A stretch of DNA of 64,000 nt from Pristiophorus japonicus (lineage: Eukaryota): contig NC_091985.1 in the NCBI RefSeq assembly GCF_044704955.1, forward strand, positions 96,224,001 to 96,288,000, read 5' to 3'. Of this stretch, positions 1 through 64,000 are shown in pieces. The notes beneath the pieces are model-generated. The model was given only the letters and a program-made list of their open reading frames with translations, was not told the origin of the DNA and made no database searches. Numbering within the stretch: position 1 is the stretch's first letter; every line of letters begins with the position of its first letter. A program made the position numbers and the translations under genes.

Positions 1-149
1 AACTGTGTCTGTCAATTAACACAGCATTACCCACTTTTGTTGGGAGCCTATTCCACATGTCATTATTTAGTGGGATGGAAATCATCTTCAAAACCCTGGT
101 CTTGTTTTACCCTTGTTAATGTTCTACTTGTGTTCTCCAGTTCTGTGCT

Positions 150-1852
150 CACAGTCTTAGGTCAACTAGCCTGTTTACATCCATATTAATTATCTAAGCA
201 TTTTAAAGACACTGGTCATACAACTTGTCAATTTTTTCTCGACGGAAAAAAAATCTTCACTGTCAGTCTCTTTTCATATCTCAGAACCCAAAGTCATTAA
301 CTCATCTCTGTTGTTCTTTTCTGCACCTTATTCAACTAGGTACAATACCAAAACTGCACACTGTATAACAAAGCAACCTCACAAATAATTGCACAAAGTT
401 AGAATAGTATATTTTGACCTATGGTCAAATGCCCTTGTAATTTACTCAGACTATTTGATTAGTCTTTTGATAACTTCACATAGACTGGCTATTTTCAATG
501 AACAATTGATAATTACACAATTTCTGCTTAATTTTCCATCACAGTTAATGGAATTTACCATTTACACATGGCGAGTTATATTGAGTCCAAATCATTAATG
601 TAAATTGTGAACAACAGTTGTCCCAGCACCGATCCCTGTGGATCACCACTTCCTGGGGTAGAAATTCAGGTCTGCCTGAACTGGGTCGCACCTACTGTTC
701 TTGAAGTGTTTTTTCCGTCGCTGTGGATGTGGTGGCCTCCTGTGTGAAATTCAGCTCTTTGGGAAATTTTTTTGGAGCGGGCCAGAAGTCAGTCATAATG
801 GGGACAGAAGTGCAGTGGTGAGCACTCTAGAGGGGCGGAAGTGGAGGCGGGACAGAGTCTCCGCCTCCGTCAGGCATCAGCCTGGCGCTGATGACGTCAT
901 GACGCGTGTGCGTCACCACGTCTCTCCCCTTCACTTAAAGGGGAGAGTCTTCACCATTTTAAAACTTCGGTCCACTGGGCCACCAGGGAGGGTTTCGGCT
1001 GGGACAGCAGCCTGGCATCCAAGAGGGAGTGCTAGGCTGCCTGTTGGTGGCCCGGCCAAACCCGGGGGCATAATCGTCGGCCTGACCTGAGTCGGCCGAC
1101 AAAAAAAACGTGGTGGCCACGGCAGTGCACCCTCCCCTTGAATGAGCACCGCACAGCCATGCCGCACACACTGAAAACACAGTGCACTGACAGAAAAAGC
1201 TGTCGGGGGCACTGTGCGGTGGGATGAAGATTTTTGCAGGTGAATTTCGATGAAGGTGCGGGAGATCGGTGGTGCGCGTTTTGATTACACACCTAGGAGG
1301 GTTTGGCAGCAGCGAGGCAGAAGTGGGGACCATCGGAAAAACTACTGAGGAGAATTTCACGAGTAGTGGCCATTCAACACCGCCGTGTGGCCGTCGCTTT
1401 CCAACAGTAAGAGGCCTTTTCGGGAGGTTGAATTTCGGCCCTCCACCTTTTCCCAGTCCGAGTAACTACCCTTAAACCCTATTCTCTGTTTTCTGTTTTG
1501 TAGCCAGCTTGCTATCCATTCTGCTACCTCTCCCCTGACTCTGATCTTAGCCATGAGTCGAAGGCCTTTTGAAAATCCAAATATGTTGCATTTATTACTT
1601 TGCCTTAGTCTATTCTTTCTGTTACTTCGTCAAGGAATTCAATAAGGTTGGTCAAGCATGACCTTCCCTTTTGAAATCCATGCTGACTACTCTATTATAT
1701 TTTTGGTTTCCAGATGTTTTTCTATTTGATTTCTGAGTAAAGATTCCATTATCTTTCCTACCACCGACACTAAGCTAACTGGTCTATAGTTCCTTGGAAT
1801 TATTATATCTCCCTTTTTAAGTATAGGATTAACGTTAGTTATCCTCCAGTTC
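150..1852 (-). mobile_element. Old degenerate CR1 LINE ORF2 (reverse transcriptase) fragment, split by a MITE at 655-1441
   Basis: Minus-strand translation gives KQRIGFKGSYSDWEKV (right of the MITE) continuing into SGDPQGSVLGQLLFTIYIND (left of it); QHGFQKGRSCLTNL-like text at ~1640-1690. Left boundary is approximate. Confidence 0.85.
655..1441. mobile_element. Non-autonomous PIF/Harbinger-like DNA transposon (MITE)
   Basis: Imperfect TIRs GGGGTAGAAATTC / GAATTTCGGCCC. It interrupts a contiguous CR1 reading frame. Its internal GC-rich sequence is homologous to 52813-54460. Confidence 0.75.
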
Positions 1853-2227
1853 TCATAGAATCATAGAAATTAACAGCAGGGAAGGAGGCCATTTTGGCCC
1901 ATCGTGTCCACACCGGCCAACAAATAGCTATCCAGCCTAATCCCACTTTCCAGCTTTTGGTTTGTAGCCCTGTAGGTTATGGCACGTCAAGTGCACATCC
2001 AAGTACTTTTTAAATCCTTTCAGGCAGTGAGTTCTAGACCTCCATCACCCTCTGGGTGAAGAAATTTCCCCTCAAATCCCCTCTAAACCTTCTACCAATT
2101 ACTTTAAATCTATGCCCTCTGAATATTGACCCCTCTGCTAAAGGAAATAGGTCCGTCCTATCCACTCTATCCATGCCCCTCATAATTTTATATACCTCAA
2201 TAAGGTCTCCCCTCAGCCCCCTCTGTT

Positions 2228-4848
2228 TGATGTTATGTAATGATGTGTGTATCATCCTGGTACCTTAAATATAAAGTAAGCACTATGCCACACCACAGAG
2301 GGCGCTGTGGTGGGAAACCTGGAAGTACCTAGAACAGGCACTATATAAGGCTGACCACCACACCTGAGAGGCACTCTGGAGCTGAACAATAAAGGACAAA
2401 GGTCACAGCAGTTAGACTTACACCAGACCGTGTGGAGTCAGTGATTTGTGTGCTACACACACCACATTGACGACGAGGAAGCGGATGAACTCCACGCAAC
2501 CATGGCTACTCTGGGCTCGCTAAAGGATTTTACCGTGGGCAATGATTGGGAGGCCTTTACGGAAAGGCTTGAGTACTACTTCACAGCAAACGACCTGACA
2601 GAGAACACGGACGCAATGAGAGATAAGCGTAAGGCGATATTGCTCTCCAGTTGTGGAGATGAGGTTTACTGTCTCTTCAGGGATTTGCTGGCACCCGGGA
2701 GCACCAGGGACAAGTCATATGAGGAGCTGACTGAACTCATTCGTGACCAGTTGAAACCGAAGGAGAGCATCCTCACGGCCAGATACAAATTTTACCATCA
2801 CTGCAGACCCGAGGGCCAGGATGTCACCAAATATGCTGCGGACCTCAGGAGACTCGCGGCGCTGTGTGATTTTGGCGCACACCTTGACGAGGCGTTACGG
2901 GACGTTTTCGTCATGGGGATTGGCCACGAGGGTCTCCTTCACAAGCTGTTAGCCACGGAACCCACAGTCACTCTCTGACAAAGGCCATCGCCATCAGCCG
3001 GGCACATATGACCTCGACTTGCAGCACCAAGCAAATAATCCACACAGTCTCGAACCCGGCAGGCACTGTCCACAAGATAGCGCCCACCACGGACAAAACT
3101 GCAGAACGTGGCTCTGCCCGGGACAGAGAGCATGGACCTCAGAGTCCTGGAACTCTGAGTCCGCTGAGGGGGGCCAATCAAGCAGCACCATGCTGGCATT
3201 GTGGAGGAAGCCATGAGGCTCACGGGTGCAGGTTTGCGGAGTACACGTGCAATACCTGCCACGTTAAAGGCCACCATGTGTAAAAGAAATCGGACTCACT
3301 ATGTGGCTGAGGAGATGGGGATGATCTACTGTTCAGCGAGGAGCAGGTAGAAGAAGATGAGGTGTTTGGACAGCACACGTGTACTGACGATTCGCCCCCA
3401 GTGATAAGGGAAGTAAAAATCAACGGAGTCCCTGTGAGTATGGAAGTGGACACGGGCTCGGGTCCGTCGTTGATGAGTCGGAGAACTTTTGATAAACTGT
3501 GGATTAACCCAGCTGCACGACCCAAGCTGGTCCCGGTCACGGCGAAGCTGCGTACCTACACCAGGGAACTAATACCTGTTCTTGGCAGAGCGATGGTGCA
3601 GGTATCCCACGGGGACGAGACGCACGCTTTACCTTTGTGGGTCGTTGCAGGCGATGGGCTGACACTCCTCGGCCGGAGTTGGATGGGGACGGTCCGTGGG
3701 AGCTGGGAAGACTTCACCACTCCACAGGCTGCTGCTCCTCGGGGTGCTGCCATGCCCCGGGTCCCTAGAGAGCAGCGCCGACCGAGCTGGAGCTGCAGCC
3801 TCAATCCACCCACAGGCAAGCCCCAGGCCCGGACCTCAAGCCACAGAGATCCTGCAGCCTCAGCCCCCACAGGCAAGCAGCCCTGCAGAGAGGGGCCTAG
3901 TGGGGGGGGGGCGGGGAGGTGAGCCGGCGGGGTGCGAGGGATCCAAGATGGCCGGCGGATCGGAAGAGCCCCGCCGAGGAAGTTGCCATTGGGCGGGCCC
4001 CGCCAAGGAGCAGTTAGTGTTGGGCGGCGGCAGCAGCTGGAGGTCGGCGGCCACGGTGGCCGCTACGGCGGCAAGTCAGGTGGCAGCAGAGGGGAGCGGA
4101 GGCTGTGGCGGCGGAGGGCATCCGGAGCGGCGAAGAGCAAGATGGCGGCGGCATCGTGTTCAGAGCAGCAGAGCATCAAAGATGGCGGCGCCCAAGGAGA
4201 AGCCTCATGGAATCCTCCTGCATCAAAGATGGCGCCTTAAAAAGGAAATGCATCTGGGAGTCTTAAAAGAGCCTTACCAAGAGGTGGTCCCCACAAAGGA
4301 CTTCTGTAAGGCAGAGCAAGTCTAAAATGAGCTATGTTAATGTGAGATGGCAAATTTATGATAAGAATTAATTTTTTAATGCTGAATGGCCACTGTATTT
4401 GTGTAAAATAATGGATATGAAGTACAATTAATGATAAGGGCGAACAAGGAAATCAGGGATCCGTTACCAGTCAATAACTAGTTAATGTACCAGATAATAT
4501 GTACCATACTAACGCACTGTCTATGCCTACCTGCCTTCCGTTGGGACAAGTGTGATGTTATATATTGATGCATGTATCGTCGTCCTGCGTCCTGGTGGGG
4601 GGGGGAAGGTGATGTTATGTAATGATGTGTGTATCTTCATGATACCTTAAATGTAATGTAAGCACGATGCCACACCACAGAGGGCGCTGTGGTGGGAAAC
4701 CTGGAAGTACCTAGAACAGGCACTATATAAGGCTGACCACCACACCTGAGAGGCACTCTGGAGCTGAACAATAAAGGACGAAGGTCACAGCAGTTAGATT
4801 TACACCAGAGCGTGTGGAGTCAGTGATTTGTGTGCTAGATACACCACA
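2228..4848 (+). mobile_element. Non-autonomous Gypsy-type LTR element carrying only gag and protease
   Basis: 236-bp LTRs 2231-2466 and 4613-4848 (TG...CA, TATA box and AATAAA, about 11 mismatches by eye); PBS-like TTGACGACGAG at 2467; G-rich PPT before 4613; no RT, RNase H or integrase motifs. Confidence 0.92.
2502..3730 (+). pseudogene. gag: Gag (capsid-like region, two Zn knuckles) plus aspartic protease, frameshifted
   Basis: DWEAFTERLEYYF...AILLSSCG...RDVFVMGI; CWHCGGSH and CNTCHVKGH knuckles; protease MEVDTGS...LLGRSW. Homologous to the gag/pro at 59481-60800. Confidence 0.88.
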
Positions 4849-5373
4849 CCTAATCCCACTTTCCAGTTTTTGGTTCGTAGCCCTGTAGGTTATGGCACGT
4901 CAAGTGCACATCCAAGTACTTTTTAAATCCTTTCAGGCAGTGAGTTCTAGACCTCCACCACCCTCTGGGTGAAGAAATTTCCCCTCAAATCCCCTCTAAA
5001 CCTTCTATCAATTACTTTGAATCTATGCCCTCTGAGTATTGACCCCTCTGCTAAGGGAAATAGGTCCGTCCTATCCACTCTATCAAGGCCCCTCATAATT
5101 TTATATACCTCAATAAGGTCTCCCCTCAGCCCCCTCTGTTCCAAAGAAAACAAACCCAGCCTATCCAATAATTCCTCATTGCTAAAATTCTCCAGTCCAG
5201 GCACCAACCTCGTAAATCTCCTCTCTAGTGCAATCACATCTTTCCTGTAATGTGGTCACCAGAACTGCACGCAGTACTCTAGCCGTGGCCTAACAAGTGT
5301 TTTATACAGTTCAAGCATAGCCTCGCTGCTTTTGTATTCTATGCTTCGGCTAATAAAGGCAAGTATTCTGCAT

Positions 5374-6160
5374 TGTAAGACTTATCTTTTATAAGAACAA
5401 GTTTTTATCCTGTAAAATTTTGTCTTGTTCTTTTCACTAAACAGAGTCAAGATTATTTACGACTTGACTCTCCACTTTCAGAGTTCAAACTTGTTAGACA
5501 AAACAAGACACAGGATGTTTCTTTTTCTCACCCTTATCCAGGGGTTATCTTTACTTAAAATAGTCAAAGGAAATACAAGCAATTTACGATAGCATCAAAT
5601 GCACAATCATTTCTTAATTATTAGCTCGCACTAACCGATCCCGTTAAATCCCTTCTAATGGTTAAAATCACCTATACCATAATTGATTAAAAGAAACAAA
5701 GACACTCACACCAGACCATGGTCAGTGATTGTAAGAATTAACCCCCTGATTCTCTTGGCCACTAACCAGGTTGCCAGTACTCTTGACTGTCGCACCTATC
5801 TCACATGTTACAGCTATTTTATATCCTTTTTCTGGGATGTTTGCCCATCATGTGCATAATTAAAACAAAAGGAATATTCTTAAACAAATTCTTCCCATGA
5901 ATAGAGGTCTTGTCATTTCTTATCACCATAGTTGCAGATTTCTTCACAGTTCGTAGACAATTCAAGGACGTCTCTTACAACCTGTGAAAATGTCTCTACG
6001 CAGCTGTGAGCTGTTAAAACTCATGAGAAAGTCTTTTGACTTCGCACAGTATTGTGGGTCATTAAAAAATGGTCAAGTCGTGTTTTCAGCCACCTTGGAG
6101 CAGTTTGCAAGCACAGTTTTTAGCAGAAAAATGAGACAAAAAAAATGCTGTAGTCTTACA
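5374..6160 (-). mobile_element. Solo LTR (787 bp, probably ERV-like)
   Basis: Ends TGTAAGACT...AGTCTTACA; 4-bp TSD GCAT/GTAT; it interrupts CR1 sequence; minus-strand TATAAAA at ~5817-5823 is the only basis for orientation. Confidence 0.78.
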
Positions 6161-7353
6161 GTATGCCTTCTTAACCACCTTTTCTACCTGACCTGCTACC
6201 TTCAGGGTTCTGTGAACATGCACTCCAAGGTCTCTTTATTCTTCTACACTTTTCAGCGTCCTACCATTTAATGTGTATTCTTCGGCACTATTCCTCTTTC
6301 TAATGAAATGTTATATGTAATAATACCTCTGCTATCTCTGACCTAACTTCTTTTAATATGCAAGGATGTAATTCATCCAGAACAACGGTTTTATCCTATT
6401 TTGTTGCATTTTAATCCATTCAATTAAATTGGTCCAGCTACCTTTGAATGCTATCAAGCCATCAGGGTGACATTGTTTATGAATTAGTATAAAGAGCAGA
6501 GAACTCCAAATAGATAATGGAGTTTGTAACATCTTTGGGGGTTCTAATTGTCTTAACTAAAACAATACTGCACTGGTAGAACATTTATGCATGGCCTTAT
6601 TAGGTCTAACAACTATTTTGTATGACAATGAATGTTGTCCAAGACTTGGAATATAAAAATCAATTGGACCTGGAATTGTAGCAAGGAATCTGATTTGCTC
6701 CAAGTTGTTGTAAATCTGTTGAACTGTGGAATTCTTCAGGAATAATGAGAAATATCAAACTCTACAGGAGCTGTGAAAACAAGGCGCCTGCATTTTTCTA
6801 TTATACCTGACAATAGCTTTTACCATCATGAAAAGTAACTTAAATGACCAGACCAAATGAGCTGCATGAGCCTGGTGTACAATATCCAATGCTGTGGGAA
6901 CTGATCTGGAACAGTAATACACAGCCACTTGGCAGCAGTAACAGTCATAAACCTAACTGAAGGCCACATTATTAACTTAAAAGGGAAATAAACCACAATA
7001 CCTCAGTGATCCCTTCAATATCATTACTCGATTTTCTTTCTACATAATTATTGTGACTTTTTATTTCTATTCATTAATCCTCGTGCCACAGCATTCAATC
7101 CTCCTTTATTTAGGCCACAAATTTTTCATATTGAGAATTATGGGTAAATTATGTCATTGTGGGCTTACAGGTTCTGGCAACAATTTTATTTCAAATGAGA
7201 ATGGTACAATGAAGTATGCCATACTGAGATAATAGGCGATATTTTCTTCAATCTGCTCCAGGAGAGTTGAATTGGGAATTTAACCCACCACCCTAACCTC
7301 ACCATGACCTCTGCCAAGTTTCTTCCTTTGACCTCATTAAATGTGCAGGCCAG

Positions 7354-8462
7354 GCTCTCAACATGATCTCTAATAGGGATATAGAATAGGGATAAAGGGA
7401 ATGTACACTGATTGGTGGGATGTAGCAAGTGGTGCTTCCCAGGGATCTATACTGGGGTCTCAGCTTTTCACCATATAAATCAATGACTTGGATGAAAGGA
7501 TAGAGAGCTGTATATCCAAGTTGCAAATGACACTAAATTAGGAGGCACAGAAAGTTGTATAAATGGGAGAAGAAAGTTACAAAGGAAAATAGACAAATTA
7601 AGTGAATGGGCAAAACTGAGGCATATGGAGTTCAATGTTGTGAAGTGTGGGATTAGGCTGGATAGCTCTTTGTCGGAGGCATGGACACGATGGGCCGAAT
7701 GGCCTCCTTCTGTGCTGTAAATTTCTATGATTCTAAGTGTGAGGCCATCCACTTTTGATCCAATAAAGACAAATCAGAATATTTTCTTAATAGCGACAGA
7801 CTAGAAACTGTGAAGGAGCAAAGGGATTTGGGTGTCCACATACATAAACCACTAAAAGCTAGTGCACTGGTACAAAAAGTAATCAAAAAGGCAAAGAAAT
7901 GTTCACTTTTATCTCCAGGGGGGCTGGATTACAAAGAGGATCCTTCAGTTGCATAGACCCTTGATCAGACCCCATCTTGTGTTCCGTTTTAGGCATCACA
8001 CTTGATTCACTAGATTTATAGCAGGGTTTAAAGGGTTAAATCATTACGACAGGTTGCATAAACTTGGCTTGCATTCCCTTGAGTTTAGAAGTTTGAGGGG
8101 TGATCTAACTGAGGCGTTTAAAATGATAAAAATATTAAAGAGAGTAGATTTAAAGAAGCTAATTCCTCTGGTGGAGGAAATCCAGAACAAGGGGGCACAA
8201 TTTTAAAATTACAGCTAGACCATTCAGGAGTGAAATCAGGAAGCACTTTCTCACACAAAGGGCAGTGGGAATATGGAATTTGCTCCCCCAAAAGGCTGTG
8301 GATGTTGGATCAATTGAAACTTACAAGACTGAGATCAATAGATTTTTATTGGTAAGATTATCAAGGAGTGTGGAACAAAGGCATGTAAATGGAGCTGAGG
8401 TGCAGGTCAGCCATGATCTAACTGAACATGATTGAGGGAACGGCCTACTCTTGTTCCTATGA
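7354..8462 (+). mobile_element. Degenerate CR1 3' fragment
   Basis: PQGSILG, YINDLD and DTKLGG remnants, and a GGCCTACTCTTGTTCCTATG-type 3' end. Confidence 0.85.
7650..7734 (+). mobile_element. 85-bp CR1 3'-tail insertion
   Basis: TSD AAGTGTG (7643-7649 / 7735-7741); ends TTCTATGATTCT; same tail family as 1853-1935. Confidence 0.8.
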
Positions 8463-10339
8463 TTGAGGCGGTAGAACTCATGGCCCGATTTCCCCATGTT
8501 TTCTGCTTCTATCCTATCCGACTTGGGGTGAGATTACGGAGAAAAATGGAGGCCAATATGTAAGAAATTTACAGAAAAAAGTATATCCCAACAAGCTCAA
8601 TTATCCAAATTTAGATAAATCAATGAACACAAAATGATTTTGACAGATAAATAAGAAAAAGCTAATAAAAGATCACAATAATTAAAATATACAGAAAAAT
8701 GAATAATGAAAGTAATGATTTCACCACAGTGGATTAGTCAGTTGTAAGAGCTAAGCTTGTGTTATTTAATATTGCTGATGAAGTATACTCTGCTCAGAGA
8801 ACACAACTCCACTTTACACACCTGCACCTGATGACTTGCTGCAGTCTCTTTATGATGCATCACAGAGATTTCAACTTACAACAGTGATTTTCTGTATTTT
8901 TCTCGTAAACCACTTTGCCCACATTCTAATATTATACAATTGCGCTAAAGATTTTTAAATGCTTTGAAGCCTCATTTCTAAAATGAGGCCTGTGGAACAG
9001 ACTCCCGTAATTCAGTTAACATGGGTAAAGATGAGAAGTATTTTACATCAACTTAGTCACACAATGGCCCGGATTACATGGGGCCTAACACGGTGTACGC
9101 CATCGTTAGTGCCCCGCAAGTTCTGGGTTTCCGCATGCGATGCGCATACATAAAAACTTAGAATTTGCGATCTATCAAGTTTCTTCTTGACAGATCGTAT
9201 GCATCTGCTGTAAATTCACTATCGCTGGCGCAGAGTTGGGTCATTTGATCAACTACTGTCCAGCGAATACCCCGGAACCCTTATGACCGGTGAAAGCAGG
9301 CATAGGGTCTTCTTGTACCAGCGTAAGGGTTTAAATAAATGTTAAAATACATTTTTTGTAAATGATTTAAGAATTCACTTACATTTAAAATTAGTTTATG
9401 TCAATTTTGTCCTGGTTCAAAATGTTTAAATTTATTTTAAATGTTTAACTAAATAGTATTTTAATTAATTTTGAACCCGTGATCATTTATTTTTATTTCA
9501 GTGTTGTGGAATGGTATTTATTTGTTGATTTCTATGATGCTTACGGGGAGTCTGTACATAACTGGAATCCCCATAGGCATCATAGGAATCGCCCTTTGTC
9601 ATTGGTTGGGCAGGCCCACGTGATCCCAGGGCCCAGGGACCCTTGTGAACCACATGTGCTCCTGGGATGAGTGAGCCTTTATGCAGGACCAGAACAGTCT
9701 GAAGCACCAGAGACAGCAGGTAAGTATGTACTTTTCTTGTGGTTCGGATGGGAACGCAGGCAGCAAGCCTCTGAGCAAGCAAATCAAACTGCTAAACAAA
9801 CTACACAGCTTCTTTTCCAAAAAATAAAGAACAGATTTTTTTTTTGTGTTTAATTTATTTTGTGTTTAATGGTAATAGGATCCAAAAATGCACATTTCAA
9901 AAATAATTGAAATGTTGTTAATTGCACAGATAAAACATAAGCCCCAGACCGAAGATCCAATTTTTTTGTCTACTTGGATCTATTTATGATTTACAAAATC
10001 AATAAAAAATAAAAAATATCAAAGATTAAACACATTAACAATAAAAACCTATATGCATTTGAGTGTGTTTCCGTGGGCAGAATAGACGTTGCACTCGGAG
10101 CGTGCCCGATCACATGGGCAGAAAGATTCCAGATTTGTGGATCTGATGAATTCAATAAAATAGGCAGACTGCCAGCATTACTCGTACTATTAATTGTCAG
10201 CACACCTAATTTGGGGGGGGGGGCGGGGGGAGGGGGCGTGTATATTTTTCACATTCCTGACATGATTTAAAGGCAGCCTGCACCTCTTAAAGGGGTGGTG
10301 CACTTTGGCTGTCAGCATCTATCACAGAGGAATGCGGAA

Positions 10340-11750
10340 AATGGCAGGCACAGGTACCCAGGTTTTCGAACACTGCTTTAGAGGTTTTGGTGGAGGAGGT
10401 CGACAGAAGGAGGGGCATCTTCTGTCCACCAGGCGTCAGGAAGATTTCTAATCAAGCTGCCTGACACAGGTGGCAGAGCACATTAGTATCACCCCAGGAC
10501 ATGGTTCCAATGTAGGAAGAAGTTCAATGGCCAAACTCATATCTATCATTACTCTATGGTTTAGCCTTGCACTACCTGTTGCCCTTTTCCTCCCTCGATT
10601 ACCAGCATTATCCTACAATCACTTCAATGCATTTTACTCCGCCACCTGTAGCTCCTACTGCAGCACTTCGCACCCGCTACTCTCCTCACCGTTACTTCAT
10701 TCACCTCCTCACACCTCTGCCATCTTGACCATACCAGCAACCCTATTCTATGCTGGCAAAAACATCTTCTAAACTTCTCACTGCTCTAACACCGATATGT
10801 TTTCTTCTTTCTTGTAAGGCAAGGCGGTACATAATAACAGGCAGCAAGGCCACGCTTCATCCATGTACTATTCCCATTTGAAGAACAGGTTATGGACATC
10901 ATGGACAGTGGGTGTCAGGAGCATGGCATCTGGTGAGACTGGAGGACAAGTCCTGCAGGGTTTTTCTTCTCTTCTCACTTAAATCTCACCCTTACACATG
11001 ATGCATGACAGATTCCAGCTGCTTTCAGAAGCCACTCATTTGTCTCTGCTTGCCCATGCCACTAATTCTAATTCTTCTCCTTTTTTACATTTCAGGTCCA
11101 GAGGATGCACACAGTCCTCAGGGAGAAGAGGAAGAAGAGGGCAGCACAGCAAAACATGTGTCGCTCAACCTTATGCATGCACACACCAGCTCAGAGGCTG
11201 GCATTGTACGTAGTTGAGAGGGTAGGCTCACCCAACACGAGTGTGCAGGAGCAAGGGCAGTGGGATAGGATGGCCCAGGAAGCCACATGCCAGAGGGAGA
11301 GCTTGCATGTTAGCCCTGCTGCACAGCCCTGGGGACATCAGAGGCCCACCATACACAAGACTGATGGCACTCCATATGGATGTTTTAAATGCGCTGGGCT
11401 TCCTGCCAGAGAGCTGATGCACAATGTCGGAGTGCACGGAGGAGTCCAGCTCCAACTTGTGCTGTCTTCGTGCACGGCATCGAGACCATGCAGTCAACTA
11501 TAGAGTGACTGGTCAGCTCTATGAGCACAGCAGGAAGACCCACAGACATGGAGCCTCTGGTGATAACTCTTTGGTGGAAGCTCAGGGAGTTGCCATCTTA
11601 GCTCTGGAATCCAAAAACTCCTCTGGATAGGGGCTTTGAGAGCCGCCTAGCTTACCTGCACTCTGTTCTCATGCAGAGCAGAGGAAGTGCTGAGGCTCAG
11701 CACCTTGAGAAGAGTGGCATTGGCTCCATGGAGGAGGTAGCTGCTTGTCC
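10340..11750 (+). pseudogene. Harbinger Myb/SANT-like DNA-binding protein remnant with introns
   Basis: PRFSNTALEVLVEEVDRRRGIF and QCRKKFN motifs; acceptor-like TTCTTGTAAG (~10818) and ATTTCAG (~11095). Confidence 0.75.
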
Positions 11751-11843
11751 TCTCTTCATATGATAGCACACCTTATCCCCCCCTCAGCCTCTCAATCAGT
11801 GCTTCTGCTTGTGCCAGACAGACTGTTGCACCAGCATAGAACA

Positions 11844-12680
11844 TTATGTAAACCATAAGATTTTGAGCTTAGCATCTGTGCTTGGGTAACTGAGAGGAGT
11901 CATGAGCCAGTTGGTGAGAGGATATCCCTTGTTGCCCGATGGTCTGGCAGAAACAGAGAGGGTACTAAGGACTGATGCAGTATGAAAGCATTGTGACGAC
12001 TGCCAGGAAATTGGGCACAGATCTTCATGACTCACTGCATTTGGTCACAAATAAGTTTCACATTAAGTGAATGGAAGCCTTTCCTGTTCTGAAACAGAGC
12101 TGCTTTATGATTGGGATCACACTGGGCTACATGTGTGCAGTTGATGATGCCCTGATCCTGCAGGAATCCAGCAATGGGAAAATCCCAGTGCTCTTTCTTG
12201 TCATCCTCCATGGGAAAGGTAATGAACTGTTGACGCCTCACAAGCAGTGCGTCAGTGACTTGCTGGATGGCTGTGTGCGCAGAAAACTAACTGATGTTGC
12301 TGATGTCACCAGAAGCAGTTCGGGAGGAGTCAGAGGCATACACGTTTAGAGCCATGGTGACCTTCACTGCCACATGCAGTGCAGTGCATGCCTTGGTGTT
12401 GAGCTCCAATTCTCGCTGCAACATGTGGCACAGATACGTGACTGACTCGCCATTGAAACACAGCCACCTTCAACATTGCTCCTCTTGAGGTCCAGGTATG
12501 ATGATCGGTTCCTAAAGATCTACATGATTTAATGCTTCCTGCACCCTTGCCTTCATCACCCTCTTCTTGCAGCCTGTGCAGGTCTGCTGCCTTCTGAGCT
12601 CCGAGCTGCAGCTTCTCCTCCTGATTTGGGAGCATCATCATCATCATCATCATCAAGGGTAAGCCCTGCAGCATGCCCAA
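11844..12680 (-). pseudogene. Harbinger (HARBI1-like) DDE nuclease remnant
   Basis: QGIINCTHV, NRKGFHSLNVKLICD and GNKGYPLTNWLMTPL motifs in ORFs 12032-12241 and 11844-12035. Confidence 0.88.
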
Positions 12681-14167
12681 GTTCAGCAATTGTGAACAAG
12701 ATAAAAACAGTTGGTGCCCTATACAAACTCTCTCTTCCAAAGTGTTTAATAGCCAAACAGTATAAAAACAGTCAGAAACTTGGTCCAAATGCACCATAGC
12801 AGCCTAAAACAACTAACAGAGATTACCTTAATATGAATATAGGAAATTGATGACCCGGAAAAGACCAGCTGGTCCTTCAAGGCTGGCCCTCACTATGGTA
12901 GCCACTGCATCATGACTAAACACTGCCTCCCTCCCTTTAAATACCACTTCTGAAAGCTGCTTCCTGACTGTTCTCACCATGAAGAGCAGGGCGGGTTAAG
13001 GAGATGATGGTTGAGGTGCACATGGATACCAAATTTAGGAAAGGGCGCAGATTCATGTGCAGGACCCTGGCTGTGTTTACTGCAGGCAGCCGCTGGGATG
13101 CCTATTGAGCACCAGGACCAATATGCGTTGCTTGCATTTCCCACAATTTATTGGCTCGTGGACCCGTTCTGGACCCTGAAAACATGCGATATGCATTGCA
13201 ATTTCTACCCTGATATCTTCACAACTCAGGTTAGCATTTTTGCTTTTTTACCAGGAGAGAGTGGGAAGTCATTTCATAACTATTTGAAATGAACTGACAT
13301 TTTCTTTAAATAACCTGCACATGTTGATGTTTTCCAAAGACTAATAAAATAACATGAGCCATCTTCAAAATCTTATGGTATACATAGAATTTTATTCTGT
13401 ATGATAAAAGTAGAAAGCATTTGGTTCTTATTAGCAGAAATTCATACTCTGGAATCTTCTTGGTAAATAGCTCTCATTGTCCTGAGCTGTGAGATCCCAG
13501 TCAAAAAATGAATAGCCTGTTATTTAAATTGGGCCACTGTGACATTTAGATACCTTTGCTCTCCTTTTTCATACCTGAAATAGCTTTTAAATTTTTATTC
13601 CTTGCAAGTTAACATTTTAAGTGGTGTCAGCTGCCGGCTCACTTTTTTTTGTTCTGAAACATTAAGATTGTTAATACTTTGACCTCGTTATCAATGTTGA
13701 AGTAATAGAGCTAAACATCTAGACTGCAAAATGTTATCACTCAAAAACCTGGCAAATTACGGCTTCTTGCCATCCATATCCACTATCCATTACTTCTGGA
13801 CATAGCACATTAACTGGCTCATTATCTGCTTCAAACCATATGGGCTTAGGTTTGGGTGGGTCACTCTGATGATATCCTTAGGTACTTGCCTAATTATTAC
13901 AATTAAGTGATCACATTCACAGGAGCAGGTACAGAAAATGGTGCCACAACCTTGGAAAATGGGTGTCAGATTCTTTGAAAATGACTAAGCAGGGGGGACT
14001 GCTTCCTCTGACTACTAAAAATGTCCTGATCTTAATAAAGAAATTATCTTCTAAACAATTTAAAATAAATTGCTGTTCGATAATTCAAATAAATTCTGTA
14101 GCTGCATAGTACAGCCTATTGTATAAAGAATACTAATATTTTGTGGTAAAGCCCATTGATGTCAGTT

Positions 14168-15517
14168 GGGGGGAGATGTAAAACGGGCTGTCAACTCGCT
14201 ATCACTGGTTTCACATTATTGCACAAAATCTGGATCTCCTGAGGAAAGTGCACCAGTGCCCCAAAGGTGGCACATTCTGTTTGCAAAGTCAGCGTATGAT
14301 TGTGTAATTGTATTTAAACACCAACCTTGGTCTTATCCTCCGACCGCAATAATTTCTTCGAAAGTACCTGGTGGTCCCGGAGGTTTGGCGACTTGCGGTC
14401 CTGGGGCTCTACCCGAAGGCCAGCGTAGAGGGCCCACGTATGCCAGGATCGCACGGGTTTCGTACACATCAATGGGATCACGAGGGCCAGCCCAACCTAT
14501 CCGATTAGGAGAATCCCCATTCATACTTACACCGTAGTAATTCCGTATGTACAGAGCTGCCATAAATATAAATGAAAATACTCCCCAAAACACAGAAACA
14601 CTGAAAATACATTTTAAAAACACATTACATATTTAAAATTAATTAAAATGCAATTTAATTAAATATTTTATCCCAAAGTTAATTTTTTTGACATTTTGTT
14701 TTATATGTTTTAACTTTGCGCCCAGGCTTTTGCTGCGATTTGACCCTCCGCGGTGAAAACCCAGTCGGCGGGATCGTCAGGGTACCTTTTTGCGGCAGCG
14801 ATTCCACATACCACCGGGGAAAGGAGCGCCAACGTGCAACATTGGAAATAGCGTTTGTGATCGATTTTTGGCTCTCTCGGGATCCGTACTCTGCACCCAG
14901 AATACCGACAGGGTAAAACCTGTGGTGCAGCCCTGCCAGCAGCGGTAAGTATGAAGACCTGCAAAAAACGTAAGTTAAAGTTTTTATTTTTTAATTCTTT
15001 TTCAGCAATTTAATTGGTAAGGGTTTTGTGAATGTTTTATGAATGTTTTTTGCAATTTCTTTTTGTTGTTTTTCCCCCTCCCAAGGCCTCTCTCGCGGTG
15101 CTATCGGCCCCGGAATAAAGTTGCCGAAATTCGCAGTTTGCGCCGCGAATCCTTGTGCAACGGCGATTTTTACTGATGCGCAAATTAAAGGCCGAAAAGC
15201 GGGCCTAAAAATGGTAGCGAAGCAAAAACGGAAATATTGGCGTAAAACTACCGTTTTCGCTGAAAACCAAAATTCTAGCCCTTATGCTGATAAAAGCAGG
15301 TCTTACGCCTGCTTTTACCAGCTTAAGAATTTGAAGAACATTCGCTGAGCAGGAGTTGGGCAAATAGCCCAACTCTCCGCCCGCGGAGGCTCTTTGACAG
15401 ATCGCAAGTTCTGGGTTTAGGCATATGCGCTTTGCATACCTAAGCCCGGCACTTGTGGAGACCCCACGGGCGCGGGCGCACTTTGTACAGACTCGTGGGG
15501 AGCGCAATTTCAGGCCC
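14168..15517. mobile_element. Non-autonomous Harbinger-like element, inverted homologue of the 9066-9750 arm, with a nested second element (~14712-15281)
   Basis: Right end GCAATTTCAGGCCC; shares GGTTGGGC(A/T)GGCCC(A/T)CGTGATCCCA and TTGACAGATCG in opposite orientation to the 9 kb copy; nested piece ends AAAATTCTAGCCC at 15281. Confidence 0.7.
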
Positions 15518-15862
15518 ATTAATTCCACGCATCCCGGGTAAAAAAAGATATTGCGGCCAATATGACCCTCTTGGTCACAGCTAATCACCCGTAAAATTAT
15601 GAGTATCTCCCGTGCCTGGGACTGTGTTACCTCATGTACCAATCTCCTTTCATCACCCATTTCTTTATTATTGAAACTGATATGCAGAAGAAAAACTCCT
15701 ATTTTTCTAAATAAGTATATATATCATATAACTAATCTGGTGTTCCCATTAGTATGCAGAATGTGAACAAATCTTCTGCAATTTGGGTGATGCTAAGTGG
15801 GTAGGCACTGGCCCATCGAGGCCCACCCGAGGCTACACTCCTACTCAGGAGTACAGGTAAGT

Positions 15863-16560
15863 TGTTGCACAAGTCAGCAACCAGATTGCAATAGAGAGCT
15901 CCCCCTAGTGGACTATTGTTCCACCTAGTGGACTATAGATATATTGCAACTACTGATGTAAATAATAAAGGATCATGTGGCAAAGTCACATGATGACAGG
16001 TTTCTGTCTTAAAGAGCCATCTTGTTTAATGTGTTTCTTAGTGATGTAAGAATATATCATACAGATGCCTCTTGTCGCCCCATGGATGAACTGATCAACG
16101 AGTCAACTGTTCATCCCACTCCGGGTGAGGCAGAAGTCAGTGATCTGAAGATAGTGAAGTTAGGTGTTTTAAATGTGGTGAGGCAGGCCATATGGCAAAG
16201 CACTACTGGTCTCTTAGAAATCCTGCAACACAACCCAGGAGGCCATGTGAGCTCTCAGGGTATGAGATGGACAGTTATGTAGAGAAATTGACTCCTTACC
16301 TTTATCCAGTCACGATGAATGAGACACAAATAAGAGAACTGAGAGAATGGCTTCTTTTTCATGATAGTACATGGTAGTCTGACAAAGTACTATTCTTCAT
16401 AAAAGGCAAAATTGCCCACATTCGGGGGTTGTGGCTGAGCACAGATGTATCCACAGCCAGAGTCTGGTTGGAATATTTTGGTTAGACAGGCATCACAGAA
16501 ATATGATTTAATCTGTCCATGCCATTTGATGTTATACAAAGGAACAACATAGATACAGAA
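15863..16560 (+). mobile_element. Ancient LTR-retrotransposon debris (possible LTR plus gag knuckle/protease remnant)
   Basis: AGGTGTTTTAAATGTGGTGAGGCAGGCCATATG = RCFKCGEAGHM, a CCHC knuckle at ~16162-16200; TG...CA block 15863-16063 with AATAAA. No TSD found. Confidence 0.45.
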
Positions 16561-17138
16561 GGGGTGTGAGAAAGCAGCTCAGAGGCGAGGAGATTAGGGT
16601 GATGCAGTGCAGGGCCAGCCTTATTGATCCACATAGACAGCTGTAAAAGTTGCTGACTAAGTTGAGGTTAATCCACTAGGCCCCCCTACACCTGAGGGGG
16701 CTAAGCGATTTCAGGCAAAAGGCTTGCTGGGTTGACACTCATGAAGGTACACAGGTTGGTGGTAAGTAGTCTGCCACATAATTCTACTGGTCTCAGAGTG
16801 CAGGATGTTGCAGGAGGTGTGCCTGTTCAACGTTTGAGGGCTTATGGAAAGGCAGACAGAAAGTTCATTCCTCAACTCACAAACTGAATTTTAATAGTCA
16901 TCATATTCTTGAATGATGTATTTAGGAACCACACCTGCACCACATCTCATGCAGGGTGAAATACCCTAATATCTTATCTGCTCAGGTGGGTGACATGGGA
17001 GGCTACATAGTAACCCATCCGATTGGGGGCAGGGTTAGCTGTTCTTTATATGTGACTACCTGGTCTAGATGGTGGATTAATAGCCAGAGGCAGCTCGTAC
17101 TGGTAGAGCATGTCATCTGTGGATCACTTGAAATGATG

Positions 17139-18510
17139 AGTTGCAATGCGGATTCCACCCACTAAGGGGTACAATGGACCATGATTTTCACCGCGCGACA
17201 AATTTAAGAGAAATGCAGGAAACAACATCAACCTCTGTAGTGACCTTCTTTGACCTGAAAAAGGCCTTTGACACTGTCAACGGTGAGGGATTATGGAGCA
17301 TCCTCTTCAAATTCGGCTGTCCTCAAAAGTTTGTCACCATCCTCCACTTGTTTCATGATGGCATGCAAGCAGTAATCCTGACCAACAGATCCACCACAGG
17401 CCCAATTCATGTGTGAACTGGGGTGAAGCAAAGCTGTGTCATTGCACCGACGCTCTTCTTGATCTTCCTTGCTGCAATGCTACATCTCACCATCAGTAAA
17501 CTTCCTGCTGGAGTGGAGATAATCTATAGAACAAACAGGAAACTGTTCAACCTCCGTCGCCTTCAGACCAGATCCAAGGTCTTGCTATCCTCTGTAATTG
17601 AACTCCAAACAATCATCAACATGTTCACCGTAGCGTACGAGAGCATAGGCCTTACACTAAACATCTGTAAAACTAAGGTCCTCTCTCAACATGCCCTCGC
17701 AACATAGCACTGCCCCCCCCAATTATCAAAATCCACGATGAGGCCTTGGACAACGTGGACCATTTTCCATACCTCGGGAGCCTACTGTCAACAAGAGCAG
17801 ATGTCAATGACTAGGTCCAACACCACCTTCAGTGCCAGTATAGCCTTCGGTCGCCTAAGGAAGAGAGTGTTTGAAGACTAGAACCTTAAAACTGGCACAA
17901 AGCTGGCACTTCAAAGCACTGGAGAAGTACCATCAATGCTGCCTCCGCAAGATCCTGCAAATCCATTGGCAGGATCGGCGCACCAACACCAGTGTTCTCG
18001 CTCAGGCCAACATCCTCAGCATCAAAGAATTGACAATGCTCGATCAGCTCTGATGGACGGGCCACACCGTCCGTATGCCCGATACTTAGGCGACCAAAAC
18101 AAGCGCTCTACTCGGAGCTCCTTCACGGCAAGCAAGTCCCAGGTGGGCCAAGGAAATGCTTCAAGGACCCCCTCAAGGCCTCCTTGAAGAAGTTCAATAT
18201 CCCCACTGACAACTGGAAATCCCTGGCGCAAGATTGCTCAAAGTGGGAGAGAATAATCCGGGAAGGCGCCAAACACCTTGAGTCTCTTCGCCAGGAGCAA
18301 GCAGAGACCAAGTGCAAATTGCGGAAGGAGCACATGACAACCCAAGCACTTCAAAAAACCGGCACTTCAACCAACGTCCTTTCAACCACTGTCTATCCAA
18401 CCTGCGACAAGAGACTGTAGTTCCCATATCAGACTTATCAGTCACCTGAGAACTCATTTTTAATGTGGAAGCAAGTCATCCTCGACTCCGAGGGACTGCC
18501 GAAGAGAGAG
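17139..18510 (+). mobile_element. RTE-clade LINE, 5'-truncated and degenerate
   Basis: QCGFHPLRGT, FFDLKKAFDTVN.EGLWSILFKFGCPQKFV, GVKQSCVIAPTLF, LRKILQIHWQD; 3' end ...GAGGGACTGCCGAAGAGAGAGA. Confidence 0.9.
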
Positions 18511-19299
18511 ACTGAGCAGGCGATCAATTCCAGTCGGTGAAGGTGAAAATCACCCCATAAAGTTACATATCTAAATACATTTATAGATCTTCCAATATTG
18601 TAAAATAAGATTATCCTCAAGTCAGGGCAAGGAGGTGAGCTTATAGGGAGGCTGAAAATAATGGCTTCAGTATTTTCAATGTTAAGGAATCATGGGGTCA
18701 ATAGAAGCTGTGGAGAGTAGAACTGGGTGTCATCAGCTTACATATGGAAGCCCACCTTATGCCTGCAGATGATATCAATGAGGGGGTAGCCTGTCCATTA
18801 GGAAGATAAGGACGGCAAGGATTTAAACTCTGGAGTTGACACTTTGAGGATGGGAAGAGAAGTTATTGCTGGATATGCACTGTGACTGAATTCATATCAG
18901 TGGGAATAGATACATGCATGGGCAGTTCTACAGAGCTCGACAGCAAATGAGAGATGATGGAAAAGAATGGAATGGTGCACCATACCAAACACTGCAGAGA
19001 AGTTAGTGAGGACAAGCAGAGATAACACACTATGATTACTGACACAGAGAAAGTTGTTTGTGACTTTGGCTAGAGCCATCTTGGTGCGGCGAGTAGGGCA
19101 AAAGCCAGACTGGAGGGATTCAAGCAGGGAGTTTTGAGAGATATAGGCGGAGAGCTGAGAGATGACAACACATTTGAGAATCTCAGGGAGAAAGTTAGAG
19201 ATGGGACAGTAGTTCAAGGGGATGGAAGGGTTAAAAGTGGATTTTTTGAGGGAGGATTGATGACAATAGTTTTTAAAAGGGAGAGATCAAAGGTAAGTA

Positions 19300-19865
19300 G
19301 AGGTTGAAACTCCCTTATCTGGCACCCTTGGGACCTGGCCTGTCCCGAACAAGGAATTTTGCCAGATGAGGGGAGGTCACGTGTTTGGGTGGAATGCGCC
19401 TTTAAGTGCTGTTGCTGTGGTAAGTGTGTATGTGTGCCGATTGGCTGGACCAACTGTCAGTCAGTCAGTCAGCCAAACAGTGTGCAGGGGGCCCGGAAGC
19501 GCTGGTGGGTCCTGAAGAGCTGGCACGCCCCGGAGTCAGTGGGCCTTGAACAGTCGGCAGGCCCAGAAGTGTCGGTGGGTCCCGGCGGGCCTCGTTAAGA
19601 GTCAGCGGGCCTAGACGGGCCGAGAAGAGTCAGCCCGACCCCCCAGAGAGACTGCTATGGGGAGGAGCGGCCGGCCTGAGAACTGTGCCTCCAGGAGCTC
19701 CAGCAGGATGACGAGATGGAGGCAGCTAATTGAGGAGAAAAATTATATTGATGAGTAAGATTTTGCTGGTCGCGCTCTGCGCATGCGTCACCAGGTGGCC
19801 AGGAATGGTCCCAGACGAGAGGTGGTGCTGGATAAGGGAGTCCCGGATAAGAGAGGTTCAACCTG
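19300..19865. mobile_element. Tc1/mariner (Tigger/pogo-like) MITE
   Basis: TIRs GAGGTTGAAACTCCCTTATC / GATAAGAGAGGTTCAACCTG; flanks TA / CA; related to 33119-33463 in opposite orientation. Confidence 0.8.
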
Positions 19866-21110
19866 CAATAACAATATCCACTAATAAGAATGTAAGAACA
19901 TAAGAAATAGGAGCAGGAGTAGGCCATTTGGCCCATCGAGCCTGCTCTGCCATTGGGTGGCTCTGCTGCACAGAAGGGCAGGAAAAAGAGTGGGATAGGC
20001 TGCTATAGTGATAGGGGATTCTATTGTAAGGGGAATAGATAGATGTTTCTGCGGCCGCAATCGAGACTCCAGGATGGTATGTTGCCTCCCTGGTGCAAGG
20101 GTCAAGGATATCTTGGAGCGGCTGCGGGATATTTTGGAGGGGGACGGTGAACAGCTAGTTGTTGTGGTGCATATAGGTACCAACGATATAGGTAAAAAAC
20201 GGGATGAGGTCCTATAAGCTGAATTTAGGGAGCCAGGAGTTAAATTAAAAAGTAGGACCTCAAAGGTAGTAATCTCAGGATTGCTACCAGTGCCATGTGC
20301 TAGTCAGAGTAGAAATCGCAGGATAGCTCAGATGATTACATGGTTTGAGGAGTGGTGCAAAAGTTAGGGATTCAAATTCCTGGGACTCTGGAAACGGTTC
20401 TGGGGGAGGTGGGACCAGTACAAACCGAAGGTCTGCACCTGGGCAGGATCGAAACCAATGTCCTAGGGGGAGTGTTTGTGAGTGCTTTTGGGGAGGGGTT
20501 AAATTAATATGGCAGGGAGATGGGAACCTATGTAGGGAGACAGAGGGAAGTAGAATGGGGGCAGAAGCAAAAGATAGAAAGAAGAAAAGTAAAAGTGGAG
20601 GGCAGAGAAACCCAAGGCAAAAATCAAAAAGGGCCACATTACAGGAAAATTCTAAAGGGGCAAAGTGTGTTAAAAAGACAAGCCTGAAGGCTCTGTGCGT
20701 CAATGCGGGAGTATTCGTAATAAAGTGGACGAATTAACTGCGCAGGCAGCAATTAACGAATATGATATAATTGGCATCATGGAGACATGGCTTCAGGGTG
20801 ACCAAGGCTGGAACTCAACATCCAGGGGTATTCAACATTCAAGAAGGATACATAGAAAGGAAAAGGAGGTGGGGTAGCTTTGCTGGTTAAAGAGGAAATT
20901 AACGCAATAGTAAGGAAGGACATTAACTTGAATGATGTGGAATCTGTATGGGTGGAGCTGCGGAATACCAAAGGGCAGAAAACGCTAGTGGGAGTTGTGT
21001 ACAGACCACCAAACAGTAGTAGTGAGCTTGGGGACAGCATCAAACAAGAAATTAGGGATGCATGCAATAAAGGTACAGCAGTTATCATTGGCAATTTTAA
21101 TCAACATATA

Positions 21111-22056
21111 GGGCCCAAGTTTCCACACGATTTGTGCCAGAATTTTAGGAGCAACTGGTGGAGAACGGACTATCTTAGAAATCGCAATTCTCCACATTTT
21201 TTTTTCTGCAGTTCTAGTCAGGTAGAACAGTTCTACTTTGGAACAGAATTTTTTCTTCAAAAGGGGCGTGTCCGGCCACTGACACCTGATTTGAAAGTTT
21301 CCACAGTGAAAACGTACTCCAAACTAACTTAGAATGGAGCAAGTGAAGATTTTTGTCGAACTGAAAAAACCTGTTCATTAAAAAAATCAGGCGCAGGTTA
21401 CAAATTAGGCGTCCAGAACGAGGTGGGGGGGAGGGGGGGGGGGAAGGGAAGTCATTAAATTCTACAATAAATCCTTATTTATACTTATACAAATATTATA
21501 CAAATAAATCCAACCTGAATAAACATTTATAAGCAAAGAAAAGATTAAATAAACCATCTTCCTACCTGTGTGAAAGTGCTTCAGCCAGCCTCACAAGTTC
21601 GTTCGTTCGTTCCCGACGGCAGGGGGGGGGGGAGGAAGCCGTTCCCGACGGCGGGTGGGAAAGGAGACAGTGAGAAGGCTGCAGGAAGCCTCAGTGCTGA
21701 TGTGCTGATGGGAATGTGCTTTTATTAAAAAATGTTCAAAAATTAAACAGCTACAAAGAACTACAAAAATGGCCGAGTGTCAATGTTTCCTTCACACTGC
21801 GCGTGCGCGAACGCTCCAATGCGCACGCACAGGGTTCCCGGCAGGAAAAAAACTAATTTAAATAGTACCCGCCCCCTCCCACTTACAAAATCGCCGCGAG
21901 TGTAGGCTCCGCCCCCCTGGGTGCCGCGCCAAACAGACAAGGAGCTGCAGGGCTCTCCAGAATCGCGAGGTTTTTTTCCAGCGCCGTTTTAGGCGCGAAA
22001 AACGGGCGCCCAGCTCGGAGGGGCGCCCGTTTTTTATCATGTGGAAACTTGGGCCC
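21111..22056. mobile_element. Harbinger-type MITE (946 bp)
   Basis: 21-bp TIR GGGCCCAAGTTTCCACACGAT / ATCATGTGGAAACTTGGGCCC (1 mismatch); 3-bp TSD ATA/GTA; splits the CR1 endonuclease at N.HI|.WANQ. Confidence 0.9.
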
Positions 22057-23878
22057 GTAGAGTGGGCTAACCAAACTGGTAGTAATGTGGTGGAGGAGGA
22101 TTTCCTGGAGTGTATTAGGGACGGTTTTCTAGACCAATATGTCGAGGAACCAACTAGAGGGCTGGCCATCCTAGACTGGGTGGTGTGTAATGAGAAAGGA
22201 CTAATTAGCAATCGTGCTGTGCGAGGCCCCTTGGGGAAGAGTGACCAAAATAAGGTAGAATTCCTTATTAAGGTGGAGAGTGACACAGTGAATTCAAAGA
22301 CGAGGGTCCTGAACTTAAGGAAAGGTAACTTCGATGGTATGAGACATGAATTTGCTAGAATAGACTGGCGAATGATACTTAAAGGGTTGACGGTGGATAG
22401 GCAATGGCAAACATTTAAAGATCACATGGATGAACATCAACGATTGTACATCCCTTTCTGGAGAAAAAATAAAACGGGGAAGGTGGCTCAACCGTGGCTA
22501 ACAAGGGAAATTAAGGATAGTGTTAAATCCAAGGAAGAGGCATATAAATTGGCCAGAACAACCAGCAAACCTGAGGACTGGGAGAATTTTATAATACAGC
22601 AGAGGTGGACAAAGAGTTTAATTCGGAGGGGGGAAATAGAGTATGAGAGGAAGCTTGTTGGGAACATAAAAACTGACTGCAAACACTTCTATATGTGAAG
22701 AGAAAAAGCTTAGTGAAAACAAACGTAGGTCCCTTGCAGTCAGATTCAGGTGAATTTATAATGGGGAACAAAGAAATGGCGGACCAGTTAAACAAATACT
22801 TTGGTTCTGTCTTCACGAAGGAAGACATAAATAACCTTCCGGAAATACTAGGGGACCGAGGGTCTAGTGAGAAGGAGGAACTGAAGGAAATTCTTATTAG
22901 GCAGGAAATTGTGTTCGGGAAATTGATGGGATTGTAGGCCAATAAATCCCCAGGGTCTGATTGTCTGCATCCTAGAGTACTTAAGGAAGTAACCCTAGAA
23001 ATAGTGAATGCATTGGTGATCATTTTCCAACAGTCTATCGACTCTGGATCAGTTCCTATGGACTGGAGGGTAGCTAATGTAACACCACTTTTTAAAAAAG
23101 GAGGGAGAGAGAAAATGGGTAATTATGGACCCGTTAGCCTGACATCAGTAGTAGGGAAAATGTTGGAATCAATTATTAAAGATGAAATAACAGCACATTT
23201 GGAAAGCAGTGACAGGATCGGTCCAAGTCAGCATGGATTTATGAAAGGGAAATCATGCTTGACAAATCTTCTAGAATTTTTTGAGGATGTAACTGGTAGA
23301 GTGGACAAGGGAGAACCAGTGAATGTGGTGTATTTAGACTTTCAAAAGGCTTTTGAGAAGGTCCCACACAAGAGATTAGTGTGAAAAATTAAAGCACATG
23401 GTATTGGGGGTAATGTACTGGATAGAGAACTGGTTGGCAGACAGGAAGCAGAGAGTCGGGATAAACGGGTCCTTTTCAGAATGGCAGGCAGTGACTAGTG
23501 GGGTGCCGCAGGGCTCAGTGCTGGGACCCCAGCTCTTTACAACATATATTAATGATTTAAATGAAGGAATTGAGTGTAATATCTCCAAGTTTGCAGATGA
23601 CACTAAACTGGGTGGTGGTGTGAGCTGTGAGGAGGATGCTAAGAGGCTGCAGAGTGACTTGGACAGGTTAGGTGAGTGGGCAAACGCATGGTAGATGCAG
23701 TATAATGTGGATAAATGTGAGATTATCCACTTTGGGGGCAAATACACGAAGGCAGAATATTATCTGAATGGCGGCTGATTAGGAAAAGGGGAGGAGCAAC
23801 GAGACCTGGGTGTCATGGTTCATCAGTCATTGAAAGTTGGCATGCAGATACAGCAAGCGATGAAGAAGGCAAATGGTA

Positions 23879-25796
23879 TGTTTGATTAGGGCAGGGAAAA
23901 TGGAGTACGAGAAGAAGCTTGCAGGGAACATTAAGACGGATTGCAAAAGTTTCTATAGATATGTAAAGAGAAAAAGGTTAGTAAAGACAAACGTAGGTCC
24001 CCTGCAGTCAGAATCAGGGGAAGTCATAACGGGGAACAAAGAAATGGCGGACCAATTGAACAAGTACTTTGGTTCGGTATTCACTGAGGAGGACACAAAC
24101 AACCTTCCGGATATAAAAGGGGTCGGAGGGTCTAGTAAGGAGGAGGAACTGAGGGAAATCCTTATTAGTCGGGAAATTGTGTTGGGGAAATTGATGGGAT
24201 TGAAGGCCGATAAATCCCCAGGGCCTGATGGACTGCATCCCAGAGTACTTAAGGAGGTGGCCTTGGAAATAGTGGATGCATTGACAGTCATTTTCCAACA
24301 TTCCATTGACTCTGGATCAGTTCCTATGGAGTGGAGGGTAGCCAATGTAACCCCACTTTTTAAAAAAGGAGGGAGAGAGATAACAGGGAATTATCGACCG
24401 GTTAGCCTGACATCGGTAGTGGGTAAAATGATGAAATCAATTATTAAGGATGTCATAGCAGCTCATTTGGAAAGAGTTGATATGATAGGTCCAAGTCAGC
24501 ATGGATTTGTGAAAGGGAAATCATGCTTGACAAATCTTCTGGAATTTTTTGAGGATGTTTCCAGTAGAGTGGACAAGGGAGAACCAGTTGATGTGGTATA
24601 TTTGGACTTTCAGAAGGCTTTCGACAAGGTCCCACACAAGAGATTAATGTGCAAAGTTAAAGCACATGGGATTGGGGGTAGTGTGCTGACATGGATTAAG
24701 AACTGGTTGTCAGACAGGAAGTAAAGAGTAGGAGTAAATGGGGACTTTTCAGAATGGCAGGCAGTGACTAGTGGGGTACCGCAAGGTTCTGTGCTGGGGC
24801 CCCAGCTGTTTACACTGTATATTAATGATTTAGACGAGGGGATTAAATGTAGTATCTCCAAATTTGCGGATGACACTAAGTTGGGTGGCAGTGTGAGCTG
24901 CGAGGAGGATGCTATGAGGCTGCAGAGCGACTTGGATAGGTTAGGTGAGTGGGCAAATGCATGGCAGATGAAGTATAATGTGGATAAATGTGAGGTTATC
25001 CACTTTGGTGGTAAAAACAGAGAGACAGACTATTATCTGAATGGTGACAGATTAGGAAAAGGGGAGGTACAACGAGACCTGGGTGTCATGGTACATCAGT
25101 CATTGAAGGTTGGCATGTAGGTACAGCAGGCGGTTAAGAAAGCAAATGGCATGTTGGCCTTCATAGCGAGGGGATTTGAGTACAGGGGCAGGGAGGTGTT
25201 GCTACAGTTGTACAGGGCCTTGGTGAGGCCACACCTGGAGTATTGTGTACAGTTTTGGTCTCCTAACCTGAGGAAGGACATTCTTGCTATTGAGGGAGTG
25301 CAGCGAAGGTTCACCAGACTGATTCCCGGGATGGCGGGACTGACCTATCAAGAAAGACTGGATCAACTGGGCTTGTATTCACTGGAGTTCAGAAGAATGA
25401 GAGGGGACCTCATAGAAACGTTTAAAATTCTGACGGGGTTAGACAGGTTAGATGCAGGAAGAATGTTCCCAATGTTGGGGAAGTCCAGAACCAGGGGACA
25501 CAGTCTAAGGATAAGGGGTAAGCCATTTAGGACCGAGATGAGGAGGAATTTCTTCACCCAGAGAGTGGTGAACCTGTGGAATTCTCTACCACAGAAAGTT
25601 GTTGAGGCCAATTCACTAAATATATTCAAAAAGGAGTTAGATGAAGTCCTTACTACTAGGGGAATCAAGAGGTATGGTGAGAAAGCAGGAATGGGGTACT
25701 CAAGTTGCATGTTCAGCCATGAACTCATTGAATGGCGGTGCAGGCTAGAAGGGCCGAATGGCCTACTCCTGCACCTATTTTCTATGTTTCTATGTT
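23879..25796 (+). mobile_element. Young 5'-truncated CR1 (RT to 3' tail)
   Basis: ORFs 23873-24724, 24764-25120 and 25151-; nearly identical to 46845-48763; the host CR1 resumes at TTCATAGCTAGAGG. Confidence 0.93.
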
Positions 25797-28700
25797 TCAT
25801 AGCTAGAGGATTTGAGTATAGAAGTAGGGAGGTCTTACTGCAGTTGGACAGGGCCTTAGTGAGGCCTCACCTGGAATATTGTGTTCAGTTTTGGTCTCCT
25901 AACCTGAGGAAGGATGTTCTTGCTATTGAGGGAGTGCAGCGAAGGTTCACCAAACTGATTCCCGGGATGGCAGGACAGACATATGAGGAGAGACTAGATC
26001 GACTGGGCCTGTATCCACTGGAATTTAGAAGGACGAGAGGGGATCTCATAGAAACATATAAAATTCTGACGGACTGGACAGGTTAGATGCAGGAAGAATG
26101 TTCCCGATGTTGGGGAAGTCCAGAACCAGGGAACATAGTCTAAGGATAAGGGGTAAGCCATTTAGGACTGAGATGAGGAGAAACTTCTTCACTCAGAGAG
26201 TTGTTAACCTGTGGTATTCCCTACCGCAGAGAGCTGTTGATGCTCGTTCATTGGATATATTCAAGAGGGAGTTAAATATGGCCCTTACGGCCAAAGGGAT
26301 CAAGGGGTATGGAGAGAAAGCAGGAAAGGGGTACTGAGGTGAATGATCAGCCATGATCTTATTGAATAATGGTGCAGGCTCGAAGCGCCGAATGGCCTAC
26401 TCCTGCACCTATTTTCTATGTTTCTATGTTTCATAAGATCATGGGCTCAGCTCCACTTCCCTGCCCGCTCCCCATAACCCTTTATTCCTTTATCGCTCAA
26501 AAATCTGTCTATCTCTGCCTTAAATATATTCAATGACCCAGCCTCCACAACTCTCTGGCGCAGAGAATTCCATAGATTTACAACCCTCTGAGAGAAGAAA
26601 TTCCTGCTCATCTCAGTTTTAAATGGGCGGCCCCTTATTCTGAGACTATGCCCCCTAGTTTTAGTTTCCCCTATGAGTGGAAATATCCTCTCTGCATCCA
26701 CCTTGTGGAGCCTCCTCATTATCTTATATGTTTCAATAAGGTCACCTCCCATTCTTCTGAACTCCAATGTGTATAGGCCCAACCTACCTTCATAAGGCAA
26801 TCTCCTCATCTCCGGAATCAACCGAGTGAATCTTCTCTGAACTGCCTCCAATGCAATTATATCCTTCCTTAAATATGGTGACCAAAACTGCACGCAGTAC
26901 TCTAGGTGTGGCCTCACCAACGCCCTGTACAGTTGTAGCAGGATTTCTCTGCTTTTATACTCTATCCCCCTTGCAATAAAGGCCAACATTCCATTTGCCT
27001 TCCTGATTATGTAGGTACAGCAAGTACTCACTTTTTGTGTTTCATGTACAAGGACCCCCAGGTCCCTCTGTACTGCAGCACTTTGCAATTTTTCTCCATT
27101 TAAATTATAATTTGCTTTTTTATTTTTTCTGCCAAAGAGAATAACCTCACATTTTCCCACATCTCCATCTGCCAAATTTTTGCCCACTCACTTAACTTGT
27201 CTATATCCCTTTGCAGAATTTTATGTCCTCCTCACAATTTGCTTTCACACCCACCCTTGCATCATCAGCAAACTTGGCTACATTACACTCGGTCCCTTCA
27301 TCCAAGTCATTAATATAGATGTAAATAGTTGAGGCCCCAGCACTGATCCCTGCAGCACCCCACTAGGTTTGCCAACCGGAAAATGACCCATTTATCCCGA
27401 CTTTCTGTTTTCTGTTAGTTAGCCAATCCTCTATCCATATTACCCCCAACCCCGTGAACATCTTGTGCAGTAACATTTTATGTGGCACCTTAATATGGGA
27501 GCCTGGAGGGGAAGTTAAATGATCAACGGTTGAATGGGGAGGCAATCAAGGAGGCAGGATGTGGGTCTCTTAAAGGAGAGGACCGAGAATGCAAGGGGGA
27601 GATGGGAGAAAAAAAAGTGACCTTCACAACTGAAACCTTTTACTGAATTATAAAAGCAAGTTTTATGCTGTATGTGAACATTTTAAAATGCTACTAATTC
27701 TGAACCCTACTGTCTTTCAAGGACTGGTGGAGAGGACAAGGTGGACAATTTTAATAAGATTGTGGATTCTGACATAGGATGTTGGAAAATTCTATAACAG
27801 TGAGGTGCCTTGACATCCAGGATCATAATTTCTCCAATATTAATTGAAACAAAAAGACTTAAGAATCGGCAGTCTGCCTAATACCCCCATTTGTGCCTTG
27901 CTTGGCATCTCATTTCAATAAAATACTCTTAAGAGCTTAACAAAGTCCTCCATAACCTTAATTTCCCTCAACTCAAACAATCTGGGATCATCTAGGTGAC
28001 ATTATGAAGCTGTAAAATGGTGAGTGCACTTATAATTTCAGTTCCTTAGAGATGCATTCCTTTTTCTCGATGATATAACATACACTTAAATGCACTGTGT
28101 GCCCTTCTTACTTTATTTCAGCACGGGAAAGAATTATACTGTTTCTCTGGAGGTTTTCTACCAACCCTTAAACATCAAGGCTTGAGACTCTTTTTGACCA
28201 CTATTTTTAGTATGCTCTTGCATCAAATTACTGAGTCTGCTATTTTAACAAAATTGTTAATTCAGTTCAAATAAATGAGTTAACAACTTTGTTTAAACAA
28301 TGTACATAGGAATCTGATACAAATACATTAAACAATCCACTAAAAATAGTGGACAGAGGAATTAGAAACTCTATTTTTTCTCAAAACCTTTTCATGAAAT
28401 TCTTGCAGGTCTGTGACCAATGATGGTAGGCACCAACTGCATGCTTTGTCATCATTTAATTTATTTTGCCATCATTGAAGGAACACTAGGTTGTACATTA
28501 TTACATTTAAAAATCAAAACACTTTTATATGTCAAAGGTTGGCAAGATAAGTTCTGGCATTTAGCTTACTTTTAGAATGTTGGCTTACAATGCATTTTAA
28601 CAACTCTGGAGTTGGGAGGGGGTGGGGGGGCGGGTGGGAGGAGTTCAGCTAAGGTCTGGGGCAGGGAGAATACACGTCACCCTGCCAACTGTTCATATAC

Positions 28701-31120
28701 TTTCAAAATGCACAGGTATACCCTGTACTATATTTTACCAAAACACTGTGTGCAGCTGTCATGGCAATACATTTTCCCTCTACCTCAACAAAAATGGGAA
28801 TCAACAAATCTAAGCACGCTACCAATACAAGATATTCTTTTTCATATCTTCATATGCTCAAATTCACAGGTACATAAAGTCTGGGCACTTGTGAGAAACA
28901 CATCTCTCAAATTCCTCTTTCCCACAAACATCATTTTTCTATCTGTTTGCAGGAGAAGGCTACCTGTATAAAGCACCAGTACTTGAGTAGGGAGAGGGGA
29001 GAATGTACTACATGAACCTTCACTTCTTGCAAGGAGAGGAACCTAAATATTCTAGGTGTAAAGGCAATAGTGGAGTGGGGAAGAGCAAAGTTGGAGACCT
29101 TCTGCAAACTTGTGGCTTATATCATCCTTTGTCTTTCATTCTTTATCTACTCACTCACCCACACATAGGCATTTCAGTGCAATAGTGCAGCATACTACAA
29201 TGGAATGTCTTGCTATGTAAGCCCTTTTTCGAAGGTCGTCTAATAGCCAACATTCTAAAATCTGTTCTTCTGCTCCTCCAAGAGGACTCAGCAGAGCATA
29301 ATGTGCAGCCTCAAGCAAGCACCTCAAAGCATTCTGCATCACGCAATTCGACTGTAGCAATACCGGCATAGATATATCGCACTTTGGAGTGCGGTGGGGA
29401 GGAGTTAGTGAAATCAGGCAGAGTTATAGGAGGAAACGGAGTGGATTGAAGAACACGAATGAGAGGGAACTAATGAAGGTGGAACAGAAGGAGTCGCAGT
29501 GGGCTGGCTGGAGTGTTAATTTGAGAACTGCAGCAACTGCTAAGTTCAGAGATTTTGATCTCACAGGGTTTACCCACAATTGCAATTTGGTAGTACATCA
29601 TCAGCAGTTTGTGCAGTTATTTAAGAGTGTGCCAAGCAGCCTGCACAGTTTGGAGGCATCTATAGAGCAATCTACAACCTCGGTTCAGGTGCTGAGATTG
29701 TATCATGGGGCAAGGACCTCATTTAACATTGATTTTGAGGCCTTAATGATCCTAGTACCTGGTGCAGAGTCCTTCAAGGCCACAAGCATTTTCGCACCAC
29801 ATTATTACAGCAATTCTCAGTACTCAATAATATGGGTTGCCTACATCAGTGCACATCAATACTATGGGCACCGAGCACTGCATTAGCAGTCCCACAATCT
29901 CATACTGTACTACATTGCACACATTCTTTGAACAAGCGGATATTAGACACAATCCACAGTTTCTTTAGGGTAAAGCAATGGATATTTCTGTTTAATTGTA
30001 AATAAATATATGAAGCACCGAAGAATGCTGCAAGTACTATCAAGTGCACTATTTCAAATATAAATATCATGAGCAAAATCTGTATAATTTAAATTGCCTT
30101 TTTCAGTCATTTCTCTTGAAGAAGTGCATTTATAATCTGTTTGAAAAATTAGCCTTCATGCGTAGCACAGTACAATGCAGTGCATTGAAGGCCTAAGGAC
30201 TAGTCACTAGGGTTATTAAAGTCTCAAATAACTGAACAGGTGAATTCAATAGGTTTATTCTTATTCTCATTTCAGCTTTGGTAGTGGTGTGTTGATTCAA
30301 ATCGAGATTTGATGCACATACCTTACGGCTCATGTTACAGAGTTCTTCATTTGACCAAATTCAGAATGAACTACTGAACTCAAGCAACCTTTGTTATTAG
30401 CATGATGGGGTTTCAACGTTATCCATTCTGCAAAATCTTAAGCACTTTGTTGCTTGACAATATCAAATAATGACTTATGATAATCGGATTAGCATATGAG
30501 TAGCTCCTTTATATTTTTTCCTGAACAGATAGACAAGACTTAATGGTATTACACTTCAAAAATACAAAGGCTGCAATCAACAATTCAAATATATACACAG
30601 GCAATGGTTCTGTACATTAACATCTATACATCCACAACCAGTAGTTTATTCAGGGTTCAGGAAGCTCTGTTTTCATCATAAAAGATCAGTTTCAAGGTTG
30701 ATAACTGACCGTACATGTGGTTAACAATTCCAGCTTACTGAGAAATGCTACAAGGCCTCAATAAAATCTCGCTTTCAGTTGCCTCTTGATTTCTGTCCTG
30801 TTTAAAGATTTTCAAACAACAAAATGAGCAATTCGTAATGCAGATCTTTGTGATAGTATACAGTCGACATGATATTGCTCTGGAAGCCTGTTAAATCTTA
30901 TTTGGAGATGTTTAGAGCTCTCAAATGTTTGAAGATCCTTGGTTTAGGATCAGCCATGAAGAGTTTCAGTTTTGGAAAATTATGAAACATTATTATTTCC
31001 TACAGCCACTCACAATCCACGTTTCTTTACAAATTGACTCATCACAAATATCAATAATGTGAGTATATATGCGATAGAGATGATTAGTTCTACTAACTTA
31101 AAAAGTCTAGTTTTGTTCAG

Positions 31121-32453
31121 TGTTATGCTCATAATAAATGGTCAGACCGAGTACTGTGTGTAATGAGCAAGTGTGACCTTCGCTCCTTTATTGTAGTTCC
31201 AGAGTGCAGGTACCTCGTGGGTGGCCTGCCTATATACTGTGCTCCCAAGGGATGCTGGGATCCCTTGGGACTCCAACAGGTAGGCCCTCTGGTGGACAGA
31301 TGTGATGCAGGGTACAAGGGGTTAAATACATAACATCACTCCCCCGTGAAGTCAACAATACACTTATTTACAAGGTGAGATGATCCGGAGCTTTTCACTC
31401 CCTTGTCGATCGTCTCAGTACAAATGCAGGTGTGGTTGGGTTGGTCAGTTCTTCATTGGGCTGCTGGGCAGCCGGCCTTGCCGGGCTGCAGGGGATGATG
31501 AGTTCTGTTTCGTGGTCAACTGTGATGTCAGTTGCCACTTGTGTGTGTGTTGGAAGGTCAAAGTTGGCGGTGTCCTCTTCAGGTTGTACATAGCTGTTGG
31601 TGAACCGCAGTTTAATTTGGTCCAAGTGTTTTCTGTGCGTTTGTCCATTTGTCAGTTTGACCTGAAATACCCTACTCCCCTCTTTGGCTGTGACCGTGCC
31701 AGCAAGCCATTTGGGACCACGTCCATAATTGAGCACAAACACAGGATCATTGATTTCAACATCGCGTGACAAGTTTGCGCGGTCATGGTGCACACTTAGT
31801 TGATGCCGCTTGACCTCCACATGATCATGTAGATCAGGGTGGACCAGAGAGAGCCTTGTTTTAAGCGCCCTTTTCATGAGCAGCTCAGCTCTGGGGAATC
31901 CCAGTGAGTGATTGGGGTCTGGTGCGGTAGCTGAGCAGTACTCGGGACAACCGGATCTGCAGGGAGCCTTCCGACACGCGTTTCAAGCTTTGCTTGATGG
32001 CCTGAACTTCCCGTTCTGCCTGGCCAATGGATGCGGGTTTGAACGGCGCAGATGTGACATGTTTGATCCCGTTGCGGGTCATGAATTCTTTGAATTCAGC
32101 ACTGGTGAAGCACGGCCCATTGTCGCTGACTAGAACATCAGGCAGGCCGTGCATGGCAAACATAGCTCGTAGACATTCAGTGGTGGCCGTAGACGTGCTT
32201 ACGGACATTATTGCACATTCAATCCATTTTGAGTAAGCGTCCACGACAACCAAAAACATTTTGCCGAGGAATGGGCCCGCAGAGTCTACATGGATCCTCG
32301 ACCACGGTTTGGATGGCCAGGACCACAAATTTAGCGGTGCCTCTCTGGGTGCATTGCTCAACTGAGAGCAAGTGTTGCACTGGCGCTCACATGACTCGAA
32401 GTCTGAGTCGATGACAGATGTGATGCAGGGTACAAGGGGTTAAATACATAACA
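31121..32453 (-). mobile_element. Internally deleted Gypsy LTR element (41 bp of 5' LTR, integrase, PPT, 3' LTR)
   Basis: 3' LTR 31121-31335; identical LTR start at 32413-32453; TSD TTCAG/TTAAG; integrase WSRIHVD...VVDAYSKW...VSDNGPCF...GQAER and GPKW motif; PPT GGGGGAGTGA. Confidence 0.92.
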
Positions 32454-33118
32454 TTAAGAATTTCTTGCTTACAGACAATATAAATTCTGTAAACATTCAC
32501 AAGACTCAGTCCTTGCTTCTCGTACCACAACAGTAGGAAAGATGGAGACAGATAGTTTGCATCCACCATCATTTTTCCAACAGCAGCTTTTCAAAGATCT
32601 CGGTGATCTTAACCTGAAAATGTTTTTATGACAACTGTGTAGGTGAGACTGTTGAGGATCTTTGTTGTAATATGGTGTCAAACTCAATCTGTCTGTCACT
32701 ATTTTTGGTATTACTGAATATGCTGCTCTGTTGTCAACAAAGACCTCACATTGTGATTGCTAACGAGAAATTCTTGCTTACAATTTCTGACACCACTGGA
32801 CATTTCATTGAAGGTCAGTTGTCTCCTCCATTTATAGTACTCTGGAATTGTCTGAATGTTTTGTCAGATACTTGTTGCATCATTTGTGTGCACAATAGTT
32901 AAAGCATTACAAATACCCAAGAGTGTGTTATAAGACTGTGACAAACTGGGGAGGTTATGGCAATGTTTTAAACTTGAAACAAAAACAAAAAAAGAGAGGT
33001 TATTAATGTGTTTTAAAAATGTGTTTTGCACATGGAACTCCCTAGACAATGGTGAAGCTGAATCCATAATAAAATGGAAGGGGATGAATAATAGAAAAAT
33101 ATGCATTTTTAGAGGGTA

Positions 33119-33463
33119 GAGGTTGAACCTCCCTTATCCAGAACTCTCTTAACCGGTACCACCCCTCGTTCAGAACCATTCCCGGCCACCGGGTGGCGCA
33201 TGCGCAGAACTCCGACATGAACAAATTGAAATCCTTCCTCGCTGCCAACTCCCGCAATCACTGGCCTGACCCCGCGATCCACTGCCCCCTCCCCACTGCC
33301 ATGATCTCTCTGTCGCACTCCCAGCCCGAAGCCAGCCAGCCCAGATATCCCCTTGCTCAGTACCTGTACCATCCAATTTAACGTGACCGCCCCTCGTCCA
33401 GAAACATCCCTTATCCAGAACAAGTCAGGTCCCGAGGGTTCCAGATAAGAGAGGTTTAACCTG
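33119..33463. mobile_element. Tc1/mariner (Tigger-like) MITE, 345 bp
   Basis: TA TSD on both sides; TIRs GAGGTTGAACCTCCCTTATC / GATAAGAGAGGTTTAACCTG. Confidence 0.85.
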
Positions 33464-33546
33464 TATAGGGAAAGGACAGAATGGGTCTAAGTGGGTAGCT
33501 GTTTCAGAGAGCCAGTACAGGGGTCTTTTATCCTGCAAAATTCTAT

Positions 33547-36390
33547 GGGCTGGATCTTTTGCGCATGCGCAGGTGACCTGGCCCACTTCCAACACAGCGG
33601 GAGAGATGGCATAGCAGGAGGGGAGACAACTTTCAAGCCGCTTCCCTCCAGTGGTTGCTGAGGTGTTAGTGCAGGCCAGAGAGGAGATGGCCTACACTCC
33701 ATCTAGTGGGTGGAAGGAGGCCCATGCCCAGCATCTTCAGGAGGATATAGAAGGAGATAGCCCAGGAGATGTCAGCGGTAGACACAGTGGTCAGAATTGG
33801 CACACAATGCCGCAAGATGTTCAACGACCTCACGAGGGCCGTCAGGGTGAGTACCCTTCATTTATGTAGGCCCGCCATGGTTGCAACATCAGTGTGTCAC
33901 ACAATGTTAAGTCTTTGATGGAGCTGCTCCTTCTCTATGTGTTACAGACCATGGTGTAGGTCGGTGAAGCCACCTGAAAGCTGCAGGCTCACTTCTGCAG
34001 CCATGCACTCTGCATTCAGGAAGTACGTACCCTCTTGTCCCCTAATCAGTCAATCCTCCTCGTACTCCCCTTCCACTGTTGTTATGCCTTGTCCAAAGGT
34101 CACCCTGAGCCGCTATGTTACCTGGCTCTCATCTCCTCCCACTTTTCAAACGTGGTCAGTCACCAGCCACACAGGTTGAACTAAACACATTTGCACTTCC
34201 ACACAGTAGCAGCTATTCTACTATGGAATGCATATGTGGCATAAGAGGAGCTGCACACTTACTCAACCCTTCTTACTGCTCTTATTGCAGGCCAAGCTAT
34301 CGCATAATAGGAGGGAGCAGCAGCACACCCCGGGGGCAGACAGCCTGAGCCGCAGGAGCTGACAGAGGTGGAACAGAGAGTGTCGGCCCTCATGGGCACA
34401 CCAGTTCTCACAGTGGCCGGCGGCGAGGCCGAGCCCCCTACAGATAGTGACAGTATGTGAATAGTGTTTGTGATTGATGTGAATTCCTTGAGCCCCAATA
34501 TCAAGTGGCGTAGCCCCATTACATATAGATTTACAATGCCACCTTCCTCTTATCTGCCTGTCCCCTCCCCTGTTGCTAAGCACACGTCTGTTGTTTTGTG
34601 CTTACAGGCTCCTGGCCCCAGTGGCCTACAGCAGTGTCTAGCAGGAGGGGAAGCTCAGAGACCAACTCCTTGGAGGGTGAGTCGGCACAGCACTCCTGCT
34701 GAGAGACAGGCAGACATGGACCTGAACTTGGTGGCTATGTCCAGTGAGAACATGGAAATGCACCACAAGCTCATGGGTGCATAGGGTAGGGTCCTGCAAA
34801 TCATAGACGCATTTGCTGTGAGTGTAGCGGAGGCCGCCTCATGCATTGTCTGTGCATCTGAGGACTCCAGCGAGCCCATCCTTGGCCGCTCACAGAGGCA
34901 GATAGCTCCAGCAGCAACAGTGGTGTTCCAGAGTGCGTGGCACGTGCCATGCGTGAGGTTGCAGCAGCGATTGCATCGCAGGCACAAGCTATGCTCCAGT
35001 TTACTGATGTCATGCAATCACTGACTGCTGTCATTCTCTCTGTGTTCCCCACTGTCTAACGGTGAAGTGACAGTGCTGATGTAGGCCAGCAAGTTGTGGT
35101 CGCACATCGTGCCTTGGATGCCGAGACCCAGCCCCGTGTGAGTGCCAGTGGTCCCCAGGAACTGGAAGGTGCTAGCCTTCCTCAAGATGGCAGCATTCTG
35201 GCTCCCACCACTGACTCTCTGACCTTGGTCCACTCCCGATCTATCAGAGACTGCTGCTGCCGATGCTGAGGTGTAGCAGTCTGCAGCCGGGCCTTCCAGG
35301 CCCAGAGCTGGTCCAGGGCGTCGTCCTAGGCCATCTGCACTGTCTGGCCCACCAACACAGCAGCCCTCAAGCAGCCTTGCTGCAGGCACTGAGGCCTCAT
35401 TGAGGAGGAGCAGCAGGCATGGGTGGGGGATGAAGGGAAAGGGGTGGAAAGCTCAGGGCAAGTCCTATTTAGAGGTGGGACAACATTGCCCTGATTTATT
35501 GTTATGACACAAGTAAATAATTGAGTTCAGTTAATCCACTTCATTGTTCTTGAATGCCTTGCAGCAGAACGCTGTTTATTGAATGGTTTTGTTTTGGTGG
35601 GTGGGGGGGAATGTTTGTTACTTTGTTGGAGTAAAATGTCACTTTGACCCTTTGCCATTGGTGTGGTGTGTATCATTCCAAAGTTCACCGAAGATGTACC
35701 TTTATATGGTGGTACATAGCACGGCCAGTATTAACTGCATCCCTCAGCATCCTCCATTCAAGCAAACCGGTCCATTATGAGCTGGCGACGTGCGGCTGTT
35801 GGTCTGGCAGCATCACCATGCGGCCTCCCTCATGGATGGTGTGGCTGTGCGATCGGGGCCTCACCAGGCTCCTCTTCGTTGTCCTCCTCCTCCTGAGGTG
35901 GGCCTGCAATCTCTACTGGCAATGCCTGGCCCCTCATGATGGCCAAGTTGTGCAGCATGCAACACATCACAATGAATTCGAAGACCTGTTGAGGGGAGTA
36001 TTGAAGGCTTCCTCCAGAGTGGTCCAGGCATCAGAAGCGCTGTTTGAGCATGCCAATTGTCTGTTCGATGATGTTGCGGGTGGCTGCATGGCTCTCTTTG
36101 TAGCACTGCTCTGCTTCTGTGGTGGGGTTACGAAGGAGGGTCATTAGCCAGGTGGCTAGGCTATATCCTTTGCCCCGAGCAGCCAGCCGTGCTATTCCCT
36201 TTGTTGCTGAAACAATTGTGAGACAATGCTCTCACGCAAGGTGAAAGCATCATGTGCGCTCCCTGGATAGCGGGCATTCACTGCGAGGATGCGCTGCATG
36301 TGGTCGCACACCAGCTGCACATTTAGGGGGTGGTATCCCTTTCGGTTTCTGAATACCTTTGCCTTGTGGAATGATGCTCGAGCATGTGAT
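33547..36390. mobile_element. Decayed Harbinger transposon #2, truncated on the right
   Basis: Left end GGGCTGGATCTTT; Myb-like gene on + from ~33607 (QCRKMFNDLTR, then gtgagt; ttgcag then AKLSHNRREQ); nuclease on - at ~35750-36390 (FRNRKGYHPLNVQLVCD...RYPGSAHDAF). Confidence 0.82.
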
Positions 36391-36783
36391 CTTATTGAAA
36401 CATATAAGATAATGAGGAGGTTCGACAAGGTAGATACAGAGAGGATGTTTCCTCATGGGGGAATCTAGAACTAGGGGGCATAGTTTCTGAATAAGGGGTC
36501 GCCCATTTAAAACTGAGATGAGGATGAATTTCTTCTCTCAGAGGGTTGTCAAGCTATGGTATTCTCTGCCCCAGAGAGCTGCGGAGGCTGGGTCATTGAA
36601 TATATTTAAGGCAGAGATAGACAGATTTTTGAGCGATAAGGAGTAAAGGGTTATGGGGAGCGGGCAGGGAAGTGGAGCTGAGCCCATGATCAGATCAGCC
36701 ATGATCTTATTGAACGGCGGAGCAGGCGTGTAGGGCAAAATGGCCTACTCCTGCTCCTATTTCTTATGTTCTTGTGTTCTTAT
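36391..36783 (+). mobile_element. CR1 3' fragment
   Basis: DLIETYKIM...TRGH...FFSQRVV and (TTCTTATG)n tail. Confidence 0.9.
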
Positions 36784-38151
36784 ATCTTTACTTGGGTTTT
36801 AGATGGTCTCAAAAAAGTTCAGAAAAAAGGTAAAAACTGAGTTTTTAAAATTTCATGTGGGCTAAATTCAATAGCCCCCCAAAATGGATGCAGAGAACAT
36901 GATTCATGATTAATCAGCTTCCGATGCAAGCAGCACACAAACTTCAGACTGCCTGCTAATTTAAATGATTGGATTGTTCCCTCTGATTTTGTTTTGTGCC
37001 ACGCGGCCCCTTTAAGGGATTGTGCGTTTTTGTATTGGAAAGCTGGCAAGCTGGCTGCGCGGTATCCCTGGACCGCTGCACGGCCACACAGCTTACAGAG
37101 AACATTGGCGAGCAGCCAGCGCTAAACATGCTATTGTGTGGCTGCACGCCTCAGCAGGGGGCCCAGGTTTGTGTGAGGCTAGCACCACTTAAAGGTAGCC
37201 TGCAGTTCTTAAATCCAGCCTGCACCTGTGAAAGTGGAGGTGTATTCTGGCTGGAGCAGGTGTGGGAACTCTTTGTAGAGGAGACTCTGAGCAGGAGGAA
37301 GACTGAATAATGGCACAACATGGGAGAGAGCGTGCTCCAAAATTTTCTGACACTTCACTGGAGGCTTAAGTGCAGGAGTTGGACAGAAAGAGAAAGATCC
37401 TCTATCCACAGGGGGCCAGGAGGCACTCCAGACTAACTCTGTGAAGGTAGTGGGAGCAGATAGCCGTGGCAGTCAATGCAAGCGTCAAGCCCCGAGGACT
37501 TGGATACAGTGTTGCAAGAAGCTCAATGACCTCACGTGAGTGGTCGTCAGTAATTCATCTTCAAATACCATATCCCACCAACTACACCACTACCCTCATA
37601 CACTGCTTAATGCACCACACTCTCATCACACACCTACCAGCAATCTTTATCAAACAGGACTCATACCTCACATTCATAGCTTCACTTCACACTCACACAC
37701 TGCCAGCTATTCAAGCATGACAGGCACCCAAGCACATTGTACCACACTCACTGGCATACTTTCCTCTCTCTTGCAGGACAAAGTGACACATAACCGTAGG
37801 CAGCTGGTGCTAACCAGAGGGGGACAGACATGACTGTCATGACATTACCCGATGGAGGGGATGGTGGTTGCCACCATTGGAGCGGACATCCCTGAGCCCG
37901 TGGCCAGCTGCAGAGCTTAAACAATCAAAGATGACAGTATCCTCATACTCGATCCTGATTCTCACATTCCACTTCCCCCTCATCATAAAAATGTCTTTTG
38001 ATTTAAAAGCTGAAGATTCTGTAAGCATGCATCTCTTACTTCCCAACCCCCTCCCCGCACCACAACCCTATCCTTGTCCCTTTCTCCTTTCAGATACTGA
38101 AGAACTGAAACCTGACCAGGCAGTGATAGAAAAGGAAGGCGGCAATTAATG

Positions 38152-38845
38152 GGGGCAGAATTTCCGACGTCCCGGGCCCGTGCGAAGTTTCTACAGACCC
38201 AGGAAGAAACATAGAAACATAGAAAGTAGGTGCAGGAACAGGTCATTCGGCCCTTCAAGCCTGCACCACCATTCAATAAGATCATGGCTGATCATGCAAC
38301 TTCAGTACCCCATTCTTGCTTTCTCTCCATACCCCTTGATCCCTTTAGCCGTAAGGGCCACATCTAACTCCCTTTTGAATATATCTAACGGAAAGCATCG
38401 GAAAAGCCAGTTTTCAGCGCGCAATGCACATGCGCTGAAAACTGGCTTTTCCGATCTGTCAAGCTGGTGTTTGACAGATCATCTGCAGATCGGGTGCAAG
38501 GACAGTTGTCAATGGAAATTTGGGCTACTTACCCATATCTTGCACGGCAAATGTCTTCAAAACTCTTGTGCCTGAAAAAGCAGGCGCATAGCCTACTTAT
38601 ACAGGTGTAAGAGTTTAAAAACATAGAAAAAACATGGTTAGAATAAAAATTTTAAAAACACATTTATGTTAAAACCCTGCCTACTCGGATAATGTTAATT
38701 TAAACCCTAACCCTAACTTTTTTTAAAAATTGGCAATTTTTTTTCTTTCAAAAACATGTGTAACATTTTTAATTTATATTAAGTTTATTGTGTGAGATTC
38801 TTTATTGATTTGCCCGTGGGAAGTCCTCCTCGGAATTTCTGCCCC
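38152..38845. mobile_element. Harbinger-type MITE containing a minus-strand CR1 tail (38207-38390)
   Basis: TIRs GGGGCAGAATTTCCGA / TCGGAATTTCTGCCCC; internal palindromes shared with the 9 kb and 15 kb elements. Confidence 0.82.
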
Positions 38846-38847
38846 AT

Positions 38848-39022
38848 TATATTTAAGGTAGAGATGGACAGATTTTTGAACGATAAGTGAGTGAAGGGTT
38901 ATGGGGAGCAGGCAGAGAAGTGGAGCTGAGCCCAAGATCAGGTCAGCCATGATCTTATTAAATGGCGGAGCAGGCTCAAGGGCCCAAATGGCCTACTCCT
39001 GCTCCTATTTCTTATGTTCTTA
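38848..39022 (+). mobile_element. CR1 3' tail fragment
   Basis: GGTTATGGGGAG...GGCCTACTCCTGCTCCTATTTCTTATGTTCTTA. Confidence 0.85.
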
Positions 39023-40490
39023 CGAACCTTCACTTGATTTCGCACTCGCAGCCATCAGCTCAGATACTGACAATCTGCATAATTTAGAGGATAGCTTAGG
39101 CGCAGGATCTGCATGTAGTGAGACACCGGGCATGAGTGGCCTGCAGCCGGGGCAGGGGTCAAGTATAGCTCAGGTGCCAGCTCCCCAGAGGTCGAGGTTT
39201 GCAGGGGTTCTGCTGCAGAGGCCTTAGATGAGGACTTCAATGGGGCAGGTTACAGAAGAAGACTGATGGGTCTGCCAGAAAGCCTGCATGCTATGTCAAG
39301 GAGCATGGACGAGACCGGTACCAACTTGGCACAGGGCTTTGCGCAGACTTTGGAGCCCATCCTTTCCAGTATGGAAGTGATGGCCAACTCCATTAGCACA
39401 CTTGCGGACCCAACCATGATGCAGTATCTGATGGCCGATGCCTCAGCTTGCATTGCAGCACCTGATGTCTGAATGCTGCACCGGAAGCACAGACTGCTGC
39501 CACACAAGCTCAGACTGCTGCCATCGTGGCTGCAATTACTAGTGTTCAAAGGGTGTCACAGCAGTGCTGCAATCTGTCCTCCAATATTTACTAAGATTGT
39601 TGAACCGCTGCCTGGGGAAGTGGAAGTGGCTCCCACCCCTGCCACTCTGCCTGTGCCCTAGCTGTTGCCCGTCAGCTAGCCAGTCGAATGCTGCCACCCA
39701 TGCTGAGATAGTGCAGTCTGAAGCTGGGCCATCTGCAGTCTCCTCCACTGAAAGTCAGCAGCCTTGCTGCAGCCACTGTGTTAGTCCTGGGTAGGAGCAC
39801 TAGGATGAGCAAAGGCACAGGGAAGTCAGGAACTAAAGAAATGCAGAAGGGTGATTAGCTGACATTTGCATGCAGTATGGCATGGTTTAATTTATAAATT
39901 TGGTTTAGAAGGTTTATTTTGTGTTGGCTTTTATTTTTGCATTGTGGCCAATTGGACACTGTGATGCTCAGTAACAATGTGAAGTCAAGGTGTGGGACTG
40001 TTGGAGAATGTGGAATTGGGGTCGTGTTTACTGGTATTGCAGTTGGATAAATCGGTCTCGGATAGCTCTACCAGAAAGGGACTGTCTTGGTTGCCTCCTC
40101 CTTTCCTCTTATTCCTCCTGAGTCGGTTGCCATATAGCTGGTGGCAGGGCTATGCCCTCATGATGGTGAGGTTGTGCTGCATGCAGCCAACCACCACGAA
40201 TCTCGACACCCACTCTGTTGAGTACTGCAAAGCTCCTCCAGAGAGGACCAGGCAGTGAAAATGATGCTTCACCACGCCAATGGTCTGCTTGATGATATTT
40301 CATGTGGCAGCAGACTTTTGTTGAATGAATGCAGCCCACGTGTACTTGGGTTGCACAACAAAGTGATGAGCCATGTTGGTTAACGTGTAGCCCTTGTCGC
40401 CCAGTTGTCACCTCCTGGTTTGTCGTGGTGGGTCAAATGCAGATGGCACAGCGGATTGCCCAGAATTAAGGCATCATGATTGCTGCCAGG

Positions 40491-42082
40491 AAAAAGACTT
40501 GGATTTATATAGCGCCTTTCACGACCACCGGACATCTCAAAGCATTTACAGCCAATGAAGTACTTTTGGAGTGTAGTCACTGTTGTAATATAAGAAGCGC
40601 GGTAGCCAATTTGCGCACAAGCAAGCTCCCACAAACAGCAATGTGATGGAAGGGGAGCTTGGGGTGTGGGTTCGAATCCACCCCGCCCTGGGGTTCTGTA
40701 CGTGCGATTTATGAGGATGGGTGAGTAACGAGGCACCAGACACAGTGGGTAAGAGTACAAAATGGCTAATGTTGTTTATTTAGAATAGTAAACACCAAGA
40801 TAGAGGGCATAGGAAGAGGTCATAAATAGCAGTAATGGCGCAATCTCACTCAACAACACAAAAAATCTCGCAAAAGGGGAAGGGGAAAATAAGAGGTTAA
40901 AACATTCCACTCACACACAACCACATCTCCCACTTCCACCCTTATTACCAATTCCGATCCTAAATTGAGTCTCTGAGGGGGTTTGGGCTGTACTCACAAT
41001 CCTATCAACTCCAGGGTTCTGTAGCACTTATTTCAGCTCAGGGTTTTAAGTTGTCGGTCATGTCGGTTCTCCTCCTCGATGTTTCGTCGGTTTCTTCTCT
41101 TCGCCTTTCGGTTGTCTCCTAAGCAAAAAGCTGCTGGAGTTAAGCACACCTTCCCCAGAGCGAGGGCCCTGTGAAAAACTGACTCAACTCCCACAAGCTG
41201 ACTCCAACCTCCAACCTCTGGTTGGTTTTCTTGCTCAGCTCAGCTGTGGGAAGTCACTGCCACTGCCTGCTGGTTTTCAGTCTCGGTGGCTTCGTCTGCG
41301 GAACTGCTGCTTCTTCCTCTGGTGGAGCGAGAGCGAGAGGGAGAGAGAGCTCTCCCTAGATACAAGCTGCAAGCTGCCAGCTCCAAGCTCCAAGCTCTCC
41401 AACTTCCAAAACCTCCCCCACCTTCCAAAACCTCCCACCTCTCCAACTTCCTTGTGGGTTTTTGCAGCTTTTCTTATAGCCCGTTCATGGGGTGTGAATG
41501 GCAGTTCGATGTGTATCAATCTGTCTGGAATGAAGGTGATTGTTCACTATCCGACAGAGGTGACACTCTGTTTGGGCTGGCCAAACTGATTGCATCAGAC
41601 CTGTGGGCCTTTGTTTAATTATTCAAACTGATACCCTTTGTGTTGCCTTGTGTAATTACTGGGGAGATTTTGCCTGTACAGGGTGGCCAGAGTCCCATCA
41701 TCCTCCGCGATTTACAGGCTGTTGGCTGCAGTTGGACATTTTAAACATGGCATCTTCCCATTCTCCCTGCCACATGTCTCCGTGGTTGGTTTTGCAGAAC
41801 CTTACAGTGAATGACCAGATAATCTGTTTTTATTATGTTGATTGAGGGATAAATATTGGCCAGGATACTGGGGATAACTCCCCTGCTCTTCTTCGAAATA
41901 GTGCCATGGGATCTTTTACGTCCACTGGAGAGAGCAGATGGGTTCTCGGTTTAACTTCTCATCCGAAAGACAGCAGCTCCAACTGTGCAGCGCTCCATCA
42001 GTTCTGCACTGGAGTGGGACTTGAACCCACAACCTTCTGACTCAGAGGCGAGAGTGCTACCAACTGAGCCACAGCTGACACT
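40491..42082 (-). mobile_element. tRNA-derived SINE (Deu-domain, SacSINE1-like) split by a solo LTR
   Basis: Minus-strand A box TGGCTCAGTTGG and B box GGTTCAAGTCC at ~42015-42072; body and L2-like tail (GCGCTATATAAAT) collinear with the SINE at 58505-58978. Confidence 0.85.
40647..41806 (-). mobile_element. Solo LTR (1160 bp, probably ERV-like)
   Basis: TGGAAGG...CCTTACA termini; perfect 4-bp TSD GTGA; minus-strand CTATAAG (~41475) and AATAAA (~40776). Confidence 0.82.
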
Positions 42083-43954
42083 CCGGGCATTCACCTGCAT
42101 AATTCACTGAGTATGGTCGCACACCAGATGGACATTGAGGGAGTGAAATCCCTTTTGGTTGCAGTACATCTCAGAGTTCACATGTGGCACCTGCACAACA
42201 GCGTGTATGCAGTCAATGGCACCCTCCACCACGGAGAAGCTTGCAACCACAGGGGTCCCCTGCGGTCATCCCCTGCAAAACAGATACACCGCTTTGAGTA
42301 CTGTTGAGGGGGATGACTCATCAGGGGAGGGCAGCAGCAGCCAAGTTCATGGCACCGTGGCTGGCTCTGCTGCACAGAAGAGGAGGAAAAAGAGTGGGAG
42401 AGCGATAGTGATAGGGGATTCAATTGTAAGGGGAATAGATAGGCGTTTCTGTGGCCGCAACCGAGACTCCAGGATGGTATGTTGCCTCCCTGGTGCAAGG
42501 GTCAAGGATATCTCGGAGCGGGTGCAGGACATTCTGAAAAGGGAGGGTGAACAGCCAGTTGTCGTGGTGCACATTGGTACTAACGATATTGGTAAAAAAA
42601 GGGATGAGGTCCTACGAGACGAATTTAAGGAGCTAGGAGCTGAATTAAAACGTAGGACCTCAAAAGTAGTAATCTCGGGATTGCTACCAGTGCCATGTGC
42701 TAGTCAGAGTAGGAATCGCAGGATAGCTCAGATGAATACGTGGCTTGAGCAGTGGTGCAGCAGGGAGGGATTCAAATTCCTGGGGCATTGGAACCGGTTC
42801 TGGGGGAGGTGGGACCAGTACAAACCGGACAGTCTACACCTGGGCAGGACTGGAACCAATGTCCTAGGGGGAGTGTTTGCTGGTGCCGTTGGTGAGGAGT
42901 TAAACTAATATGGCAGGGGGATGGGAACCAATGCAGGGAGACAGAGGGAAACAAAATGGAGACAGAAGCAAAAGAGAGAAAGGAGATGAGTAAAAGTGGA
43001 GGGCAGAGAAAACCAAGGCAAAAAACAAAAAGGGCCACTGTACAGCAAAATTCTAATGGGTCAACGTGTAATAAAAAGGCAAGCCTGAAAGCTCGGTGCC
43101 TCAATGCGAGGAGTGTTTGGAACCCAGGAGAGGGCTCTGAGCTAGTTAGAGTGGGTGAGAACTCAGATGAACAGGACCCCAAGAAAGAATGCAAAAGGCA
43201 GGAGGCAACAGAGCAGAGTAGCACTGAGGTAAGTGTAAACCACAAGGTGATAGGAAGAGACAATATGTATGAATATAAAGGGGTTGCAGGAGGGTTCAAA
43301 ACTAAAAATCATGGTTTAAAAACTAGTATTAAAACACTCCACCTAAACGCACGCAGCATTCGAAATAAAGTAAATGAGTTGACGGCACAAATCATTACAA
43401 ATGGGTATGATTTGGTGGCCATTACAGAAACGAGGTTGCAGGGTGGCCAAGACTGGGAATTAAACATACAGGGGTATCTGACAACTCGGAAAGATAGACA
43501 AGAAGGGAAAGGAGGTGGGGTAGCTCTGTTAATAAAGGATGATATCAGGGCAGTTGTGAGAGACGATATTGGCTCTAATGAACAAAATGTTGAATCATTG
43601 TGGGTGGAGATTAGAGATAGTAAGGGGAAAAAGTCACTGGTGGGCGAAGTTTATAGGCCCCCAAATAATAACTTCACGGTGGGGCGGGCAATAATCAAGG
43701 GAATAATGGAGGCATGTGAAAAAGGAACGGCAGTAATCATGGGGGATTTTAACCTACATATCGATTGGTCAAATCAAATCGCACGGGGTAGCCTTGAGGA
43801 GGAATTCATAGAGTGCATACGGGATTGTTCTTAGAACAGTATGTTACAGAACCTACAAGGGAGCAAGCTATCTTAGATCTGGTCCTGTGTAATGAGACAG
43901 GAATAATAAACGATCTCCTAGTAAAAGATCCTCTCGGAATGAGTGATCACAGTA

Positions 43955-44552
43955 TCGAGAGAGGCAGCGGCCTATAAAAGGCTCAGCAGTCCGGGGAGCG
44001 TCGAGAGACGCGGGAGTCGAGAGAGGCAGCGGCCTATAAAAGGCTCAGCAGTCCGGGGAGCATCGAGAGACGCGGGAGTCGAGAGAGGCAGCGGCCTATA
44101 AAAGGCTCAGCAGTCCGGGGAGCGTCGAGAGACGCGGGAGTCGAGAGAGGCAGCGGCCTATAAAAGGCTCAGCAGTCCGGGGAGCGTCGAGAGACGCGGG
44201 AGTCGAGAGAGGCAGTGGCCTATAAAAGGCTCAGCAGTCCGGGGAGCGTCGAGAGAGGTGGGAGTCGAGAGAGGCAGCGGCCTATAAAAGGCTCAGCAGT
44301 CCGGGGAGCGTCGAGAGAGGCAGCAGCCTATAAAAGGCTCAGCAGTCCGGGGAGCGTCGAGAGAGGCGGGAGTCGAGAGAGGCAGCGGCCTATAAAAGGC
44401 TCAGCAGTCCGGGGAGCGTCGAGAGACGCGGGAGTTGAGAGAGGCAGCGGCCTATAAAAGGCTCAGCAGTCCGGGGAGCGTCGAGAGACGCGGGAGTCGA
44501 GAGAGGCAGCGGCCTATAAAAGGCTCAGCAGTCCGGGGAGCATCGAGAGAGG
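43955..44552 (+). repeat. 62-bp tandem repeat (10 units, one shortened to 46 bp), each with CCTATAAAAGG; putative monomer promoter
   Basis: TATAAAA at 43973, 44035, 44097, 44159, 44221, 44283, 44329, 44391, 44453 and 44515; CpG-rich. Confidence 0.95.
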
Positions 44553-44609
44553 CGTACTTGTGCAGCTCCAGCTGAGAGAAGTCAAAAAAGAAGTAGAAAG
44601 AAATCAAAA

Positions 44610-44680
44610 GGTGACGTCACAGCCAACGTGGTAAGTGATTGGCTGCTGATTGGTGAGTAGTTTTTCTTTTTCTTTATTAG
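44610..44680 (+). promoter_or_regulatory. CR1 5' UTR motif cluster: CRE, two inverted CCAAT boxes, splice-site-like motifs
   Basis: TGACGTCA, GTG/GTAAGT, GATTGG x2, G/GTGAGT, and a polypyrimidine tract ending TTAG. Motif match only. Confidence 0.5.
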
Positions 44681-44734
44681 TCAGTAACTTTTAACATTGT
44701 TGTCGGCAATTTAAGTGTATCTAAGGGTTAAGTC

Positions 44735-45682
44735 ATGGCAGGACAGCTCGGTCATGTGATATGCTCCTCCTGTACCATGTGGGAACACGGGGACAACACC
44801 AGTGTCCCTGACGACTACATGTGCGGGAAGTGTGTCCACCTCCGGCTACTGACGGTCCGCGTTGCGGAGTTGGAGCTGAAGGTGGATTCACTCTGGAGCA
44901 TCCACGATGCTGAGAATGACGTGAGTATCACGTGTAGCGAATTGGTCTTACCGCAGGAGAAGGGTCCACAGCCAGCGAGGGAATGGAAGACCAGCAGGAA
45001 GAGTAGTGCAAGGAAGGTAGTGCAGGGGTCCCCTGTGGTCATCCCACTGCGAAACAGATACACTGCTTTGAGTGCTGTTGAGGGGGATGACTCATCAGGA
45101 GCGGGCAGCAGCAGCCAAGTTCATGGCACCATGGCTGGCTCTGTTGCACAGGAGGGCAGGAAAAAGAGTGGGCGAGCGACAGTGATAGGGGATTCAATTG
45201 TAAGGGGAATAGATAGGCGTTTCTGCGGCCGCAACCGAGACTCCAGGATGGTATGTTGCCTCCCTGGTGCAAGGGTCAAGGATGTCTCGGAGCGAGTGCA
45301 GGACATTCTAAAAAGGGAGGGAGAACAGCCAGTTGTCGTGGTGCACGTTGGTACCAATGACATAGGTAAAAAAAGGGATGAGTTCCTACGAAATGAATTT
45401 AAGGAGCTAGGAGCTAAATTAAAAAGTAGGACCTCAAAAGTAGTAATCTCGGGATTGCTACCAGTGCCACGTGCTAGTCAGAGTAGGAATCGCAGGATAG
45501 CTCAGATGAATACGTGGCTTGAGCAATGGTGCAGCAGGGAGGGATTCAAATTCCTGGGGCATTGGAACCGGTTCTGGGGGAGGTGGGACCAGTACAATCC
45601 GGACGGTCTGCACCTGGGCAGAATCGGAACCAATGTCCTCGGGGGAGTGTTTGCTAGTGCTGTTGGGGAGGAGTTAAACTAA
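44735..45682 (+). CDS. CR1 ORF1p: Zn finger, leucine zipper, SGNH/GDSL esterase
   Basis: 315 aa open; CSSC...CGKC, heptad leucines, IGDSIV, HVGTND and DGLHL motifs. Confidence 0.93.
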   Translation: MAGQLGHVICSSCTMWEHGDNTSVPDDYMCGKCVHLRLLTVRVAELELKVDSLWSIHDAENDVSITCSELVLPQEKGPQPAREWKTSRKSSARKVVQGSPVVIPLRNRYTALSAVEGDDSSGAGSSSQVHGTMAGSVAQEGRKKSGRATVIGDSIVRGIDRRFCGRNRDSRMVCCLPGARVKDVSERVQDILKREGEQPVVVVHVGTNDIGKKRDEFLRNEFKELGAKLKSRTSKVVISGLLPVPRASQSRNRRIAQMNTWLEQWCSREGFKFLGHWNRFWGRWDQYNPDGLHLGRIGTNVLGGVFASAVGEELN

Positions 45683-45759
45683 TATGGCAGGGGGATGGGA
45701 ACCAATGCAGGGAGATAGAGGGAAACAAAAAGGAGGCAAAAACAAAAGACAGAAAGGAG

Positions 45760-48663
45760 ATGAGGAAAAGTGGAGGGCAGAGAAACCCAAGGCAAAGAAC
45801 AAAAAGGGCCATTGTACAGCAAAATTCTAAAAGGACAGAGGGTGTTAAAAAAACAAGCCTAAAGGCTTTGTGTCTTAATGCAAGGAGTATCCGCAATAAG
45901 GTGGATGAATTAACTGTGCAAATAGATGTTAACAAATATGATGTGATTGGGATTACGGAGACGTGGCTCCAGGATGATCAGGGCTGGGAACTCAACATCC
46001 AGGGGTATTCAACATTCAGGAAGGATAGAATAAAAGGAAAAGGAGGTGGGGTAGCATTGCTGGTTAAGGAGGAGATTAAGGCAATAGTTAGGAAGGACAT
46101 TAGCTTGGATGATGTGGAATCTATATGGGTAGAGCTGCAGAACACCAAAGGGCAAAAAACGTTAGTGGGAGTTGTGTACAGACCTCCAAACAGTAGTAGT
46201 GATGTTGGGGAGGGCATCAAACATGAAATTAGGGGTGCGTGCAATAAAGGTGCAGCAGTTATAATGGGTGACTTTAATATGCACATAGATTGGGCTAACC
46301 AAACTGGAAGCAATACGGTGGAGGAGGATTTTCTGGAGTGCATAAGGGATGGTTTTTTAGACCAATATGTCGAGGAACCAACTAGGGGGGAGGCCATCTT
46401 AGACTGGGTGTTATGTAATGAGAGAGGATTAATTAGCAATCTCGTTGTGCGAGGCCCCTTGGGGAAGAGTGACCATAATATGGTGGAATTCTGCATTGGG
46501 ATGGAGAATGAAACAGTTAATTCAGAGACCATGGTCCAGAACTTAAAGAAGGCTAACTTTGAAGGTATGAGGCGTGAATTGGCTGGGATGGATTGGCGAA
46601 TGATACTTAAGGGGTTGACTGTGGATGGGCAATGGCAGACATTTAGAGACCGCATGGATGAACTACAACAATTGTACATTCCTGTCTGACATAAAAATAA
46701 AAAAGGGAAGGTGGCTCAACCGTGGCTATCAAGGGAAATCAGGGATAGTATTAAAGCCAAGGAAGTGGCATACAAATTGGCCAGAAATAGCAGCGAACCT
46801 GGGGACTGGGAGAAATTTAGAACTCAGCAGAGGAGGACAAAGGGTTTGATTAGGGCAGGGAAAATGGAGTATGAGAAGAAGCTTGCAGGGAACATTAAGA
46901 CGGATTGCAAAAGTTTCTATAGATATGTAAAGAGAAAAAGGTTAGTAAAGACAAACGTAGGTCCCCTGCAGTCAGAATCAGGGGAAGTCATAACGGGGAA
47001 CAAAGAAATGGCTGACCAATTGAACAAGTACTTTGGTTCGGTATTCACGAAGGAGGACACGAACAACCTTCCGGTTATAAAAGGGGTCAGGGGGTCTAGT
47101 AAGGAGGAGGAACTGAGGGAAATCCTTATTAGCCGGGAAATTGTGTTGGGGAAATTGATGGGATTGAAGGCCGATAAATCCCCAGGGCCTGATGGACTGC
47201 ATCCCAGAGTACTTAAGGTGGCCTTGGAAATAACGGATGCATTGACAGTCATTTTCCAACATTCCATTGACTCTGGATCAGTTCCTATCGAGTGCAGGGT
47301 AGCCAATGTAACCCCACTTTTTAAAAAAGGAGGGAGAGAGAAAACAGGGAATTATAGACCGGTCAGCCTGACATCAGTAGTGGGTAAAATGATGGAATCA
47401 ATTATTAAGGATGTCATAGCAGCGCATTTGGAAAGAGGTGACATGATAGTTCCAAGTCAGCATGGATTTGTGAAAGGGAAATCATGCTTGACAAATCTTC
47501 TGGAATATTTTGAGGATGTTTCCAGTAGAGTGGACAAGGGAGAACCAGTTGATTTGGTATATTTGGACTTTCAGAAGGCTTTCGACAAGGTCCCACATAA
47601 GAGATTAATGTGCAAAGTTAAAGTACATGGGATTAGGGGTAGTGTGCTGCCATGGATTGAGAACTGGTTGTCAGACAGGAAGCAAAGAGTAGGAGTAAAT
47701 GGGTACTTTTCAGAATGGCAGGCAGTGACTAGTGGGGTACCGCAAGGTTCTGTGCTGGGGCCCCAGCTGTTTACACTGTACATTAATGATTTAGATGAGG
47801 GGGTTAAATGTAGTATCTCCAAATTTGCGGATGACACTAAGTTGGGTGGCAGTGTGAGCTGCGAGGAGGATGCTGTGAGGCTGCAGAGCGACTTGGATAG
47901 GTTAGGTGAGTGGGCAAATGCATGGCAGATGAAGTATAATGTGGATAAATGTGAGGTTATCCACTTTGGTGGTAAAAACAGAGAGACAGACTATTATCTG
48001 AATGGTGACAGATTAGGAAAAGGGGAGGTGCAAAGAGACCTGGGTGTCATGGTACATCAGTCATTGAAGGTTGGCATGCAGGTGCAGCAGGCGGTTAAGA
48101 AAGCAAATGGCATGTTGGCCTTCATAGCAAGGGGATTTGAGTACAGGGGCAGGGAGGTGTTGCTACAGTTGTACAGGGCATTGGTGAGGCCACACCTGGA
48201 GTACTGTGTACAGTTTTGGTCTCTTAACCTGAGGAAGGACATTCTTGCTATTGAGGGAGTGCAGCGAAGGTTCACCAGACTGATTCCCGGGATGGCGGGA
48301 CTGACCTATCAAGAAAGACTGGATCAACTGGGCTTGTATTCACTGGAGTTCAGAAGAATGAGAGGGGACCTCATAGAAACATTTAAAATTCTGACGGGGT
48401 TAGACAGGTTAGATGCAGGAAGAATGTTCCCAATGTTGGGGAAGTCCAGAACCAGGGGTCACAGTCTAAGGATAAGGGGTAAGCCATTTAGGACCGAGAT
48501 GCGGAGGAACTTCTTCACCCAGAGAGTGGTGAACCTGTGGAATTCTCTACCACAGAAAGTTGTTGAGGCCAATTCACTAAATATATTCAAAAAGGAGTTA
48601 GATGAGGTCCTTACTACTAGGGGGATCAAGGGGTATGGCGAGAAAGCAGGAATGGGGTACTGA
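45760..48663 (+). pseudogene. CR1 ORF2p (APE endonuclease + reverse transcriptase) with a single in-frame TGA
   Basis: ORFs 45760-46689 and 46711-48663 are in the same frame; the TGA at 46687-46689 is W in sister copies; LNARS, ITETW, GDFN, SDHN, PQGS and FADD motifs are present. Confidence 0.93.
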
Positions 48664-50329
48664 AGTTGAATGTTCAGCCATGAACTCATTGAATGGCGGT
48701 GCAGGCTAGAAGGGCCGAATGGCCTACTCCTGCACCTATTTTCTATGTTTCTATGTTTCTATGTAATACAGATTGAGGGTGAGGAAGTAGTGTCTCAAAC
48801 GAATGTACTATGCTTAAACAAAGGGGACTACAGTGAGATGAGGGCAGATTTGGCTGAAGTAGACTGGAAACACAGACTAAACGGTGGCACAATTGAGGAA
48901 CAGTGGAGGACTTTTAAGGAGCTCTTTCATAGTGCTCAACAAAAATATATTCCAGTGAAAAAGAAAGGTGGTAAGAGAAGGGATAACCAGCCGTGGATAA
49001 CCAAGGAAATAAAGGAGAGTATCAAATTAAAAATCAATGCGTATAAGGTGGCCAAGGTTAGTGGGAAACTAGAAGATTGGGAACATTTTAAACAACAGCA
49101 AAGAATGACTAAGAAAGCAATAAAGAAAGGAAAGATAGATTACGAAAGTAAACTTGCGCAAAACATAAAAACAAATGGTAAAAGCTTTTACAGATATATA
49201 AAACGAAAAAGACTGATTAAAGTAAATGTTGGTCCCTTAGAAGATGAGAAGGGGGATTTAATAATGGGAAATGTGGAAATGGCTGAGACCTTAAACAATT
49301 ATTTTGCTTTGGTCTTCACAGTGGAAGACACAAAAGCCATGCCAAAAATTGCTGGTCACGGGAATGTGGGAAGGGAGGACCTTGAGATAATCACTATCAC
49401 TAGCGGGGTAGTGCTGGACAGGCTAATGGGACTCAAGGTAGACAAGTCCCCTGGTCCTGATGAAATGCATCCCAGGGTATTAAAAGAGATGGCGGAAGTT
49501 ATAGCAGATGCATTCGTTATAATCTACCAAAATTCTCTGGACTCTGGGGAGGTACCAGCGGATTGGAAAGCAGCTAATGTAACGCCTCTGTTTAAAAAAG
49601 GGGGCAGACAAAAGGCAGGTAACTAGAGGCCGGTAAGTTTAACATCTGTAGTGGGGAAAGTGCTTGAAACTATCATCAAGGAAGAAATAGCGGGACATCT
49701 AGACAGGAATAGTGCAATCAAGCAGACACAACATAGATTCATGAAGGGGAAATCATGTTTAACTAATTTACTGGAATTCTTTGAGGATATAACGAGCATG
49801 GTGGATAGAGGTGTACTGATGGATGTGATGTATTTAGATTTCTAAAAGGCATTCGATAAGGTGCCACACAAAAGGTTACTGCAGAAGATAAAGGTACGCG
49901 GAGTCAGAGGAAATGTATTAGCATGGATAGAGAATTGGCTGCCGAACAGAAAGCAGAGAGTCGGGATAAATGGGTCCTTTTCGGGTTGGAAATCGGTGGT
50001 TAGTGGTGTGCCACAGGGATCGGTGCTGGGACCACAACTGTTTACAATATACATAGATGACCTGGAAGAGGGGATAGAGTGTAGTGTAACAAAATTTGCA
50101 GATGACACAAAGATTAGTGGGAAAGCGGGTTATGTAGAGGACACAGAGAGGCTGCAAAGAGAATTAGATAGGTTAAGCGAGTGGGCTAAGGTTTGGCAGA
50201 TGGAATACAATGTCGGAAAATGTGAGGTCATCCACCTTGGAAAAAAACAGTAAAAGGGAATATTATTTGAATGGGGAGAAATTACAACATGCTGCGGTGC
50301 AGAGGGACCTGGGGGTCCTTGTGCATGAA

Positions 50330-51741
50330 ACTCTTTTTGGAGTTCACCTGCAAAAACATAAAACATTAAACGGTGCCACCCGACCTGGGTGACACTCCAG
50401 ACATTTACAAGGCCCTTTTTTTTTCCCCCTTTTTTTTGTGTTTTTCTTTTTTTGTTTTTCTTTTTTTGGTTTTTTTTTTGGGCACTAAAATCACAATTTT
50501 CCCCAGTGCCCCCTATAAAAGGAAAGGGGGACACTAAAAGCACCGGCAATTAAAACAAATTAAACTTAAAAACGTAAAATCAAATTAAAATTTGGTTGCC
50601 GGGCGTGATGATGCACTCCAGTCCCTCCGGTGCCCACCTCTCGCGGAAGGCCGCGAGTGTACCGGTGGACACCGCGTGCTCCATCTCCAAGGACACCCTG
50701 GACCGGATGTAAGAGCGGAAGAGAGGCAGGCAGTCAGGTTGAACGACCCCCTCGACCGCCCGCTGCCTGGACCGGCTGATGGCATCCTTGGCCGTGTACC
50801 AGGAGCAGTCCTACGAGGAGGCCCTCGGACCTACCCGCTCCCCTCAGCACAGGGTGCCCAAAGATCAGGAGAGTGGGACTGAAGTGCAGCCAGAATTTCA
50901 GGAGCAGCCCCTTCAAATAATAAAACAGGGGCTGCAACCTTGTGCATTCCATAAAAACATGGAACACGGACTCTTCCAGACCGCAGAAATTGCAGGCGGC
51001 CTGGGACTCCGTGAACCGGCTTAAAAATTTGTTGCACGGCACTGCTCCGTGCACCACCCTCCAGGCCAAGTCCCCGATGAATAGTGGGAGGACCCCTGCG
51101 TAGAGTGCCCTCCATCGGGGACCCCCGCCTCCTCCGGACGGCAAGATGGTACGCCATGGCGTGTCTGGACGGCCGGCGAGGATGGCAAAGTTGAGGGTGT
51201 GCAGGAGCAGCCCGTACAGGAAACCCCTCCGCGCGGAACTGAAAGGCACGGAGGGGATTTCCCCGAGGCGGCTCAAGTTGTGAGGCGCCGGCCCCCGAGG
51301 GAGGTTCCGGGGTTTGGCGCCGATGAGGAATTCCGTCCGGACGGGGGTCAGTTCGGACGGGATCTCCCCACGTGCTTGAGCCTCCTCGATGCACCTAACG
51401 GAGTCAGGGCCCAGAGCTGTTTTTAGCGACTCGATGGCATCGGCCGCGTGGCGGACGTTGGCAGAATTTAGGCGCCGCGCCAGCGTGTCTGGCGCCATCC
51501 AGCCCGCTCCTCCGCCATCGAGCAGGTCCCTGACCCTGGTCACCTCACCAGCCACAGCCCTCTCTTCCGACCGCCACATAAAACCTCGGCCGTGGAGGTA
51601 CGGATTCCCGAGCAGCGGTTCCTGCAGGACGGCCGCCACTCCAGCCGGCGGAGAGCTGCGCTTGGTGGAGACTTTGTTCCAGACCCTGATGAGTTCCCTG
51701 TAAAAGACAGGCAGCTCCCGGAGGGCGGTCCTGGCACCCCC
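50330..51741 (-). mobile_element. Tx1/L1-clade non-LTR retrotransposon, 5'-truncated (ORF2 C-terminal Zn finger + 3' UTR)
   Basis: GDLAWRVVHGAV...CNFCGLEESVFHVFMEC (zf-RVT type); stop at ~50580 after one frameshift; A-rich 3' UTR; 14-bp TSD TCCTTGTG(C/T)ATGAA at 50316-50329 / 51742-51755. Confidence 0.9.
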
Positions 51742-52812
51742 TCCTTGTGTATGAATCCCAAAAAGTTAGTTTGCAGGTGCAGCAGGTAATCAGGAAGGCG
51801 AATGGAATGTTGGCCTTCATTGCGAGAGGGATGGAGTACAAAAGCAGGGAGGTACTGCTGCAACTGTAGAGGGTATTGGTAAGGCCACACCTGGAGTACT
51901 GCGTGCAGTTTTGGTCACCTTACTTAAGGAAGGATATACTAGCTTTGGAGGGGGTACAGAGATGATTCACTCAGCTGATTCCGGAGATGAGGGGGTTACC
52001 TTATGATGATAGATTGAGTAGACTGGGTCTTTACTCGTTGGAGTTCAGAAGGATGAGGGGTGATCTGATAGAAACATTTAAAATAATGAAAGGGATAGAC
52101 AAGATAGAGGCAGAGAGGTTGTTTCTACTGGTCGGGGAGACTAGAACTAGGGGGCACAGCCTCAAAATACGGGGGAGCCAATTTAAAGCCGAGTTGAGAA
52201 GGAATTTCTTCTCCCAGAGTGTTGCGAATCTGTGGAATTCTCTGCCCAAGGAAGCAGTTGAGGCTAGCTCATTGAATGTATTCAAATCACAGATAGATAG
52301 ATTTTTAACCAATAAGGGAATTAAGGGTTACGGGAAGCGGGCGGGTAAATGGAACTGAGTCAACGGCCAGATCAGCCATATCTTGTTGAATGGCGGAGCA
52401 GGCTCGAGGGGCTAGATGGCCTCTTCCTGTTCCTAATTCTTATGTTCTTATGTTCTTATGTAATCCTCATAAAACTGTGTGCTTGTTCCGCCTGCTGCTC
52501 TCTGGCCAAAGAGAATAAAATGTATTCCACTCTCTTGGAATACAGAGCTTCAGTTATCTCCGTGATGCAACAGTGGAAGATGTTGCAAATATGTCCTGCT
52601 CCAGTCTGGAAGGAGCCCGATGCATAAAAGGTCATGGCCACCGTGACCTTCACAGCCAGTGGAAATGCGGTCTTCGTTCTACTTAGGTTGCAATTGTGGC
52701 TGCAGCAGGTGGCAGATTTCAGTGAGAATGTCCGTGGTGAAGCGCAGACGCCTGTCACTGTTGCTCGCTGAGGTTCAGGTAGTATTGCTCCTTGAAAACC
52801 TTGGGTGGATAG

Positions 52813-54460
52813 GGGGGGCTGAAATTCAGGTGCTGATTTTTTAGCTGGTAGTCACCGCTGGAACTCTTGGTGCAGTGAGTTAATACATTTTCAGGTCTTT
52901 GAATTTTTTTACAAATCCTACAAGAAATGGATCATAATGGGGGGCGGGCCTTAGACTCAAAGCCAGGCTGACTGGCTGAAAATGGGTCGTTGGGGCGTCC
53001 GCTGCTGTTAATCAACGTGGTGACATCACAGCGCGGGTGCGTCACCATGCTCTTTCCCCTCCGTTAAAGGGGAGAGATTTGATCATTTTTTCACTTTGGC
53101 CATTAGGCCACCAGGGAGAAACATAGAAAATAGGTGCAGGAGTAGGCCATTCGGCCCTTCGAGTCTGCACCGCCATTCAACGAGTTCATGGCTGAACATG
53201 CAACTTCAGTACCCCGTTCCTGCTTTCTCGCCATAGCCCTTGATCCCCCTAGTATAAGGACTACATCTAACTCCTTCTTGAATATATTTAGTGAATTGGC
53301 CTCAACAACTTTCTGTGGTCGAGAATTCCACACGTTCACCACTCTCTGGGTGAAGAAGTTTCTTCTCATCTCGGTCCTAAATGGCTTACTCCTTATCCTT
53401 AGACTGTGACCCCTGCTTCTGGACTTCCCCAACATTGGGAACATTCTTTCTGCATCTACCCTGTCTAAACCCGTCAGAATTTTAAACGTTTCTATGAGAT
53501 CCCCTCTCATTCGTCTGAACTCCAGTGAATACAAGCCCAGTTGATCCAGTCTTTCTTGATATGTCAGTCCCGCCATCCTGGGAATCAGTCTGGTGAACCT
53601 TCGCTGCACTCCCTCAATAGCAAGAACATCCTTCCTCAAGTTAGGAGACCAAAACTGTACACAATACTCCAGGTGTGGCCTCACCAAGGCCCTGTACAAC
53701 TGTAGTAACACCTCCCTGCCCCTGTACTCAAATCCCCTCGCTATGAAGGTCAACATGCCATTTGCTTTCCTAACCGCCTGCTGTACCTGCATGCCAACCT
53801 TCAATGACTGATGTACCATGACACCCAGGTCTCGTTGCACCTCCCCTTTTCCTAATTTGTCACCATTCAGATAATAGTCTGTCTCTCTGTTTTTACCACC
53901 AAAGTGGATAACCTCACATTTATCCACATTATACTTCATCTGCCATGCATTTGCCCACTCACCTAACCTATCCAAGTCACTCTGCAGTCTCATAGCATGC
54001 TCCTCGAAGCTCACACTGCCACCCAACTTCGTGTCATCCGCAAATTTGGAGATATTACATTTAATCCCCTCGTCTAAATCATTAATGTACAGTGTAAACA
54101 GCTGGGGCCCCAGCACAGAACCTTGCGGTACCCCATGAGTCACTGCCTGCCATTCTGAAAAATACCCATTAACTCCTACTCTTTACTTCCTGTCTGCCAA
54201 CCAGTTCTCAATCCACGTCAGCACACTACCCCCAATCCCATGTGCTTTAACTTTGCACATTAATCTCTTACGTGGGAGTTTAGGCCGGCCCAGCGGCCTG
54301 GCATCCAAGAGAGGGTGCCAGGCTGCCCGTTGGCGGCCTGGCCGAACCCAGGTGGAAATTTTTGCCGTCCAATTGGCAAGTCGGCTGCCAAAATTGTTTT
54401 TATTGCGGCCGCAGCAATAGGCCCTTCCCTTTAAGGGCGGCGCGCTGCCTTTGGTCATCC
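52813..54460. mobile_element. Second copy of the 655-1441 MITE family, interrupted by a CR1 and truncated on the right
   Basis: Begins GGGGGCTGAAATTCAGGT; shares TTAAAGGGGAGAG...GGCCACCAGGGAG...GCCTGGCATCCAAGAG with 890-1070. Confidence 0.78.
53119..54273 (-). mobile_element. Young 5'-truncated CR1
   Basis: ORF 53103-54143 encodes the RT C-terminal half; TSD GGGAG at 53114-53118 / 54274-54278. Confidence 0.93.
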
Positions 54461-54461
54461 G

Positions 54462-54580
54462 TCCTAATATCTCCTTTTGTGGCTCTGTATTAAATTTTGG
54501 TTTCTTAACGCTCCTGTGAAGCGCCTTTGGGATGTTTTATTATGTTAAAGGTGCTATATAAATGCAAGTCATTGTTGTTT
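54462..54580 (+). mobile_element. L2/SINE 3' tail fragment
   Basis: CCTGTGAAGCGCCTTTGGGATG...AAAGGTGCTATATAAATGCAAG followed by (TTG)n. Confidence 0.7.
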
Positions 54581-55212
54581 TTAAAATAGCGCTAATGGGA
54601 GATCCTTCCTGCTGCTAAATGCGTGTTCCACTGTGTGAGCTTGAGAGCATTAGTTGGAGAGTTGAGCTTGCATCACGATCTGCCTACTCTGCATAATTCC
54701 GGTGCACGCTCTGTGCACCCACGCCGCTAATGCCTAATCAAGATGGCACCTAGCTCAACCCGCACCGGAGGTGTGCACGCGTGCCGCCGACGCCATTTTG
54801 GAATCAAAATGGAACTCAGTGCCCGGAGCTGAATTTTGTTGCTCATACCATTTAACTTCTTCCTTATTCATTGCATTTTGTCTTTAGTCAGCCTCAAAGC
54901 ATCAACTACATTTTTCAGAATGTTACTTTTAATGTACTATCAGATCTCCTATGGCATTACTCAAGGTGAGCAAGAGGATATGCTGCTTTATAATAATAGG
55001 AGTCTTATACATGAAACAAAGAAAATATTATAAGATAACTTCCTGTGGTATTGCTCATGACAAAGAAATTTCTTTACGTAACTTTCTTCTTACTTTCTAA
55101 TCTTTAATTTATTTTGTGCTCTTCCCTGTCTTCCACCGTTTATTCCTCTCTCTGTAGGCCTGTCACAGATTTCACATTGTAATGTCTATATCACTGCTTG
55201 TGTCCTACTCTT

Positions 55213-58200
55213 AGAAATATAGAAACATAGAAAGTAGGTGCAGGAGCAGGCCATTCGGCCCTTCGAGCCTGCACCACCATTCAATATGATCATGGCTGAT
55301 CATCCAACTTCAGTACCCCATTCCTGCTTTCCCTCCATACCCCTTGATCCCTTTAGCCGTAAGGGCCACATCTAACTCCCTTTTGAATATATCTAACGAA
55401 CTGGCCTCAACAACTTTCTGTGGTCGAGAATTCCACAGGTTCACAATTCTCTGAGTGAAGAAGTTTCTCCTCATCTCGGTCCTAAATGGCTTACCCCTTA
55501 TCCTTAGACTGTGACCCCTGGTTCTGGATTTCCCCAACATCGGGAACATTCTTCCTGCATAAAATCTGTCCAATCCCGTCAGAATTTTATATGTTTCTAT
55601 GAGATCCCCTCTCATTCTTCTAAATTCCAGTGAATATAAGCCTAGTCGATCCAGTCTTTCTTCATATGTCAGTCCTGCCATCCCGGGAATCAGTCTGGAA
55701 ACCTTCGTTACACTCCCTCAATAGCAAGAATGTCCTTCCTCAGATTAGGAGACAAAACTGCACACAATACTCAAGGTGTGGTCTCAACATGCCCTGTACA
55801 ACTGCAGTAAGACTTTCCTGCTCCTATACTCAAATCCCTTTGTTATGAAGGCCAGCATGCCATTAGCTTTCTTCACCGTCTGCTGTACCTGCATGCCTAC
55901 CTTCAATGACTGATGTACCATGACACCCAGGTCTCATTGCACCTCCCTTTTTACTAATCTGTCACCATTCAGATAATAATCTGCCTTCCTGTCTTTGCCA
56001 CCAAAGTGGATAACCTCACATTATCCACATTATACTGCATCTGCCATGCATTTGCCCATTCACCTAACCTGTCCAAGTCCGCTTGCAGCCTCCTAGCATC
56101 CTCCTCACAGCTCACACTGCCACCCAGCTTAGTGTCATCTGCAAACTTGGAGATATTACACTCAATTCCTTCGTCTAAATCATTAATATATATTGTAAAT
56201 AGCTGGGGTCCCAGCACTGAACCCTGCGGCACCACACTAGTCACTGCCTGCCATTCTGAAAAGGACCCGTTTATTCCCACTCTTTGCTTCCTGTCTGCCA
56301 ACCAGTTCTCTATCCACGTCAATACATTACCCCCAATACCATGTGCCTTAATTTTGCACACTAATCTCTTGTGTGGGACCTTGTCAAAAGCCTTTTGAAA
56401 GTCCAAATACACCACATCCACTGGTTCTCCCTTATCCACTCTATTCGTTACATCCTCAAAAAACTCTAGAAGATTTGTCAAGCATGATTTCCCTTTCATA
56501 AATCCATGCTGACTTGGACCGATCCTGTCACTGCTTTCCAAATGCGCTGCTATTACATCTTGAATAATTGATTCCAACATTTTCCCCACTACTGATGTCA
56601 GGCTAACCAGTCTATAATTCCTGGTTTTCTCTCTCCCTCCTTTTTTAAAAAGTGGGGTTACATTACCTACCCTCCAATCCATAGGAACTGAACCAGAGTC
56701 CATGGAATGTTGGAAAATGACCAGCAATGCATCTACTATTTCAAGGGCCACTTCCTTAAGTACTCTGGGATGCAGACTATCAGGCCCTAGGGATTTATCG
56801 GCCTTCAGTTCCTTCAATTTCCCTAACACAATTTCCTGACTAATAAAGAATTTCCCTCAGTTTCCCCTTCTCGCTAGACCCTCGGTCCCCTAGTATTTTC
56901 GGGAGGTTATTTGTGTCTTCCTTAGTGAAGACAGAACCAAAATATTTGTTCAATTGGTCTGCCATTTCCTTGTTCCCCATTATGAATTCCCCTGATTCTG
57001 AGTGCAAGGGACCTACATTAGTCTTCACTAATCTTTTTCTCTTCACATATCTATCGAAGCTTTTGCAGTCAGTTTTTATGTTCCCTGCAAGCTTAATCTC
57101 ATACTCTATTTTCCCCCTCCTAATTAAACCCTTCGTCCTCCTCTGCTGAATTCTAAATTTCTCCCACTCCTCAGGTTTGCTGCTTTTTCTGGCCAATTTA
57201 TATGCCTGTTCCTTGGATTTAACACTTTCCCTAATTTCCCTTGTTAGCCACGGTTGAGCCACCTTCCCTTTTTTATTCTTACGCCACACAGGGATGTACA
57301 ATTGTTGTATTTCATCCATGTGATATTTAAATATCTACCATGGCCTATCCACCGTCAACCCTTTTAGTACCATTCTCAATTCTATCCTAGCCAATTTACA
57401 TCTCATACCGTCGAAGTTTCCTTTCTTTAAGTTCAGGACCCTAGTCTCTGAATTAACTGTGTCACTCTCCATCTTAATGAAGAATTCTACCATATTATGG
57501 TCACTCTTCCCCAAGGGGCCCCTCACGACCAGATTGGTAATTAATCCTCTCTCGTTACACAAGACCCAGTCTAGGATGGCCTGCTCTCTAGTTGGTTCCT
57601 CGACATATTGGTCTAGAAAACCATCCCTTATACACTCCAGGAAATCCTCCTCCACAGTATTGCCCAATCAATATGCAGATTAAAGTTACCCATGATAACT
57701 GCTGTACCCTTACTGCACATGTCCCTAATTTCCTGTTTGATGCCATCCCCAACCTCCCTACTACTATTTGGTGGTCTGTACGCAACTCCCACTAACGTTT
57801 TCTGTCCTTTGGTGTTTCGCAGCTCTACCCATATAGATTCCACATCATCCACGCTAATGTCCTTCTTTACTATTGCGTTAATCTCCTCTTTAACCAGTAA
57901 CGCTATCCCACCTCCTTTTCCTTCCTGTCTGTCCTTCCTGAATATTGAATACCCCTGGATGTTGAGTTCCCAGCCTTGGTTACCCTGGAGCTATGTATCG
58001 GTAATCCCAATTACATCATATCCATTAACAGCTATCTGAGCAGTCAATTCATCCACCTTATTACGAATGCTCCTTGCATTGAGACTCAGAGCCTTCAGGC
58101 TTGTTTTTTTAACACTCTTTGACCTTTTAGAATTATGTTGTAATGTGGCCCTTTTTGATTTTTGCCCTTGATTTCTCTGTCCTCCACTCTTGCATTTCTC
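55213..58200 (-). mobile_element. CR1 with nearly complete but frameshifted ORF2
   Basis: ORFs 57628-57852, 57335-57667, 56840-57319, 55969-56829 and 55310-55681; tail AGAAACATAG at ~55213-55230. Confidence 0.93.
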
Positions 58201-58504
58201 CTTCCTTTCTTTTTCTCATTGTTTCTCTACTCTTTCTCTAAGTCTTTCATCATCTTTCTTCTGTTTGGCACCCATAGCCACTGTATAGTTTTCAAACATT
58301 TCTTTGCTAATTTATGCAATTTCTTCCTCTTACCATTTAAGCACAAGTTGCACCAGATATTTTCTTAGTGTCAGCAGTACTGAGCACTCCCACAATTGGC
58401 TCTCATGACCCCTACAATCTGGAATGCACCTTTTCTGTCCAAATATCTAGATATACAATAGCATGAACCAAAAATAAGTTTTACTTACACAATGTAAGTC
58501 AAAG

Positions 58505-58978
58505 TGTGTCAGCCATGGCTCTATGGGTAGCACTCTCGCATCTGAGTTACAAGGTTGTGGGTTCAAGTCCCACTCTACCAGAGACTTGAGCACATAATCT
58601 AAGCCGACACTCCAGTGCAGTACTGAGGTAGTGGTGCATTGTCAGAGGTGCCATCTTTTGGATGAGCTGTTAAACCATTGCCCCGTCCGCCCGCTCAGGT
58701 GGATATAAAAGATACACTGGCACTACACTATTTCGAAGAAGAGCAGGGGAGTTCTCCCTGGTGTCCTGGCCAATATGTATCCCTCAACCAACACCTCAAA
58801 AAACAATTCTGGTCATTATCACAATGCTGTTTGTGTGAGCTTGCTGTGTGCATGTTGGCTGCTGCGTTTTGTACATTACAACAGTAAATACACTTCAAAA
58901 GTACTTAATTGGCTGTAAATCGCTTTGGAATGTTCTGAGGTTGTGAATGAAACTATATAAATGCAAATCTTTTTTTTT
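58505..58978 (+). mobile_element. tRNA-derived SINE (Deu-domain, SacSINE1-like), full length
   Basis: A box TGGCTCTATGG, B box GGTTCAAGTCC, core TTCGAAGAAGAGCAGGGGAGTT, tail CTATATAAATGCAAATC(T)n. Confidence 0.85.
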
Positions 58979-59206
58979 CAAGATAGATGAACAAACACAG
59001 TTTTTAAACGTGTTGAGATAAATATTTCCCTATAAAACTACAAAGACACGATTCACTTTTTCTCTGAACAGAAGACTACTAAGAGTAACCTCTCTCTAGA
59101 ATATCTCCTGGTTGTGGTGGTACAGACTTTAAACAACAAAAACAATAATTACTTGTATTTATATAGCACCTCTAATGTAGTGTAAACTCCCAAGGTGCTT
59201 CACAGG

Positions 59207-62200
59207 TGTCATGTATCTTACATTATTATATATAACTGTATCCTAACATGCCATACATGACTATAATAAGATATGACCTGTAACCACCAGCATACCTTAC
59301 CACCAGGGGTGCACTTGCAAGAGACAGGTATATAAGGACGGGTCTCAGGCAAGTGCAGCATTCCAGAGCTGTGAAATAAAGGTGCAGGTCCAGAGTGACC
59401 TTGACTTCACTACATGCCTCGTGTGAATCTGTACTGAGGGGACAGGACTTTACAGTGACGACGATTTACGGAATTACAGAATGGCGAACAACGGATCAGA
59501 TGAAAAGTACAATGCGAGAGACAATTGGGAGGACTTTATAGAAAGGCTCCAGCAAAGCTTTGTAACTAAAGACTGGTTAGGCGACGATAAGGCAGACAAG
59601 AGAAGAGCCCATCTCTTGACCAGCTGTGGCTCGAAAACATATGCTTTAATGAAGGATCTGTTGGCACCCGAGAAACCTGCAAGCAAGTCGTTTGAAGAAT
59701 TCAGCACACTGGTAAGAGACCACCTGAAGCCAGCGAGCAGCCTACACATGGCCAGACACAGGTTCTACAACTACAGACGCTGTGTGGGCCAGAGCATACC
59801 CGACTTCGTGGCGGAACTTCGGAAGTTGGCTGGTTTATGTGAGTTCTCCGATGAACTGAGGAGAGAAATGCTGAGAGACTTTTTCATTGAAGGAATAGGC
59901 CACGCAGGCAATTCCGAAAGCTCATAGAGACCAAGAACCTGACCTTAGAGGCAGCAGCACTGGTTGCACAGACTTTCTTGGTAGGGGAAGAAGAAACGAG
60001 GTTGATTTACAATGCAGGTACGACAACTAACAAAATATCAGAACAAGCAGTTCACAGCACTAAACGAGCTGCTACCCCCACACACAGACAAAACTGGGAG
60101 AACAGGCTCTCGAAAGCAGGCAGAAGCCATCAAGGGCCACAGGAATGGCTGTTCACACCTCATCAACCCACAATGCGAGCAATCAACTACAAGCTGAGAG
60201 AAGCTCAAGAGAGATCAGCCAGATGCAGCTCATTCTTTGGGAATACTTTGAACAATGAAACAGGTCTGTGCTGGAGGTGTGGGGGTGAGCACTCATCAAG
60301 GGGATGTTGATTTCAGCAGGCTGTTTGCAGAAATTGTGAATCAACAGGGCATTTGGCCCGCATGTGCAAAAAAACGGCAGCTCGGCTGGTATACGAATCA
60401 GATGGGTCGGAAAGCGGACCAGAAGATGGTGGGGACAGTATCCGGGACACCGATGTACAGTGGGTCAACACGATCAATGGCCGCTGCTCCTACAACAGGA
60501 CGCCTCCTATAATGATGAGGGTCCTACTCAACGGGATATCTGTCAACATGGAGCTGGATACGGGAGCGAGTCAATCGCTCATGGGCGCTCAACAATTTGA
60601 ACAACTGTGGCCGCATAAAAGAGACAGACCAAAACTCACAAGGGTTGACACCAAACTGAGGACCTATACCAAAGAAATCGTACCAGTCCTCGGCAGCGCC
60701 ATGCTCTCTGTCACACACAAAGGGACAGTGAACCGACTTCCCCTGTGGATTGTCCCCGGAGACCCCCCAGCACTGCTGGGGAGAAGCTGGCTGGCAAAAC
60801 TAAACTGGAAATGGGATGATGTCCATGCCATGGCATTAGAGGAACGGACCTCCTGCTCAACAGTTATAAAGCAATTTGAACATCTCTTTCAGCCAGGTGT
60901 GGGCACTTTCAAAGGGGCCAAAGTCAAAATCTACATCACACAGGATGCTAGACCGGTCCATCACAAGGCCAGAGCTGTACCCTATGTGATGAGGGAAAAG
61001 ATTGAACACGAACTAGACAGGCTTCTGCGGGAAGGCATTATATCACCTATGGAATTTAGCGACTGGGCAAGTCCCATCGTCCCAGTCATGAAGCTTCATG
61101 GATCTGTACGAATCTGTGGGGACTACAAATCTACCATAAACAGAATCTCCCTACAGGACCAGTACCCGCTGCCCAGAGCGGAGGACTTATTTGCCACATT
61201 GGCTGGAGGTAAACTTTTCTCAAAATTAGACCTTGCATCTGCATATATGACGCAAGAATTGACCGAGGAATCTAAGCTACTCACCACCATCAACACACAT
61301 CGAGGCCTTTTCATGTACAATCGATGTCCATTCGGCATCAGGTCGGCAGCTGCCATATTCCAGCGCAACATGAAGAGTCTGCTCAAGTCCATCCCGGGGA
61401 CGGTTGTATTTCAAGACGACATACTTATCACGGGCAGGGACACCATCTCCCATCTCCGTAATTTGGAGGAAGTACTAAAGCGGTTGGATCGGGTAGGCCT
61501 ACGAGTCAAGAAATCCAAGTGCCTGTTTCTTGCACCCGAAGTTGAATTTTTGGGCAGAAGGATTGCCGCTGATGGAATCTGCCCAACAGAGTCCAAAACA
61601 GAAGCAATTCGCCTGGCACCCAGGCCCCGGAATGTCTCAGAACTGCGTGCCTTTCTCGAGCTACTCAATTACTTTGGGAACTTAAGCACACTGCTGGAGC
61701 CTCTTCACGTGCTACTCAGGAAGGGGTGCGATTGGTTTTGGGGGGACGCCCAGGAACGCGCCTTCAATAAGGCACGCAACCTTCAGTGTTCCAAAAGTGT
61801 TTTGACTTTCTTTGACCCAGGTAAAAAGCTAGTTCTTACATGCGATGCGTCAGCGTATGGGGTCGGGTGTGTTTTGCAACATGTCAATAGTGCGGGCAAA
61901 TTACAACCCATAGCTTATGCCTCCAGATCACTTTCGCGGGCGGAGCGCGGGTACGGAATGGTAGAGAAGGAGGCGCTCGCATGCGTGTATGGTGTCAAAA
62001 AGATGCACCAATACCTTTTCGGGGCCAAGTTCGCGTTAGAAACCGACCACAAGCCCCTCATGTCCCTCCCATCTGAGAGCAAGGCAATAAACGCCAATGC
62101 CTCGGCGCGAATTCAACGGTGGGCACTCATGCTGGCGTCCTACGACTACACAATAAGGCACAGACCAGGCACAGACAACTGTGCCGTCGCGCTCAGCAGG

Positions 62201-63928
62201 CTACCCCTGGCGACCATGGAAGGGTCTGACGAACAGGACTGTGAGATAGTCATGGCAATCAATGCCTTTTGAGTCCACAGGTTCGCCCATGACGGCTCGC
62301 CAAATCAGAAACTGGACGGCCAGCGACCCCACGTTATCCTTAGTAAAAAGATTTGTCCTAACTGGTGACTGGGCAGAGGCTCACGATGCCTGCCCCGAGG
62401 AATTAAAACCCTTTTACAGGCGCATGCATGAGCTATCACTTCAAGCAGACTGCCTGATGTGGGGCAGCCGAGTAGTCATGCCTCTGCGAAGCAGAGAGGC
62501 ATTTGTCCAGGAGCTCCACCGCGCGCACCCGGGGATCGTTCTCATGAAGGCCATAGCCAGATCCCACGTCTGGTGGCTTGGTATTGACGCGGATTTGGAG
62601 CCCTGCATCCGAAGGTGCACCATTTGTGCCCAACTCAGCAATGCCCCCAGGGAGGCTCCACTGAGCCCCTGGCCCTGGCCTACCAAACTGTGGTCGCGGG
62701 TGCACGTCGACTATGCGGGCCCATTCATGGGCAAAATGTTCCTCGTAGTTGTAGATGCATTTTGAAAGTGGATCGAATGCACCATTTTAAACTCGAGCAC
62801 TACCTCCACCACTGTGGAGAGCCTCGCAACCATGTTAGCAATGCACGGAATCCCTGACATATTGGTCAGTGACAATGGTCCGTGCTTCACCAGCGCAGAA
62901 TTCCAAGACTTTATAATTGACCACGGCATAAATCACGTCAAGACAGCACCGTTCAAGCCGGCCTCCAACGGCCAGGCGGAGAGAGCAGTGCAAATCATTA
63001 AACAAGGCATGCTTAAAATCCAAGGTCCCACGCTGCAGGGTCGCCTGTCGCGACTGCTGCTGGCATACAGATCTCGTCCGCACTCACTGACTGGGATCCC
63101 CCCGCGCAACTGTTGATGAAAAGGACTTTAAAAACAAGGCTCTCATTAATCCTCCCAGACATGCACAAAATCAGTGAGGCAAAGCGCCGTAAGCTGACTG
63201 AGTACCATGACAGAAATTCGAGGGGGAGATGGAATGAGATAGGGGACAAAGTGTTTGTACTAAACTATTGCAGGGGTCCCAAATGGCTTGCAGGGACAGC
63301 AACGGGCAAGGAAGGAAACAGGCTACTGGTAGTACAAATGGACAATGGCAAAACCTGCCGCAGGCATGTAGACCAAAGCAAAAGTAGATTTACCAACAAC
63401 ACTGCGGAACCAGAGGCAGACTACAATGTGGAACTCGCACCACACCTGGTGGACAGACAGAGGAAACAACCTGAGGGAAGGGCAATCCCAACAGACAGCC
63501 CAGTTGAGTCAACAACAAACACACCAATTGAAACAGACAGCCTAGGCGAGATACCAGCAACCACACCCAAAGAAAAACAGACACCAAGGCAAACAACTGA
63601 ACCACAAATCAGACGCTCCACGCGAGAGCGTAGACCACCTGAGAGGCTGAACCTGTAAAGACAATAAGACCTTGGGGGAGGGTGATGTCATGTATCTTAC
63701 ATTATATATAACTGTATCCTAACATGCTGTACATGACTGTAATAAGATATGACCTGTAACCACCAGCATACCTTACCACCAGGGGTGCACTTGCAAGAGA
63801 CAGGTATATAAGGACAGGTCTCAGGCAAGTGCAGCATTCCAGAGCTGTGAAATAAAGATGCAGGTCCAGAGTGACCTTGACTTCACTACATGCCTCGTGA
63901 ATCTGTACTGAGGGGACAGGACTTTACA
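59207..63928 (+). mobile_element. Full-length Gypsy (Mag-like) LTR retrotransposon, degenerate
   Basis: LTRs 59207-59454 and 63686-63928; perfect 5-bp TSD ACAGG; PBS-like GTGACGACGA; PPT GGGGGAGGGTGA. Confidence 0.96.
59481..63658 (+). pseudogene. pol: gag-pol: Gag, protease, RT, RNase H, integrase, with frameshifts and stops
   Basis: NWEDFIERL, CWRCGGEH, LDTGAS, WASPIVPV, FQDD, CDASAYGVG, TDHKPL, HRAHPG...CTIC, SDNGPCF and GPKW motifs. Confidence 0.95.
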
Positions 63929-64000
63929 ACAGGAATATTATGAGATAAAAATTTGACACCGAACCGCAGAAGTAGAAATTAGCCCAGGTGTCCAAAAGCT

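Follow-up and report, generated by a model that had tools for sequence, protein, structure and literature searches.

The window, i.e. the whole stretch of 64,000 nt of DNA analysed here, holds a truncated copy of a Tx1 LINE whose preferred target is a single position of CR1, entered in antisense orientation. ORF2p of this LINE likely chooses the position by two DNA words, CA[C/G][C/G]TG (CASSTG) on the upstream side, ~24 nt away, and T(T)CA where the nick is made, an explanation to which we give a probability of about 0.65. Target sites outside CR1 keep CASSTG and do not keep an 8-nt match between the RNA end and CR1, and a sister family shares the word; therefore, target choice is most likely a two-part protein readout.

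In the window, a 1,412-nt insert (50330-51741, - strand) interrupts the RT-coding part of a + strand CR1-type LINE between TSD copies at 50316-50329 and 51742-51755. The 3' end of the insert is without poly(A) and reads, as RNA, TTTGCAGGTG (50354-50345), AACT, CCAAAAAG (50340-50333) and AGT. CR1 contains both segments in swapped order, i.e. CCAAAAAG at 51758-51765 and TTTGCAGGTG at 51770-51779. This 18-nt two-piece match is equalled by 7 of 19,498 random 30-mers from the window, which may all stem from one place, and the double match is nominally above chance. The earlier note on this DNA was accurate in placing the insert antisense in the RT-coding (ORF2) part of CR1, in describing an end without poly(A), and in reporting perfect 8-nt and 10-nt matches in swapped order; its 14-bp TSD stands in length, while the two copies are identical at 13/14 positions and thus not perfect. 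The features are as follows:

50330..51741, - strand: copy of a Tx1-clade LINE of 7.2 kb, 5'-truncated to its last ~1.41 kb and starting at about position 5780 of the full-length copy L034
50580..51741, - strand: C-terminal part of ORF2 with a CCHC-type zinc-binding motif (zf-RVT, E=1.6e-5, below the curated cut-off), in two frames with a frameshift near 50800; the frame is unbroken in L034
50330..50579, - strand: 3' UTR without poly(A)
50373..50395, - strand: 9-bp stem-loop in the 3' UTR, also present in the sister family, where one base pair differs by a compensatory change
50345..50354, - strand: TTTGCAGGTG segment, variable among haplotypes with YAG alone constant, within a 7-9 nt stretch that the sister family lacks
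50330..50343, - strand: terminal ACTC-(A-rich loop)-GAGT, which holds the 8-nt match; its AAAAGAGT end is common to the sister family
50316..50329, + strand: TSD at the 3' end of the element, the 3'-OH end being the putative TPRT primer
51742..51755, + strand: TSD at the 5' end of the element, with one mismatch
51774..51779, - strand: CACCTG word, the upstream half of the target; its start lies 24 nt from the nick
51758..51765, + strand: CCAAAAAG in CR1, matching the RNA end and not conserved at off-target sites
48770..52460 (ends approximate), + strand: host CR1-type LINE split by the insertion, 5'-truncated, with a degraded RT frame and a TTCTTATG-type tail

The window also contains CR1-type copies of another subfamily (45658-48760, 53103-54536 and 55310-56856), including a 657-codon open RT frame (46690-48663); in the window's other CR1 family, no homologous target site was found within 12 mismatches. 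One 5'-end variant of the element resembles CR1 at 48897-48916 over 20 nt; a search with the L034 variant, allowing 4 mismatches, did not detect this likeness.

The full-length natural copy L034 spans 7,192 nt and contains two long frames (702 and 1,306 codons). In ORF2, Pfam detects APE, RT and a weak zinc motif. Among named proteins, ORF2 is closest to Xenopus laevis Tx1L ORF2 (YTX2), with 50% identity over 99% of the length; its closest partial protein matches reach 69-71% identity and suggest a cartilaginous fish as the likely host, and human L1 ORF2p (described in passages of PMC12503042) aligns to residues 3-862 only. The family displays the hallmarks of TPRT, i.e. a variable 5' truncation, a fixed 3' end and a TSD of 12-17 nt (mostly 14-15). 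Moreover, with 34 of 40 sampled regions at the CR1 site, its target preference exceeds the level of >20% of flanks of one type given for Tx1 in passages of PMC4494074. On every feature examined, the family is, as judged from its sequence, a member of the Tx1 clade, in agreement with the earlier assignment. Membership in the R2 clade was rejected, because the RLE nuclease and the N-terminal ZnF/Myb domains are absent from ORF2 as judged by Pfam.

The exact 22-nt terminus of the window copy occurs 2,504 times in the genome, and a looser 3'-end pattern detects 16,386 family ends (control 0); i.e. ~15% of the family ends carry the doubly matching terminus, and ~85% are without it in exact form, so that the double match does not characterise the family. 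At 6,088 ends, the next 22 bases are identical to the CR1 site; empty CR1 sites number at least 14,737, and the filled share is at most 29%. Of 40 regions picked by the 3' end alone from places with the exact terminus (the first ones and some later clusters), 34 have the element at the CR1 site, the other 6 lie elsewhere, and 153 first copies have 128 distinct 5' starts; therefore, these are independent insertions. The earlier suggestion of a family that parasitises one CR1 site is thus confirmed, and many copies with differing 5' truncations are present at this site as predicted; the accompanying prediction that all copies share the same terminal sequence failed, given that 2,504 of 16,386 ends have the exact 22 nt. 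In diverged CR1 subfamilies (L054, L064, L067, L072 and L083), CTTTTTGG is broken, CACCTG or CATCTG is intact, and the same position is used. In L046, where the CR1 site carries a deletion, the TSD still measures 14 nt.

Insertions outside CR1 were collected for three 3'-end haplotypes. For the haplotype of the window copy, 74 of 120 loci had a TSD and a visible upstream flank, and 51 sites were kept after removal of 9 CR1 variants, 5 sites with a TSD of <11 nt, 8 duplicates and 1 self-junction; two further haplotypes (CAGATA and CAGGTA ends; 30 loci each) provided 15 and 13 sites, giving a total of 79 non-CR1 sites. CASSTG starts 22-26 nt upstream of the nick at 44/79 of these sites, while six other 5-nt windows contain it 0-1 times and shuffling gives means of 0.06-0.19. 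The 44 words are tightly placed, with 39 in a 5-nt window (by definition) and most at 23-25, and they comprise both orientations and the palindrome (CACCTG 13, CAGGTG 13 and CAGCTG 18); the bases following the hexamer are flat. The strict word is missing at 35/79 sites.

The word is present at 27/51, 9/15 and 8/13 sites of the three haplotypes, and no site (0/79) has a match to the variant RNA words TATCTG/CAGATA or TACCTG/CAGGTA. At the 79 sites, the CAAA flank and the 8-nt match are not kept, and CTTTTTGG with ≤2 mismatches is at -10 in 4/79. At the nick, the T(T)CA or T-rich start of the TSD is partly imposed by the search patterns; among the 2,504 exact ends, 90 are followed by T and then not T, 78 by TTC and then not A, 227 by TTCA and then not T, and 153 by TTCAT and then not G. 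A TAAT/TGAT-like word lies at about -38 to -28 in the off-target flanks, and both the CR1 target and the LTR-like target have it too. Each of two further repeat families is struck repeatedly at one position (L130, L134, L137, L149, L192 and L266; L095, L101 and L113), and the first of these is without the strict CASSTG word.

About half of the sampled loci (20/39 by hand count, with copy-based sampling favouring arrays) hold head-to-tail copies that are split by the local TSD, including locally mutated versions of it (L046, L060 and L068). Arrays are also present at ≥15/79 off-target loci, with 2-6 copies each and ≥9 in L098. Where both neighbours are truncated, 51/79 pairs start within 3 nt of each other, compared to 99/11,628 (0.85%) independent pairs. 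Neighbours usually differ along their length at alleles that are also seen in other copies, often in the 3' haplotype, and a few pairs are identical in the coding part. Because neighbours share a start yet differ at sites that are polymorphic in the family, same-start neighbours likely derive from different RNAs and not from DNA duplication.

At two loci (L065 and L127), a shortened spacer is repeated upstream while the full TSD is kept downstream, and in L109 the TSD of the top copy consists of TTCA plus 12 nt of the resident copy. At these three loci, the arrays have grown at the upstream end. A length-asymmetry test of the growth direction gave 22/17 versus 25/12. Upstream and downstream copies have 64 and 68 private changes, respectively, i.e. 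they are equally old. CR1-type junctions inside an off-target array (L185) indicate read-through RNA. Mini-copies with 11-13 nt of the element end between TSDs (L083, L086, L089, L251 and L259) are like abortive repeated priming. In addition, two very long arrays of short copies (G000:C11:192858652-192890457 and G000:C5:223575798-223605521) lie at non-standard sites and pack dozens of ends into 30 kb; they may be DNA-level expansions.

A possible but less favoured account of the arrays is that each arises in one event, in which several RNAs serially prime at a single nick, and not by separate later visits. The equal age of neighbours and the 11-13 nt copies between TSDs would fit such an event, and so would the multi-copy off-target loci and the frequency of arrays in a family that fills at most 29% of CR1 sites. 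However, the junction in L109 implies a fresh second-strand cut within a finished resident copy, and hot spots together with easier joining at occupied sites could also yield an excess of arrays, which the copy-based sampling in itself favours.

The sister family comprises at least 1,468 copies, and its ORF2 pieces are mostly 85-95% identical to those of the CR1-targeting family. The two families share the 9-bp stem-loop of the 3' UTR, with the one compensatory change counting as one event, as well as the AAAAGAGT end. The 3' tail of the sister family is without CAGGTG and its nick word is TGT, often inside a ~270-nt LTR-like repeat that has TGTAAT...ATTACA ends and 5-nt flanking duplications; a preferred site is ~34 nt inside this repeat (L271-L320). 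Among 50 sister loci, 18 had an upstream flank and 13 were unique sites, and 7 of these 13 carry CANNTG at -23..-25, compared to a shuffle mean of 0.2 and a maximum of 4. At the CR1 site, there are three copies whose ends are sister-like and lack the CAGGT segment (L109 twice and L177), and, conversely, a copy of the CR1-targeting family sits in the site of the sister family (L202). Because a family without CAGGTG uses the upstream word and copies are found across sites, the upstream word is not derived from the RNA tail.

Same-start arrays are also present in the sister family (L307, L311, L314 and L319). Self-targeting by the element's own CAGGTG was set aside, as this word lies at -21, varies among haplotypes and is absent in the array-forming sister family. 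Similarly, a terminal hairpin as a universal signal holds in the CR1-targeting family and fails in the poly-C ends of the sister family.

The CAG-containing stretch of 7-9 nt is present in the CR1-targeting family and not in the sister family, and its origin may involve CR1. We regard it as somewhat doubtful, and compatible with the two-word readout, that the stretch was copied once from the adjacent CR1 into an ancestral 3' end and has drifted since. The stretch resembles CR1 at 51770-51778, and copies without it are at the downstream end of two arrays; it is, however, short and lies in a hypervariable tract, with 83 haplotypes among 306 family ends, in which slippage could make it.

For the two-word readout by ORF2p, we infer the following protein steps. 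ORF2p would bind the 3' UTR stem-loop, which is likely its RNA handle, and a region of the protein other than the active site of the endonuclease would hold the -24 word and set the distance. The APE domain would then nick at TTCA, or, in the sister family, at TGT with the upstream word kept. Reverse transcription would begin at the fixed AAAAGAGT end, and a few bases of read-through target RNA (past AAAAGAGU) probably aid priming by pairing with the primer. The other strand would be cut ~14-16 nt downstream irrespective of sequence. The upstream junction alone would retain the -24 word; because this junction keeps the whole target, it would be hit again and further copies would be added there. 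The new cDNA would often anneal to the 5' start of the resident copy and thereby reproduce the truncation point.

The main rival is a host E-box-binding factor that binds CASSTG and whose role would be either to tether or position the Tx1 complex or to make the chromatin accessible there. Host factors of this type include bHLH, ZEB or Snail proteins, and their genomic footprint would be identical. In line with a host factor, the word is an E-box-like pseudo-palindrome that is used in both orientations, and Pfam finds no domain in ORF2 that could read it, the APE, RT and weak zinc motifs being all that was detected; moreover, a TAAT-like word is within 10 nt upstream of CASSTG at 21/44 sites (shuffle mean 8.7, maximum 18; loose pattern, post hoc). 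However, open chromatin alone would not fix a distance, and the tight spacing between word and nick suits a ruler formed by one protein, as described for R2 in passages of PMC10499050. We therefore consider a host factor unlikely.

The earlier note had proposed that the last 25 nt of the RNA pair with the un-nicked target strand and thereby guide insertion. The match between RNA and target is real and rare by chance (7/19,498), its 10-nt piece spans the -24 word, and, of the two families, the CR1-targeting one alone has the CAG stretch. However, ~85% of the ends are without the exact terminus, CTTTTTGG is almost never conserved at -10 at off-target sites (4/79), the target word does not covary with the 3'-end haplotype, all three haplotypes using the same CASSTG word, and the sister family uses the upstream word despite lacking CAGGTG. 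Moreover, sister-like ends reach the CR1 site (L109 twice and L177), and the swapped order would demand that the target folds back. The guide segment is thus dispensable for site use, and RNA guidance, which would be categorically new if true, is unsupported and in our view highly improbable. The 8-nt match appears to reflect, for the most part, an end that the lineage inherited from its ancestor, whereas the 10-nt match is, as judged from the family ends, one haplotype of a variable stretch; with the two-word protein readout as the best explanation, it follows that the swapped double match is incidental. The remaining alternatives, i.e. a one-off filler made by end-joining repair or a single insertion passively amplified with CR1 or by DNA duplication, can be dismissed, even though some very long arrays (the C11 cluster) may be DNA-level expansions and a few adjacent pairs show zero difference in the coding region, because the identical terminus is found at unrelated sites that each have their own TSD, the 128 starts among 153 first copies are not the single shared 5' truncation that passive amplification would leave, and adjacent copies differ at alleles that are found in other copies too.

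RNA-guided insertion is exemplified by bridge RNA and by the exon-binding sites of group II introns. The sole likeness of the CR1-targeting family to such systems is a nominal RNA-target match in one haplotype; here, covariation is absent and the match is not required. Tx1L and other Tx1 families (Keno, Kibi, Koshi, Tx1-Mar, Tx1-8_Crp and Tx1-4_AMi) similarly have two ORFs and an APE-RT-zinc motif and insert into another transposon; the targets named in passages of PMC4494074 comprise DNA transposons, LTR elements, RNA genes, satellites and microsatellites, whereas the target here is a LINE, CR1. The same passages report tandem copies sandwiching a TSD for SINEU-3. The specificity of Tx1L is credited, in passages of PMC1919474, to an endonuclease that reads ~10 bp at the cut, whereas here a word 24 nt away matters.

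R2Bm, as described in passages of PMC10499050, has a comparable two-part target (RUM plus RASIN), in which one motif lies upstream at -34..-22, a short one lies at the nick, and the distance between them is constrained; the model is contrasted there with other LINEs in which the endonuclease alone picks the site. Like R2, the CR1-targeting family has an upstream motif whose distance to the nick is fixed and which the element's own protein would bind. Unlike R2, which has an RLE nuclease and N-terminal ZnF/Myb domains, it is of APE type and has no such domains by Pfam. Drosophila R1 in 28S rDNA is alike in its 14-bp TSD, TSD-separated arrays, growth at the 5' TSD (seen here at three loci) and 3' read-through that aids precise junctions (passages of PMC2718515); these passages do not describe neighbours that share a 5' truncation and derive from different RNAs, and, unlike R1, the CR1-targeting family uses a dispersed LINE as its target and occupies a low share of the sites. 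By analogy, the family would resemble R2 in how it reads its target and R1 in how it builds arrays, and it is not RNA-guided.

In a literature search, with Repbase and subscription papers outside its scope, no report was found of a CR1-targeting Tx1, of an E-box upstream of LINE nicks or of same-truncation arrays from different RNAs. We give even odds to the broader proposal of an APE-type vertebrate LINE lineage in which ORF2p would contain an R2-like upstream reader, with a CASSTG anchor at -24, a host switch (CR1 versus LTR-like repeat) by the nick word alone, and re-insertion via annealing of the cDNA to the resident 5' start. These data bear on two open questions, i.e. how an APE-type LINE with a nuclease that reads ~10 bp reaches site specificity and how 5' ends are joined. 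Natural insertions number in the thousands here and yield a target logo that includes a distant motif, and a natural pair of families with ~90% alike ORF2, a shared anchor and different nick words makes domain-swap tests direct. The arrays would record homology-assisted 5' joining and, if this is true, provide a genomic record of second-strand joining. A modular LINE with separate anchor and nick words would be useful for site-specific gene insertion, and the family clearly exemplifies how one LINE disables another on a large scale.

Finally, YAG is kept in all 83 haplotypes (81 CAG and 2 TAG; many ends were picked with CAG-holding patterns), and, among the 306 family ends, the end of the 3' UTR (50345-50372 in the window, - strand) resembles a splice acceptor, with TTTAAT, a pyrimidine tract and YAG.
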